NCBI GenBank assembly: GCA_043825875.1
Contig: JBDRRF010000030.1
Coordinates: 1-46,410, forward strand
Length of the DNA stretch: 46,410 nucleotides
Source: Pseudomonadota bacterium
GTDB taxonomy: Bacteria > Desulfobacterota > Desulfobacteria > Desulfobacterales > RPRI01
Reading direction: 5' to 3'
The position numbers and the translations under genes are program-made. Shown piece by piece: positions 1 through 46,410 of this stretch. The stretch's first letter is position 1. The number at the start of each line of letters is the position of its first letter. Under the pieces are notes generated by a model that ran no database searches, was not told the DNA's origin, and was given only the letters and a program-made list of their open reading frames with translations.

Positions 1-140
1 GCCACTTTCAAAACGTTTCAGTTTGGTCAAGCTCAAGGCGGGAGAAAATTTCAACCACAGGAATACATTTAGTATTTCGAGGATTGAAATTTGAGCCCAA
101 CGCAGAGATCGGCCAAAATGGGGCGTTTTGAAACTGGCTC
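1..140 (+). repeat. ~142-bp palindromic dispersed repeat (MITE-like), copy 1, missing 2 bp at the window edge
   Basis: Ends (GA)GCCACTTTCAAAACG...CGTTTTGAAACTGGCTC; near-identical to 25988-26129; related to 24492-24656 (inverted) and 41828-42013. Confidence 0.9.
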
Positions 141-164
141 ACCCGGTTATACTTTACTATATAC

Positions 165-251
165 CTATTCCTGTGCTATTGGCGCAAACTCCATAATAGC
201 GGAAAGCCCGTTATCGACCATAAGATCCTGGCCACTTATGCAACCTGACAT
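165..251 (-). pseudogene. C-terminal remnant of an SDR-family oxidoreductase
   Basis: Minus-strand translation SGCISGQDLMVDNGLSAIMEFAPIAQE* resembles the SDR C-terminal motif (S.yi.G..l.VDgG); the rest of the gene is absent. Confidence 0.55.
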
Positions 252-253
252 GG

Positions 254-497
254 AAAAGTGCGATCAGGATACATCGAGATCTTTTAAAAACCAAAAGGAT
301 GACAGGTTTGAATTTTTGGGCAAGGGGATATTATGTGAGTACAGTTGGTCTTGATGAGGACATGATCAAAAAATATATCAAAGAGCAAGACAAAGATAAT
401 AAATAACTAAACAGCTCTTTGAGGGGCTTTCCTGAAACAATGCCCCCTTCGAGGGGGCTTCATCAAACCACCAGCTTTGCTGGTGGTCGGTGATTGA
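254..497 (+). mobile_element. tnpA: IS200/IS605-family remnant: 3' part of TnpA (Y1 transposase) plus right-end hairpins
   Basis: 254-406 translates KSAIRIHRDLLKTKRMTGLNFWARGYYVSTVGLDEDMIKKYIKEQDKDNK* (FW.RGYYVSTVG and catalytic YxxxQ); hairpins GCCCCCTTCGAGGGGGC (442-458) and ACCACCAGC-TTT-GCTGGTGGT (467-487); the HUH half is missing. Confidence 0.85.
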
Positions 498-522
498 TAT
501 TAAGACAAAAAGTCTCGATTGC

Positions 523-567
523 AAAAACAACCGGCCGGTTCCTTTGCCTAAGACCGACCGGTTGTTT
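523..567 (-). terminator. Probable intrinsic terminator of the DUF1302/DUF1329 operon
   Basis: 15-bp stem AAACAACCGGTCGGT/ACCGGCCGGTTGTTT (one U-G pair on the minus strand) ending in a T-run, ~145 bp downstream of the DUF1329 stop. Confidence 0.5.
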
Positions 568-711
568 ATATCAAATTGTATAAACTTGAATAAACGTGCA
601 AAACTACAGAACCATGCATATTGCTTGATAGACAAATAAGGTGAAAGCAAAATACGTTTATAGAAATAAAGTTATGAGTTGTGATATAAAGCCATAAAAT
701 ACCAGCAACTT

Positions 712-2031
712 TTATTTCGACAACAGCAAGAAATTACTAACGCTAAAAAAGCTGGCGTCCAATTTTGAAGCAGGTATATATAAAAAGTTTTCGGGATGAG
801 GAGCCGTAGAGCTAACAGTACAATGACGCGCTTTTTCATCTATATAGACCTGAGCATCACTATCTCCTATATTATTTTTACCACTTGGACTCTCACTATA
901 ATGGAAGAAATTAGTAAACCAGGTCCGGAAATCGCCGGATCTTTCATATACTTCCTTGTACCATATGTTATAAGTTTCCTGGTCAATATAATTTACGTGC
1001 AAACCCCAGTTGTAATAAGGATCTTTAGGCATCTGTTCCACAACCCATACCTTTCTGGGAGCATATGTTATAACACCCGGAGCAGGTGCCCAGGCAGCGC
1101 CCTTAAATCCCGGCACTTCATAATTTAATTTGAAGCACTCACCCGTGTATGGAAATTTCGAAGGAACCCTTCCATCCGGTAATTCCTCAACAGGTATCAA
1201 GTTCGGGCTGGTAAAAGAAACAAGAATCGTTTTTTCTCCAATTAACTTCCATTTCATTGAACTGATTTTACCGCTGAATCCATAATTCATATCGGACCAT
1301 GAATCAGATCCCATGAATGGATCAGATCGTGACGCTGTTCCGGTTTGCCGAATCCTGCGAATGGCAGGAACATAAGCATAACTGGTGTCTTCCTTTGATG
1401 GGTCCATATAAACGAGCATCATTTGATTAGTTCCTTTAACACTCATCGGCTCCAAAATTCTTGGTAATTCGTAGCTAAGAACATGATCAGGATTTTTTGC
1501 TATTTCCTGACCTGGCGGCCTGCCTGTCAAATAAAGACATGAAAACAAACCGTCTGCATAGCGTTCCTTTCCTGATTTGTCTATCCATAATAGAGGTCTA
1601 CGCAGTCTTGAAGCCATGAAACGATATACCGACCATTTATAATTCGCTACAATCTTGTTTCCCACCTTGGGATCTTTAGGATCTATTGTGGGGAAAGGCA
1701 TACCGTAAACATTATGGTATGGAATTTTTCCTGTACTTTTTTCGATTACCTCTCCTTCAGAACTTATGTCAAACTTTCCGGCATTCTTCTGGCTTGCAGC
1801 AAGAAAGCTTTCCGGCAACTTCCATTTAAAGTTAACAGCTCCAGGTGTAATAACCATATCGCCTTTTTCTACCGCGCGATACATAGCCGGAAAGAGAATG
1901 TCTTTGTATTGAGCACAGTTGGTCTTATCAATTACCTTGGGTAAATCCATAGCCAGCAATGAACTGCCCAAGAGGAGAACAAGCAGCGACAACCCTAAAA
2001 TTTTAAAAAACCTTATATTTCTTATCTTCAC
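712..2031 (-). CDS. DUF1329 family (LolA-like fold) periplasmic/outer-membrane-associated protein
   Basis: Signal peptide; motifs GMPFP, YVPAIRRIRQ, RSDPFMGSD, VWVVE..PKDPYY; probable GTG start at 2031 after AGGAGG (ORF track start 2055). Confidence 0.85.
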   Translation of the reverse strand: MKIRNIRFFKILGLSLLVLLLGSSLLAMDLPKVIDKTNCAQYKDILFPAMYRAVEKGDMVITPGAVNFKWKLPESFLAASQKNAGKFDISSEGEVIEKSTGKIPYHNVYGMPFPTIDPKDPKVGNKIVANYKWSVYRFMASRLRRPLLWIDKSGKERYADGLFSCLYLTGRPPGQEIAKNPDHVLSYELPRILEPMSVKGTNQMMLVYMDPSKEDTSYAYVPAIRRIRQTGTASRSDPFMGSDSWSDMNYGFSGKISSMKWKLIGEKTILVSFTSPNLIPVEELPDGRVPSKFPYTGECFKLNYEVPGFKGAAWAPAPGVITYAPRKVWVVEQMPKDPYYNWGLHVNYIDQETYNIWYKEVYERSGDFRTWFTNFFHYSESPSGKNNIGDSDAQVYIDEKARHCTVSSTAPHPENFLYIPASKLDASFFSVSNFLLLSK

Positions 2032-2146
2032 TTTTTCCTCCTTTGGTTTTTCCAAAATCCAAAAAAAGCCTTTGTTATTTTATATCTTGACTAATAGTGC
2101 TTTTAATAACAGTTAATACGATCCTCGGAAAATAAAACCACAATTG

Positions 2147-3775
2147 TTACCATTCATATCCCAGTTTAATGGTTGCCTCAGTAGGTCCATTCACAAAATT
2201 GGAAAATGCGTAACTTGATTCATCATCACCCAAAAATGCTTGAAATGTTAGCTGAGTATATAAATTAGGTGTTATAGTCCATTTAATTTGCGGACGCAGC
2301 ATCCATGTGGCACCATCGCCATGTTTTCCCATATTGTATGCAACTATAAGCATAGGATTAAGTTTGCTTGCCCACCAGTTCGTCATTGCCTGAAAAAAGA
2401 AAGTATCCTGTTCCCGGCTGTTTGTTCGTTGGTGCAACAGTTTCGGACCGCCTGCTTTGTTTGTTACTGTGGCAGAATAAAATGGTCCATCCAGGCGACC
2501 GTCTGAATCGCCAGCATTCCACTCATTGATCGTTGTATGCAGCCATTCAAAAGATACATTTACAAGGTCGTGAGGTGAAATCCATCTTATGCGCAAATCT
2601 TTGTCAACAGCCAGCATAACTTTTGTGACCGGTTTATATACAAAGGATTGTACACCTGCCTGATCATCTAAAGGAACCATAAAAGGCGCAACAGGAATTG
2701 ACATCCAGTTCCCGACCAAAAGATCTTGACCTGTAGCAACAGTGATCGGGTAAGCAGTATAATGTGAAGCCTCACCTCTTATAACAGCTTCAAAACGGCC
2801 AATAAGCAATTGATAGCTAAAATAGCCGCCGTAAACATGCTGTTTATTGTGCGTAAAATTAGCTGTTTGTCCACTATAAAATTTGTCTATAAATATACCC
2901 GGATCATTTACTACATCTCTGAAGTAAAGCAAAGAAAGGCTAAGCCTGTCTCCGAGCTGTGCAGATACCTTTCCACCGTATTCATTATTGTTCGTAGGCA
3001 CATCCTCTCTTATATTTTGTCCGGTAAGATCATAAAACAGGGGGGATACATAAGGCGCCTGAAGCCCTACACCAGCTTGGCCTGCAACACTATCTCTGGG
3101 TCCGAACTGTGTTGGCCTGATATCAGGAATCCACAATAAATCAAAATTAATACTGGTTCTGGCAAAACGCGGCAGATCGAAATTTAACCGGCCCATCCAG
3201 AGGGGGGTTTTTACATCATCTGGGTTCTGGAAAAACATCTGAAAGGACTGGTCGGCTGGGTTAATAATATCGCACATGGTTTCAAGAGAGCTTTCACCCC
3301 AGGATACAATTTGTCTTCCTGTTCTTAGGAAGGCTCTGTTGCCCAGATGGCCTTTATAGGCAAAATCAATAAAAGCTTCTCTTAGGTCACTCTCAAACCT
3401 TATGTCTTCTTCTCCATAATCAAATCTTGAAGCACCTAAATCTTCTTTAATATCATATCTATGTGCAGCAAGATCATAAATTGAATCATAGGCGCCCCTG
3501 AAAGTTAAATGAACTTTTTCTACTCTAAACGGGCCCAGTTCCATATCAGGATCAATGTCAACATCAAACTTTAATGTATTTCTCTGTTGTACTCCGTAAG
3601 CTTCGTCAAAAAAACCGTACTGCATACCATCTACATCACGCATAACTAAAGAAGATTCCAGAAAACCATGGAAACTACTAGTCATTTGAGCTACGGCAAT
3701 TGGAGAGAAAATTACCAACATTGATAGTGTAATTAATACACATAAGCCAGATTCACCCCATCTTCTTTTTCTCAT
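2147..3775 (-). CDS. DUF1302 family outer-membrane beta-barrel protein
   Basis: LREAFID...LRTGRQIVSWGES..DIINP motif, C-terminal aromatic residue (YEW), signal peptide, canonical pairing with DUF1329; ATG 3775 follows AGGAGG. Confidence 0.8.
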   Translation of the reverse strand: MRKRRWGESGLCVLITLSMLVIFSPIAVAQMTSSFHGFLESSLVMRDVDGMQYGFFDEAYGVQQRNTLKFDVDIDPDMELGPFRVEKVHLTFRGAYDSIYDLAAHRYDIKEDLGASRFDYGEEDIRFESDLREAFIDFAYKGHLGNRAFLRTGRQIVSWGESSLETMCDIINPADQSFQMFFQNPDDVKTPLWMGRLNFDLPRFARTSINFDLLWIPDIRPTQFGPRDSVAGQAGVGLQAPYVSPLFYDLTGQNIREDVPTNNNEYGGKVSAQLGDRLSLSLLYFRDVVNDPGIFIDKFYSGQTANFTHNKQHVYGGYFSYQLLIGRFEAVIRGEASHYTAYPITVATGQDLLVGNWMSIPVAPFMVPLDDQAGVQSFVYKPVTKVMLAVDKDLRIRWISPHDLVNVSFEWLHTTINEWNAGDSDGRLDGPFYSATVTNKAGGPKLLHQRTNSREQDTFFFQAMTNWWASKLNPMLIVAYNMGKHGDGATWMLRPQIKWTITPNLYTQLTFQAFLGDDESSYAFSNFVNGPTEATIKLGYEW

Positions 3776-4083
3776 ATCTTTCCTCCTTAAATTTAATTTC
3801 TTCAAAAAAGATATATCATCTAATTATTTATAACTGCTTTCACCTCCTTCCTGATGTTTATAGTAAACTAATACTCTTTCCGGCATTAATCAGTCCTTTT
3901 AAGGTTCGTACTAATTCCAAAGCGTTGTCGGGCAAGACACGGCACAAAAAAAGGGCTGTTTAATGCCAATATAAAAACCTATCTTAAAAAACATGGCTTT
4001 TTTCATAGTTGACTTATTGTATTTAATAATTCATTTATCCAAACTAACATTAAATTTTATATCGAAAATGGAATATTAAATTC

Positions 4084-5577
4084 ATGGCTTCTATACAAGG
4101 AACAAATATTTCGTCAGATAATACTAAGTTATACAGATCTCTTGGCTCTCTTATAAAAGAATATCGAAAATGGCGGAAGATGAGCCAGGAAAAATTTTCC
4201 GAATCAATTCAAATAAGCGTTCGGGAACTGCAAAATTGGGAATCCGATCGCCGCAGTCCCAGAATTGAGAATCTGCATGATCTTTCGGAAATGACCGGTC
4301 TTCCTATGCAGGCGTTAATAGCTCTCAACGCGGACCAGCCTGTATGGTATTCTTTAGGCAAAAGGTTTTTTAAGTATTCATTGATTGAGGAAGATCAGTT
4401 TTTGTCACGAGAATTATTAAGATACCAAAATAAATCCGCGGATGACTTTCTTGTAAAATACATACCAATTACAACAGATAGGCAAATCAATATGATTCTC
4501 TCATGCCATCGGGATATTTACGGTACGGAGAGACCATTGCCGAAAGATGTAATCAAAAAAGCCGCCAGGTTCCTTCCAAATCTTAATAATACAATTATTG
4601 ACTGCTGGGGGCATTATGTTGGACATCAAATATGTCTTCCGATAAAAGCGGATATATATAAGGATATTATAAAATCAAAGTGCATAGAAAATTATCTGAG
4701 TTTACGAAGCATTAATGATATAATAAGCATGGATGCGGGGGTTTTGTTCTATTATTCCGTACATTCAGCCTGTGTCAGCGTTGGACGGCGGCTTGTTATA
4801 GACAGTGCTCAGTCCCTTTCTGAAATTAAGCAAAAAGAGAATTTTCTTCTCGCCACTCATACCGCTACCAAAGAAGCGAAAACAATCCAGAGTAATATAG
4901 GAATGAGGTTTGTTAGAGATTATGCTCACAGGCTCAATGAAACAAACCCTGTCATATATGAACAGAATCTGGATGTTCATATAAAACTTAGAAAGCCTTA
5001 TGTATGGATGATTGAACACATTTCCGGACAATCGGGAAAAATGCCGGAACAGAAATCTTTAATTAGCGTTGATGAATCATCATTAGGCGTTGATAGAAAC
5101 TTATCTTATAATAAAAACATCAATCCTGTTAAACAAATAACACAAGCCTGCACAAATTCTGCATGCAAACTTTATGGTAAAACCAAACAAGGCAATGTCG
5201 TTTCAAACGGGACATACCGCACAAAAGACGGTCTCCCTGGTCGCCGCTTTCTCTGCAAAACATGCGGTAAATCTTTTTGTAACAGAACAGGAACTATGTT
5301 TCATGGCTTAAGATCTTCGGAAGATAAATTTATTAAAGCCCTTAAATTACTGCTTAAAGGAATGCCTTTGCAAAAAGCGGCTGACTCATTGGGAATATCT
5401 TTCAATACAATCCGGCACTGGCTTAGCGTTTCGGCAAGACATTGCGATAAAATCAATGCTATTCTTGAAAAAGATCCTGAAGTATCACAGGCCGACCTTG
5501 ATACATTATGGGCTTTTGTTAGAAAAAATTCTCTTCGTCAACGGGCGGCCCTTTGGAACTGGTCTGAAAATAAATAA
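4084..5577 (+). CDS. XRE-HTH / GNAT-like / IS1 InsA-like (Zn-ribbon + HTH) multidomain protein, paralog 1
   Basis: N-terminal XRE HTH (LIKEYRKWRKMSQEKFSESIQISVRELQNWE); C-terminal CTNSAC...CKTCGKSF, HTH, DTLWAFV; colinear with 26170-27603. Confidence 0.8.
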   Translation: MASIQGTNISSDNTKLYRSLGSLIKEYRKWRKMSQEKFSESIQISVRELQNWESDRRSPRIENLHDLSEMTGLPMQALIALNADQPVWYSLGKRFFKYSLIEEDQFLSRELLRYQNKSADDFLVKYIPITTDRQINMILSCHRDIYGTERPLPKDVIKKAARFLPNLNNTIIDCWGHYVGHQICLPIKADIYKDIIKSKCIENYLSLRSINDIISMDAGVLFYYSVHSACVSVGRRLVIDSAQSLSEIKQKENFLLATHTATKEAKTIQSNIGMRFVRDYAHRLNETNPVIYEQNLDVHIKLRKPYVWMIEHISGQSGKMPEQKSLISVDESSLGVDRNLSYNKNINPVKQITQACTNSACKLYGKTKQGNVVSNGTYRTKDGLPGRRFLCKTCGKSFCNRTGTMFHGLRSSEDKFIKALKLLLKGMPLQKAADSLGISFNTIRHWLSVSARHCDKINAILEKDPEVSQADLDTLWAFVRKNSLRQRAALWNWSENK

Positions 5578-5594
5578 TAAAGGAAAATTCACAT

Positions 5595-6875
5595 ATGATA
5601 GCAGAAATTCTTTCAACCGGTGATGAGGTTCGTTCCGGGGCATTGATTGACAGTAATTCGGCATATATAGCACAAGCTTTGGAAGAAGCGGGCCTTGAGG
5701 TGGTAAGACATAGTACGGTAGGAGACGATCTTAATGCCATTTCTTCAATATTAAAGGAGATAGGAACGCGTGCGGATATTGCCATTGTTACAGGCGGACT
5801 TGGACCTACAACAGATGATATTACTGCCGAAGCTGCTGCACATGCAGCCGGTGTTGATATGTGCATGGACAAGGATGCTTTAAAAACGGTGCAAAACTTT
5901 TTTGAAAAAAGAAAGCGCCTCATGAATCCATTAAATGATAAACAGGCCATGCTCCCAAAAGGGTCGGAATGTCTTGATAACCCTGTTGGATCTGCTCCTG
6001 GATTTGCATTAAAAATAGGCAAATGCCTCTTTTTCTTTTTGCCGGGGGTTCCTTATGAAATGAAAAAAATGCTTTCGGCAAAAGTGATTCCAAAAATTTA
6101 TGAACTATATGAAAGCGGCAGACAATACAGTATAATTAAGAACATATCGACTTTTGGTGTTACAGAAGCGGCTGTAAATGAGAATATATTATCTATTATA
6201 GATGAATTCGGCGATATCAAATTTGGATTAAGAGCAACTTTTCCCGAGATACATATAAAAATGTATGCAAGGGGGAAAGAAGAAAATGAAGTTATTCAGC
6301 TTCTTGATGCCGCTGTCGCAAAGGTTTTACAAAAATTTGGCGATAAAATAGTTTCAGCAGAAGGCAAATCTATGGAAGTTGTGGTAGGTAAACTGTTAAA
6401 GAAAAATAATGCCACTATTGCTGTTGCAGAAAGTTGTACCGGCGGGCTGGTTTCAGATATGCTAACCAATGTGTCCGGCAGTTCGGATTATTTTCTTTTT
6501 TCCGGTATTACATATTCAAATGACTCAAAAATAAAAGTACTGGGGGTCAATCCGGCAACTATAGAAAAGTATGGGGCTGTGCATGAAGAAACTGCAAAGG
6601 AAATGGCAGCCGGGGCAAAAAAAATATCAGGTGCAACTTACGGACTTTCAACCAGCGGTATTGCAGGTCCTGCCGGAGGCACGGAAGATAAGCCGGTTGG
6701 AACAGTATGTATGGGACTTGCAACACCGGATATAGTTAAAGGCTTTACTTTTAATTTTTATTTTAAAGACCGTATTTTGAATAAAAAAATATTTGCAGCA
6801 GCAGCGCTTGATCTTGTAAGAAAAGAGTTCATTATTTCACGTAACCGGGAAGAATTAACAGGAGTATATATCTGA
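5595..6875 (+). CDS. cinA: CinA-family competence/damage-inducible protein (MoCF-biosynthesis-like domain + PncC NMN deamidase)
   Basis: GDEV..G...DSN, GGLGPTTDDIT, LPGVPYEM, AESCTGG, SGIAGPAGGT..KPVGTV. Confidence 0.93.
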   Translation: MIAEILSTGDEVRSGALIDSNSAYIAQALEEAGLEVVRHSTVGDDLNAISSILKEIGTRADIAIVTGGLGPTTDDITAEAAAHAAGVDMCMDKDALKTVQNFFEKRKRLMNPLNDKQAMLPKGSECLDNPVGSAPGFALKIGKCLFFFLPGVPYEMKKMLSAKVIPKIYELYESGRQYSIIKNISTFGVTEAAVNENILSIIDEFGDIKFGLRATFPEIHIKMYARGKEENEVIQLLDAAVAKVLQKFGDKIVSAEGKSMEVVVGKLLKKNNATIAVAESCTGGLVSDMLTNVSGSSDYFLFSGITYSNDSKIKVLGVNPATIEKYGAVHEETAKEMAAGAKKISGATYGLSTSGIAGPAGGTEDKPVGTVCMGLATPDIVKGFTFNFYFKDRILNKKIFAAAALDLVRKEFIISRNREELTGVYI

Positions 6876-6876
6876 A

Positions 6877-8082
6877 ATGAAATTTATAGATGCGGGATGG
6901 ATTATAGACGGAAGCGGCGGCCCTGTTTTAAAAAACATGAGGCTTGGCATTAAAGACGGAAATATTATTTCTATAGATGATTCCGGGTTTAAAGATTCTG
7001 CTACAAGTAAAGCAATCGATTTATCATCTTGTACTATACTTCCTCCTTTAGTTGACAGCCATGTTCACCTCTTGATGTCGGGAACAGATGATCCGGAATT
7101 TAGAGAAATGCAGCTTGATATGGACTTTGACAAAGCAAGCGATATTATTTTGAATCATATTTCCCAGTATTTGTCTCACGGCATTTTAGCAGTCAGAGAC
7201 GGAGGCGATAAAAATGCTCATGCCTTGCAATATTTTAACGAGTGCCCGGATGAAAAAAATTTTCCTGTTAATATTAAAATTGCAGGAAAAGCATGGCACA
7301 GGGCAGGCAGATATGGCGGATTGATAGGAAGAGCGCCGGATAAAAGTTTTAGCCTTGCAGAAGCAATTAATAGTTGTCCGGATGAAATTGATCATATCAA
7401 GATTGTAAATTCGGGTTTAAACAGTCTTAAAGAATTCGGGAAAGAAACCGATCCGCAATTTAGTGTGGAAGAACTCTCGGATGCTGTGAAAATTGCCGGC
7501 AAACTCGGGCTAAAGGTTATGGTACATGCAAACGGTAAAAGACCGGTTGCAGCAGCCGTTTTAGCCGGTTGTCACTCGATAGAGCATGGCTTTTTTATGG
7601 GAGAAGACAACCTTAAATTAATGGCGGAAAAAGATATAACATGGGTTCCGACTGCCTGCACCATGAAAGCATATTGTGAACATATGGAAAAAGGAAGTAT
7701 TGAATATGATGTAGCATGCATGAATCTTGAGCACCAGATTAAACAGATTTCAAAGGCAAGAGAACTTGGCGTTACAATTGCGCTTGGTACGGATGCGGGA
7801 AGCATCGGTGTTCATCATGGATCAGCAGTAATACATGAACTTGGTTTGCTTATAGCCGCAGGATATTTGCTGCCGGAAGCCATTAAATGCGCTACTTATA
7901 ATGGAGCAAAATTACTTGGTATAAACGATTTCGGAATTATAGGAAAAGATAAGCCGGCCAGCTTTATTGCTGTACAGGGAGAGCCTTCGGATCTTCCTGA
8001 TTCTATAAGTAGTGTCAAAGCGGTTTGTATCGACGGATACCTGTCATCTCCACCTCCTAAATCAAGAAGTTGCGGTGTTTAA
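6877..8082 (+). CDS. Metal-dependent amidohydrolase (imidazolonepropionase-like)
   Basis: P.LVDSHVH, VRDGG, VMVHANG, SIEHG, LGTDAG metal-binding motifs. Confidence 0.88.
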   Translation: MKFIDAGWIIDGSGGPVLKNMRLGIKDGNIISIDDSGFKDSATSKAIDLSSCTILPPLVDSHVHLLMSGTDDPEFREMQLDMDFDKASDIILNHISQYLSHGILAVRDGGDKNAHALQYFNECPDEKNFPVNIKIAGKAWHRAGRYGGLIGRAPDKSFSLAEAINSCPDEIDHIKIVNSGLNSLKEFGKETDPQFSVEELSDAVKIAGKLGLKVMVHANGKRPVAAAVLAGCHSIEHGFFMGEDNLKLMAEKDITWVPTACTMKAYCEHMEKGSIEYDVACMNLEHQIKQISKARELGVTIALGTDAGSIGVHHGSAVIHELGLLIAAGYLLPEAIKCATYNGAKLLGINDFGIIGKDKPASFIAVQGEPSDLPDSISSVKAVCIDGYLSSPPPKSRSCGV

Positions 8083-8197
8083 GTTCCGAAATATCTATCT
8101 CCGAAATCGCATAGAGAAGGATGACCAATTATTTGGATGTTATTCATGATGAATTCCATAGATTTCAAGTACAATAAAATTGTTTTATATTTACATG

Positions 8198-8875
8198 TCA
8201 CTTTTTTCCCGTCAATATATTCAACCCTTTACGGAAAGAATTAATAAAAAGATATCGCTTTAACCTTTTTGTGTATGGATGTCTTGGTGCAAGCTTTTTA
8301 AGATTTTTATAAAAAAGTTTAACCTGTTCTCCTTCGCCAGTATTAGCAAAATATGAACCAGCTATGCCCATAAATCCAACAACCTCTGTGATATGGAAGA
8401 TGTCTCTTTCAGGGTATAATGCTTTAATGTCAAATTTATAATCCAATATTTCAGGAACTTTCTTATACTTTCCTTCTGTCATACAAATTTCAGCATAATT
8501 TAATTTTGCAAAAAGGTAGTCAGGGTTGTTATTGTAGTTCTTCTCAGCATATTGTCTTGATTTTTCAGTATCGTTAAGATTTGAATACGCGACACTAATA
8601 TAATTATATAATTGCGGAACTTTTGGGTACTTGCTGATTAGCTCATCAAGTCTATCAATTGTTGATTCCGGAGCTTTTTGTATTCGCACAAATAGATCTT
8701 CCAATTCATCCTGTACTTCTTCTGGGATAGACGAATCGTCAATTGGTTCATCTGTTATTTCATATGAAATAAATTGAAGCGATGTATAATTCTTGTTTGC
8801 CGGATCAGATTTATTAGCTGTTCTTTTCCTTATCAGGAGTTTATTATTAGTTCTTTGTTTAGATCTTTTTGTCAT
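8198..8875 (-). CDS. TPR-like hypothetical protein
   Basis: Helical repeats (KYPKVPQLYNYISVAY, NPDYLFAKLNYAEI). Confidence 0.65.
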   Translation of the reverse strand: MTKRSKQRTNNKLLIRKRTANKSDPANKNYTSLQFISYEITDEPIDDSSIPEEVQDELEDLFVRIQKAPESTIDRLDELISKYPKVPQLYNYISVAYSNLNDTEKSRQYAEKNYNNNPDYLFAKLNYAEICMTEGKYKKVPEILDYKFDIKALYPERDIFHITEVVGFMGIAGSYFANTGEGEQVKLFYKNLKKLAPRHPYTKRLKRYLFINSFRKGLNILTGKK

Positions 8876-8920
8876 TAAACCATACCTAAAAGATGTTTTA
8901 TGTTATGGGGTTGTTATAAG

Positions 8921-9877
8921 TCACTTAATATTCAATAGCGACCAGCAGACACCTTTTACTACCTCCTTCATTCTGGTAAAATCCAGAGTGTCAATCGTAT
9001 CGGAAGTCTGATGATAGTTGGGATTTCTGTAGAAAGCCGTATCTGTTATCATAACGGCATCATATCCGAAATGCCAGTAATTTCTGTGATCGGAAAAATC
9101 AACTCCTGTAATAATTGACGGAGCCTTTAAAGTTTCAACATTTACTGATGTGGCTTTAAGATGCAAAGATAATTGTTTTGCCAAAGATGAACTGCCATAG
9201 TTGCTTACCACACAAATAAAATCTCCTGTGCCCGGGTAGAACAGCCGCATTAAACCAACAGGGTAAGTCTGTGATTTTTCCTTATCTGAAAAAAATCCTA
9301 TCATCTCCAGACAAATCATTCCCCGTATCTTTATATTATTATCATGCAACGATTTCGCATGAAAATAACTTCCCATATTTTCGGTACCGAAGAAAGGAGG
9401 TTCTTCTAAATTGTAAGCTACAAAATCTACCCTGTAAGGTAATTTTGATTCATGTTTTTTTGCAAAACGGGCTATTTCAAGCAAACCTGCTACAGCGCTC
9501 GCATTATCATCGGCTCCCGGCTGATCGCCGCATACATCGAAATGGGCACCAACTATAATGCGTTCACCTTCCTTTGGGCCGGCACTGGCGATAATATTTT
9601 CATATACATAGCCTGAGACTTCAAATTTTTGACTTTTCGGCTCAAGACCATATTCAATAAATTTTTGCGAGATATATTGCGCCGAATTTTCAAGCGATTC
9701 GGGATAACTGAAACTACGTGCCGGGCTCATGGAAGAAAGATATTGAACCGTCTGTTTTAAATTATCAATGCTGATATCAGGATCAGGATGCGCAAAATGT
9801 GTGTTTTTGCCTCCGCATGAAAGCAAAGTGGCAAGGATTAAGACAGGTAAGATAATTAGTTTAACGATTATTTCCAT
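8921..9877 (-). CDS. M28-family metallopeptidase, lipoprotein
   Basis: VGAHFD, PGADDNASAVA, EEPP, SDH, YH motifs; lipobox LLSC; ATG 9877 after GGAG. Confidence 0.88.
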   Translation of the reverse strand: MEIIVKLIILPVLILATLLSCGGKNTHFAHPDPDISIDNLKQTVQYLSSMSPARSFSYPESLENSAQYISQKFIEYGLEPKSQKFEVSGYVYENIIASAGPKEGERIIVGAHFDVCGDQPGADDNASAVAGLLEIARFAKKHESKLPYRVDFVAYNLEEPPFFGTENMGSYFHAKSLHDNNIKIRGMICLEMIGFFSDKEKSQTYPVGLMRLFYPGTGDFICVVSNYGSSSLAKQLSLHLKATSVNVETLKAPSIITGVDFSDHRNYWHFGYDAVMITDTAFYRNPNYHQTSDTIDTLDFTRMKEVVKGVCWSLLNIK

Positions 9878-9977
9878 GATTTCTCTCCGGTAATCAGTGG
9901 CAACATTTGGATGCAAAGGATACTTTTGCCTTATTTGCAAGATAACTTAAATCGAAGCAGTATAATTTAGCGTATTA

Positions 9978-10664
9978 TCAATATTCATAGTTTGGAATCG
10001 ACTCCGGATCAGGGACTTCGCCGGATGCCATACGAACACCCAATTCAAAGGCACGCTTACAATCCTGTGGGAAAACTTTGGCATGACGCTCGTATTTTGC
10101 CTCCTTGTCAAACATTTCCGCCTCATACTTATCATAGTCGCTGTATTGGAGAGTATCTAAGGATAATAGCAACTCACATGCACCAAAATGTATCCCAAGC
10201 ATCATTTTAGTCGTAGCAAAAACCTGGCTAAATCCCGTTTGTTCAAGCATTTCTTCTGTTACACCCATTGTATAAATTATAGCAGTATTTATGCGTCTTG
10301 GGAAAAGAGATCGCATATCTTTTGTGTATTTCAGGTAAGGAAAGCAAAGTCGTTCTAAAAAAGCCCGTGTGGCGGAAGATTCGGTGCCATAATAAACAGG
10401 AGTGCCGATAATCAGAGCATCGGCGTCCTTGACACGATTCAGCACGCCAGTCAGATCATCCTGAACTGCGCAAACTCCGTCCTCCTTACGATCAAGTTTC
10501 TTGCAGGAAAAACAGCTTATACAGCCGGAATAATTCAGGTCGTAAAGTTGAACCAGTTCAGTCTTAGCACCTATAGATTTAGCGCCTTGAAGAGCGTTAT
10601 TCAACAGGGTTATGGTGTTCCATGTCTTTTTACGCGGACTTCCGTTAAATGCCATTACCTTCAC
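9978..10664 (-). CDS. Flavodoxin-fold iron-sulfur flavoprotein (NADPH-dependent FMN reductase family)
   Basis: NGSPRK..NT, CxxCxxC...C (CISCFSC...C), GTPVYYG. Confidence 0.88.
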   Translation of the reverse strand: MKVMAFNGSPRKKTWNTITLLNNALQGAKSIGAKTELVQLYDLNYSGCISCFSCKKLDRKEDGVCAVQDDLTGVLNRVKDADALIIGTPVYYGTESSATRAFLERLCFPYLKYTKDMRSLFPRRINTAIIYTMGVTEEMLEQTGFSQVFATTKMMLGIHFGACELLLSLDTLQYSDYDKYEAEMFDKEAKYERHAKVFPQDCKRAFELGVRMASGEVPDPESIPNYEY

Positions 10665-11059
10665 AACAACCCCCTTTCTCTTTTCATATATTTAACTGTA
10701 ATATCGCCTGCAATAATACCAAGATAGCTACAGAATAGATCAAGCAAATCAAAAGTACGTTTTGATATAAATATCTGGCTGACTTCCTCAATTGTAATCA
10801 GGCAAAATACAATCAGGCTTCCAATAAGTACTGTTTTGCCAAAAACACGAAGATAGCGCGGGTATAGAAAATAATTAACAAAGAAGGCCAGCAACCCTAA
10901 CAAAACGATATGTCCTGCCTTATCACCACCGGGAAACATATACATTTTGCGAATGAAAAGAGGCAGAGAACCTTTGTCGGCTGAATATATTACATAAGCC
11001 AAAAATATAACAAAAAGACTCCCAATCATCCACGAGATCTTCTTTTTGTTTATATTCAT
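10661..11059 (-). CDS. VanZ-family membrane protein
   Basis: DKAGH, EEVSQ.F...RTFDLLDL motifs; hydrophobic helices; likely ATG 11059. Confidence 0.8.
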   Translation of the reverse strand: MNINKKKISWMIGSLFVIFLAYVIYSADKGSLPLFIRKMYMFPGGDKAGHIVLLGLLAFFVNYFLYPRYLRVFGKTVLIGSLIVFCLITIEEVSQIFISKRTFDLLDLFCSYLGIIAGDITVKYMKRERGLL

Positions 11060-11063
11060 AAAA

Positions 11064-11444
11064 TTATCTTTGCGGCCGTTCGCATTTGCCATTTTTAATA
11101 GGTTCCATACGCCATGCGCCTTTATCTCTCCAGATATAAACCATATTACTGGCGATCTTTTTAAAGTCGAGGTTCCAGGATGTTACTACTTTATCTTCAA
11201 AGTGAACCTTAACCCTATATACTTTATTAAGATCCAAGTCTTCAGCAACAAGCCGGCAGGTTTGATTGGTTTGTTCAAAATGAAAAGGGCCATAATCTCC
11301 TATAGTAAGATATGGCCTATTTGAAGGTGCATACATTATAATGCTTAAAAAAGGCCCCAAACAAACCGAGCCTTTATCTTGTGCAAATACAAAAGAGGGA
11401 AAGGCTATAAACAATATAATAATGAATCTAATAAATACTTTCGT
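11064..11444 (-). CDS. Small secreted hypothetical protein with an ACG (mutated or non-canonical) start
   Basis: GAGGT SD, 6 nt, then ACG AAA GTA... gives (M)KVFIRFIIILFIAFPSFVFA-QD signal peptide; the ORF track uses an internal TTG at 11414. Confidence 0.55.
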   Translation of the reverse strand, partial: TKVFIRFIIILFIAFPSFVFAQDKGSVCLGPFLSIIMYAPSNRPYLTIGDYGPFHFEQTNQTCRLVAEDLDLNKVYRVKVHFEDKVVTSWNLDFKKIASNMVYIWRDKGAWRMEPIKNGKCERPQR

Positions 11445-11528
11445 TTTTTTACCTCTTATTTAAATATTTTCCAAGGGCCTCCAGCACTTATTGCCAAAAT
11501 GATGATGAATACCCAGTGAGAAAAGGGG

Positions 11529-13970
11529 TCAAAATCGTATCACAAGTCCTGCGCCGATACCAAACTCGGTATGATAACTGGACATTATCGAGAAACGCTT
11601 ATCGATTAGGAAAATTGCGCCTGCTTGACATTCCCATTTGGTTGCAGTGTCATATTCGATCTCGCCAAAGGCGCTCAAACGCGATGTTAACGGCAACTCC
11701 TTTGAAAGTGATAAACGGAATTCACCCTCTGTATCAACCCATCCGGTCGTATAAATGAGAAGTGGCAGCATGTAACGGCCGCCGAAAATTCCCCGGTCGC
11801 CAAGTTCCTCATTTGTGATTTCTGCCCCTGCAAAAACGCTGGTATAACGGTTGAACGAATAATCCCATGTTAGATCGATTTCGTAATCAGTATTTTCGAC
11901 ATTCTGCCACCCTGCCTGCCAGTCAGCGGTAAGAATATTGCGGGTGTTCGACAGGACGAGTGACCCTTCGGTCATATGGCTCATGGCAGTAGCTTCGCCC
12001 CAGAAATATATGGGATCTTCAAGAAGCTTATGCCGAATAGATGATACCTCTGCATCGGGTTTAAAACTTTCGTAGTGGAGAATGCGCGCCATTCCGCTGT
12101 GCATGTGATAGAGCAGGTGACAGTGAAAAAACCAGTCGCCCGCATCATTGGCATCGAATTCGATAACGCTGGTAGACATAGGCGCAACGTTGACCGTATG
12201 TTTTAATGGGGAGTAATCACCCTGGCCGTTGATAACGCGAAAAAAATGGCCGTGGAGATGTATAGGGTGATGCATCATTGTACGGTTAATCATAACAAAG
12301 CGCGCCACTTGGCCCTTTCGGATGGTAATCTTGTCCTGTTCATGCAGGGCCTTGTTATTGAAGTACCAGACATATCGGTCCATGTCTCCATCAAGTGTGA
12401 GGCGAATAACTTGACGCGACTGTTCAGGAGGAAACACCGTCGGCTCAAGAGCCCTAAGCTTTTCATAAATAGGCCATGGACGGCGCGGGTCCTTACCATC
12501 CACTACGGTTTCTACAGCGCCCATTTGGTGGCCATCGTGCATATTCTCAGGAGATTTCTGCACTGTGCGTTCATCCTGATCCTTGGTCCCATGATCTGTC
12601 GATTGGTGAGCCATTGGCATCGGCATAAGATCATGATCGTGGGCCATCTCGCCTACCGGCATACTCATATTGTGCCCAGGTTGGTTTTTGTGTGACATCG
12701 GCATGCCAATTGGCATCTTGTCATGATTCATAGCGACACCGCTATGCCCCGGCATGTTCATTCCCGGCCGGTCAAACTTCCCGGTTTTCACATCGCCTGT
12801 TGTCATTCCCATGCTGCCCTCAGGTGTGAGTGCGAAGAGACTCCTTAAGGTAACTTGGCCCATTGCAGCGTAAAGATCCGGCTTTGGGATGTCAGGTGCG
12901 GCATGCGGCTCACCCTCTCCAATCCAAACCGAGGCATGCCCCGATCCGTCGTGTGCCGTAGCGCGCAGTTCATAACTGCCGTTTTGTGGAACACGAATGA
13001 GAACATCGTATGTTTCAGCAACGCCGATAAGAAAACGTTGCTCTTCAAATGGTCTAACATCAATCCCGTCAGCTGCGATAATCTTCACTGGACCACCGGC
13101 GAACTCTAAAAGAAAATACGTCGTCGCAGAGCCGTCAATAATCCTCAATCGAAGAGTCTCGCCAGGACTTGCGTGTATTTTATATGACGACTTTCCGTTG
13201 GCAAGGAATCTGTCATAGGCCACGTCGGATATATCCATTGCTGGCATTCGACTTAACTCGCGTTGAAAAAATGAACCAACTTTGCCGGCTCTGTATGCGC
13301 CCAGCAGGCTCTGTGCACTGTTCTTCTTTACCGAATACCATTCACTGCCACGCTTGAGCGTGCGCATTATCTCATGCGGGTTCTCGTCACTCCAGTCAGA
13401 GAGAAGAACTACCTCATCGCGGACTTCTTTATAGATCCTATTTTCAGCCTCGATTGCAATTGATCCATAAACTCCCTGCTGTTCCTGCAATCCACTGTGT
13501 GAATGATACCAATACGTCCCTGCCTGCCTGATCATGAAACGATATGTAAACGTTGATCCCGGAGCAATTGGTGGATAAGTCAAATACGGAACGCCGTCCT
13601 GATCATTCGGCAAAAGAATTCCGTGCCAATGGATCGAGGTGTTGACATTCATAGCGTTGAGGACATGAATTACGGCTGAGTCTCCTACATGGAATCGTAG
13701 CGTCGGCCCTGGGATGTTGCCGTTAATAGTCATCGCAGGACGTTCTTTTCCTGTAAAACTGACCGTCTCTTGAGCAATTGTGAGTTTATATTCCACTGTA
13801 TCGGCACGCAGAGTATTCTCACCCAAGATAAAGAGAGAAAGCAGGAACATTATTGTAGCTAAAATTTTTTTACTGCGCGAACGATTTAAGATAGCTGTGA
13901 ATAGCAACGACAATACGCCAGCTTTTGCAACTACAACAAAAAACATCCCCTTCTTATCTACTGTATCCAT
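11529..13970 (-). CDS. CopA-type multicopper oxidase with Met/His-rich insert and C-terminal beta-barrel-like (CopB-like) extension
   Basis: All four MCO motifs: HWHG, WYHSH, HPIHLHGH, HCHLLYHMHSGM; the C-terminal ~160 aa has a beta-strand pattern ending in Phe; start uncertain. Confidence 0.88.
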   Translation of the reverse strand: MDTVDKKGMFFVVVAKAGVLSLLFTAILNRSRSKKILATIMFLLSLFILGENTLRADTVEYKLTIAQETVSFTGKERPAMTINGNIPGPTLRFHVGDSAVIHVLNAMNVNTSIHWHGILLPNDQDGVPYLTYPPIAPGSTFTYRFMIRQAGTYWYHSHSGLQEQQGVYGSIAIEAENRIYKEVRDEVVLLSDWSDENPHEIMRTLKRGSEWYSVKKNSAQSLLGAYRAGKVGSFFQRELSRMPAMDISDVAYDRFLANGKSSYKIHASPGETLRLRIIDGSATTYFLLEFAGGPVKIIAADGIDVRPFEEQRFLIGVAETYDVLIRVPQNGSYELRATAHDGSGHASVWIGEGEPHAAPDIPKPDLYAAMGQVTLRSLFALTPEGSMGMTTGDVKTGKFDRPGMNMPGHSGVAMNHDKMPIGMPMSHKNQPGHNMSMPVGEMAHDHDLMPMPMAHQSTDHGTKDQDERTVQKSPENMHDGHQMGAVETVVDGKDPRRPWPIYEKLRALEPTVFPPEQSRQVIRLTLDGDMDRYVWYFNNKALHEQDKITIRKGQVARFVMINRTMMHHPIHLHGHFFRVINGQGDYSPLKHTVNVAPMSTSVIEFDANDAGDWFFHCHLLYHMHSGMARILHYESFKPDAEVSSIRHKLLEDPIYFWGEATAMSHMTEGSLVLSNTRNILTADWQAGWQNVENTDYEIDLTWDYSFNRYTSVFAGAEITNEELGDRGIFGGRYMLPLLIYTTGWVDTEGEFRLSLSKELPLTSRLSAFGEIEYDTATKWECQAGAIFLIDKRFSIMSSYHTEFGIGAGLVIRF

Positions 13971-13993
13971 ACTTTCTTTTTTTTACCTTAAAA

Positions 13994-14884
13994 TTATAAA
14001 ACAATACCAGCTTGAGGTATAATTATATCTTTTACACTAAGCAAGGAACTCACATTCTTTAAATCAGCAGGAGAAAGCTTAAAATCAAAAACATTAAGAT
14101 CTTGGGCCATGTGTTGCTCGGAAGTTGTGCCGGTAAGAGGAACAATGCCGGATTGATTGAGATATCTAAAGAAAATTTGTGCATCGGTTTTTTTATGCTT
14201 TCTGGCAAGGGTCTGAACAATATTATCGAATAATATATACCGGTTTGCGGTTAGAGTCCAGAAACCCTGGTAAATAACTCCATTATCGGAACACCAGGAA
14301 CGCAATTCAGGATCATATCCAGTATCCTTATAAAAACGATTTTGCAGTACTGCAGGTTTTATGTTGGCATCTGCATAAAGTTTTTTCACCATATATATAT
14401 AATAAAAATTGCTGATTCCGATCTGACGCGCTCTACCGGATTGTTGAATTGACTCCATTGCTTCCCATACTTTCATTAAGAGCGGATATGGCTCTATCAT
14501 TGTATGAAGCAGTAAAGTATCAACATATTCAGTTTGCAGTTTTTTCATTGATGTTTCAAAAGACTGTAAAACCTGCACTTCCACAGTAGCGTTCTTATCA
14601 TATGGCACTTGTTCCGGATCATGGCCCGGAAGCGGGGTAAACTTGGTTTGTAAATACAATTCTTCACGCTCAATACCATAATCTTTTTTCAGTCTTAAAA
14701 GCGCTTCACCGATGCCGGCTTCATCATAATGTTTAGGCTGACCGGCAGTATCAATTCCTCTGAATCCAGCCTGAACAGCTTTTACAACAAGATCTGCCGT
14801 GCGCTCCTTTTTCCAGGCAGTTCCATAAATAATCCACGGCATTTTCACACCTGCAGATGTTGTTAACCATTTTTGATCTTTCAT
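13994..14884 (-). CDS. Aldo/keto reductase family protein
   Basis: YGTAW, GFRGIDTA...Y, QTKF, YVDTLLLH, IGISNF. Confidence 0.88.
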   Translation of the reverse strand: MKDQKWLTTSAGVKMPWIIYGTAWKKERTADLVVKAVQAGFRGIDTAGQPKHYDEAGIGEALLRLKKDYGIEREELYLQTKFTPLPGHDPEQVPYDKNATVEVQVLQSFETSMKKLQTEYVDTLLLHTMIEPYPLLMKVWEAMESIQQSGRARQIGISNFYYIYMVKKLYADANIKPAVLQNRFYKDTGYDPELRSWCSDNGVIYQGFWTLTANRYILFDNIVQTLARKHKKTDAQIFFRYLNQSGIVPLTGTTSEQHMAQDLNVFDFKLSPADLKNVSSLLSVKDIIIPQAGIVL

Positions 14885-14896
14885 TGTTCATATTCC

Positions 14897-15652
14897 TTAA
14901 TTATCTGAAGATTCGATCTGTCTATTTCGCTTATCACGAACATAAATGACCTTTGAGGCAGTGCTACCTATTTGCCTTTCATCCATATCAAAAAGCTTTG
15001 TTGCGGAAACCAGTTCGCCTAATTTTCCATACCCATAATTACGCGGGTCAAATTCAGGTGATTGTTTTGCAATATTACTGCCGACATGTGCAAGATGAGC
15101 CCATCCGCTTTCATCGGAAGATGCTTCCACTGCATTACGTAACAGGCTTACCAGTTTTGTATCTTTTCTTAAATCATTGCTTGATTTTTTGGCAATGGCT
15201 TCACTTTCACCGGTCTTTGCACGAAGTACTTCTGTATAAATGAATTTGTCACAGGCTGAAACAAAAGCGGAAGGTGTCTTTTGTTCTCCAAAACCATATA
15301 CTATTAATCCCGCTTCTCTTATTCTTGATGCCAGCTTGGTAAAATCACTATCACTGGATACTATACAAAATCCGTTAAAGTTTCCGGTGTACAATAAGTC
15401 CATTGCATCAATAATCATTGCGCTGTCAGTTGCGTTTTTTCCTTTTGTGTACGCGAATTGCTGCATTGGTTGTATGGAATATTGTAACAAAACCTCTTTC
15501 CAACCTTTTAAGCCAGGCCCTGTCCAATCGCCATAGATTCTCTTGACACTGGCTACACCGTAATTCGCAATTTCTGCCAGCAAACCATCCACAATGCTTG
15601 GCTGAGCATTTTCTGCATCTATTAATACTGCTAACTTGTCTGTTTTTTCCAT
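14897..15652 (-). CDS. NYN (LabA/DUF88) domain protein with C-terminal OST-HTH/LOTUS domain
   Basis: LIDAEN, KRIYGDW, GKNATD..MIIDAMDLL, VSSDSDF, FDPRNYGYGKL. Confidence 0.9.
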   Translation of the reverse strand: MEKTDKLAVLIDAENAQPSIVDGLLAEIANYGVASVKRIYGDWTGPGLKGWKEVLLQYSIQPMQQFAYTKGKNATDSAMIIDAMDLLYTGNFNGFCIVSSDSDFTKLASRIREAGLIVYGFGEQKTPSAFVSACDKFIYTEVLRAKTGESEAIAKKSSNDLRKDTKLVSLLRNAVEASSDESGWAHLAHVGSNIAKQSPEFDPRNYGYGKLGELVSATKLFDMDERQIGSTASKVIYVRDKRNRQIESSDN

Positions 15653-15744
15653 AGCTTTATACCTTTCCTATTACTTATACCCACAATCACAAGTGAGCAG
15701 GAAAATATTTTGATTCAACGTCTGCATCCAACAATCGGTCATTA

Positions 15745-16221
15745 TCAAACACGACTTGAAAGCAACAAGCAAAATTCCTCAAAAGCCGCCTTTGATGCAA
15801 ACATGGTCTGAGCGATTATCAGTTTTCCACGGTTATGAGCAACGTGCAGAAGTTTTTGTTGATTTACCTCCTGCACCTGAATAGATCGAATCTCTTTGTA
15901 TGGAATATTGATACAGGAGCTGCTCATAAACCCTTTGGGTGCAACGAGATCACTATATGACAATACAATTTGTCTTGGGCCTTTAAAAAACATGTAGATT
16001 GCAAAGAGACTGAGAATAGCAAGAATGAGTGAAAGCAGGAAAACCGCCCAGTAGAAATAGGTGGCGCTCTGTGCCGATAATTCAATGATTCTCCTCATAA
16101 CAAGACCATCGTGATTGACTTGGGCTTTTTTAATGAAATAGTATGTTGAAGCTCCAAATAGAACTATGCCCAAGGGGCCAAGCCATACTTTTTGTCTGTA
16201 GGAATAAGCTCTTTCCTCCAT
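15745..16221 (-). CDS. Hypothetical membrane protein (2 TM)
   Basis: GAGG SD, two hydrophobic helices, soluble C-terminus. Confidence 0.65.
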   Translation of the reverse strand: MEERAYSYRQKVWLGPLGIVLFGASTYYFIKKAQVNHDGLVMRRIIELSAQSATYFYWAVFLLSLILAILSLFAIYMFFKGPRQIVLSYSDLVAPKGFMSSSCINIPYKEIRSIQVQEVNQQKLLHVAHNRGKLIIAQTMFASKAAFEEFCLLLSSRV

Positions 16222-16279
16222 AGTTACCTCTATTCTCTCCTTTCAATTACCGTTCTTTTCAAAGATGTCCCTATCCTTG

Positions 16280-17032
16280 TCACGCTGTAGTCAAATCAAC
16301 TTTGGACATCGGGATGGCACTTTCCATTACGATCGTCAACGCTAAATCCAACGGTAAGCTTTCTTTACTAATATAGATAGCCTCCTGTATCGCAAGCCCG
16401 AAGAGAACCGGCCATTCAGATGGTTTCTGGCAAAACCATTTAGCTACCTCAAAGATTTGGGGCCATAAGGCTCTGAGATAGTTGATCGGCTTATCACTTA
16501 CGGGATGATCATCAGGAAGTCGAGGTATACCGAAAGTTGTTTTTCCAACTGAAGCCGTTACATGCTTAAAAATGTCCTGTAAATCTATCAGTTTTTCACA
16601 ACCGGCATCTTGTGCCGCTCCAACAGCAAGAGACCATACAGATAATTGGCCCTCTGCAAGTATACGATTCAGAGGATCGCCAAAGAAGTATTTCTTTCCG
16701 TCATTTGCCTCCATGACAACAAAAGGTGTATTTTCTGGCACTCCTTTTTCGATCGCCTGGGCACGCAAGTTGGCCTGACATGAGTACCCGGCAAGAGCAC
16801 CCAAAACACAAAGAAGAGATTCGATATGAACTCCGCGATCGTCTTTCATAGCTTTGAAGATGCGATGAAAAACCTCTTTGGCTCCGATCTTAGCCCCAAT
16901 AAAAGGATCTTCTGCTCGCTCAGCCTCAATAGAACGCATTACTGCCTCAAAAGTCGGATCTGACTCAGCATCCTCTGAGGCTTCACCCTTACCCTTAATC
17001 GGTTTGTTACGATTAAAGATGTTTTTGAACAC
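16280..17032 (-). CDS. Hypothetical protein
   Basis: 250-aa ORF with GGAGG SD before GTG; no family recognised. Confidence 0.7.
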   Translation of the reverse strand: MFKNIFNRNKPIKGKGEASEDAESDPTFEAVMRSIEAERAEDPFIGAKIGAKEVFHRIFKAMKDDRGVHIESLLCVLGALAGYSCQANLRAQAIEKGVPENTPFVVMEANDGKKYFFGDPLNRILAEGQLSVWSLAVGAAQDAGCEKLIDLQDIFKHVTASVGKTTFGIPRLPDDHPVSDKPINYLRALWPQIFEVAKWFCQKPSEWPVLFGLAIQEAIYISKESLPLDLALTIVMESAIPMSKVDLTTA

Positions 17033-17134
17033 GCAACACCTCCAACTTGTATAGTTTCATGATTGCATAAAAACAACCTACCCTTAAATATGATTAGGAT
17101 TGCATCAAAAAATAAGTCAGGTGCTGTAATTTCG

Positions 17135-17824
17135 CTATGTGCCAGGCTTAGGCGATATCTGACTTGATAAATCATTCACCAATATTCTTATCGCAGTTTC
17201 TGCAGCTTTGTTAATTAAGGTTTCTTCAGCAGCAATAACCCCTGTTTTGGCACCCAAAGCCATTTTTTCTTGCTGTCCTTCCATACCGGTTGCTTTTGCT
17301 GAGGCCATGATTTCGCCGGTTTCTACATTAATGATACGTCCCTGCAAGCTAATCTCAAATCCACGGGTTTCTTGCCACATAATACCCATGCTGTCGCGTG
17401 ACATTGTCGGCTTAATTGAAATCAAATTTCCCACCAAAATCATTTCGGCCCCCAGTTGCTTGCCGATCCGGTTTGCTGCTTTTTCATCTATGATACCCGT
17501 TTGGCTCAATTGTATTTCTTTAAGAACGGCATCAATACGGCTACGTTCAATAGCCCTGAATCTTTTACTTTCAAGAAGCTCATCAAGGGTCAGGTCAACC
17601 AGTTTATTGCTCAGGTTTTTATACTGTTCCTGCTCAGCCTTATATTTAAAAGGGATAACCGCAACTATATGTCTTTGCCCAAACTCAAATGAAGACAATG
17701 GCTTCAGGTCAACTTTCGTGCTCTGTGTAGAAGCACAGGCACTAATGAATAACGCCATTATTCCGACAATAATAAAACGGTACAAGATTGTTTTACAGAT
17801 TTTCAAAGCGAACCTTCCTCTCAT
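17135..17824 (-). CDS. CsgG/HfaB-family lipoprotein
   Basis: Lipobox ISAC; RFRAIERSRIDAVLKE, IGKQLGAEMILVG, RIINVETGEI. Confidence 0.8.
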   Translation of the reverse strand: MRGRFALKICKTILYRFIIVGIMALFISACASTQSTKVDLKPLSSFEFGQRHIVAVIPFKYKAEQEQYKNLSNKLVDLTLDELLESKRFRAIERSRIDAVLKEIQLSQTGIIDEKAANRIGKQLGAEMILVGNLISIKPTMSRDSMGIMWQETRGFEISLQGRIINVETGEIMASAKATGMEGQQEKMALGAKTGVIAAEETLINKAAETAIRILVNDLSSQISPKPGT

Positions 17825-18038
17825 CCTGGCAAATAGTTTAAAATTGACAATACTGATAGATTAACAGGTATTTTTACAGTTCCGATTTTCTCCTCATACA
17901 AAGGGATTTCCAAAAAGATTAAAGAATTATTACAATTCTTCCGAATAATCAGCAATCATCTAAAATAATTTGGAATATATATAACCTATTGACAAACTTT
18001 TTGCAAGAATAAGATCTCTAATACAAGCCCATATAAAA

Positions 18039-18884
18039 TTACTGCCCGTAGCTATGAAGTCCGGGAAGATAATTTACGCCGAAATATGTAAAAAGTACTG
18101 CCATAAACCCTATTATTGAAAGATATGCCAGACGTTTTCCGCGCCAGCCTCTCATAAATCTTGCATGAAGAAGTGTCGCATAAATAAACCATGTAATAAG
18201 CGACCAGGTTTCCTTGGGGTCCCATCCCCAATATCTTCCCCATGCCGAGTTTGCCCAAACAGCACCGGTTATTATCCCTACAGTAAGGAAGAGAAAGCCA
18301 AACATTATCATCTGGTGCGAAAGCTCATCTATTAATGATAAATCAGGAAAGAACTTTAAAAATGGAGTCCCCAATTCCGACTCATTTTGTTTAAGAAGAA
18401 ACATAATTCCAAGGCCGAAAGCTATAGCAAATGCCGCATAACCTATAAAACAAGCTACAACATGCGCAATCAGCCAATTGCTTTTCAATGCAGGCAAAAG
18501 CGGCTGAATCCTGTCACTTATATTAGGAGAAAGAGAAGCATAGGCCATTGACAGAAAAGCAAGAGGACTTGTAAAGGCTCCGATTGATCGGTTTTGATAT
18601 GTTTTTTCAACAACAAGATATACTACACCAATAACAAACGCAAAGAAAACCAAAGATTCATATTTATTCGAAAGAGGAGCATGGCCTACTCCAAACTGAT
18701 ATGATTCAAACCATCTCAATAATATTCCGCCTGCATTCCCTAAAATTCCGGCAAGAAAAGCCCATGTTCCAAGTTTTCCGAAGAAAGGCTTTTTAAAAAC
18801 AACGGAAAAAATATAAAAAAATGCAGCTAATCCATATATGAAAGTGGTTATTGATAAAAATATTGAACTGTTCATTATATTCAT
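18039..18884 (-). CDS. ccsA: Cytochrome c biogenesis protein CcsA/ResC (system II)
   Basis: WWD motif GAVWANSAWGRYWGWDPKETW, PALKSNWLIAHV, GLHSY. Confidence 0.93.
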   Translation of the reverse strand: MNIMNSSIFLSITTFIYGLAAFFYIFSVVFKKPFFGKLGTWAFLAGILGNAGGILLRWFESYQFGVGHAPLSNKYESLVFFAFVIGVVYLVVEKTYQNRSIGAFTSPLAFLSMAYASLSPNISDRIQPLLPALKSNWLIAHVVACFIGYAAFAIAFGLGIMFLLKQNESELGTPFLKFFPDLSLIDELSHQMIMFGFLFLTVGIITGAVWANSAWGRYWGWDPKETWSLITWFIYATLLHARFMRGWRGKRLAYLSIIGFMAVLFTYFGVNYLPGLHSYGQ

Positions 18885-18885
18885 C

Positions 18886-20253
18886 CTATACTTTTTTTGA
18901 CAGCAGCTTTGCTATCTTTTTTGTACTGGCTTCCATTCCTATTATATTTTTATTTGAAATTCCGGCAATGATAACAATGCTTTTCCCATGTTTTTTAACA
19001 ACCTCGACACAAAATCTGATATGAGACACAAAAAAAGTAATAAAGCATCCTATAATCATCAATATAAATCCGCTGTAAACAACGGGAACTCCGGGATCTC
19101 TTGTTACCTGAAGCCCTGTATAGTAACGCTTTTCGTTATTTTCCGCAGATATTACAAGCTCACCACCTCTCATTTTGTCAAAACCGGGAAAATTAAATGG
19201 AAGTATTATATCAGCAGGTTCACCTTTTAATGGAGTCAATGTTCCCACAAAAGCTTCTCCAAGATTATGCTCTCTGAAATTATATGAGCGGAAATACTTA
19301 TTCAAAGCAAACTTAGCAGATGTTCCCGGAAGATCGATTTCTTCTCCTACAGATATTTTTTTTCTATATACTGTTCCGGTTTTACGATCAGTAAAGCTAA
19401 GCGATATATCTTCAGGCTCCTGCATTCCGTAATTTGACTGAAAAATATTAATTCCTTTGTAGCGGAGAGGGTCATTAACAATTATATCTTTTTTAAAAAC
19501 AGGTTTGCCGTTTTCAAGAATAGTAAGTGCTGAACGATATTCTTTAGGCATGCCCGACTTATAAAATGTTACATTAAAATCATCACACCTTATTTCAAAA
19601 TCAAGAGGTTGCTTTGCACCCGTATTTCTCAATATTACATTTTTAACACTTTTTCCCTCAGGGATAGTAACAGAACCATCAAATCCAAAATAGGAACCTA
19701 TTAATCCGCCAATAAGCAACAAAATAACGCTAAAATGAACCGCGTAAACTCCAAGCCGACTCCAGCGACCTTTTTCCGCATAAATAACAAATCCATTCTC
19801 TTTATCTTCTATTCTTGTGAATTTAAACAACTTCGACAATGCCGTTGCATATATAGCCTTAAGATCTGCCGGAGTATGAGCAACATTAAATTCTTCCTTG
19901 TAAGAACTTTTTAATTTGGCAATATCAAAAGAAGGAGTTTTTTTAAAAATTACTTTCCATGTTGAAGAAAGGCGGTCAATTGAACATACAATAATATTTG
20001 CCGTTAGAATAAAGACTAATAGCTGAAACCACCACGAATGGTACATATCAAAGATATCTAGAGCAGAAAATACTTTGTAAACAAATTCTCCGTACTTGAA
20101 AAAATATGCCGCAGGACTTTCATTCTGTGGTATCAACGTTCCTATAATGCAGGTAATTGCAAGAATGATAAGCAAAGTTATGGTAAGTTTTATCGAAGCA
20201 AAATATTTCCACAACCTGTTTATTGGGTCATTGGAAGCTTTATTTTTTTTCAT
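18886..20253 (-). CDS. resB: Cytochrome c biogenesis protein ResB/Ccs1
   Basis: IGTLIPQ, DMYHSWWF, CSIDR, VNDPLRYKG, TGLQVTRDPG; ATG 20253 overlaps the upstream gene end. Confidence 0.9.
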   Translation of the reverse strand: MKKNKASNDPINRLWKYFASIKLTITLLIILAITCIIGTLIPQNESPAAYFFKYGEFVYKVFSALDIFDMYHSWWFQLLVFILTANIIVCSIDRLSSTWKVIFKKTPSFDIAKLKSSYKEEFNVAHTPADLKAIYATALSKLFKFTRIEDKENGFVIYAEKGRWSRLGVYAVHFSVILLLIGGLIGSYFGFDGSVTIPEGKSVKNVILRNTGAKQPLDFEIRCDDFNVTFYKSGMPKEYRSALTILENGKPVFKKDIIVNDPLRYKGINIFQSNYGMQEPEDISLSFTDRKTGTVYRKKISVGEEIDLPGTSAKFALNKYFRSYNFREHNLGEAFVGTLTPLKGEPADIILPFNFPGFDKMRGGELVISAENNEKRYYTGLQVTRDPGVPVVYSGFILMIIGCFITFFVSHIRFCVEVVKKHGKSIVIIAGISNKNIIGMEASTKKIAKLLSKKV

Positions 20254-23125
20254 AAGAAGAAGATCCTTTGGCAGGTTTTGCAATAATTGAAGCGGCTCTG
20301 GAATTAACAAGATATTTTTTTGCAAGCATAGAAAGTTCATCAGCAGTTATTTTTTCGTAATCTTTTTTTAAATTCCTGGCCCACTCTATTTGCTGCGGAT
20401 ATTTTTGAGACTCAGTTAATACTCTAAGCCAGTAACCATTATTTCTCAAAATATCCTTTATCCTGGTTAATATCGGATCAAGTGCCCTTTTCATATTTTC
20501 TTTGCTGACCCCGTTTTTTGCAATTTCGGATGCTATTTTTTTAATTTTATTTTCCACAGCAACAGACTCTTTAGGATTTACATCTGCTCTTGAAAATAAG
20601 ATGCCATATCCTGGATATACCCTGCTGGGGGCATTATATACAAAATAAGAGTAAGATGCGCCCATATTCTCCCTGACCTCCTGGCGTATTTTTTCCGAAA
20701 AAACTTCTGCGAGAACAGATAGACGTCGTGTTGTATCAATATCCCATATGTCTTTAGTTGGATATGCTACATATACAGCACCTTTTTTAATTTCTGTTTC
20801 AACATCTATATTAATGGATTTATCTGAAGGAAAATTTATATTAACGGATCTTATTTGCGCCAAGCCGGATGTTTTTCTTTCAGGCAGGCTGCCAAAATAC
20901 AGGCCGACAAGCTCTACAACCCGGTCTTCATTAAAATCCCCGACTATCGAAATTTCTATAGGATCATTTTGTAATTTTGGACCGATCCATGAAATAATAT
21001 CATCCAGCGATATTTTTTTTAATTTTTCCGGTACAGCAAAACCGAAACGCGTATCTCCGCCTGCAAGAAAACGTTCGCCAAAAAGCGGCATTGCACCATC
21101 TATTGACCCTGAATACTCCTTGTATTTCTGGTTTAATCTTTCCATAGACAACAGGTATGATTCTTTCCTGAATCCCGGGTCCATAAGCTTTGCATAAAAA
21201 AGCTGAAAAAGAAGTTCGATTTCATTTGATACCGTTTTCCCTCTTAAAAGAAAAGATCCATCCTTAACAGCAAATGAAATATTAGTACTTTTTCCTGCAA
21301 GTGCTCTATCCAACTCATCCTTGTCCAGCTTACCAAGCCCACTCTCATTAACAACCTCTTGAGAAAAACGGGATATACCTTCCAAACCTTCAGGCTCTTG
21401 CGAACTTCCAAGTCCGAAAGAAATATTTGCCATAATTTCATTTGCCTCAAAATCGGTTTTTTTAAGATTAAGGCGCACCTTGTTTTCAAAATCTATTTGC
21501 ACAATCCCAAGATCAGGCATGTTTTTTCTTTGTTTTATCTTACCCTTTGTTTTGGGCTGGGAAAGATAAGGGAAAAAAACCGGGTTGCTCTCAATATTTT
21601 TTGGTATCTCCACCAAAGTACTTTTTTCATATACTTTAGCTATCTGCTCTTTTGGATCGGTGTTCCCGTCAATTTTAGTATTTCCGGTGACAATTACAAG
21701 TCTATGCTCCGGCTTCCATGTATTTATAAACGAATCATACAAATCTTTTACAGAAATCGAATCCAAAACGCCGGCATAAAACTGCTCTTCCTGCAATGGA
21801 GATTGAAATACTCTATGATTGTTTGCATCCCTTATTATATCATTTGCAAGCATCCGGCTGTCCCGTGTAGAGGCCTGTTTAACCGCATTGGAAAACATCG
21901 CCATGAGATCTTTTTTTACCCTTTCAAACTCAGAATGAGTAAAACCGTTTTCAAGAGCGCCTCTTAATACTTGCTCAATAGCAGATAATGATTCTTCCCA
22001 GTTTTCAGGACCGCACTCGGCTGAAATACCGGCATATTGAATATGGTTAAGAAAAGTCCCGGAACTGATGGAAGCCGAAGTAAACGGAGCCTTGTTTTTT
22101 GTTACCATGGCATCAAGCCTGTTACGGACAATACGGTCTGCAACATTAGCTATAAATCGCTTTCTGCGAACTTTTGAGGTTTCCACCTCTTCTTCAACTT
22201 TGCTGGCAATCTCAATACTTACCGTAGTATTACCCTCATCTTTTTCATAATGGTAAAAGGGTTTTATTCCTTTATGCTTAATATCCCCAAACAAAGGAGC
22301 GCTTTTTACCGGCGCCATTTCAGATAGCGTTGAAAATTTTTCTTTAATTAGTCCATCAGCTGTTTTGGGATCAAAATCTCCCACAATTATCAGAACAACA
22401 TCTTCCGGTCTGTACCATGCCTGATAAAAATCTTTCAATTGTTTGCCCGTAATATTTTCAATTGTTTCCTTCTCACCTATAGGTAACCTCTTTGAAATTA
22501 AGGCATCCGGAAATTTGAATTTCATGGTCGAAACAACAGTACGGTATGATGAGGAATCTCTGGATCTTTTTTCTGCAAGTATAACCCGTCTTTCTCTATT
22601 TACTTCCGAATCAAGTATAAGAGCGCCTTTAATAAAATCATCCGATATTAAAAGACCTTTATCAATACTCTCTTTTTTTCCGTCAGGCAGTAAAATTTCA
22701 TAAACTGTTTCATTAAATCCCGTATGGGCATTAGCATCAGGACCGAAATCCATCCCCATGTCCTGAAAATATTTTATTAGTTCACCTGGCTTAAAATGCG
22801 TAGAACCACAAAAAAGTATGTGCTCAAGATAGTGTGCCAAACCTTCTTGCCCATCTTCTTCCTGCATGGAACCTGTCTGGACATTAATACATATATTCAC
22901 TCTGTTCTTGGGCTCATGGTTCTGCATAAGCACATATCTGAATCCATTGGCAAGACGTCCGTAAATTGCAGCCGGATCAGGTTTAAGATCGCTTTGCTCA
23001 TGCGGCCAAAGAGGGAGCAAATTACTGCTCTTGGCTAACACCGTATCAGCGCAAAATAAAAGTAAAAAACAGATAATAAGAGTCGATATTATAAAACGAT
23101 GGTTTTTAATAAATAGTTTTATCAT
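20240..23125 (-). CDS. M16 zinc protease (PqqL-like), secreted
   Basis: Inverted zincin HYLEH, NAHTGFNETVY, RLPIG; signal peptide. Confidence 0.92.
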   Translation of the reverse strand: MIKLFIKNHRFIISTLIICFLLLFCADTVLAKSSNLLPLWPHEQSDLKPDPAAIYGRLANGFRYVLMQNHEPKNRVNICINVQTGSMQEEDGQEGLAHYLEHILFCGSTHFKPGELIKYFQDMGMDFGPDANAHTGFNETVYEILLPDGKKESIDKGLLISDDFIKGALILDSEVNRERRVILAEKRSRDSSSYRTVVSTMKFKFPDALISKRLPIGEKETIENITGKQLKDFYQAWYRPEDVVLIIVGDFDPKTADGLIKEKFSTLSEMAPVKSAPLFGDIKHKGIKPFYHYEKDEGNTTVSIEIASKVEEEVETSKVRRKRFIANVADRIVRNRLDAMVTKNKAPFTSASISSGTFLNHIQYAGISAECGPENWEESLSAIEQVLRGALENGFTHSEFERVKKDLMAMFSNAVKQASTRDSRMLANDIIRDANNHRVFQSPLQEEQFYAGVLDSISVKDLYDSFINTWKPEHRLVIVTGNTKIDGNTDPKEQIAKVYEKSTLVEIPKNIESNPVFFPYLSQPKTKGKIKQRKNMPDLGIVQIDFENKVRLNLKKTDFEANEIMANISFGLGSSQEPEGLEGISRFSQEVVNESGLGKLDKDELDRALAGKSTNISFAVKDGSFLLRGKTVSNEIELLFQLFYAKLMDPGFRKESYLLSMERLNQKYKEYSGSIDGAMPLFGERFLAGGDTRFGFAVPEKLKKISLDDIISWIGPKLQNDPIEISIVGDFNEDRVVELVGLYFGSLPERKTSGLAQIRSVNINFPSDKSINIDVETEIKKGAVYVAYPTKDIWDIDTTRRLSVLAEVFSEKIRQEVRENMGASYSYFVYNAPSRVYPGYGILFSRADVNPKESVAVENKIKKIASEIAKNGVSKENMKRALDPILTRIKDILRNNGYWLRVLTESQKYPQQIEWARNLKKDYEKITADELSMLAKKYLVNSRAASIIAKPAKGSSSYEKK

Positions 23126-23273
23126 TATTTAATTCCAACTTTGGTATAGCTTTTTGTTAAAATAGGCGTTAAAATCATGAACAATTTTACAAAATTTGTA
23201 TTATAAAACAATAATTACAAGTTGGCAATAAGTCAAAATTTAAGGCCTAATTAATCCAAATACATTTTTTAAC

Positions 23274-24377
23274 ATGCACAAATATAAACCTGAATCTGCT
23301 GCTATAATAGAAAAACTGGAAAGAAAAATTCTTCACGGCCTTGCCCTTGAATGGGAAACAGCCCGATATCTTATCGACTCAAAATACCGCAAGTTTTTAA
23401 ATATACCTTCATTTTGCTTGAAAGATATGAAAAGAAGGCTGGGATACTGGTCAAGCGAAAAAAATGAGATTTGTATAAACCGCAATACGGCATTATCATG
23501 CAATTGGGATTATATAAAAAAAATTCTGCTTCACGAAATGGCTCACCAGGTGGCAGAACAAATATTTGGAGCAAAATCCGAAACACCTCATGGCCCATTA
23601 TTTAAAAAAGCATGTTATATCTTAAGAGCTGATTACAGAGCTACAGAAAACAGCGACAAAAATAGAAACGATAATGAATCAGATGATCCAACAATATTAC
23701 TTCGCATAAAAAAGCTGTTTGCTCTTGCCGAAAGCAGCAATCAAAACGAAGCGGAATCAGCCATGAAAAAAGCGCATGAGTTGGTTGCAAAATATAATGT
23801 TGACGTAATTACAAATAATATAAATCGTCAGTTCGAAAGCATATCAGTGGGTGCTCCGGCTCTCCGTCATCCGAAAGAAGATTATTATCTTGCAGGATTG
23901 CTAAGAGATTATTATTTCGTCTGGACTATATGGGTTCCTGTTTTTATGATCGAAAAAGAAAAAATGGGACGAATACTTGAACTTTCCGGAACTTTGGAAA
24001 ATATCGAGATAGCATCTTATGTCCATGATTTTATAAAACATCATATTGAAAGCAGATGGGCAGAATACAACAGCAAAAAATCTTTAAACCGCTATCGCAA
24101 AACAGACTTTGCTACAGGGATTATAAAAGGCTTTAGTACAAAATTAAAGGGAGACACCAAAAGTAAACATACTGTATCCAATGCCCTGGTAAAAACCGGA
24201 GATCCTATGCTTAACAAATATATAAAATACAAGTATCCGCATATTGCAAATATATCTTCTAAAAGCTCAAGTTGTGATGCGAAAGTTCTTCAGGATGGAA
24301 TTAATATAGGTAAAAATCTTGTAATTTCAAAAGGAATAACAACAACAAGCTCGGGGAAAATATTTCTTATCGAGTAA
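23274..24377 (+). CDS. SprT-like zincin + DUF2786 domain protein
   Basis: LLHEMAHQ...PHGPLF; IKKLFALAESSNQNEAESAMKKAHEL. Confidence 0.82.
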   Translation: MHKYKPESAAIIEKLERKILHGLALEWETARYLIDSKYRKFLNIPSFCLKDMKRRLGYWSSEKNEICINRNTALSCNWDYIKKILLHEMAHQVAEQIFGAKSETPHGPLFKKACYILRADYRATENSDKNRNDNESDDPTILLRIKKLFALAESSNQNEAESAMKKAHELVAKYNVDVITNNINRQFESISVGAPALRHPKEDYYLAGLLRDYYFVWTIWVPVFMIEKEKMGRILELSGTLENIEIASYVHDFIKHHIESRWAEYNSKKSLNRYRKTDFATGIIKGFSTKLKGDTKSKHTVSNALVKTGDPMLNKYIKYKYPHIANISSKSSSCDAKVLQDGINIGKNLVISKGITTTSSGKIFLIE

Positions 24378-24491
24378 AGTTGTGATATCCACTACCTTCA
24401 AATTATAGAAAAGTATTTGGTAAAATTTCAAAAACTCTCTGACCAAATAAAGCTTACCGCTATCTTAAAAAAGATACAAAGTTATATTGCT

Positions 24492-24656
24492 GAGCCAGTT
24501 TCAAAACACCCCATTTCGGCCGATCTTAAGCGTTGGGCTCAAATTTCGCACGAAGTGAAGCATTAGCGCTATCCTCGAAATACTAAATGTATTCCTGTGG
24601 TTGAAATTTTCTCCCGCCTTGAGCTTGACCAAACTGAAACGTTTTGGAAGTGGCTC
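24492..24656 (-). repeat. Palindromic dispersed repeat copy 2 (inverted) carrying one 22-nt insert
   Basis: Reverse complement of copy 1 plus insert at 24548-24570. Confidence 0.9.
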
Positions 24657-24662
24657 TGGTGT

Positions 24663-25919
24663 TTAATATCTGCCAAACTTCTTGGACGCCGCTATGGTGG
24701 CATCAAGATGCTTTGGAGTAGTATAGTAGTCTACAGCACCAACAGAAAGGGTACACCTGTTGGTACGGGATGCTTTTGCGCAATCGCTGCGGGCTTTAAC
24801 TTCTTCTTCAATAGCTGAAATCGGGCCACTTACAAGTGTTTTATCAGATGGCGCACTGGACGCATAAAGATCATGTTCCTGACAAAATTCATATAATTTC
24901 TTAAAGCTTTTGATATCACCTGTAACCATAATTCCATCAAAACTGCCTGGACCGGCTACATTTTTCTCCCATACAGTAGGCAGCCATTCGACACATCCTT
25001 CCATTGCCCATGCATATACAATCGGATTTTCAGCTGGAATTGCATTTTTAATTGCACTGCCTATCTTGCAGTATTCATCGGCAATCCATAAATTATCCGG
25101 TATGTGGGGAACAAAGCCCATACTGCCGCACTGGTAGCTGTAATCAACATTACCAAGCAGTGTAACGGCCTTGCCAAGCTTTATTTGCCACTGCGTAGCC
25201 AAAGCTATAGTCTTTTTGACAAGATCGGGATTTTTGCGTAAAGCTTTCATCATCTGATTGTAGCCCAATAAATGATTGGCGGTAAAACCGTCAGGCCCGT
25301 GACAATGGGAGCCCTCAATGGGCATAAGTCCGCTTAAGCTGTATTTATCGAATATTCTTCTCGATTCTCTAAGCCACCACAAATATTGAGGGTACATGCC
25401 GTGTTTATCCGGATCAGGTACTTCCAAACCAATAAGATCTTCCTCGGTTTTTATCGGCATTTCTCCGATATGCACCGGATTGCCGTATTCAATAAGTTTT
25501 GAATCGCAGCCGTACAGGTTTTCACCATATGAAAGTGGACCTAAGAAAAGATTATCCGGCTTATATCTTGCTGTAGTTGCTAAATGGGATTTAACCAATA
25601 ATTTGGGTAATTGATATGCATCAATTGGTTTTAATGCATCAGCAAAGCCGTCAAGTGTTCTCACTGCAAACGAGACATGGTATTCCATCTCAACCATAAG
25701 ACGGTCCCTTTCCTTGCCTGCAAAAGTAGCCTTGTAACGCTCCATAGGAGTCATCTCTTCTTCAAGGCAGTTCTTGTGAATTTGCTCACAGTATCTTTCA
25801 ATCTCCCTTTCTTCTTCAGGACTCCACTCCATATCGCCCAATTCATCAAGGGTTTTACCGTAATACGGCCCGGCATCTTCCATTTTACCAAGCTTAATCA
25901 TATCGTTATTTACCTCCAT
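24663..25919 (-). CDS. Uroporphyrinogen decarboxylase / MtaA-CmuA superfamily protein (atypical)
   Basis: EMTPMER..A, LEVPDP...G.YP, G...GP, L.KNPDLVKK, L..GP...IEEEV, T..HLDA.I.A.K.FGRY. Confidence 0.75.
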   Translation of the reverse strand: MEVNNDMIKLGKMEDAGPYYGKTLDELGDMEWSPEEEREIERYCEQIHKNCLEEEMTPMERYKATFAGKERDRLMVEMEYHVSFAVRTLDGFADALKPIDAYQLPKLLVKSHLATTARYKPDNLFLGPLSYGENLYGCDSKLIEYGNPVHIGEMPIKTEEDLIGLEVPDPDKHGMYPQYLWWLRESRRIFDKYSLSGLMPIEGSHCHGPDGFTANHLLGYNQMMKALRKNPDLVKKTIALATQWQIKLGKAVTLLGNVDYSYQCGSMGFVPHIPDNLWIADEYCKIGSAIKNAIPAENPIVYAWAMEGCVEWLPTVWEKNVAGPGSFDGIMVTGDIKSFKKLYEFCQEHDLYASSAPSDKTLVSGPISAIEEEVKARSDCAKASRTNRCTLSVGAVDYYTTPKHLDATIAASKKFGRY

Positions 25920-25987
25920 TGTAATATTGTTTTTCTATTGTTTTACTGTTAAGCAATAAACGGTTACATTTTTATATTTTGATAATA

Positions 25988-26129
25988 GAGCCACTTTCAA
26001 AACGTTTCAGTTTGGTCAAGCTCAAGGCGGGAGAAAATTTCAACCGCAGGAATACATTAAGTATTTCGAGGATTGAAATTTGAGCCCAACGCAGAGATCG
26101 GCCAAACTGGGGCGTTTTGGAACTTGCTC
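25988..26129 (+). repeat. Palindromic dispersed repeat copy 3 (142 bp, no insert)
   Basis: GAGCCACTTTCAAAACG...CGTTTTGGAACTTGCTC, with AATA on both flanks. Confidence 0.9.
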
Positions 26130-26169
26130 AATATTATATCCGGCATCACAGTTTTAACAAGGCCTAAAT

Positions 26170-27603
26170 ATGTCCTCTGATAATTATAAATGTTACAAGA
26201 CACTTGGACAACTAATCAAAGACTACCGGCAATGGCGAAAGCAAAGCCAGGATGAATTTGCCGAATTGATAGAAGTCAGCGTAAGGCAATTGCGAAGATG
26301 GGAAGCTAATCTTTCACATGCTTCCATAGAAAATCTTCAGGATATTGCCAGTATTACTAAAATACCCATGGAAGTTTGCATTTCGCTTAATTCTGATAAT
26401 CCGTTATGGTATTCGCTGAAAAAGAAAAGATTCGCCTACACATTAATTGAAGCGGATCTTATAAGAATAAAGGATTTACTCAAAAGCTACACACAGCCGG
26501 GTGGAAAAATTACGGCAGAAAACGATAAGTGCCTAACTGATAAGTATATAGATGTGGTTCTTTCTTATCATAATGATACCTACGGAACCAAGAAACCTTT
26601 GAATAAAGATGTTTTGGCAAAAGCTATAAAAATGTTGCCTGATTTAAACCGCATTACATTTGATCACTGGGGTCTTATGGTAGGTTATGTTATATGTTTA
26701 CCCATCAGAATAGATATATATCAGAAGCTTATAAAGCAAAAAACGCTCGAAGATTATCTTACAGCAGATAAAATCAGCGGCATATTAACTATGAATAAAG
26801 GAGTTTTTTTTCATTATTCCATGTTTGCAACAAATTTAGGGGTAGCATATCCGATGATGGTTAACAATTTGAAATATCTTTCAAAAATAAATCAAAAAGA
26901 AAGATATCTTGCGGCTTTCCATACATCCATATCAAAAGGAAAAGAGTTTTACACTGATCTGGGTTTGCGAATAGCATGGAATGCCCATGAATTCGGGGAT
27001 GTAATTTCTGATGATGTTCCGGAAATTCTTGAAATCGAGTTGGATAATCTGATTAACCGGTTTGAGAGTTATTCTCCTCCCAAACCCGTTGACACTCCCC
27101 AACCCGTTGACGATAGGGGCCCGGATACAAAAGAGAGTGAAATCAACATAAAGGAAATAACCTGCCCAAATCCTGATTGTGTAAGAAACGATAAAAACAA
27201 AGAAGGCAATATAGTCTGCAACGGAACTTACAGAACAAAACAGGGGGGCTTACGCCGCAGGTTTATATGTAAAACCTGCAACAGATCATTTTGCACTAAA
27301 GCAGGGAGTATTTTTTACGGCCTTAAATCTTCCGAAGAAAAAATTATTGCTGTCCTCAATCTTCTGATTAAGGGAATGTCTCTTACAGGTACGGCAAATG
27401 TTATGAAAGTAAAATTTGATACTGTCCGGCGCTGGCTTACAATTGCTGCCGGACAGAGAGGAAAAATTGATGCTATGCTTATTGAGAAATTGAGGGTATC
27501 TCAGTCCGAATTAGATACTTTATGGGCTTACATTGGTGAAAATTCCCTTCGCAAAAGAGCGATTCATTTAAAAAAAAGTTGTAAATCTCATAGCCAAAAT
27601 TGA
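26170..27603 (+). CDS. XRE-HTH / GNAT-like / IS1 InsA-like multidomain protein, paralog 2
   Basis: Colinear with 4084-5577; CPNPDC...CKTCNRSF, HTH, DTLWAYI. Confidence 0.8.
   Translation: MSSDNYKCYKTLGQLIKDYRQWRKQSQDEFAELIEVSVRQLRRWEANLSHASIENLQDIASITKIPMEVCISLNSDNPLWYSLKKKRFAYTLIEADLIRIKDLLKSYTQPGGKITAENDKCLTDKYIDVVLSYHNDTYGTKKPLNKDVLAKAIKMLPDLNRITFDHWGLMVGYVICLPIRIDIYQKLIKQKTLEDYLTADKISGILTMNKGVFFHYSMFATNLGVAYPMMVNNLKYLSKINQKERYLAAFHTSISKGKEFYTDLGLRIAWNAHEFGDVISDDVPEILEIELDNLINRFESYSPPKPVDTPQPVDDRGPDTKESEINIKEITCPNPDCVRNDKNKEGNIVCNGTYRTKQGGLRRRFICKTCNRSFCTKAGSIFYGLKSSEEKIIAVLNLLIKGMSLTGTANVMKVKFDTVRRWLTIAAGQRGKIDAMLIEKLRVSQSELDTLWAYIGENSLRKRAIHLKKSCKSHSQN
27079..27114 (+). repeat. 18-bp tandem duplication in an interdomain linker (PKPVDT/PQPVDD)
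   Basis: CCCAAACCCGTTGACACT CCCCAACCCGTTGACGAT. Confidence 0.75.
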
Positions 27604-27610
27604 TACTAAT

Positions 27611-29587
27611 TTACTTATCAAGTTCTTGCCTGATTGCTAATCCGATATTTCCCAAAAGATAGGGTTTTCTTACATAGGCTCCTGCACCCAGTTTAATAGC
27701 CTTGGCTACACGATCCGTCTCGGAAAAACCACTTACTATGATAGCCTTTTGTTTTGGGTGGATCTCAATAATTTGCTTGTAAGTATCAAGCCCGTCAATG
27801 CCGGGGGACATGATCATATCTAAAACAATTAAATCCACCTTATTGCTTTTCAAATATTCTATTGCTTCTTCACCACTTGAAGCCGCCACCACTTTGTAGT
27901 TAATTTCCCTAAGCATAAGAGTGGCAATCTCCCGCTGGCCATCAACATCATCAACAACCAAAATTGATTCCCCCTTACCCATATATTCAGGCTCCGGCAA
28001 AATATTCTGACCTTCGGTTATATCTTCTCTTGTTACAGGAAAATACAGAGTAAAAGTAGTTCCTGTTTTCTCTTTACTAAAAACATTTATATAGCCGTTA
28101 TGATCCTTTACCGTACCCCAAACCACAGCCAATCCAAGCCCGGTTCCACTTCTTCCCATCACCTTTTTTGTATAAAAAGGTTCGAATATAAGTTTCAAAT
28201 CGGAAGGAGATATGCCTTCACCTGTATCAGCTACGGAAAGAACGGCGTATTCCCCTTCGCTTATATGATCATATCCCTCAACCGGCCTGTCCAGGTATTG
28301 GTTATCGGTAGTAATTGTTAGCATTCCCCCTTCAGGCATGGCTTCAGCGGCATTTGAAACAAGGTTCATTATCATCTTATCCAGATGAACTGGAGAACCT
28401 ACGATATTGAGCAGGTCAGATTTAAGGCTTGCCCTAACCTCAACATCAGGGTAATGCGAACATAGCTTATCATATTCCGGGGTAACCAGATATTTTCTGA
28501 TTATGGAATTCAGATTGACAATATTTTCCGTATAAACATTTCTTCTTGCCATGGTCAAAAGATCCTGAACAATAGCCGCCGCTTTTTCTCCGCTGTTCAT
28601 TATATTCGTAACATAGCGGCTTATGGGACTGGATTCATCAGTTTTTCTGAGAAGCAGTTCCGAATAACCTATAAGACTGCCTAAAACATTATTCAGATCA
28701 TGTGCAACACCACCTGCCAATTCTCCCAGGGCATTCATCTTATCAAATCGTTGGAGACGTTCCTGCATATACCGCCGCTCATCTTCTGCCTTTTTGTTTT
28801 TCGTAATATCACTTAATATGATAATTATAGATTTATGTTCCTTATAATTGATAGGCAAAATATTCATGGATATTATTTTACTTTTAAGCATTACAGGCTT
28901 GTCTTCAGGTATTTCCTGCGGACCGCTATCAACCAAATCGAGAAGCTCTTCTACTCTTTTTTTATGAGGATACTCAAAAAGTTTATGAAAATATAAACCC
29001 AAAGGTTCTTTCTCGCTTAAACAAATAAGCTCGTTAGCAAATTGGTTGGCATAAATTATCTTTTTATTTATATTGAGTTCTAAAATTCCTTCAGAAACAT
29101 TATCTAATATTACTTCAACATGTCTTTTATAATTTAAAAGTTCTTTAACAACCGTGCGAGAATAAACATTTTCAAGCCCTAGTATTTCATTTGTCATCTC
29201 ATCCGGTATTTTATTGTTAAATCGCTTTAAGATGTATAATATATGTTTAGACATCTTGGAAAAAGAAGCTTTAGCTATGCAGGCATCGGCACCAATTTCA
29301 GTAAAATCTATTTTCTGTTCCGCAGCAATGGCAGACACAATAATTATATAAATATCTTTGTATTTTGGGTTTCTTCTGATTGCACCACATAATTTATCTC
29401 CGCTGATATTCGGCATAACAAGATCAATAAACATAATATCCGGAATACTGCTTTCAAGCATCTCTAAAGCCATAAGACCGTTTTTTGCCGTTAAAACTTT
29501 GTAACCTTCACTTTCAAGCAGATCTGACATAAAAGATAAAATCATTAAATCATTATCTACCACCATAATTTTTTTCATAAAAAACAA
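27611..29587 (-). CDS. Hybrid sensor histidine kinase (REC-PAS-HisKA-HATPase-REC)
   Basis: IDLVMP; GVAHDLNN; NLVSNA, DTGEGI, FEPFYTKK, GTGLGL; LDMIM. Confidence 0.92.
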   Translation of the reverse strand: MFFMKKIMVVDNDLMILSFMSDLLESEGYKVLTAKNGLMALEMLESSIPDIMFIDLVMPNISGDKLCGAIRRNPKYKDIYIIIVSAIAAEQKIDFTEIGADACIAKASFSKMSKHILYILKRFNNKIPDEMTNEILGLENVYSRTVVKELLNYKRHVEVILDNVSEGILELNINKKIIYANQFANELICLSEKEPLGLYFHKLFEYPHKKRVEELLDLVDSGPQEIPEDKPVMLKSKIISMNILPINYKEHKSIIIILSDITKNKKAEDERRYMQERLQRFDKMNALGELAGGVAHDLNNVLGSLIGYSELLLRKTDESSPISRYVTNIMNSGEKAAAIVQDLLTMARRNVYTENIVNLNSIIRKYLVTPEYDKLCSHYPDVEVRASLKSDLLNIVGSPVHLDKMIMNLVSNAAEAMPEGGMLTITTDNQYLDRPVEGYDHISEGEYAVLSVADTGEGISPSDLKLIFEPFYTKKVMGRSGTGLGLAVVWGTVKDHNGYINVFSKEKTGTTFTLYFPVTREDITEGQNILPEPEYMGKGESILVVDDVDGQREIATLMLREINYKVVAASSGEEAIEYLKSNKVDLIVLDMIMSPGIDGLDTYKQIIEIHPKQKAIIVSGFSETDRVAKAIKLGAGAYVRKPYLLGNIGLAIRQELDK

Positions 29588-29653
29588 ACTCCTTACAAAA
29601 TATATGGGCTGCTATTTACAAAGAAAATATTGTATATTATTGTTTTCCACACT

Positions 29654-30349
29654 TTAATTGCCGGATTTAATAATCTGAAATATTGCCTGCGCCAGAATAA
29701 GATCTTCTTTTGTTGTAATCTTTATATTATTTTTACTTCCTTTTATTATTTTTACTTTTTCGCCAATCCTTTCTACAAGCATCGCATCATCAGTACCTGT
29801 AAAACCATCCTTTATAGCAATATCATGAGCTTTTTTAATAAGACTGTAGTCAAAGGCCTGCGGCGTCTGGACAAGCCATACCGAATCCCTGGAAAGAGTA
29901 CTTTCAATACATCCGGTATCATCTGCTAACTTTAATGTATCGGATGCAGGCAATCCCGATACGCAAGCTTTATGCAAAAGAGCCCCCCTTACACATTCTT
30001 CAATCAGGCTGGAACTGACAAATGGGCGAACGCCATCATGTATAACTACAGTGGCGTCTTTTTCATCAATCTCAAGCAATCCGTTATATACAGACTCTTG
30101 ACGCTCTTTGCCACCCTTTATAAGCTTTACTTTCTTTTTTATCTTCAGCGGATCTATTATCCGATCGATACAGTATTGGATATCATCGGCGGGAACAACA
30201 AGAATTATATTTTCAATAAGAGTGCATAAGTCAAATGCTTTAAGGGTCGCATACAATAAAGGACTGCCGTCAATCTCAAGAAATTGCTTGCGGATTGAGC
30301 TGTTCATCCTATTACCTTTTCCGGCTGCGACTATGATAGCATAAACCAT
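29654..30349 (-). CDS. ispD: 2-C-methyl-D-erythritol 4-phosphate cytidylyltransferase
   Basis: AAGKGNRM...KQF, GGKERQESV, IHDGVRP, QTPQAF, TDDA, NIKITT.EDL. Confidence 0.95.
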   Translation of the reverse strand: MVYAIIVAAGKGNRMNSSIRKQFLEIDGSPLLYATLKAFDLCTLIENIILVVPADDIQYCIDRIIDPLKIKKKVKLIKGGKERQESVYNGLLEIDEKDATVVIHDGVRPFVSSSLIEECVRGALLHKACVSGLPASDTLKLADDTGCIESTLSRDSVWLVQTPQAFDYSLIKKAHDIAIKDGFTGTDDAMLVERIGEKVKIIKGSKNNIKITTKEDLILAQAIFQIIKSGN

Positions 30350-30394
30350 ATTAATTCCTTGAGAATCTATTGATCAAATATCCAATTTTAAAAT

Positions 30395-31705
30395 TTACTT
30401 GAGATATTTCAGCTCTTTGGGAAGAGGAACACCTTTGCCCATTGAATCTTCTCCGTAATTGATATTTGCAAGTATTTTAATATCTTTTAAGGCTCGCAGA
30501 TCACCCTCGAAAACAACCTCCTGTGTATTTTCTTTCTGAATCTTGCCTCCTGCCCATTGTATGTCAAGGACATTACTTGCATCAAATCTGTCAGTACCGA
30601 CACAAAGCTCGACCTGCCCCCCGTAATGCTGTACTATTTTGGCTACAAGCAAGCTGGGCCTGCTGTGAAAACCGAGTGAAACAGGTATGCCGACAGTAAT
30701 TGACGAACGCTCAATATTCTCGTTTAATATTTCTTTTGCAAGATCTTTTCCGTTGGTCAAAAAATAACAGACATAGTAAAGACCATAATTAATGGTACGT
30801 TCTAAAAGTATATCCGGATCAATCACCAATGATAATTTTTCCTGGGATTTTTTATAAAGGCTCTTATACCCTGCGTCATGAAGATGTCTTTCATAAAAAT
30901 GCAGAAGGCGTCCGATTATCTGAAGAAGATGAAATACTACTGAAAAAAACCCGCGAAGCTGCTTTAATTTCCTGTTGCCGAACTGATAACCTCCGTGTAT
31001 TACATAAGTATCGAAAGAAGATTGAAGATTGTGAACAAGCATTTCAAAATGCCTGATTTCAACCTCATTTATTCTTCCAGGAACTAAAGAACGTATGCCA
31101 TCATTATTATAAGGTTCATAAAAACTGTAATGATCCAGATCATTGGCTATATTTAGAAATTCACTTGCTATTTTAACTATACTTTCCTTCTCTTGGTCCT
31201 TGTTTTCATCATCTATATCATATTCGAATTTATCTGTGGTAGTGATGCTTGGGAAATCAGCAGGATAAAATATTTCTTTAGGGATAGGAATACCAAGGCG
31301 GCGTGCTTCTGTTAGTATTTCAGGAGCCATTTTTAGAATTGTTTCTATAAGAAAATTAAGAGTAGCCTTGCCTTCATCCACGAAATTTTCAAGCACAGGC
31401 AGATCATAAAAGTCGATTCTATTCAAAATATGCGTCTGGGAATAGCAGGCAAGGCTCAAATGTCTTACAGCAGCAGAAAGTTCCCGGTAGTAATACCAGT
31501 TTTTATTATTTTTTGCTCCGTGGTAATCTAAAAAATCTTCAAGAAGTTGCGATGATGATATAAAAGATAAAATAAACTTCTTAACAAAAAACCGCTTCGG
31601 ATCTTCACCGATTGAAAGTGATGAACAACTTTTAAGATAATCATATGAAAACACTCCAATCTTTTCGGCAAAACTGCCGTCCTTGGCATTTTCCTGTAAT
31701 TGCAT
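30395..31705 (-). CDS. Large protein with C-terminal HPr (PTS phosphocarrier) domain
   Basis: GFHSRPS His15 signature near the C-terminus; ~330-aa helical N-terminal region. Confidence 0.8.
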   Translation of the reverse strand: MQLQENAKDGSFAEKIGVFSYDYLKSCSSLSIGEDPKRFFVKKFILSFISSSQLLEDFLDYHGAKNNKNWYYYRELSAAVRHLSLACYSQTHILNRIDFYDLPVLENFVDEGKATLNFLIETILKMAPEILTEARRLGIPIPKEIFYPADFPSITTTDKFEYDIDDENKDQEKESIVKIASEFLNIANDLDHYSFYEPYNNDGIRSLVPGRINEVEIRHFEMLVHNLQSSFDTYVIHGGYQFGNRKLKQLRGFFSVVFHLLQIIGRLLHFYERHLHDAGYKSLYKKSQEKLSLVIDPDILLERTINYGLYYVCYFLTNGKDLAKEILNENIERSSITVGIPVSLGFHSRPSLLVAKIVQHYGGQVELCVGTDRFDASNVLDIQWAGGKIQKENTQEVVFEGDLRALKDIKILANINYGEDSMGKGVPLPKELKYLK

Positions 31706-31801
31706 CGCTTATTGTCATATCCTTGTTTGATCAATGGCTGCGGAAAAATAAAAATTCCGCAATGTAAGTTATTTAAAACTATAAAAACCAATATAACGGC
31801 C

Positions 31802-32173
31802 GGAGCAATCTATAAGCCGAATTCTGTTTGCTTTTTCAGATTACTCCAAAAAAGATAACGATCATTCATCTAAGGATGCAGGTTGCCCTGCATCTCTTGC
31901 GACCTACCCGGGAGCTCGGACGGGCAGCCCTCAAGCACTCCCCTATTTGGTCTTGCACCGGGTGGGGTTTACCGAGATCTCCGGTCACCCGGAAATCTGG
32001 TGCGCTCTTACCGCACCTTTTCACCCTTACCCTGCAATTGCAAGGCGGTATACTTTCTGTTGCACTTTCCTTCGTGTTGCCACGACTCCATGTTATGGAG
32101 CACCCTACCCTATGGTGTTCGGACTTTCCTCAGGAGCAGTTTTAACTGATCCTGCGATCGTTTAGATTGCTCC
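31802..32173 (-). ncRNA. rnpB: RNase P RNA (type A)
   Basis: GAGGAAAGTCC, AGTGCAACAGAAA, GGTAAACCCC, ACAGAATTCGGCTTA conserved regions; P1 GGAGCAATCT/AGATTGCTCC. Confidence 0.95.
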
Positions 32174-32183
32174 AACCGTTATA

Positions 32184-32900
32184 TCAAGTTTTTCCCCAGT
32201 AAATTATTCTCTGACAGTGAGGACAGTATTTAATACTGTCAAATCTTAAAAGCTCATTATACATCTGTGGCGGGATATTCATATTGCATCCCTGACAAAT
32301 GGAATCTATAGTCGGCGCAATCGCCGTATCTTTTATAAACTCCCTAACCATATTATATTTGGACATTATTTCTGTGGCTACATTTTTTGAGATATTATTC
32401 CACTTTTCGTCACAAGACACAATACCTTCCCTGTTCTGCTCGGCTTCTTTATTTATGATTGCCTTTTGTCCATTAATCGTTTCTTTTATTTGAAGAAATT
32501 CTTTATTTAGCTCCAAAATTTCATTCTCTGCTGTGTCAATAGCTTCCAGGGTTTTTAATATTTCTTCTTCAATATCAGAATTTTTTAATTTAATATCATC
32601 AATTTCCTTCAAAACAGACTGATATTCCTTGTTCGTCTTAACTGATGCGAGTTTTCCCTGGCTTTTTGACAAAATAGAAATGTTCGCCTGGTTATTAAAC
32701 TCCAGTTCTTTATATTTATTTCTTAAATCCTCAATAAAGGATTGCTTTAGTTCAACAATGTCCTCAGAATTTTTTATTTTCAAATCAAGCCTATCATTTT
32801 TTTCGGAAACACCGGCAAGTGCTAAGCTAATCTTATTTCTTTCGGTTTCAATAGCTTGTAATTTGATCAAAAATTCTATCTGTTCTTTAATATCAATCAT
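32184..32900 (-). CDS. Coiled-coil protein with C4 zinc ribbon (DUF164/CT398-like)
   Basis: Long coiled coil, KTNKEY, CQGCNMNIPPQ...CPHCQRIIY; usual position between nif3 and rnpB. Confidence 0.9.
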   Translation of the reverse strand: MIDIKEQIEFLIKLQAIETERNKISLALAGVSEKNDRLDLKIKNSEDIVELKQSFIEDLRNKYKELEFNNQANISILSKSQGKLASVKTNKEYQSVLKEIDDIKLKNSDIEEEILKTLEAIDTAENEILELNKEFLQIKETINGQKAIINKEAEQNREGIVSCDEKWNNISKNVATEIMSKYNMVREFIKDTAIAPTIDSICQGCNMNIPPQMYNELLRFDSIKYCPHCQRIIYWGKT

Positions 32901-32930
32901 TTTAATATGTCTTCTTTGTTAAATAAATAT

Positions 32931-34049
32931 TTATAAAACAACAAACGGATCTCGTTCAATCCTGCATGCCTCTGCTATCACATCGTAACTTTCTTCAAGA
33001 ATCATGATGTTAAGCTTTTCAGTTAGCTTTTCTACAATTAAATGCTCGGACGCAAAATGCCCTATATCAATAAGGCCGCGCCCTTCAGATGCAACAGATT
33101 TTGCATCATGGTACCGTAAATCACCACTAATGTATACCTGAGCGCCGGATCTGAAAAAATCTTTAAGAAGACCTGATCCGCTTCCCGAACAGATAGCCAC
33201 TTCGCTTACAATGAGTTCAGGATTTCCGACAATTCTTACACTATCTAAAGCAAGTTTTTGTTTTATCTTTTCAGCAAAAATATAAAGCTTTTGTTTTTCT
33301 TCAAGCTCACCGACACGACCTAACCCTTCAGTTTTATCATATTCATATAGTGGATATACATCGTATGCCATTGTTTCATAAGGATGATATCGCCTGATAT
33401 GCGAAACGATTTCGCTAATATCTTGCTTATATGCTACAACTTCTATCCTTACCTCATCAACATGGGATATTTCATCCTTATTTCCGATAAAAGGCTTTGC
33501 CGAAGCTCCTGGTTTGAAAGTCCCTTTTCCGGTATTTCTGAAAGAGCAGCACGTATAAGAACCAATTACGCCTGCTTTTGTTTCAAAAAGAGCTTTAATC
33601 ACCTTATGTTCGTAGTCTGCGGGTACATATACAACAAACTTGCACTTATCTGTTTCGCCGCTTTTGCATAATGTCTTAATATTTTTAAGCCCAATAGACA
33701 AAGCAAGCAAATCATTTATACCGTCTGATGCACTATCAAGATTTGTATGTGCAGAAAATATCGCCAGATTATTTATCGCCGCTTTATATATAAGAGAGCC
33801 TGTCGATGAACTAAAATCAATGGATTTAAGCGGATTAAAAATCATCGGATGATGAGTAACCAGAAGATCAACCCTTTTGCTGCATGCGACTTCAATAACA
33901 TCAGGAGTCGGATCAAGAGCAATTAATACTTTTTTAACCGGCCAATCCAATTTACCTGCCTGAAGACCTGAATTGTCCCATTTTTCAGCAAGCCGGGATG
34001 GTGCAATTTTTTCAATCAATTTGATTATATCATAGACTGTGACTTGCAT
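32931..34049 (-). CDS. Nif3-like dinuclear metal-center protein (YqfO type, with PII-like insert)
   Basis: AEKWDNSGL, THHP, HTNLD, HPYETMAYD, GDLRYH, GHFASE. Confidence 0.92.
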   Translation of the reverse strand: MQVTVYDIIKLIEKIAPSRLAEKWDNSGLQAGKLDWPVKKVLIALDPTPDVIEVACSKRVDLLVTHHPMIFNPLKSIDFSSSTGSLIYKAAINNLAIFSAHTNLDSASDGINDLLALSIGLKNIKTLCKSGETDKCKFVVYVPADYEHKVIKALFETKAGVIGSYTCCSFRNTGKGTFKPGASAKPFIGNKDEISHVDEVRIEVVAYKQDISEIVSHIRRYHPYETMAYDVYPLYEYDKTEGLGRVGELEEKQKLYIFAEKIKQKLALDSVRIVGNPELIVSEVAICSGSGSGLLKDFFRSGAQVYISGDLRYHDAKSVASEGRGLIDIGHFASEHLIVEKLTEKLNIMILEESYDVIAEACRIERDPFVVL

Positions 34050-34111
34050 TATATAAATACCGGTTTATTAATTGTAACGCCCTTCCTTACTGATCTGCTA
34101 AGTTTTTAAAT

Positions 34112-34143
34112 AAAAAAAGGCATGGTCAATATAACCATGCCTT
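34112..34143 (-). terminator. Intrinsic terminator between tRNA and nif3
   Basis: Minus strand AAGGCATGGT-TATATTG-ACCATGCCTT-TTTTT. Confidence 0.7.
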
Positions 34144-34267
34144 GAGAGTTTTGAATAACTCTTGTTTGCCATTTTAGTTGAAATATCAGGTTGTTTAAAG
34201 CCAAAGCAGTACCCGATTGTTGATGCCCATTGTCAGCAGTTGTCATCTACTTCTCCGATAACGGATA

Positions 34268-34340
34268 TGGGCCCACCTGGGTTCGAACCAGGGACCTACC
34301 GGTTATGAGCCGGTGGCTCTTCCAGCTGAGCTATGGGCCC
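34268..34340 (-). tRNA. tRNA with CAU anticodon, most likely tRNA-Ile2 (lysidine); CCA not encoded
   Basis: GGGCCCA acceptor stem, TAGCTCAG D-arm, CTCATAA anticodon loop, GTTCGAA T-loop; located downstream of rpoD like E. coli ileX. Confidence 0.9.
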
Positions 34341-34440
34341 TCAATGCATTTTGATGTCTGACGTTTATATTCATAAAAATAATTTGTCAAGTGCTACATT
34401 TGATAGAATTCGTAAAAAGCACATCTCTTTTGAAATAAGA

Positions 34441-36267
34441 TCACATTTCAATAAAGTTTTTTAGTTTGCGGCTTCTTGTTGGGTGCCTCAATTTCCTTAA
34501 CGCCTTGGCCTCAATCTGCCTTATGCGCTCACGTGTAACCTGAAAATCCTGTCCAACTTCTTCTAATGTATGATCAGCCCTTTCTCCAATTCCAAAACGC
34601 ATCCTAAGGACCTTCTCCTCCCTTGGAGTAAGAGTAGCAAGTACTTTCCTTGTTTGTTCCGCGAGATTCTGATTTATAGCCGCATCTGAAGGAAGCATAA
34701 ACTTCTTGTCCTCTATAAAATCTCCCAGATGACTGTCTTCTTCTTCCCCAATCGGAGTTTCAAGGGATATAGGCTCTCTTGCTATCTTCAAAACCTTTCT
34801 TACTTTTTCAAGCGGAATTTCCATTTTTTCTGCAATCTCTTCAGGAGAAGGTTCGCGCCCCTGCTCTTGCACAAGATATCTTGATGTTCTGATCAACTTG
34901 TTTATCGTTTCAATCATATGCACCGGAATTCGGATAGTTCTCGCCTGGTCGGCAATAGCTCTTGTAATTGCCTGCCTTATCCACCAAGTAGCATATGTGC
35001 TGAATTTATAGCCTCGTCGGTATTCAAACTTATCTACTGCTTTCATAAGGCCAATATTGCCTTCCTGAATCAGATCCAAAAACTGTAGCCCTCTGTTCGT
35101 ATATTTTTTTGCTATACTGACAACAAGGCGCAAATTAGCTTTTGTCAATTCGCTCTTTGCCAATTTTGCCCTAAATCGTCCCTCTCCTACACAGGTCATA
35201 ACTTTTTTTAACGTCTTGCAATCGGTCCTGATTTTTTGTTCATTTTCAGCTATCATATTATTGAATTTATTAATCTCATCAAAAACAGATGCAATTTCAT
35301 CTTTCGTCAGCTTGCAACTGGACTTTGCGCATTTTAAGAAACCGGTTTTGGAGTTAATATTTGTTTTAAGATCAGTTACAGAAATATTAGTTTTAGCAGC
35401 ACAGTCCATAATATTTTTTACCATAGACTCGAACCATTCTATATGAGATTTAACAAGTAATTCAATTCTGTCCAAAACGCCTGTTTCAAGCCGCCATTCT
35501 TTAAGAAGCCCAAATATTTCGTTATGATTTGCTGAAATCATTTTTTTTATCTGGCGCAGTTCGCTTTTTTTATCTGGTTTAAGAGAATATAAGTTTTCAA
35601 ATAACTTATTATTGTTTTCATGAATTTCTTTTATAGAATTAATCATTTTAACAAAGTTATCTACCTGAATCATTTCATCTACATAACTATCACTTTCATC
35701 AAAATCCTTAAGTACATGCTTCGGCCGGAGGCTTCCGCTTTCAATCTGAAGACCAAGGTCAATAATACATTCCATCCCGACAGGTGTTGAAACCATGGCT
35801 TTTAAGACTTCCTGCTCGCCATCTTCGATTTTTTTTGCAATCTCAACTTCCCCTTCCCTGCTTAACAAAGTTACAAGACCCATCTCACGTAAATACATTT
35901 TAACCGGATCTGTTACAGTTCCAAAATTTGCTGCCGCCAGCTCACTCGTTTTTAATTTTTTCTCATCTGATGCCTTATTATCTTCTGCCTTATTTTTATT
36001 TTCATCAACAATTTCGATGTCATTGCTGTCAAGCATATCAAACGTTTCATTTATTTTTTCCAGAGAAATAACATTGTCAGGCATTTCTTCGTTAAGCTCT
36101 TTATAGGTAATATACCCCTTTTTCTTACCTTTTGTTATCAGCTCTTTCAAATCTCCTTTGTCTGCTTTCTTTGTGCTTTTCGCTTTTGTAGATACAGATT
36201 TCTTTGTCACTGTCTTTTTTTCCGTTTTCTTCTTTATTTTTGATGTCTCAGCAGGTTTTCTCACCAT
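34441..36267 (-). CDS. rpoD: RNA polymerase primary sigma factor
   Basis: [64 protein letters not shown]. Confidence 0.98.
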
Positions 36268-38120
36268 ATAGTTTCGCCTCCTAAAGCTTTCATCCTATTG
36301 GTTCTCTTATCTTTTGCCTGAATTTGCTTTTCTCTTAATAATTCCAAAAGCAATTTTTCATCCTTTGTTTCTTCAGCTTCCTTTATTCTTTTTATACTCG
36401 TATCTTTCTTTCGTTTACACACATATTCAAACTGCCTTATCAGACTCAAACAGCTCTTACGATCCCATACTTCATCACTTATACTCAAAAAAGCTGCTAT
36501 ACTATTTTTTTCATCATTATCAAATACCGGAATTTCTTCCGAATTTAACCCAGGCAAGTTTTTATGCTCTATAATAGCATTTCCTATTGCAATTAAAACA
36601 TCATCAGAGAAACCGCTCAACAGATCATGTTTTTTTATTTCAGAAACTATTTCAGGAAATTGAAGCATCATTGCTATTATTTGCCTCTCAAATCTTGTAC
36701 CTCTTTGACTATTTTCAACAACCGTATTTTCAGACCCCGAACCTCCCGCATACTTGTTGCCAGCAACCTGGTTTGCATCTGATCCATTAATATATTTACC
36801 GGTTTTTATATTCGCAAGAGCTTCTCTGATTTTTTCATGTATAGCCACTTCATCTATATCAATTTTTTCCGAAAGCTCTCTTATGTAAAGTGATCTTGCT
36901 ACATTATCCTCAATAGGAGATAAAATCTTAGTCAATTCTGAAATGATACGGATTTTCCCTTCAACTGACTGCCCATATTTTTTTATAGCGCTGTTTATTA
37001 AAAAAGAAACCGTACCATAAGCGTTTGAAACAGCTTTGTTAAAAGCTTCCACACCGAATTCAACAAGATATGAATCGGGATCATAACCTGCAGGAAGCAC
37101 CAATATCTTTGCATCAGCAAAGCCTTTGTCAAATATTTCTATACTCCTTTGTGCTGCTTTTATTCCTGCGTCATCAGAATCATATACAAGAATAAATTTA
37201 CCGTCTTTGCCAATAATTGCTCTTAAAATCTTAACATGTTCAGAAGTTATAGAAGTCCCCAGGGTGGCAACGCTGTTTTTTATTCCGTTTTTATGAAGAG
37301 CAAGAAGATCAAAATAACCCTCAACAATAAAAACCGTTTCAGTAAGCCTGCACTCGCTCTTTGCTATATTAAGGCCATACAGTGACCCGCTTTTATTAAA
37401 CACAATAGTTTCAGGCGAATTAAGGTATTTGGGAAGTGAATCGTCCATAACACGCCCCCCGAAACCTATCACCTGTGAGTTTATATCAAATATCGGGAAA
37501 ATTATTCTATTTCTGAAACGATCATAAAAACCATCAGATTTATTTTTTTTAACAATCAATCCGGCTTTTTCAATAAGTGATGCTGAAATATTTTTTTTAT
37601 TAAAAAAATTAAAAAGTGTATTCCACCCATCATGGGCATATCCAAGATGATAATCTGCTATAATTTTTTCAGATATTTCCCTTTTGTTAAGATATTCAAG
37701 CGCTTTCTTGCCGCTATCACCATTTAAAAGGTAATTTTCAAAAAATTCCATAGCCTGTTTGTTAATTGAAAATACACTGTCTCTTTCACTATTTATTTTA
37801 CTCTTTTCCGGAGTTGTTTTTTCAACAGGAATGTCAATCCCATACTTTTCGGCAAGATGCTTAACTGCCTCCGGAAAAGTAAGCCCTTCTTTTTTCATCA
37901 GATATGCAAAAACATTGCCCCCGGCCCCACACCCAAAACAATAAAATATCTGTTTCTCATAACTCACTGTAAAAGAGGGCGTTTTTTCCGAATGAAAAGG
38001 GCAGAGCCCAAGGTGATTCCTTCCGGACTTTTTCAACAGCACCGACTCGGACACAACATCAACAATGTCTGTCGCGTTTTTTATTTCAAAAATTTTTTCT
38101 TCAGGAATAAAAAAAACCAA
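36261..38120 (-). CDS. dnaG: DNA primase
   Basis: CPFH.EKTPSF...[43 protein letters not shown] 38120 is 8 nt after GGAGGG (ORF track start 38129 abuts the SD). Confidence 0.96.
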
Positions 38121-38360
38121 GAAAAGCACCCTCCAACTTATCTAACTGAAATGAAACATAAAAAAACGGAAGGTATTAATAATTTAGGAGTGACAGTTTA
38201 CAATCTTCCTTCGTATATGAGCGTAAATAGAATTTAGCAAATAATACTTGAGACCTATACACAACATCAATCGTCAAAAATCTCATTATTATATCTATAA
38301 TTCTTTAAAAATTTGTTTAATCTATTTAATTTGCTGAACCGTTTTAATATTTAAATTTTT

Positions 38361-38389
38361 AATTTAATTATCATAACATATTATGTCAA
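38361..38389 (-). promoter_or_regulatory. Putative sigma70 promoter for dnaG-rpoD
   Basis: TTGACA-17 nt-TAAATT on the minus strand. Confidence 0.45.
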
Positions 38390-38493
38390 TACCTTTTAAA
38401 AAATATTTTATAACTTTTCATAATAAATTATAATGAAACATATTTATGGGAAAGGCATTATCACACAAAGTTATTGAATAAAAATGTTTAATA

Positions 38494-38523
38494 TTGACAT
38501 AGTTTTTAACTGTAATATATATT
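38494..38523 (+). promoter_or_regulatory. Putative sigma70 promoter for the ccdA operon
   Basis: TTGACA-18 nt-TATATT. Confidence 0.45.
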
Positions 38524-38611
38524 ACCATCAATTGCTTATGTTAAATCAGACAATCAGGCTTATAACTATTCTTTCACGAAAATCATATTTTGGTATTTAT
38601 ATTGTTAAGTT

Positions 38612-39304
38612 ATGAATATGTTTGCTGAGTCGATATCATATCCGGCAGCTTTTATTGCAGGGCTTATTTCATTTTCTTCTCCCTGTATATTTCCGCTTAT
38701 TCCGGGATACTTTACATTCATTACAGGGTTTTCTCTGGATCAATTGACTACAGAGTATGATGCCCACATAAGAAAGAAAGTCTTTTTTTCTACCATCGCA
38801 TATGTCATAGGGTTTTCTTCTGTTTTTATTATGATGGGCGCATCCGCTTCATTTCTAGGCGGAATTATTTTTAAATACCGGCCTATTATCAGAATAGTAG
38901 GCGGCCTTATTGTTATTTTACTTGGAATCCATTTAACAGGAATTATCCGAATCAAGAGCCTTGAGTTTGAAAAGCGTATTCAGGTAAATAACAGGCCATT
39001 AACCTATGTAGGCGTATTGTTTGTAGGAATGGCTTTTGCAGCAGGTTGGAGTCCTTGCATAGGACCGTTGTTAGGTTCAATTCTGATATATGCCGGCAGT
39101 ATTGATACAGTCTCTGATGGCATCATCCTTCTTGCCATTTATTCCGCAGGCCTTGCAATTCCTTTTATAGCGATATCTATTTTCATCAATCTTTTTATTA
39201 AATTTATTAAAAAAGTCTCTTTTGCCATGAAATATATTAATACTGCTGCAGGAATACTGCTTGTATTAGTTGGAATTTTTCTTTTAGCAAATATATTTTT
39301 ATAA
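38612..39304 (+). CDS. ccdA: Cytochrome c biogenesis protein CcdA (DsbD TM domain)
   Basis: GLISFSSPCIFPLIPGY and GWSPCIGPLLGSIL. Confidence 0.92.
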   Translation: MNMFAESISYPAAFIAGLISFSSPCIFPLIPGYFTFITGFSLDQLTTEYDAHIRKKVFFSTIAYVIGFSSVFIMMGASASFLGGIIFKYRPIIRIVGGLIVILLGIHLTGIIRIKSLEFEKRIQVNNRPLTYVGVLFVGMAFAAGWSPCIGPLLGSILIYAGSIDTVSDGIILLAIYSAGLAIPFIAISIFINLFIKFIKKVSFAMKYINTAAGILLVLVGIFLLANIFL

Positions 39305-39394
39305 TCTTCCGGCAAAATCCATTAAGAGGCAAGACAAATTAATTTTTAACTGATTGAATAAAATATTATTTATTATAAGATACTGGAGTATTTA

Positions 39395-39868
39395 ATGAAA
39401 AAAATAAAAACCGCCAGCCTCCTATTCTCTTTTTTCTTATTTTTCATAATGATATCCGCCAATACTTTTGCAGCTGATAGCATCAAATGGCATAAATATG
39501 ATGAAGCAAAAAAACTCTGCAGTAATAATCAGGCAAAACTGTTTATCTATTTTTATTCAGATTCGTGCAGATATTGCAGGGAAATGGAAAATAAAACTTT
39601 TAAGGATCAAACCGTAACAGATATAATAAATAATAATTTTATTCCTGTAAAAATTAATGGAGACAAAGAACGAAACCTTACATTTACATACAGGGTAAGG
39701 GGTTACCCAGGTCTTTTCTTTATTGATGACAAAGAAGAAGTTATATTTAAAAACCTTGGATTTATTCCGCCTGAAATGTTTATATCCATCTCAAAGTTTG
39801 TTTATACCGACAGTTACAAAACTATGACCATAAAATCATATATGGAAAGCACCAGCTCTTCAGAATAA
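39395..39868 (+). CDS. Periplasmic thioredoxin-fold protein (SoxW/DUF255-like)
   Basis: Signal peptide, CRYC, YRVRGYP cis-Pro motif. Confidence 0.85.
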   Translation: MKKIKTASLLFSFFLFFIMISANTFAADSIKWHKYDEAKKLCSNNQAKLFIYFYSDSCRYCREMENKTFKDQTVTDIINNNFIPVKINGDKERNLTFTYRVRGYPGLFFIDDKEEVIFKNLGFIPPEMFISISKFVYTDSYKTMTIKSYMESTSSSE

Positions 39869-39875
39869 TAGCATC

Positions 39876-40505
39876 ATGACAACGCAGTTTTGCCTTAATA
39901 GCAACTCAATAGAAACCGATCTTTTAATTATCTCGGATATAATCAAAAATGCCGATCGGTCAACCCTGCCTCCCGCATTATCTTATGATTCTACCTGTGT
40001 ATTTCTGCTTATTTTTAATAAAAACAGTGCACTTCATATTCTTGCGATACAAAAGACTGATAATGAAGGCTATCCATGGCGAAATCAGGTTGCCCTTCCC
40101 GGAGGACATGTAGAAAAGGAAGATGTCAGTTTTGTTGAAGCTGCTTACAGAGAACTTGAAGAAGAACTTAATATAAGAAAAAACCAGGTCGAACTGATAG
40201 GTTCTCTGGGTCATTTCCAAACAATACAGCATAAAGATATTAAAGTGTATACCGGCATATGGAAAAAGAGAAGTAATATTAGATTTGATCCTGTGGAAAT
40301 ATCCAGAGTGCTTGAAATACCACTAAAAACTCTAGTTGAAAAACATATTGATTCAAAATATTACGGGCGAATACCTGACATCCATGAACTTATTTACCCA
40401 TTGGATGATGTTGAAATCTGGGGCGTTACTGCAAGAATATTGCATCACTTTATAGAACTTATTTTAAGATGTTCTAATACAATTAAGGGTGAGGATAGTA
40501 TTTAA
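39876..40505 (+). CDS. Nudix hydrolase, CoA pyrophosphatase-like
   Basis: QVALPGG...AAYRELEEELNI Nudix box; IWGVTARIL. Confidence 0.87.
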   Translation: MTTQFCLNSNSIETDLLIISDIIKNADRSTLPPALSYDSTCVFLLIFNKNSALHILAIQKTDNEGYPWRNQVALPGGHVEKEDVSFVEAAYRELEEELNIRKNQVELIGSLGHFQTIQHKDIKVYTGIWKKRSNIRFDPVEISRVLEIPLKTLVEKHIDSKYYGRIPDIHELIYPLDDVEIWGVTARILHHFIELILRCSNTIKGEDSI

Positions 40506-40554
40506 CTGTCTAATATTTTAGGATAAATACAATTTTTGGGCGGGTTGTTTTTCA

Positions 40555-40815
40555 TTAATTATTCTGAAGTGTGGAAACATAATGCTTAATAAAACGGATT
40601 ATTTCTAAAACAAAAATTATCAGGCTTAAGCATACGACAAGTAAGGGGACCCATATATAACCAATATATTCCGGGCTTTCTACCGCAACAATTATTCCTG
40701 TAATCCCGAATAAAATTACAAGCATCATTATTATAATAATAATGATGCTTGCTGTTTCTGTATCATAGAAAGGGTATACAACCTTTCTGAAAATTGGTTG
40801 CGATTTTAATGGCAC
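40555..40815 (-). CDS. Small 2-TM hypothetical protein
   Basis: P.FRKV..P.YDT followed by two hydrophobic helices; GTG start with AAGG SD. Confidence 0.6.
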   Translation of the reverse strand: MPLKSQPIFRKVVYPFYDTETASIIIIIIMMLVILFGITGIIVAVESPEYIGYIWVPLLVVCLSLIIFVLEIIRFIKHYVSTLQNN

Positions 40816-40986
40816 GATAAAAACCTTATAATTAATTATTCCAGAAAACAGGTGTATTCTTTTGTTTATTTGCCATTTTTACTTATCCGGTTTAATAAAT
40901 CAAGATAAAATAACTGATAAATGTTAAACTTTTATTCACAATATTAATTTTTGGCTATTTTTATAATTGGGCTTTATTTATACGCG

Positions 40987-41727
40987 ATGATAAAAAATTT
41001 TAAGCTTACTATAGAATATGATGGTACCGAATTCAGTGGTTGGCAAATACAAAACAATTACCGTACAATACAAGAAGAAATTGAAAAAGCTATCTCTGTC
41101 ATGACTAAACAAAAGATAACTCTTACAGGCTCGGGACGTACCGATGCTGGTGTTCATGCTCTTGCCCAGATTGCCAACTTCATTTGCGATACAAATCTTA
41201 CACCCGATTCTTTTTTTAGAGGTCTAAACAGCCTTCTTCCCAAAGATATCATTATCAAACATTGTGAAGAAATAAATGAAAAATTTCATTCACGCTATAA
41301 TACCAAAAGTAAGTTATATAGATATATAATACTAAACAGGGAACTTCCACCCGCTATTGGAAGAAATTATGTATGGTTTATAAAAAGACCCCTTGATTTT
41401 AATGCAATGAAAGAAGCAGTCCTTTTTCTTGCCGGTACTAAAGATTTCAAAGCATTTGAAGCAAGCGGCAGCCCGAAAAAAACTACGACAAGAACAGTTT
41501 TAAGAGCAGAACTTACAAAAAAAAAGGACAATGTTATTCAATTCGAAATAGAGGCTGACGGGTATTTAAGGTTTATGGTAAGAAATATAGTAGGAGCTCT
41601 TGTAAGTGTAGGCCTTGGGAAGCTGAAGCCTTCAGATATAAAAATAATCCTTGATTCAAAAGATCGCCGCAAAGCCCCTGCTACAGCTCCGCCCAACGGA
41701 CTTTTTCTTGTTAAAGTAAGATATTGA
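40987..41727 (+). CDS. truA: tRNA pseudouridine(38-40) synthase
   Basis: YDGTEFSGWQ, GSGRTDAGVHA, GYLRFMVRNIVG, APPNGLFL; likely ATG 40987. Confidence 0.96.
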   Translation: MIKNFKLTIEYDGTEFSGWQIQNNYRTIQEEIEKAISVMTKQKITLTGSGRTDAGVHALAQIANFICDTNLTPDSFFRGLNSLLPKDIIIKHCEEINEKFHSRYNTKSKLYRYIILNRELPPAIGRNYVWFIKRPLDFNAMKEAVLFLAGTKDFKAFEASGSPKKTTTRTVLRAELTKKKDNVIQFEIEADGYLRFMVRNIVGALVSVGLGKLKPSDIKIILDSKDRRKAPATAPPNGLFLVKVRY

Positions 41728-41736
41728 CTAAAAAAT

Positions 41737-41826
41737 CATAATAATCCATTTGACCGGCTGCTGATCGCGCAATAGAATTTAGAAGTCCTTCAACTTACAA
41801 ACAAGAACAATAATTTTTCAATTTAT
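41737..41826 (+). pseudogene. C-terminal remnant of a PIN-domain VapC toxin
   Basis: HNNPFDRLLIAQ*NLEVLQLTNKNNNFSIY resembles the H.DPFDRLLIAQA..E...L.T.D..F..Y motif; internal stop. Confidence 0.65.
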
Positions 41827-41827
41827 C

Positions 41828-42013
41828 GAGCCAATTTCAAAACGTTTCAGTTTGGTCAAGCTCAAGGCGGAAAAAAATTTCAACCGCAGGAATACATTGA
41901 GTATTTAGAGGATAACGCTAAAGGTTAGCGCTTATGCTTCACTACGTGTCACTTCGTGCGAAATTGAGCCAATCGCAGAGATCGGCCAAAATGGGGCGTT
42001 TTGAAACTGGCTC
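41828..42013 (+). repeat. Palindromic dispersed repeat copy 4 (186 bp) carrying a nested double insert
   Basis: Same termini as the other copies; 46-nt insert at 41914-41959. Confidence 0.9.
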
Positions 42014-42073
42014 AATTATTTTATTAGAATACAGGCAGGTATATATTACGGCCAAAGCAAGGATGTAAAAACA

Positions 42074-43642
42074 GTGATTAACATCAACACGGATACAATG
42101 ATTGACGACAAACAAGAAACCCTGGCAGCAGTACTTGGGTGTATTCCCATTTTAGAAAAGATTGCGGATAAGTCCGAACTTCTTGCACTTTTGCCGGAAT
42201 CCGAACGGATCGCTCTTATCACTGCGGCCGGAAAAATTTCCAGGCCCGACAAAAAGGAGATCAAAAAGCGAAATAAGGACAGAAAAAGGCAAAACCGTAT
42301 GGCTATTGTGGAAAAAGAACGCCGGATAAGGGCGGCCACTGGAATCCGTAAGGCCAGGGAAGCCAAGGTATTTATTGCTCCACAGCAGATTTCGTATACC
42401 GGCCAGGAAGCTGAATGTGAAGATACAAATAGGCTGGAAACACCGCGCAACTGCTATGTGTGCAAGGCCGAGTTTACAAAGCTTCATATGTTTTATGACG
42501 CCTTATGCCCGGAATGCGCACAATTTAATTATCAAAAACGCTTCCAGACAGTTTCCCTGAAAGGGCAAGTAGCTTTGATTACCGGTTCACGGCTTAAGAT
42601 CGGGTACCAGGCCACCTTAATGATGCTAAGAGCCGGTGCAAAGGTGATTGCCACCACCCGCTTTCCAAAGGATTCTGCCTTAAGATTTTCCAAAGAAGCC
42701 GATTTTTCCGACTGGGGCCACAGACTTCATATATACGGGCTGGATCTGCGCCACATCCCAAGTGTGGAGCTTTTTACTGATTATTTTAGGGACGTCTACC
42801 AGCGTTTAGACATCCTCATCAATAATGCAGCCCAGACTGTAAGGCGGCCGCCAGGATTTTATGCCCATCTTATGGAAAATGAAACAAGGGATGTATCACA
42901 ATTGCCGGTTGAGGCCCAGACCCTTCTGAGTGATTACCATTCCTGTCTCTCCCGGCTGAAATACGGGCAGACGGAAAATGTGGGCAGGGAAAAGGCATTA
43001 CCCGTTACATGGAACGGAACGGCTCCTGGCGTGGGATTGCGCATGTCCGCCCAGCTGTCTCAGATTCCTTATTCTTATGACAATTCACTGGATGTATCCG
43101 AGGTCTTTCCAGCGGAAAAGCTTGATGCCGATCTCCAGCAGGTGGATCTTAGAAAGACTAATTCATGGCGACTAAAGATAGGGGAGATCCAGACCTCGGA
43201 AATGCTGGAAATCCAGCTTGTCAATTCCGTGGCCCCCTTTGTTTTGTGCAACCGGCTGGCAAATTTGATGAAACAGGACTACACCGGACAAAAACATATT
43301 GTTAATGTTTCTGCTATGGAGGGCAAATTCCTGCGGTTTAAAAAAGACAGCCGCCATCCCCATACCAATATGGCCAAGGCTTCCCTGAATATGCTTACCC
43401 ATACTGCAGCCGGTGATCTTGCCACATACGGGATTTTTATGAATTCAGTAGACACAGGCTGGGTTACGGATGAAGATCCTGCCATACTTGCCAAGCACAA
43501 ACAGGACTGCCATGATTTCCAGCCGCCATTAGATATTGTAGACGGTGCGGCAAGAGTTTGTGATCCGTTTTTTCACGGCATCCTGACAGGAAAACACTGG
43601 AGCGGCAAATTTTTAAAGGATTATTTCCCCATCGACTGGTAG
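42074..43642 (+). CDS. Atypical SDR-family oxidoreductase with N-terminal C4 zinc-finger region
   Basis: CYVCK...[39 protein letters not shown]; start may be ATG 42098. Confidence 0.85.
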
Positions 43643-43808
43643 CACTTTGCCTCTTAGTAGCAGGCACGTAATAGGATCGAGCCATTAAAGGGTTCGTCAA
43701 GAGAATAATATATTGTTAAGCAGTGTTTTTACTCTTTATAATATGTGTTAGTTAGGCTATAATCTACATATGTAAAGGGCATCGCCAATCCTACCACAAT
43801 ACTACCAC

Positions 43809-44036
43809 AGAGATTTTATTAAAATAAAAAAAGAACCTCAGTTGGTATCTCCCGTAAAAGCATTTATGAGCACAAAAATTGTAACAATCGATCCGGGGAA
43901 AAGCCCGATTCAGGCTGCAAAACTAATGGCGAAGCATGATATAGGAAGGCTGCCGGTTGTTGAAAACGGGCGTATTATAGGCATTATTACGCGCTCGGAT
44001 ACAATGCTATATTTTTACGATATGTTGCCGGATTGA
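43809..44036 (+). pseudogene. 3' fragment of a CBS-domain protein
   Basis: RDFIKIKKEPQLVSPVKAFMS...HDIGRLPVVENGRIIGIITRSD: one CBS repeat plus the tail of the previous one; no start or SD seen. Confidence 0.65.
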
Positions 44037-44081
44037 AAATATGATTGATAAGGATGATGATCTTTAAACAATTCTCTGAAA

Positions 44082-44163
44082 CGTCATGCCGGACTTCGAT
44101 CCGGCATCCAGCATTACAATACCCTGCAAACATTCTGGATTCCTGGTCAAACCCTGAATGACG
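44082..44163. repeat. CGTC-type REP doublet (inverted pair)
   Basis: CGTCATGCCGGACTTCGATCCGGCATCCAG...CTGGATTCCTGGTCAAACCCTGAATGACG. Confidence 0.7.
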
Positions 44164-44358
44164 AAAAACCGTAGAACGCTTTATACTCCACACCTCGCCA
44201 AGGATATTAAGTTCCATACAATCTTTCAATAAGAGCTAAAAGCAGAACTGACTCCAATTGTTCCTGACAAGATGGTGTTCTAAAAAATACATGGTTGATA
44301 TTTGTTGCATATACCGCTACATTATCTGTAGCAGAGTATCAGTTTTTTGAGGTAATCA

Positions 44359-44464
44359 ATGACAACTAAGAAACGGGGATATCAAAGAGAAACGACAAGT
44401 TATCCAGCTGCTGGATACTTTTATTGAGAAGGAACAACTGAAACAGAAAGCACAACGTTCCTAA
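44359..44464 (+). pseudogene. Possible internally deleted XRE-type regulator remnant
   Basis: GAGGT SD + MTTKKRG, then in another frame DIKEKRQVIQLLDTFIEKEQLKQKAQRS*, reminiscent of XRE C-terminal helices. Confidence 0.3.
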
Positions 44465-44484
44465 TATTAAGGAGAAAAGACCCT

Positions 44485-44709
44485 ATGTCTCATACAGAAA
44501 ACATAAACACAAAAGAACTGGCCAGCACCCTGGAACCCATGATAAGGCGGGTTGTCCGGGAAGAGCTATTAAAAATCTTAAAAAAGAACATGGGTGTTTT
44601 CCAACTCACGCCGGAAATGCCTCTTTATAAAGATATGGAAGAAATAGGCAAACGCAAAAAACATAATAAGATCAAGTTGCATTCCCATGACGAGGTATGG
44701 GGTGAGTGA
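44485..44709 (+). CDS. Putative type II antitoxin
   Basis: 74 aa, AAGGAG SD, IRRVVREEL, C-terminal SHDEVWGE typical of RelB-like antitoxins; overlaps the toxin start. Confidence 0.7.
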   Translation: MSHTENINTKELASTLEPMIRRVVREELLKILKKNMGVFQLTPEMPLYKDMEEIGKRKKHNKIKLHSHDEVWGE

Positions 44710-45031
44710 TTACCAAGCCGTATATGAGCAAAGGTTTGTCACTAATCTAAAACGGTACAGTTCCATGCGGGAGCAGATAAGGCACCGTGTTGAAAGAGTC
44801 CTGTCAGATCCGTATCATAATACCGAAAAGCTCACAGATACCTCCGGGAAGCTCAACTTGCGTGGATGCCGCAGCGCTCGCGTTGATAGAAATTTCCGAA
44901 TCATATTTACGATCTGCGAAGAATGCCGGAAGATACCGTTTTGCGAATATTGCCTCTGTGAAGGGCTGGAAGACAAGACCGTTATCTTTTTAACGGTGGG
45001 CCCTCATGATAAGGCTTATGCTATAAAATGA
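44702..45031 (+). CDS. RelE/ParE-superfamily toxin with Cys-rich insertion
   Basis: RF..NLKRY, DPY, LRGCRSARV...FRIIF, VIFLTVGPHDKAY; GTG 44702 after GAGGT (alternative ATG 44687). Confidence 0.75.
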   Translation: MSDYQAVYEQRFVTNLKRYSSMREQIRHRVERVLSDPYHNTEKLTDTSGKLNLRGCRSARVDRNFRIIFTICEECRKIPFCEYCLCEGLEDKTVIFLTVGPHDKAYAIK

Positions 45032-45164
45032 AAAAGAATTTAATCTGATTTATAAAGAAAAAGGTAGCCGCTGTCATCTTAACACCCTGCCTGTCACGCC
45101 AAAGTGCAGCATTACATAATTGGCCGTGTACATGCGCTGTCAATTCTATTCTAAAAGGTAGCGC

Positions 45165-45193
45165 ACATCCGATAACGCGTAATTATGTAAAAT
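45165..45193 (+). other. dif-like (XerC/XerD) recombination site
   Basis: ACATCCGATAA-CGCGTAA-TTATGTAAAAT; the XerD arm matches E. coli TTATGTTAAAT at 10/11; spacer is 7 bp. Confidence 0.55.
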
Positions 45194-45472
45194 GTCATTT
45201 GTCTCGCCTGGCTGGGCTTGAATATAAAAGGTTAGCGGCTGTCTGATTTTATCATTCTCCCTCCGCCCTCCCAAAAACAACAGCGGTTAATGAAATAAAT
45301 CTCCAACTGCTGGTTTATGATAAATAAGTTTAGTACATATACTACCCTTTGAGAAACAATATTACACATTAAAACAAGCGGCATGAAATTTAGATTGGCG
45401 TACACTATTGACGGCATAGGTCAATCTGTTAAATGCTTAATAAGCAATGCCAATATACTAATACTCGTCAAT

Positions 45473-45787
45473 TTATTTACAAAAAACCACCAAAAGCAAT
45501 AAAATTACTACAAGGAATTGAAAAGATACAATCAATGCAAATCCTTTTCCATACCCAATATATAATTTGTTTATCTGTTCCTCTCTTTCTTTTACCTTTG
45601 AGGATTTTATTTTCCAGGCAGATATTAATACTAATGGAAAGTATAATAGGATGAATAATAGTATAGAAAAAGCTTCTACATTTAGTTCCCATTCTAAAAC
45701 GAATCTGATTAACAAGTACCAAGGAAGAACAGCTATTATACTAATTATAAAAGATTTAATAAACACCTTTAAATATATATTGCTCAC
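45473..45787 (-). CDS. Putative membrane immunity protein for the Rhs toxin
   Basis: 3 TM helices, very AT-rich, GAGGAG SD, directly downstream of the Rhs C-terminus. Confidence 0.65.
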   Translation of the reverse strand: MSNIYLKVFIKSFIISIIAVLPWYLLIRFVLEWELNVEAFSILLFILLYFPLVLISAWKIKSSKVKEREEQINKLYIGYGKGFALIVSFQFLVVILLLLVVFCK

Positions 45788-45809
45788 TTTAGCAACTCCT
45801 CAATAAATA

Positions 45810-46410
45810 TCAAGAGCATGGCGTAGCCTTTTCATCATTTAAAGCTTCATCTATAAGATGAATCCCGTGATATATATCCCAAACACCAAGTGCTAATACT
45901 GGAACCATTTCAATAGCGACAATGCCTGTTAAAATTGGATTTCCTGTTAAAACAGCAGTGCCAACTGTGGCAGTAATGGCGACTCCAACCATCGTTAGGC
46001 CATCAGTGACAGAAAGGACTCCAACGGCTAGCTTGCCCCAATTAACCAATCCAAACGGATCAACCAGATTAACCGGATCATTTAGGACATACCCATAAAG
46101 ATTCGGGTCCCCACCCGCAAAATCAATAGGATCTTTGGCGGCCCAGCGGCCTATGGATGGATCAAAATCTCGATATCCGAATCTTACAAGTCCAGTATCT
46201 CTATCGTGCAATCCTCCTGCAAAGCCAAATGGTACTGTAAATCCCGGATTTGTATCTGATATTATATTCCCAAAAGAATCGTAGTCAATCTGTTTTATGA
46301 TATTGCCGGAAGAATCGGATACAGCTTTTAATGTTCCTACCTGGTCGTATAGGAAATAATAAGCGCTTCCGCCTTTTGTCATAGAAACCGGCAATCTACC
46401 GTCTGCGTAA
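45810..46410 (-). CDS. Rhs/YD-repeat protein, 3' part (runs off the window) with hydrophobic C-terminal toxin tip
   Basis: YDSFG, FGFAGGLHDRDTGLVRFGYRDFDPSIGRW..KDPI, NLYGYVLNDPVNLVDPFGL core; frame open to the window end. Confidence 0.9.
   Translation of the reverse strand, partial: YADGRLPVSMTKGGSAYYFLYDQVGTLKAVSDSSGNIIKQIDYDSFGNIISDTNPGFTVPFGFAGGLHDRDTGLVRFGYRDFDPSIGRWAAKDPIDFAGGDPNLYGYVLNDPVNLVDPFGLVNWGKLAVGVLSVTDGLTMVGVAITATVGTAVLTGNPILTGIVAIEMVPVLALGVWDIYHGIHLIDEALNDEKATPCS

Follow-up and report, generated by a model that had tools for sequence, protein, structure and literature searches.

How does a bacterial regulator come to end in the DNA-binding half of a transposase, and what use might it make of that half? 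The question is raised by two genes in a 46,410-nucleotide contig of a Desulfobacterales bacterium (JBDRRF010000030.1, the whole of which is called the window here), which the original prediction, made from the sequence, had assigned to a candidate regulator family combining an XRE helix-turn-helix (HTH), a GNAT-like central domain and a domesticated part of an IS1 transposase.

Architecture of the two window genes

Both genes are intact, colinear and well diverged, as predicted, with open frames throughout and 41% protein identity over 483 columns. The XRE assignment was confirmed by an N-terminal HTH_3 domain above cut-off in each paralog, and the C-terminal block does resemble the N-terminal half of IS1-family transposases, matching positions 7-112 of 199 of the NCBIfam IS1 transposase model (NF033558) with E-values of 2e-9 and 1e-9, both below the 100-bit cut-off of the model. 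The central region has no Pfam or NCBIfam name in either paralog. An AlphaFold model of paralog 1 built from 55 sequences (mean pLDDT 80.7) comprises XRE helices, a GNAT-type core (residues 119-303), a disordered linker (residues 305-351, pLDDT <50) and an ordered C-terminus; Foldseek with the model of this last part, the IS1-family OrfA, returned nothing at E 0.001 or better. Coordinates are collected in Table 1.

Table 1. Features of the two window genes and of related IS630-type fusions. Positions are those of the window unless a locus is named.
Feature	Position	Strand	Remarks
Paralog 1 gene, 497 aa: XRE + GNAT-fold + linker + IS1-family OrfA	4084..5577	+	
XRE (HTH_3) domain of paralog 1, residues 24-76	4153..4311	+	E 5e-15
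GNAT-fold domain of paralog 1, residues 119-303	4438..4992	+	Without motif A
Repeat-core pair in paralog 1 linker, 21-bp spacing; candidate intragenic operator	5054..5094	+	Reads LISVD / LGVD
Captured OrfA of paralog 1 (zinc finger, HTH, tail)	5140..5574	+	57% identity to donor OrfA, 138 aa
Relic A6 frameshift run, paralog 1	5523..5528	+	-1 frame ends after 14 codons
-35-like hexamer TTGACT, probable sigma-70 promoter of paralog 1	4009..4014	+	Family trait
DUF1302 (2147-3805) and DUF1329 (712-2055) genes, divergent from paralog 1, probable targets	712..3805	-	
Paralog 2 gene, 477 aa, architecture as in paralog 1	26170..27603	+	
Repeat-core pair in paralog 2 linker, degenerate, 18-bp spacing	27077..27111	+	Reads PKPVD / PQPVD
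Captured OrfA of paralog 2, A-run broken	27154..27600	+	56-57% identity to donor OrfAs
URO-D-like gene divergent from paralog 2, probable target	24663..25919	-	Weak match; relatives pass cut-off
IS630-type fusions	L039:1616-3058, L041:2195-3646, L059:6108-7556		

A GNAT fold without motif A

The GNAT-like character of the central domain was borne out by structure searches with the AlphaFold model (residues 119-303). The domain aligns with the CurA GNAT-like domain (2ree; VIA Z 13.5, rmsd 3.3, 163 aligned), with which Naa50 ties at Z 13.5, and Foldseek gave GNAT-type folds throughout among the matches listed; a PDB sequence search with the central-domain profile found nothing significant. In GNAT proteins the CoA-binding loop, motif A, reads R/Q-x-x-G-x-G/A. 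The pattern [RQ]xxGx[GA] occurs in 0 of 45 rows of the central-domain alignment, which speaks against the proposal that the fold senses acyl-CoA, and the motif-A segment is the least conserved part of the domain (mean 0.41). Because the motif is missing and its segment is the most variable, a non-CoA ligand pocket is likelier. We consider it unlikely that the domain is an active acyltransferase or an acyl-CoA sensor (a reading that bears on the sensor only and is compatible with the other readings of the protein): the fold keeps conserved His, Tyr and Ser residues, and acetate and propionyl-CoA genes are controlled by XRE proteins (PMC8987985, accessible text), but besides motif A, a GNAT match in Pfam, NCBIfam or PDB sequences is lacking.

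The donor insertion sequence and its complete OrfA

The donor was found by profile and genome searches with the C-terminal part, a word-based search with the same region having given family members only. The C-terminal profile matches standalone open reading frames (ORFs), 170-185 codons long, from other families of this phylum, with E-values down to 4e-73; these are OrfA genes, and a second ORF that scores above cut-off for DDE_Tnp_IS1 overlaps them in the -1 frame. A donor insertion sequence (IS) at L063 1386-2588 spans 1203 bp; its terminal repeats of 28 bp are identical to each other (GGTAGTGACCCTTTAATAGTTGATAAAT), and it is flanked by an 8-bp duplication of its target. Perfect copies of the repeat occur in 26 metagenome stretches, of which 19 contain OrfA and none contains the XRE-GNAT core. 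The IS1-family group concerned (L063:1386-2588, L061 and L116-L141), characterized by 28-bp repeats and an OrfA of ~167 aa below the NCBIfam IS1 cut-off, may be unnamed; the donor IS is perhaps already named in ISfinder.

Paralog 1 aligns with the L063 OrfA through the slippery site and the NSLRQRA.LW tail, and the captured piece is therefore a complete InsA-type product. The NSLR.RA tail is indeed common to both window proteins, as had been noted, but it is not a host addition, being the frame-0 tail of the donor OrfA. Both Cys pairs of the zinc finger are present in 46 of 46 fusions (the first pair was a selection criterion) and HTH_23 in 38 of 41; the position of the first catalytic Asp is Asp in 28 of the 46 fusions, changed in 10 and cut off or unmatched in 8. 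The reported lack of an InsB/DDE continuation holds, since the -1 frame beyond the A6 run of paralog 1 closes early (Table 1). No OrfB was found by tblastn within 1.5 kb of the 46 fusion genes or in genome G000, and with the query used it was not found in four of five carrier genomes; the slippery run is shorter than six A in 26 of 34 fusion genes. Two complete terminal inverted repeats were not found in the fusions, which keep only the inner core of the left repeat with terminal bases not conserved, and no reverse-strand site regularly follows the stop codon. Judged by these features, the fusions would not qualify as an active IS1-family element, having neither a reachable DDE ORF nor two terminal repeats.

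A single old capture kept under selection

The data show how the fusion arose. An IS1-family element entered the 3' end of a gene for an XRE-GNAT regulator, lying in the orientation of that gene, and read-through joined the encoded protein to the left end of the IS together with its entire InsA-type OrfA. OrfB and the right end of the captured IS were lost, after which copies of the fusion accumulated next to catabolic and uptake operons. What the capture took is the complete left-end cassette of repeat, promoter region and orfA.

Across 15 close pairs (dS 0.41-2.3) the dN/dS of OrfA is 0.04-0.26, similar to that of the host domains and not neutral, with a median of 0.25 over the 280 usable of 946 pairs; the XRE domain is the most constrained part (0.04-0.14), and the linker protein is near neutral (median 0.9). 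In a quick tree, all 41 fusion OrfAs form one clade nested in the IS OrfAs, on one side of a branch from 18 element OrfAs (SH-aLRT 95), in keeping with a single origin followed by vertical inheritance. An earlier tree including unverified standalone proteins placed four of these inside the fusions with weak support and is compatible with one origin; the large core tree is likewise a quick tree and omits 14 rows not cut by the domain pattern. Near-identity to an active IS1 copy is not seen, the fusion OrfAs being 49-69% identical to their two nearest donors, and the prediction of an old IS1-family capture kept under selection is upheld by the dN/dS values and the single clade. That OrfA is an IS scar, whether recent or neutrally evolving, or a selfish mobile unit, is scarcely credible: its patchy presence (five of 17 genomes of the window's genus), burst-like copy numbers and some broken copies would fit such a view, but purifying selection with saturated silent sites already contradicts it, as do the one clade with long branches, the absence of OrfB, the shortened slippery runs and the unrelated flanking DNA between copies.

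The left repeat in the coding linker

Inverted repeats of the IS had been reported absent. This does not hold: the core of the donor left repeat sits in the coding linker of both paralogs as direct tandem pairs (Table 1). The core has the form yTAAnnGTTGRy, and in frame the left repeat reads G-S-D-P-L-I-V-D-K, that is, the LxVD motif of the linkers. The repeat cores of the window linkers are degenerate, without a match to the 21-mer within 3 mismatches, and when these two linkers were aligned with the whole leader, 74 and 68 of 100 shuffles scored as high. The linker of L012 matches the donor left repeat at 24 of 27 bases, and the linkers of L017 and L023 can be aligned with the IS leader along its full length, scoring 112 and 97 against top shuffle scores of 72 and 66 (100 shuffles). 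A donor-only 17-mer is matched at 12 or more positions in 32 of 46 linkers, compared with 6 of 184 control windows and 63 of 920 codon shuffles, and at least six of the 46 fusion genes have no linker site scoring 11 or more.

The silent bases of the core are constrained as well. GTT is the Val codon in 68 of 72 linker Val-Asp/Gly pairs (a count that drops seven genes in which the pattern found no domain end), versus 19 of 61 elsewhere in these genes and 42% genome-wide. In the aligned Val column it is found in 37 of 37 genes, the median over 89 four-fold columns being 0.52 with three of them reaching 0.9, and within 12 mutually saturated genes in 11 of 11; genome G408, which lies outside motif building and is close to G000, has 24 of 24 versus 12 of 24. 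Two codons upstream of the Val, the third base is A in 24 of 29 four-fold codons representing six amino acids (0.27 genome-wide). These GTT and repeat counts are not independent, because the paralogs share ancestry and G408 is close to G000, and a single fixed column is not unique, because the four-fold column of Ser22 is equally fixed (window 4147-4149 in paralog 1; TCT in 27 of 27 genes with a TCN codon). The silent fixation of Ser22 may reflect a further signal, in the DNA or the RNA, close to the start of the gene. As read from its silent positions, the repeat core is conserved at the DNA level inside the gene.

In 34 genes scored, the linker carries two repeat copies in 25, three in five and one in four, at spacings of 18-27 bp, mostly 18 or 21 bp (12 vs 13), and the motif lies invariably on the coding strand and in frame. 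Seven of the 12 tandem site pairs of G000 fall within family genes (one being a broken copy), strong pairs are found in this genome in family genes only, and the array is therefore not a promoter regulon. A genome-wide regulon of the core was considered and rejected, as 1029 of 1219 single sites are in coding sequence in a genome that is 82% coding, with no intergenic excess. Cases of the core in promoters are weak: TTGACAA[CT]T occurs in 7 of 57 versus 3 of 502, and two hairpin loops score 14.

Family distribution, neighbors and promoters

A protein search gave 75 relatives, and databases name these proteins only generically as HTH or 'XRE/transposase-like'. Genome G000 contains 10 core-domain genes, of which seven have the IS1 part, two are core-only and one is N-terminally extended, plus two broken copies. 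The five carrier genomes of the genus have 1 to 33 matches each; the core is found in none of 24 other genomes of the order and, among 401 genomes drawn from the phylum, in G000 only. A core-only form is present in a Syntrophales MAG, and the closest named relative is a copy (N47_A07530, 77% identity) in Desulfobacterium sp. N47, a naphthalene degrader. Core-only forms are scattered in the core tree, where they force at least three gains or losses, and OrfA is dispensable because it was lost or is absent several times.

The divergent layout described for the window, paralog 1 facing DUF1302 and DUF1329 genes and paralog 2 a URO-D-like gene (E 0.0011, under cut-off), extends to 46 of 48 family genes (58 genes, 10 without an upstream ORF in view). 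At least 18 family genes lie beside DUF1302/DUF1329 and most others beside oxidoreductases or hydrolases (74 of 135 neighbors scanned), with further neighbors including molybdenum, tungsten and flavin oxidoreductases, hydantoinases, a glycyl-radical enzyme, esterases and URO-D-like proteins. In Pseudomonas, DUF1302/DUF1329 genes matter for growth on fatty esters, by a mechanism that the accessible text of the source leaves unsettled (bioRxiv 10.1101/2020.07.04.188060). TTGACA occurs within 250 bp upstream of 44 of 57 family genes and in 90 of 502 background regions; paralog 2 has no TTGAC box within that distance. The XRE domain is nearly identical across paralogs, and a dyad search of the upstream regions for a shared XRE operator gave only the -35 box and a leader hairpin. 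With the pattern used, sigma-54 promoters of the divergent operons were found in 0 of 57.

The hairpin, located in the leader of the divergent DUF1302 gene (window 3882-3967, minus strand), is conserved, ~95 nt long and formed by a 25-pair stem around an unpaired conserved core, with two-sided changes at 12 stem pairs in 16 sequences. It often lies directly 5' of the ribosome site of DUF1302/DUF1329 genes, has nine matches in G000, is also present in L005, L008, L010, L012, L014, L020, L022, L035-L037, L046, L048 and L055-L057, and has no Rfam match; it is a candidate new leader RNA or processing site, or else a small mobile repeat. A MITE-like palindromic repeat of ~145 bp (window 25985-26132) is inserted in the divergent region of paralog 2 and is also found at window 1-141, 24491-24657 and 41828-42016, with 248 near-full matches in G000. 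The contig end (window 44687-46394) holds a weak ParE-like ORF (E 0.006) and an RHS/YD-repeat fragment.

A second transposase domain on the same core

In six proteins (L039, L041, L059, P0071, P0073 and P0074) the XRE domain is preceded by an IS630 N-terminal domain; some of the six may represent one gene sampled from near-identical genomes. The E-values of the IS630 domain are 8e-18 to 3e-14 in the three proteins scanned, and full-length IS630 relatives were found. Three IS630-type fusions form one clade in the core tree (support 99), dN/dS is 0.18 and 0.26 for the two usable of three pairs, and no IS630 repeat remnants are evident upstream of the fusions in three sequences. An IS630 DNA-binding domain was captured independently onto the XRE-GNAT core, and the fusion is under purifying selection.

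Other architectures include a variant of 854-861 aa with the GNAT-fold domain and linker duplicated (L057:2501-5065, P0015, P0017) and a protein of 514 aa in which XRE-GNAT is followed by ~210 residues without Pfam match (L045:6013-7557). P0084, P0085, P0088 and P0089 are standalone OrfA-like proteins, some without the slippery-site motif, and the P0088 cluster includes a Planctomycetia protein; these four are possibly separate InsA domestications.

Possible roles of the captured module

We propose that each paralog would act as a one-component regulator of its divergent operon, in which the XRE domain would bind the promoter region common to both and the GNAT fold would provide a non-catalytic pocket for a small ligand that would differ between paralogs. 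The captured OrfA would still bind the repeat core, present as one to three tandem copies in the linker of its own gene, and, sitting directly upstream of the OrfA codons, would stall transcription of that gene. Such stalling would constitute a cis-acting negative feedback that tames the consensus -35 promoters of the family, the autorepression pair of the IS, InsA and its site, having been adopted as a unit. There are precedents for both elements: InsA, which contacts the IS1 repeats by means of its zinc finger and HTH, represses the promoter that overlaps them (PMC12428005, accessible text), and LacI bound to a site in its own coding sequence truncates its message (PMC13584721, accessible text).

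The joint conservation of the OrfA domain and the site core, and the concentration of arrays in these genes, argue for binding in cis, which we consider likely with either outcome, feedback brake or loop anchor; an operator kept within the gene of its own regulator suggests a self-control switch borrowed from the transposon. The case for a brake exerted by the captured InsA domain on its own-gene array appears evenly balanced. It is favored over an anchor because consensus -35 boxes are common and a LacI-type truncation is possible, while the at least six site-poor fusions, the OrfA losses and the Ser22 column would count against it. In the anchor reading, which is conceivable but doubtful, OrfA on the intragenic array would hold the protein at its own locus while the XRE domain, ~1 kb away, acts on the divergent promoter, and this would give locus specificity to up to 33 paralogs with near-identical XRE domains. 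The DNA-level conservation of the core (GTT column, upstream A, G408), the strong constraint on a near-uniform XRE domain, the prevalence of divergent genes and the 21-bp spacing, equal to two helical turns, are all consistent with a loop; the data do not separate a roadblock from a loop. Yet array and OrfA recognition region are common to all paralogs and would therefore confer little specificity, a spacing of 18 bp is about as frequent as one of 21 bp, and core-only paralogs adjoin the same kinds of operon.

Binding may also not be the reason for which the core is kept. It could persist as an RNA-level signal, as the remnant of a -35 box or as a short protein strand whose codons were inherited, OrfA then being an oligomerisation or non-specific DNA-binding module, and the overlap of the motif with the donor -35 hexamer, its fixed strand and frame and the similar silent fixation of Ser22 are consistent with this. 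We hold it to be distinctly unlikely, as the -10 box, ribosome site and start codon that came with the IS are decayed where they are alignable, Asp/Gly and Leu/Ala/Ser/Pro/Val/Thr swap freely while the silent bases stay, and truncated members retain zinc finger, HTH and array with the tail helices gone. A guard function, with the fused InsA domain acting in trans to repress newly arriving IS1-family copies, is very improbable. Overproduced InsA nearly abolishes IS1 transposition (PMC12428005, accessible text), and donor OrfB was not found in most carrier genomes with the query used, but one copy would suffice for such a purpose, neither the location next to catabolic operons nor the joining to XRE-GNAT would be explained, and the 12 non-carrier genomes of the genus are likewise without an OrfA match.

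We think it on balance probable that a complete transposon autorepression module (InsA plus operator) was co-opted into a host regulator, with the operator dual-coded, tandemly amplified and bound in cis, and that the independent uptake of an IS630 domain by the same core marks a repeated route to two-headed bacterial transcription factors. Each step can still be read in the DNA, from the donor and the read-through leader to the loss of the catalytic half, the single origin, the rise to tens of copies and the second capture. In relatives of Desulfobacterium sp. N47 the family points to dozens of uptake and catabolic operons, and its GNAT-fold pockets are candidate new small-molecule sensors.

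Comparison with known systems

Transcription factors composed of a transposase DNA-binding domain and a host domain are a eukaryotic theme, with SETMAR among the host-transposase fusions. Another case, the KRAB fusions (bioRxiv 10.64898/2026.08.24.746577, accessible text), resembles the present family in joining a transposase DNA-binding domain to a host regulatory domain, in the loss of the catalytic part and in purifying selection. Unlike these, the fusions described here are bacterial and arose by read-through instead of splicing, and the site was captured along with the domain and is concentrated in the gene, not dispersed over the genome. For prokaryotes, the accessible text of a review of recruitment (PMC8987985) names phage and antitoxin regulators and no transposase-domain fusion. 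The literature searched, from which most subscription journals fell outside scope, contains no description of an XRE-GNAT-InsA architecture, in agreement with the original prediction, and the regulator family is apparently undescribed.

The N-terminal HTH_3 and divergent placement are those of XRE one-component regulators, and the GNAT fold, in which an insertion separates strands 3 and 4, is that of GNAT-like domains such as CurA GNAT-L (2ree); the family differs from both in a central domain that has no sequence-level family match and lacks motif A. A further likeness is to the InsA autorepressor of E. coli IS1 (PMC12428005, accessible text), which shares the zinc finger and HTH and is a frame-0 product ending past an A-rich slippery site; in the donor IS, too, the repeat overlaps the IS promoter. 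Here, by comparison, the domain forms the C-terminus of a 480-560 aa host protein without OrfB or right repeat, the site is duplicated and lies within coding sequence, and the OrfA of the donor subgroup is longer (~167 aa). TldR proteins, TnpB-derived RNA-guided repressors (PMC10705468, accessible text), are likewise bacterial transcription factors domesticated from an IS gene, but they represent a whole nuclease-dead accessory protein with a guide RNA, whereas here the DNA-binding half of a DDE transposase is fused to a sensor regulator. Finally, LacI, whose operator overlaps lacI (PMC13584721, accessible text), is a regulator acting on its own coding sequence, as is proposed here; LacI does so with its one DNA-binding domain, whereas in the present family a second, transposon-derived domain and its site would act.
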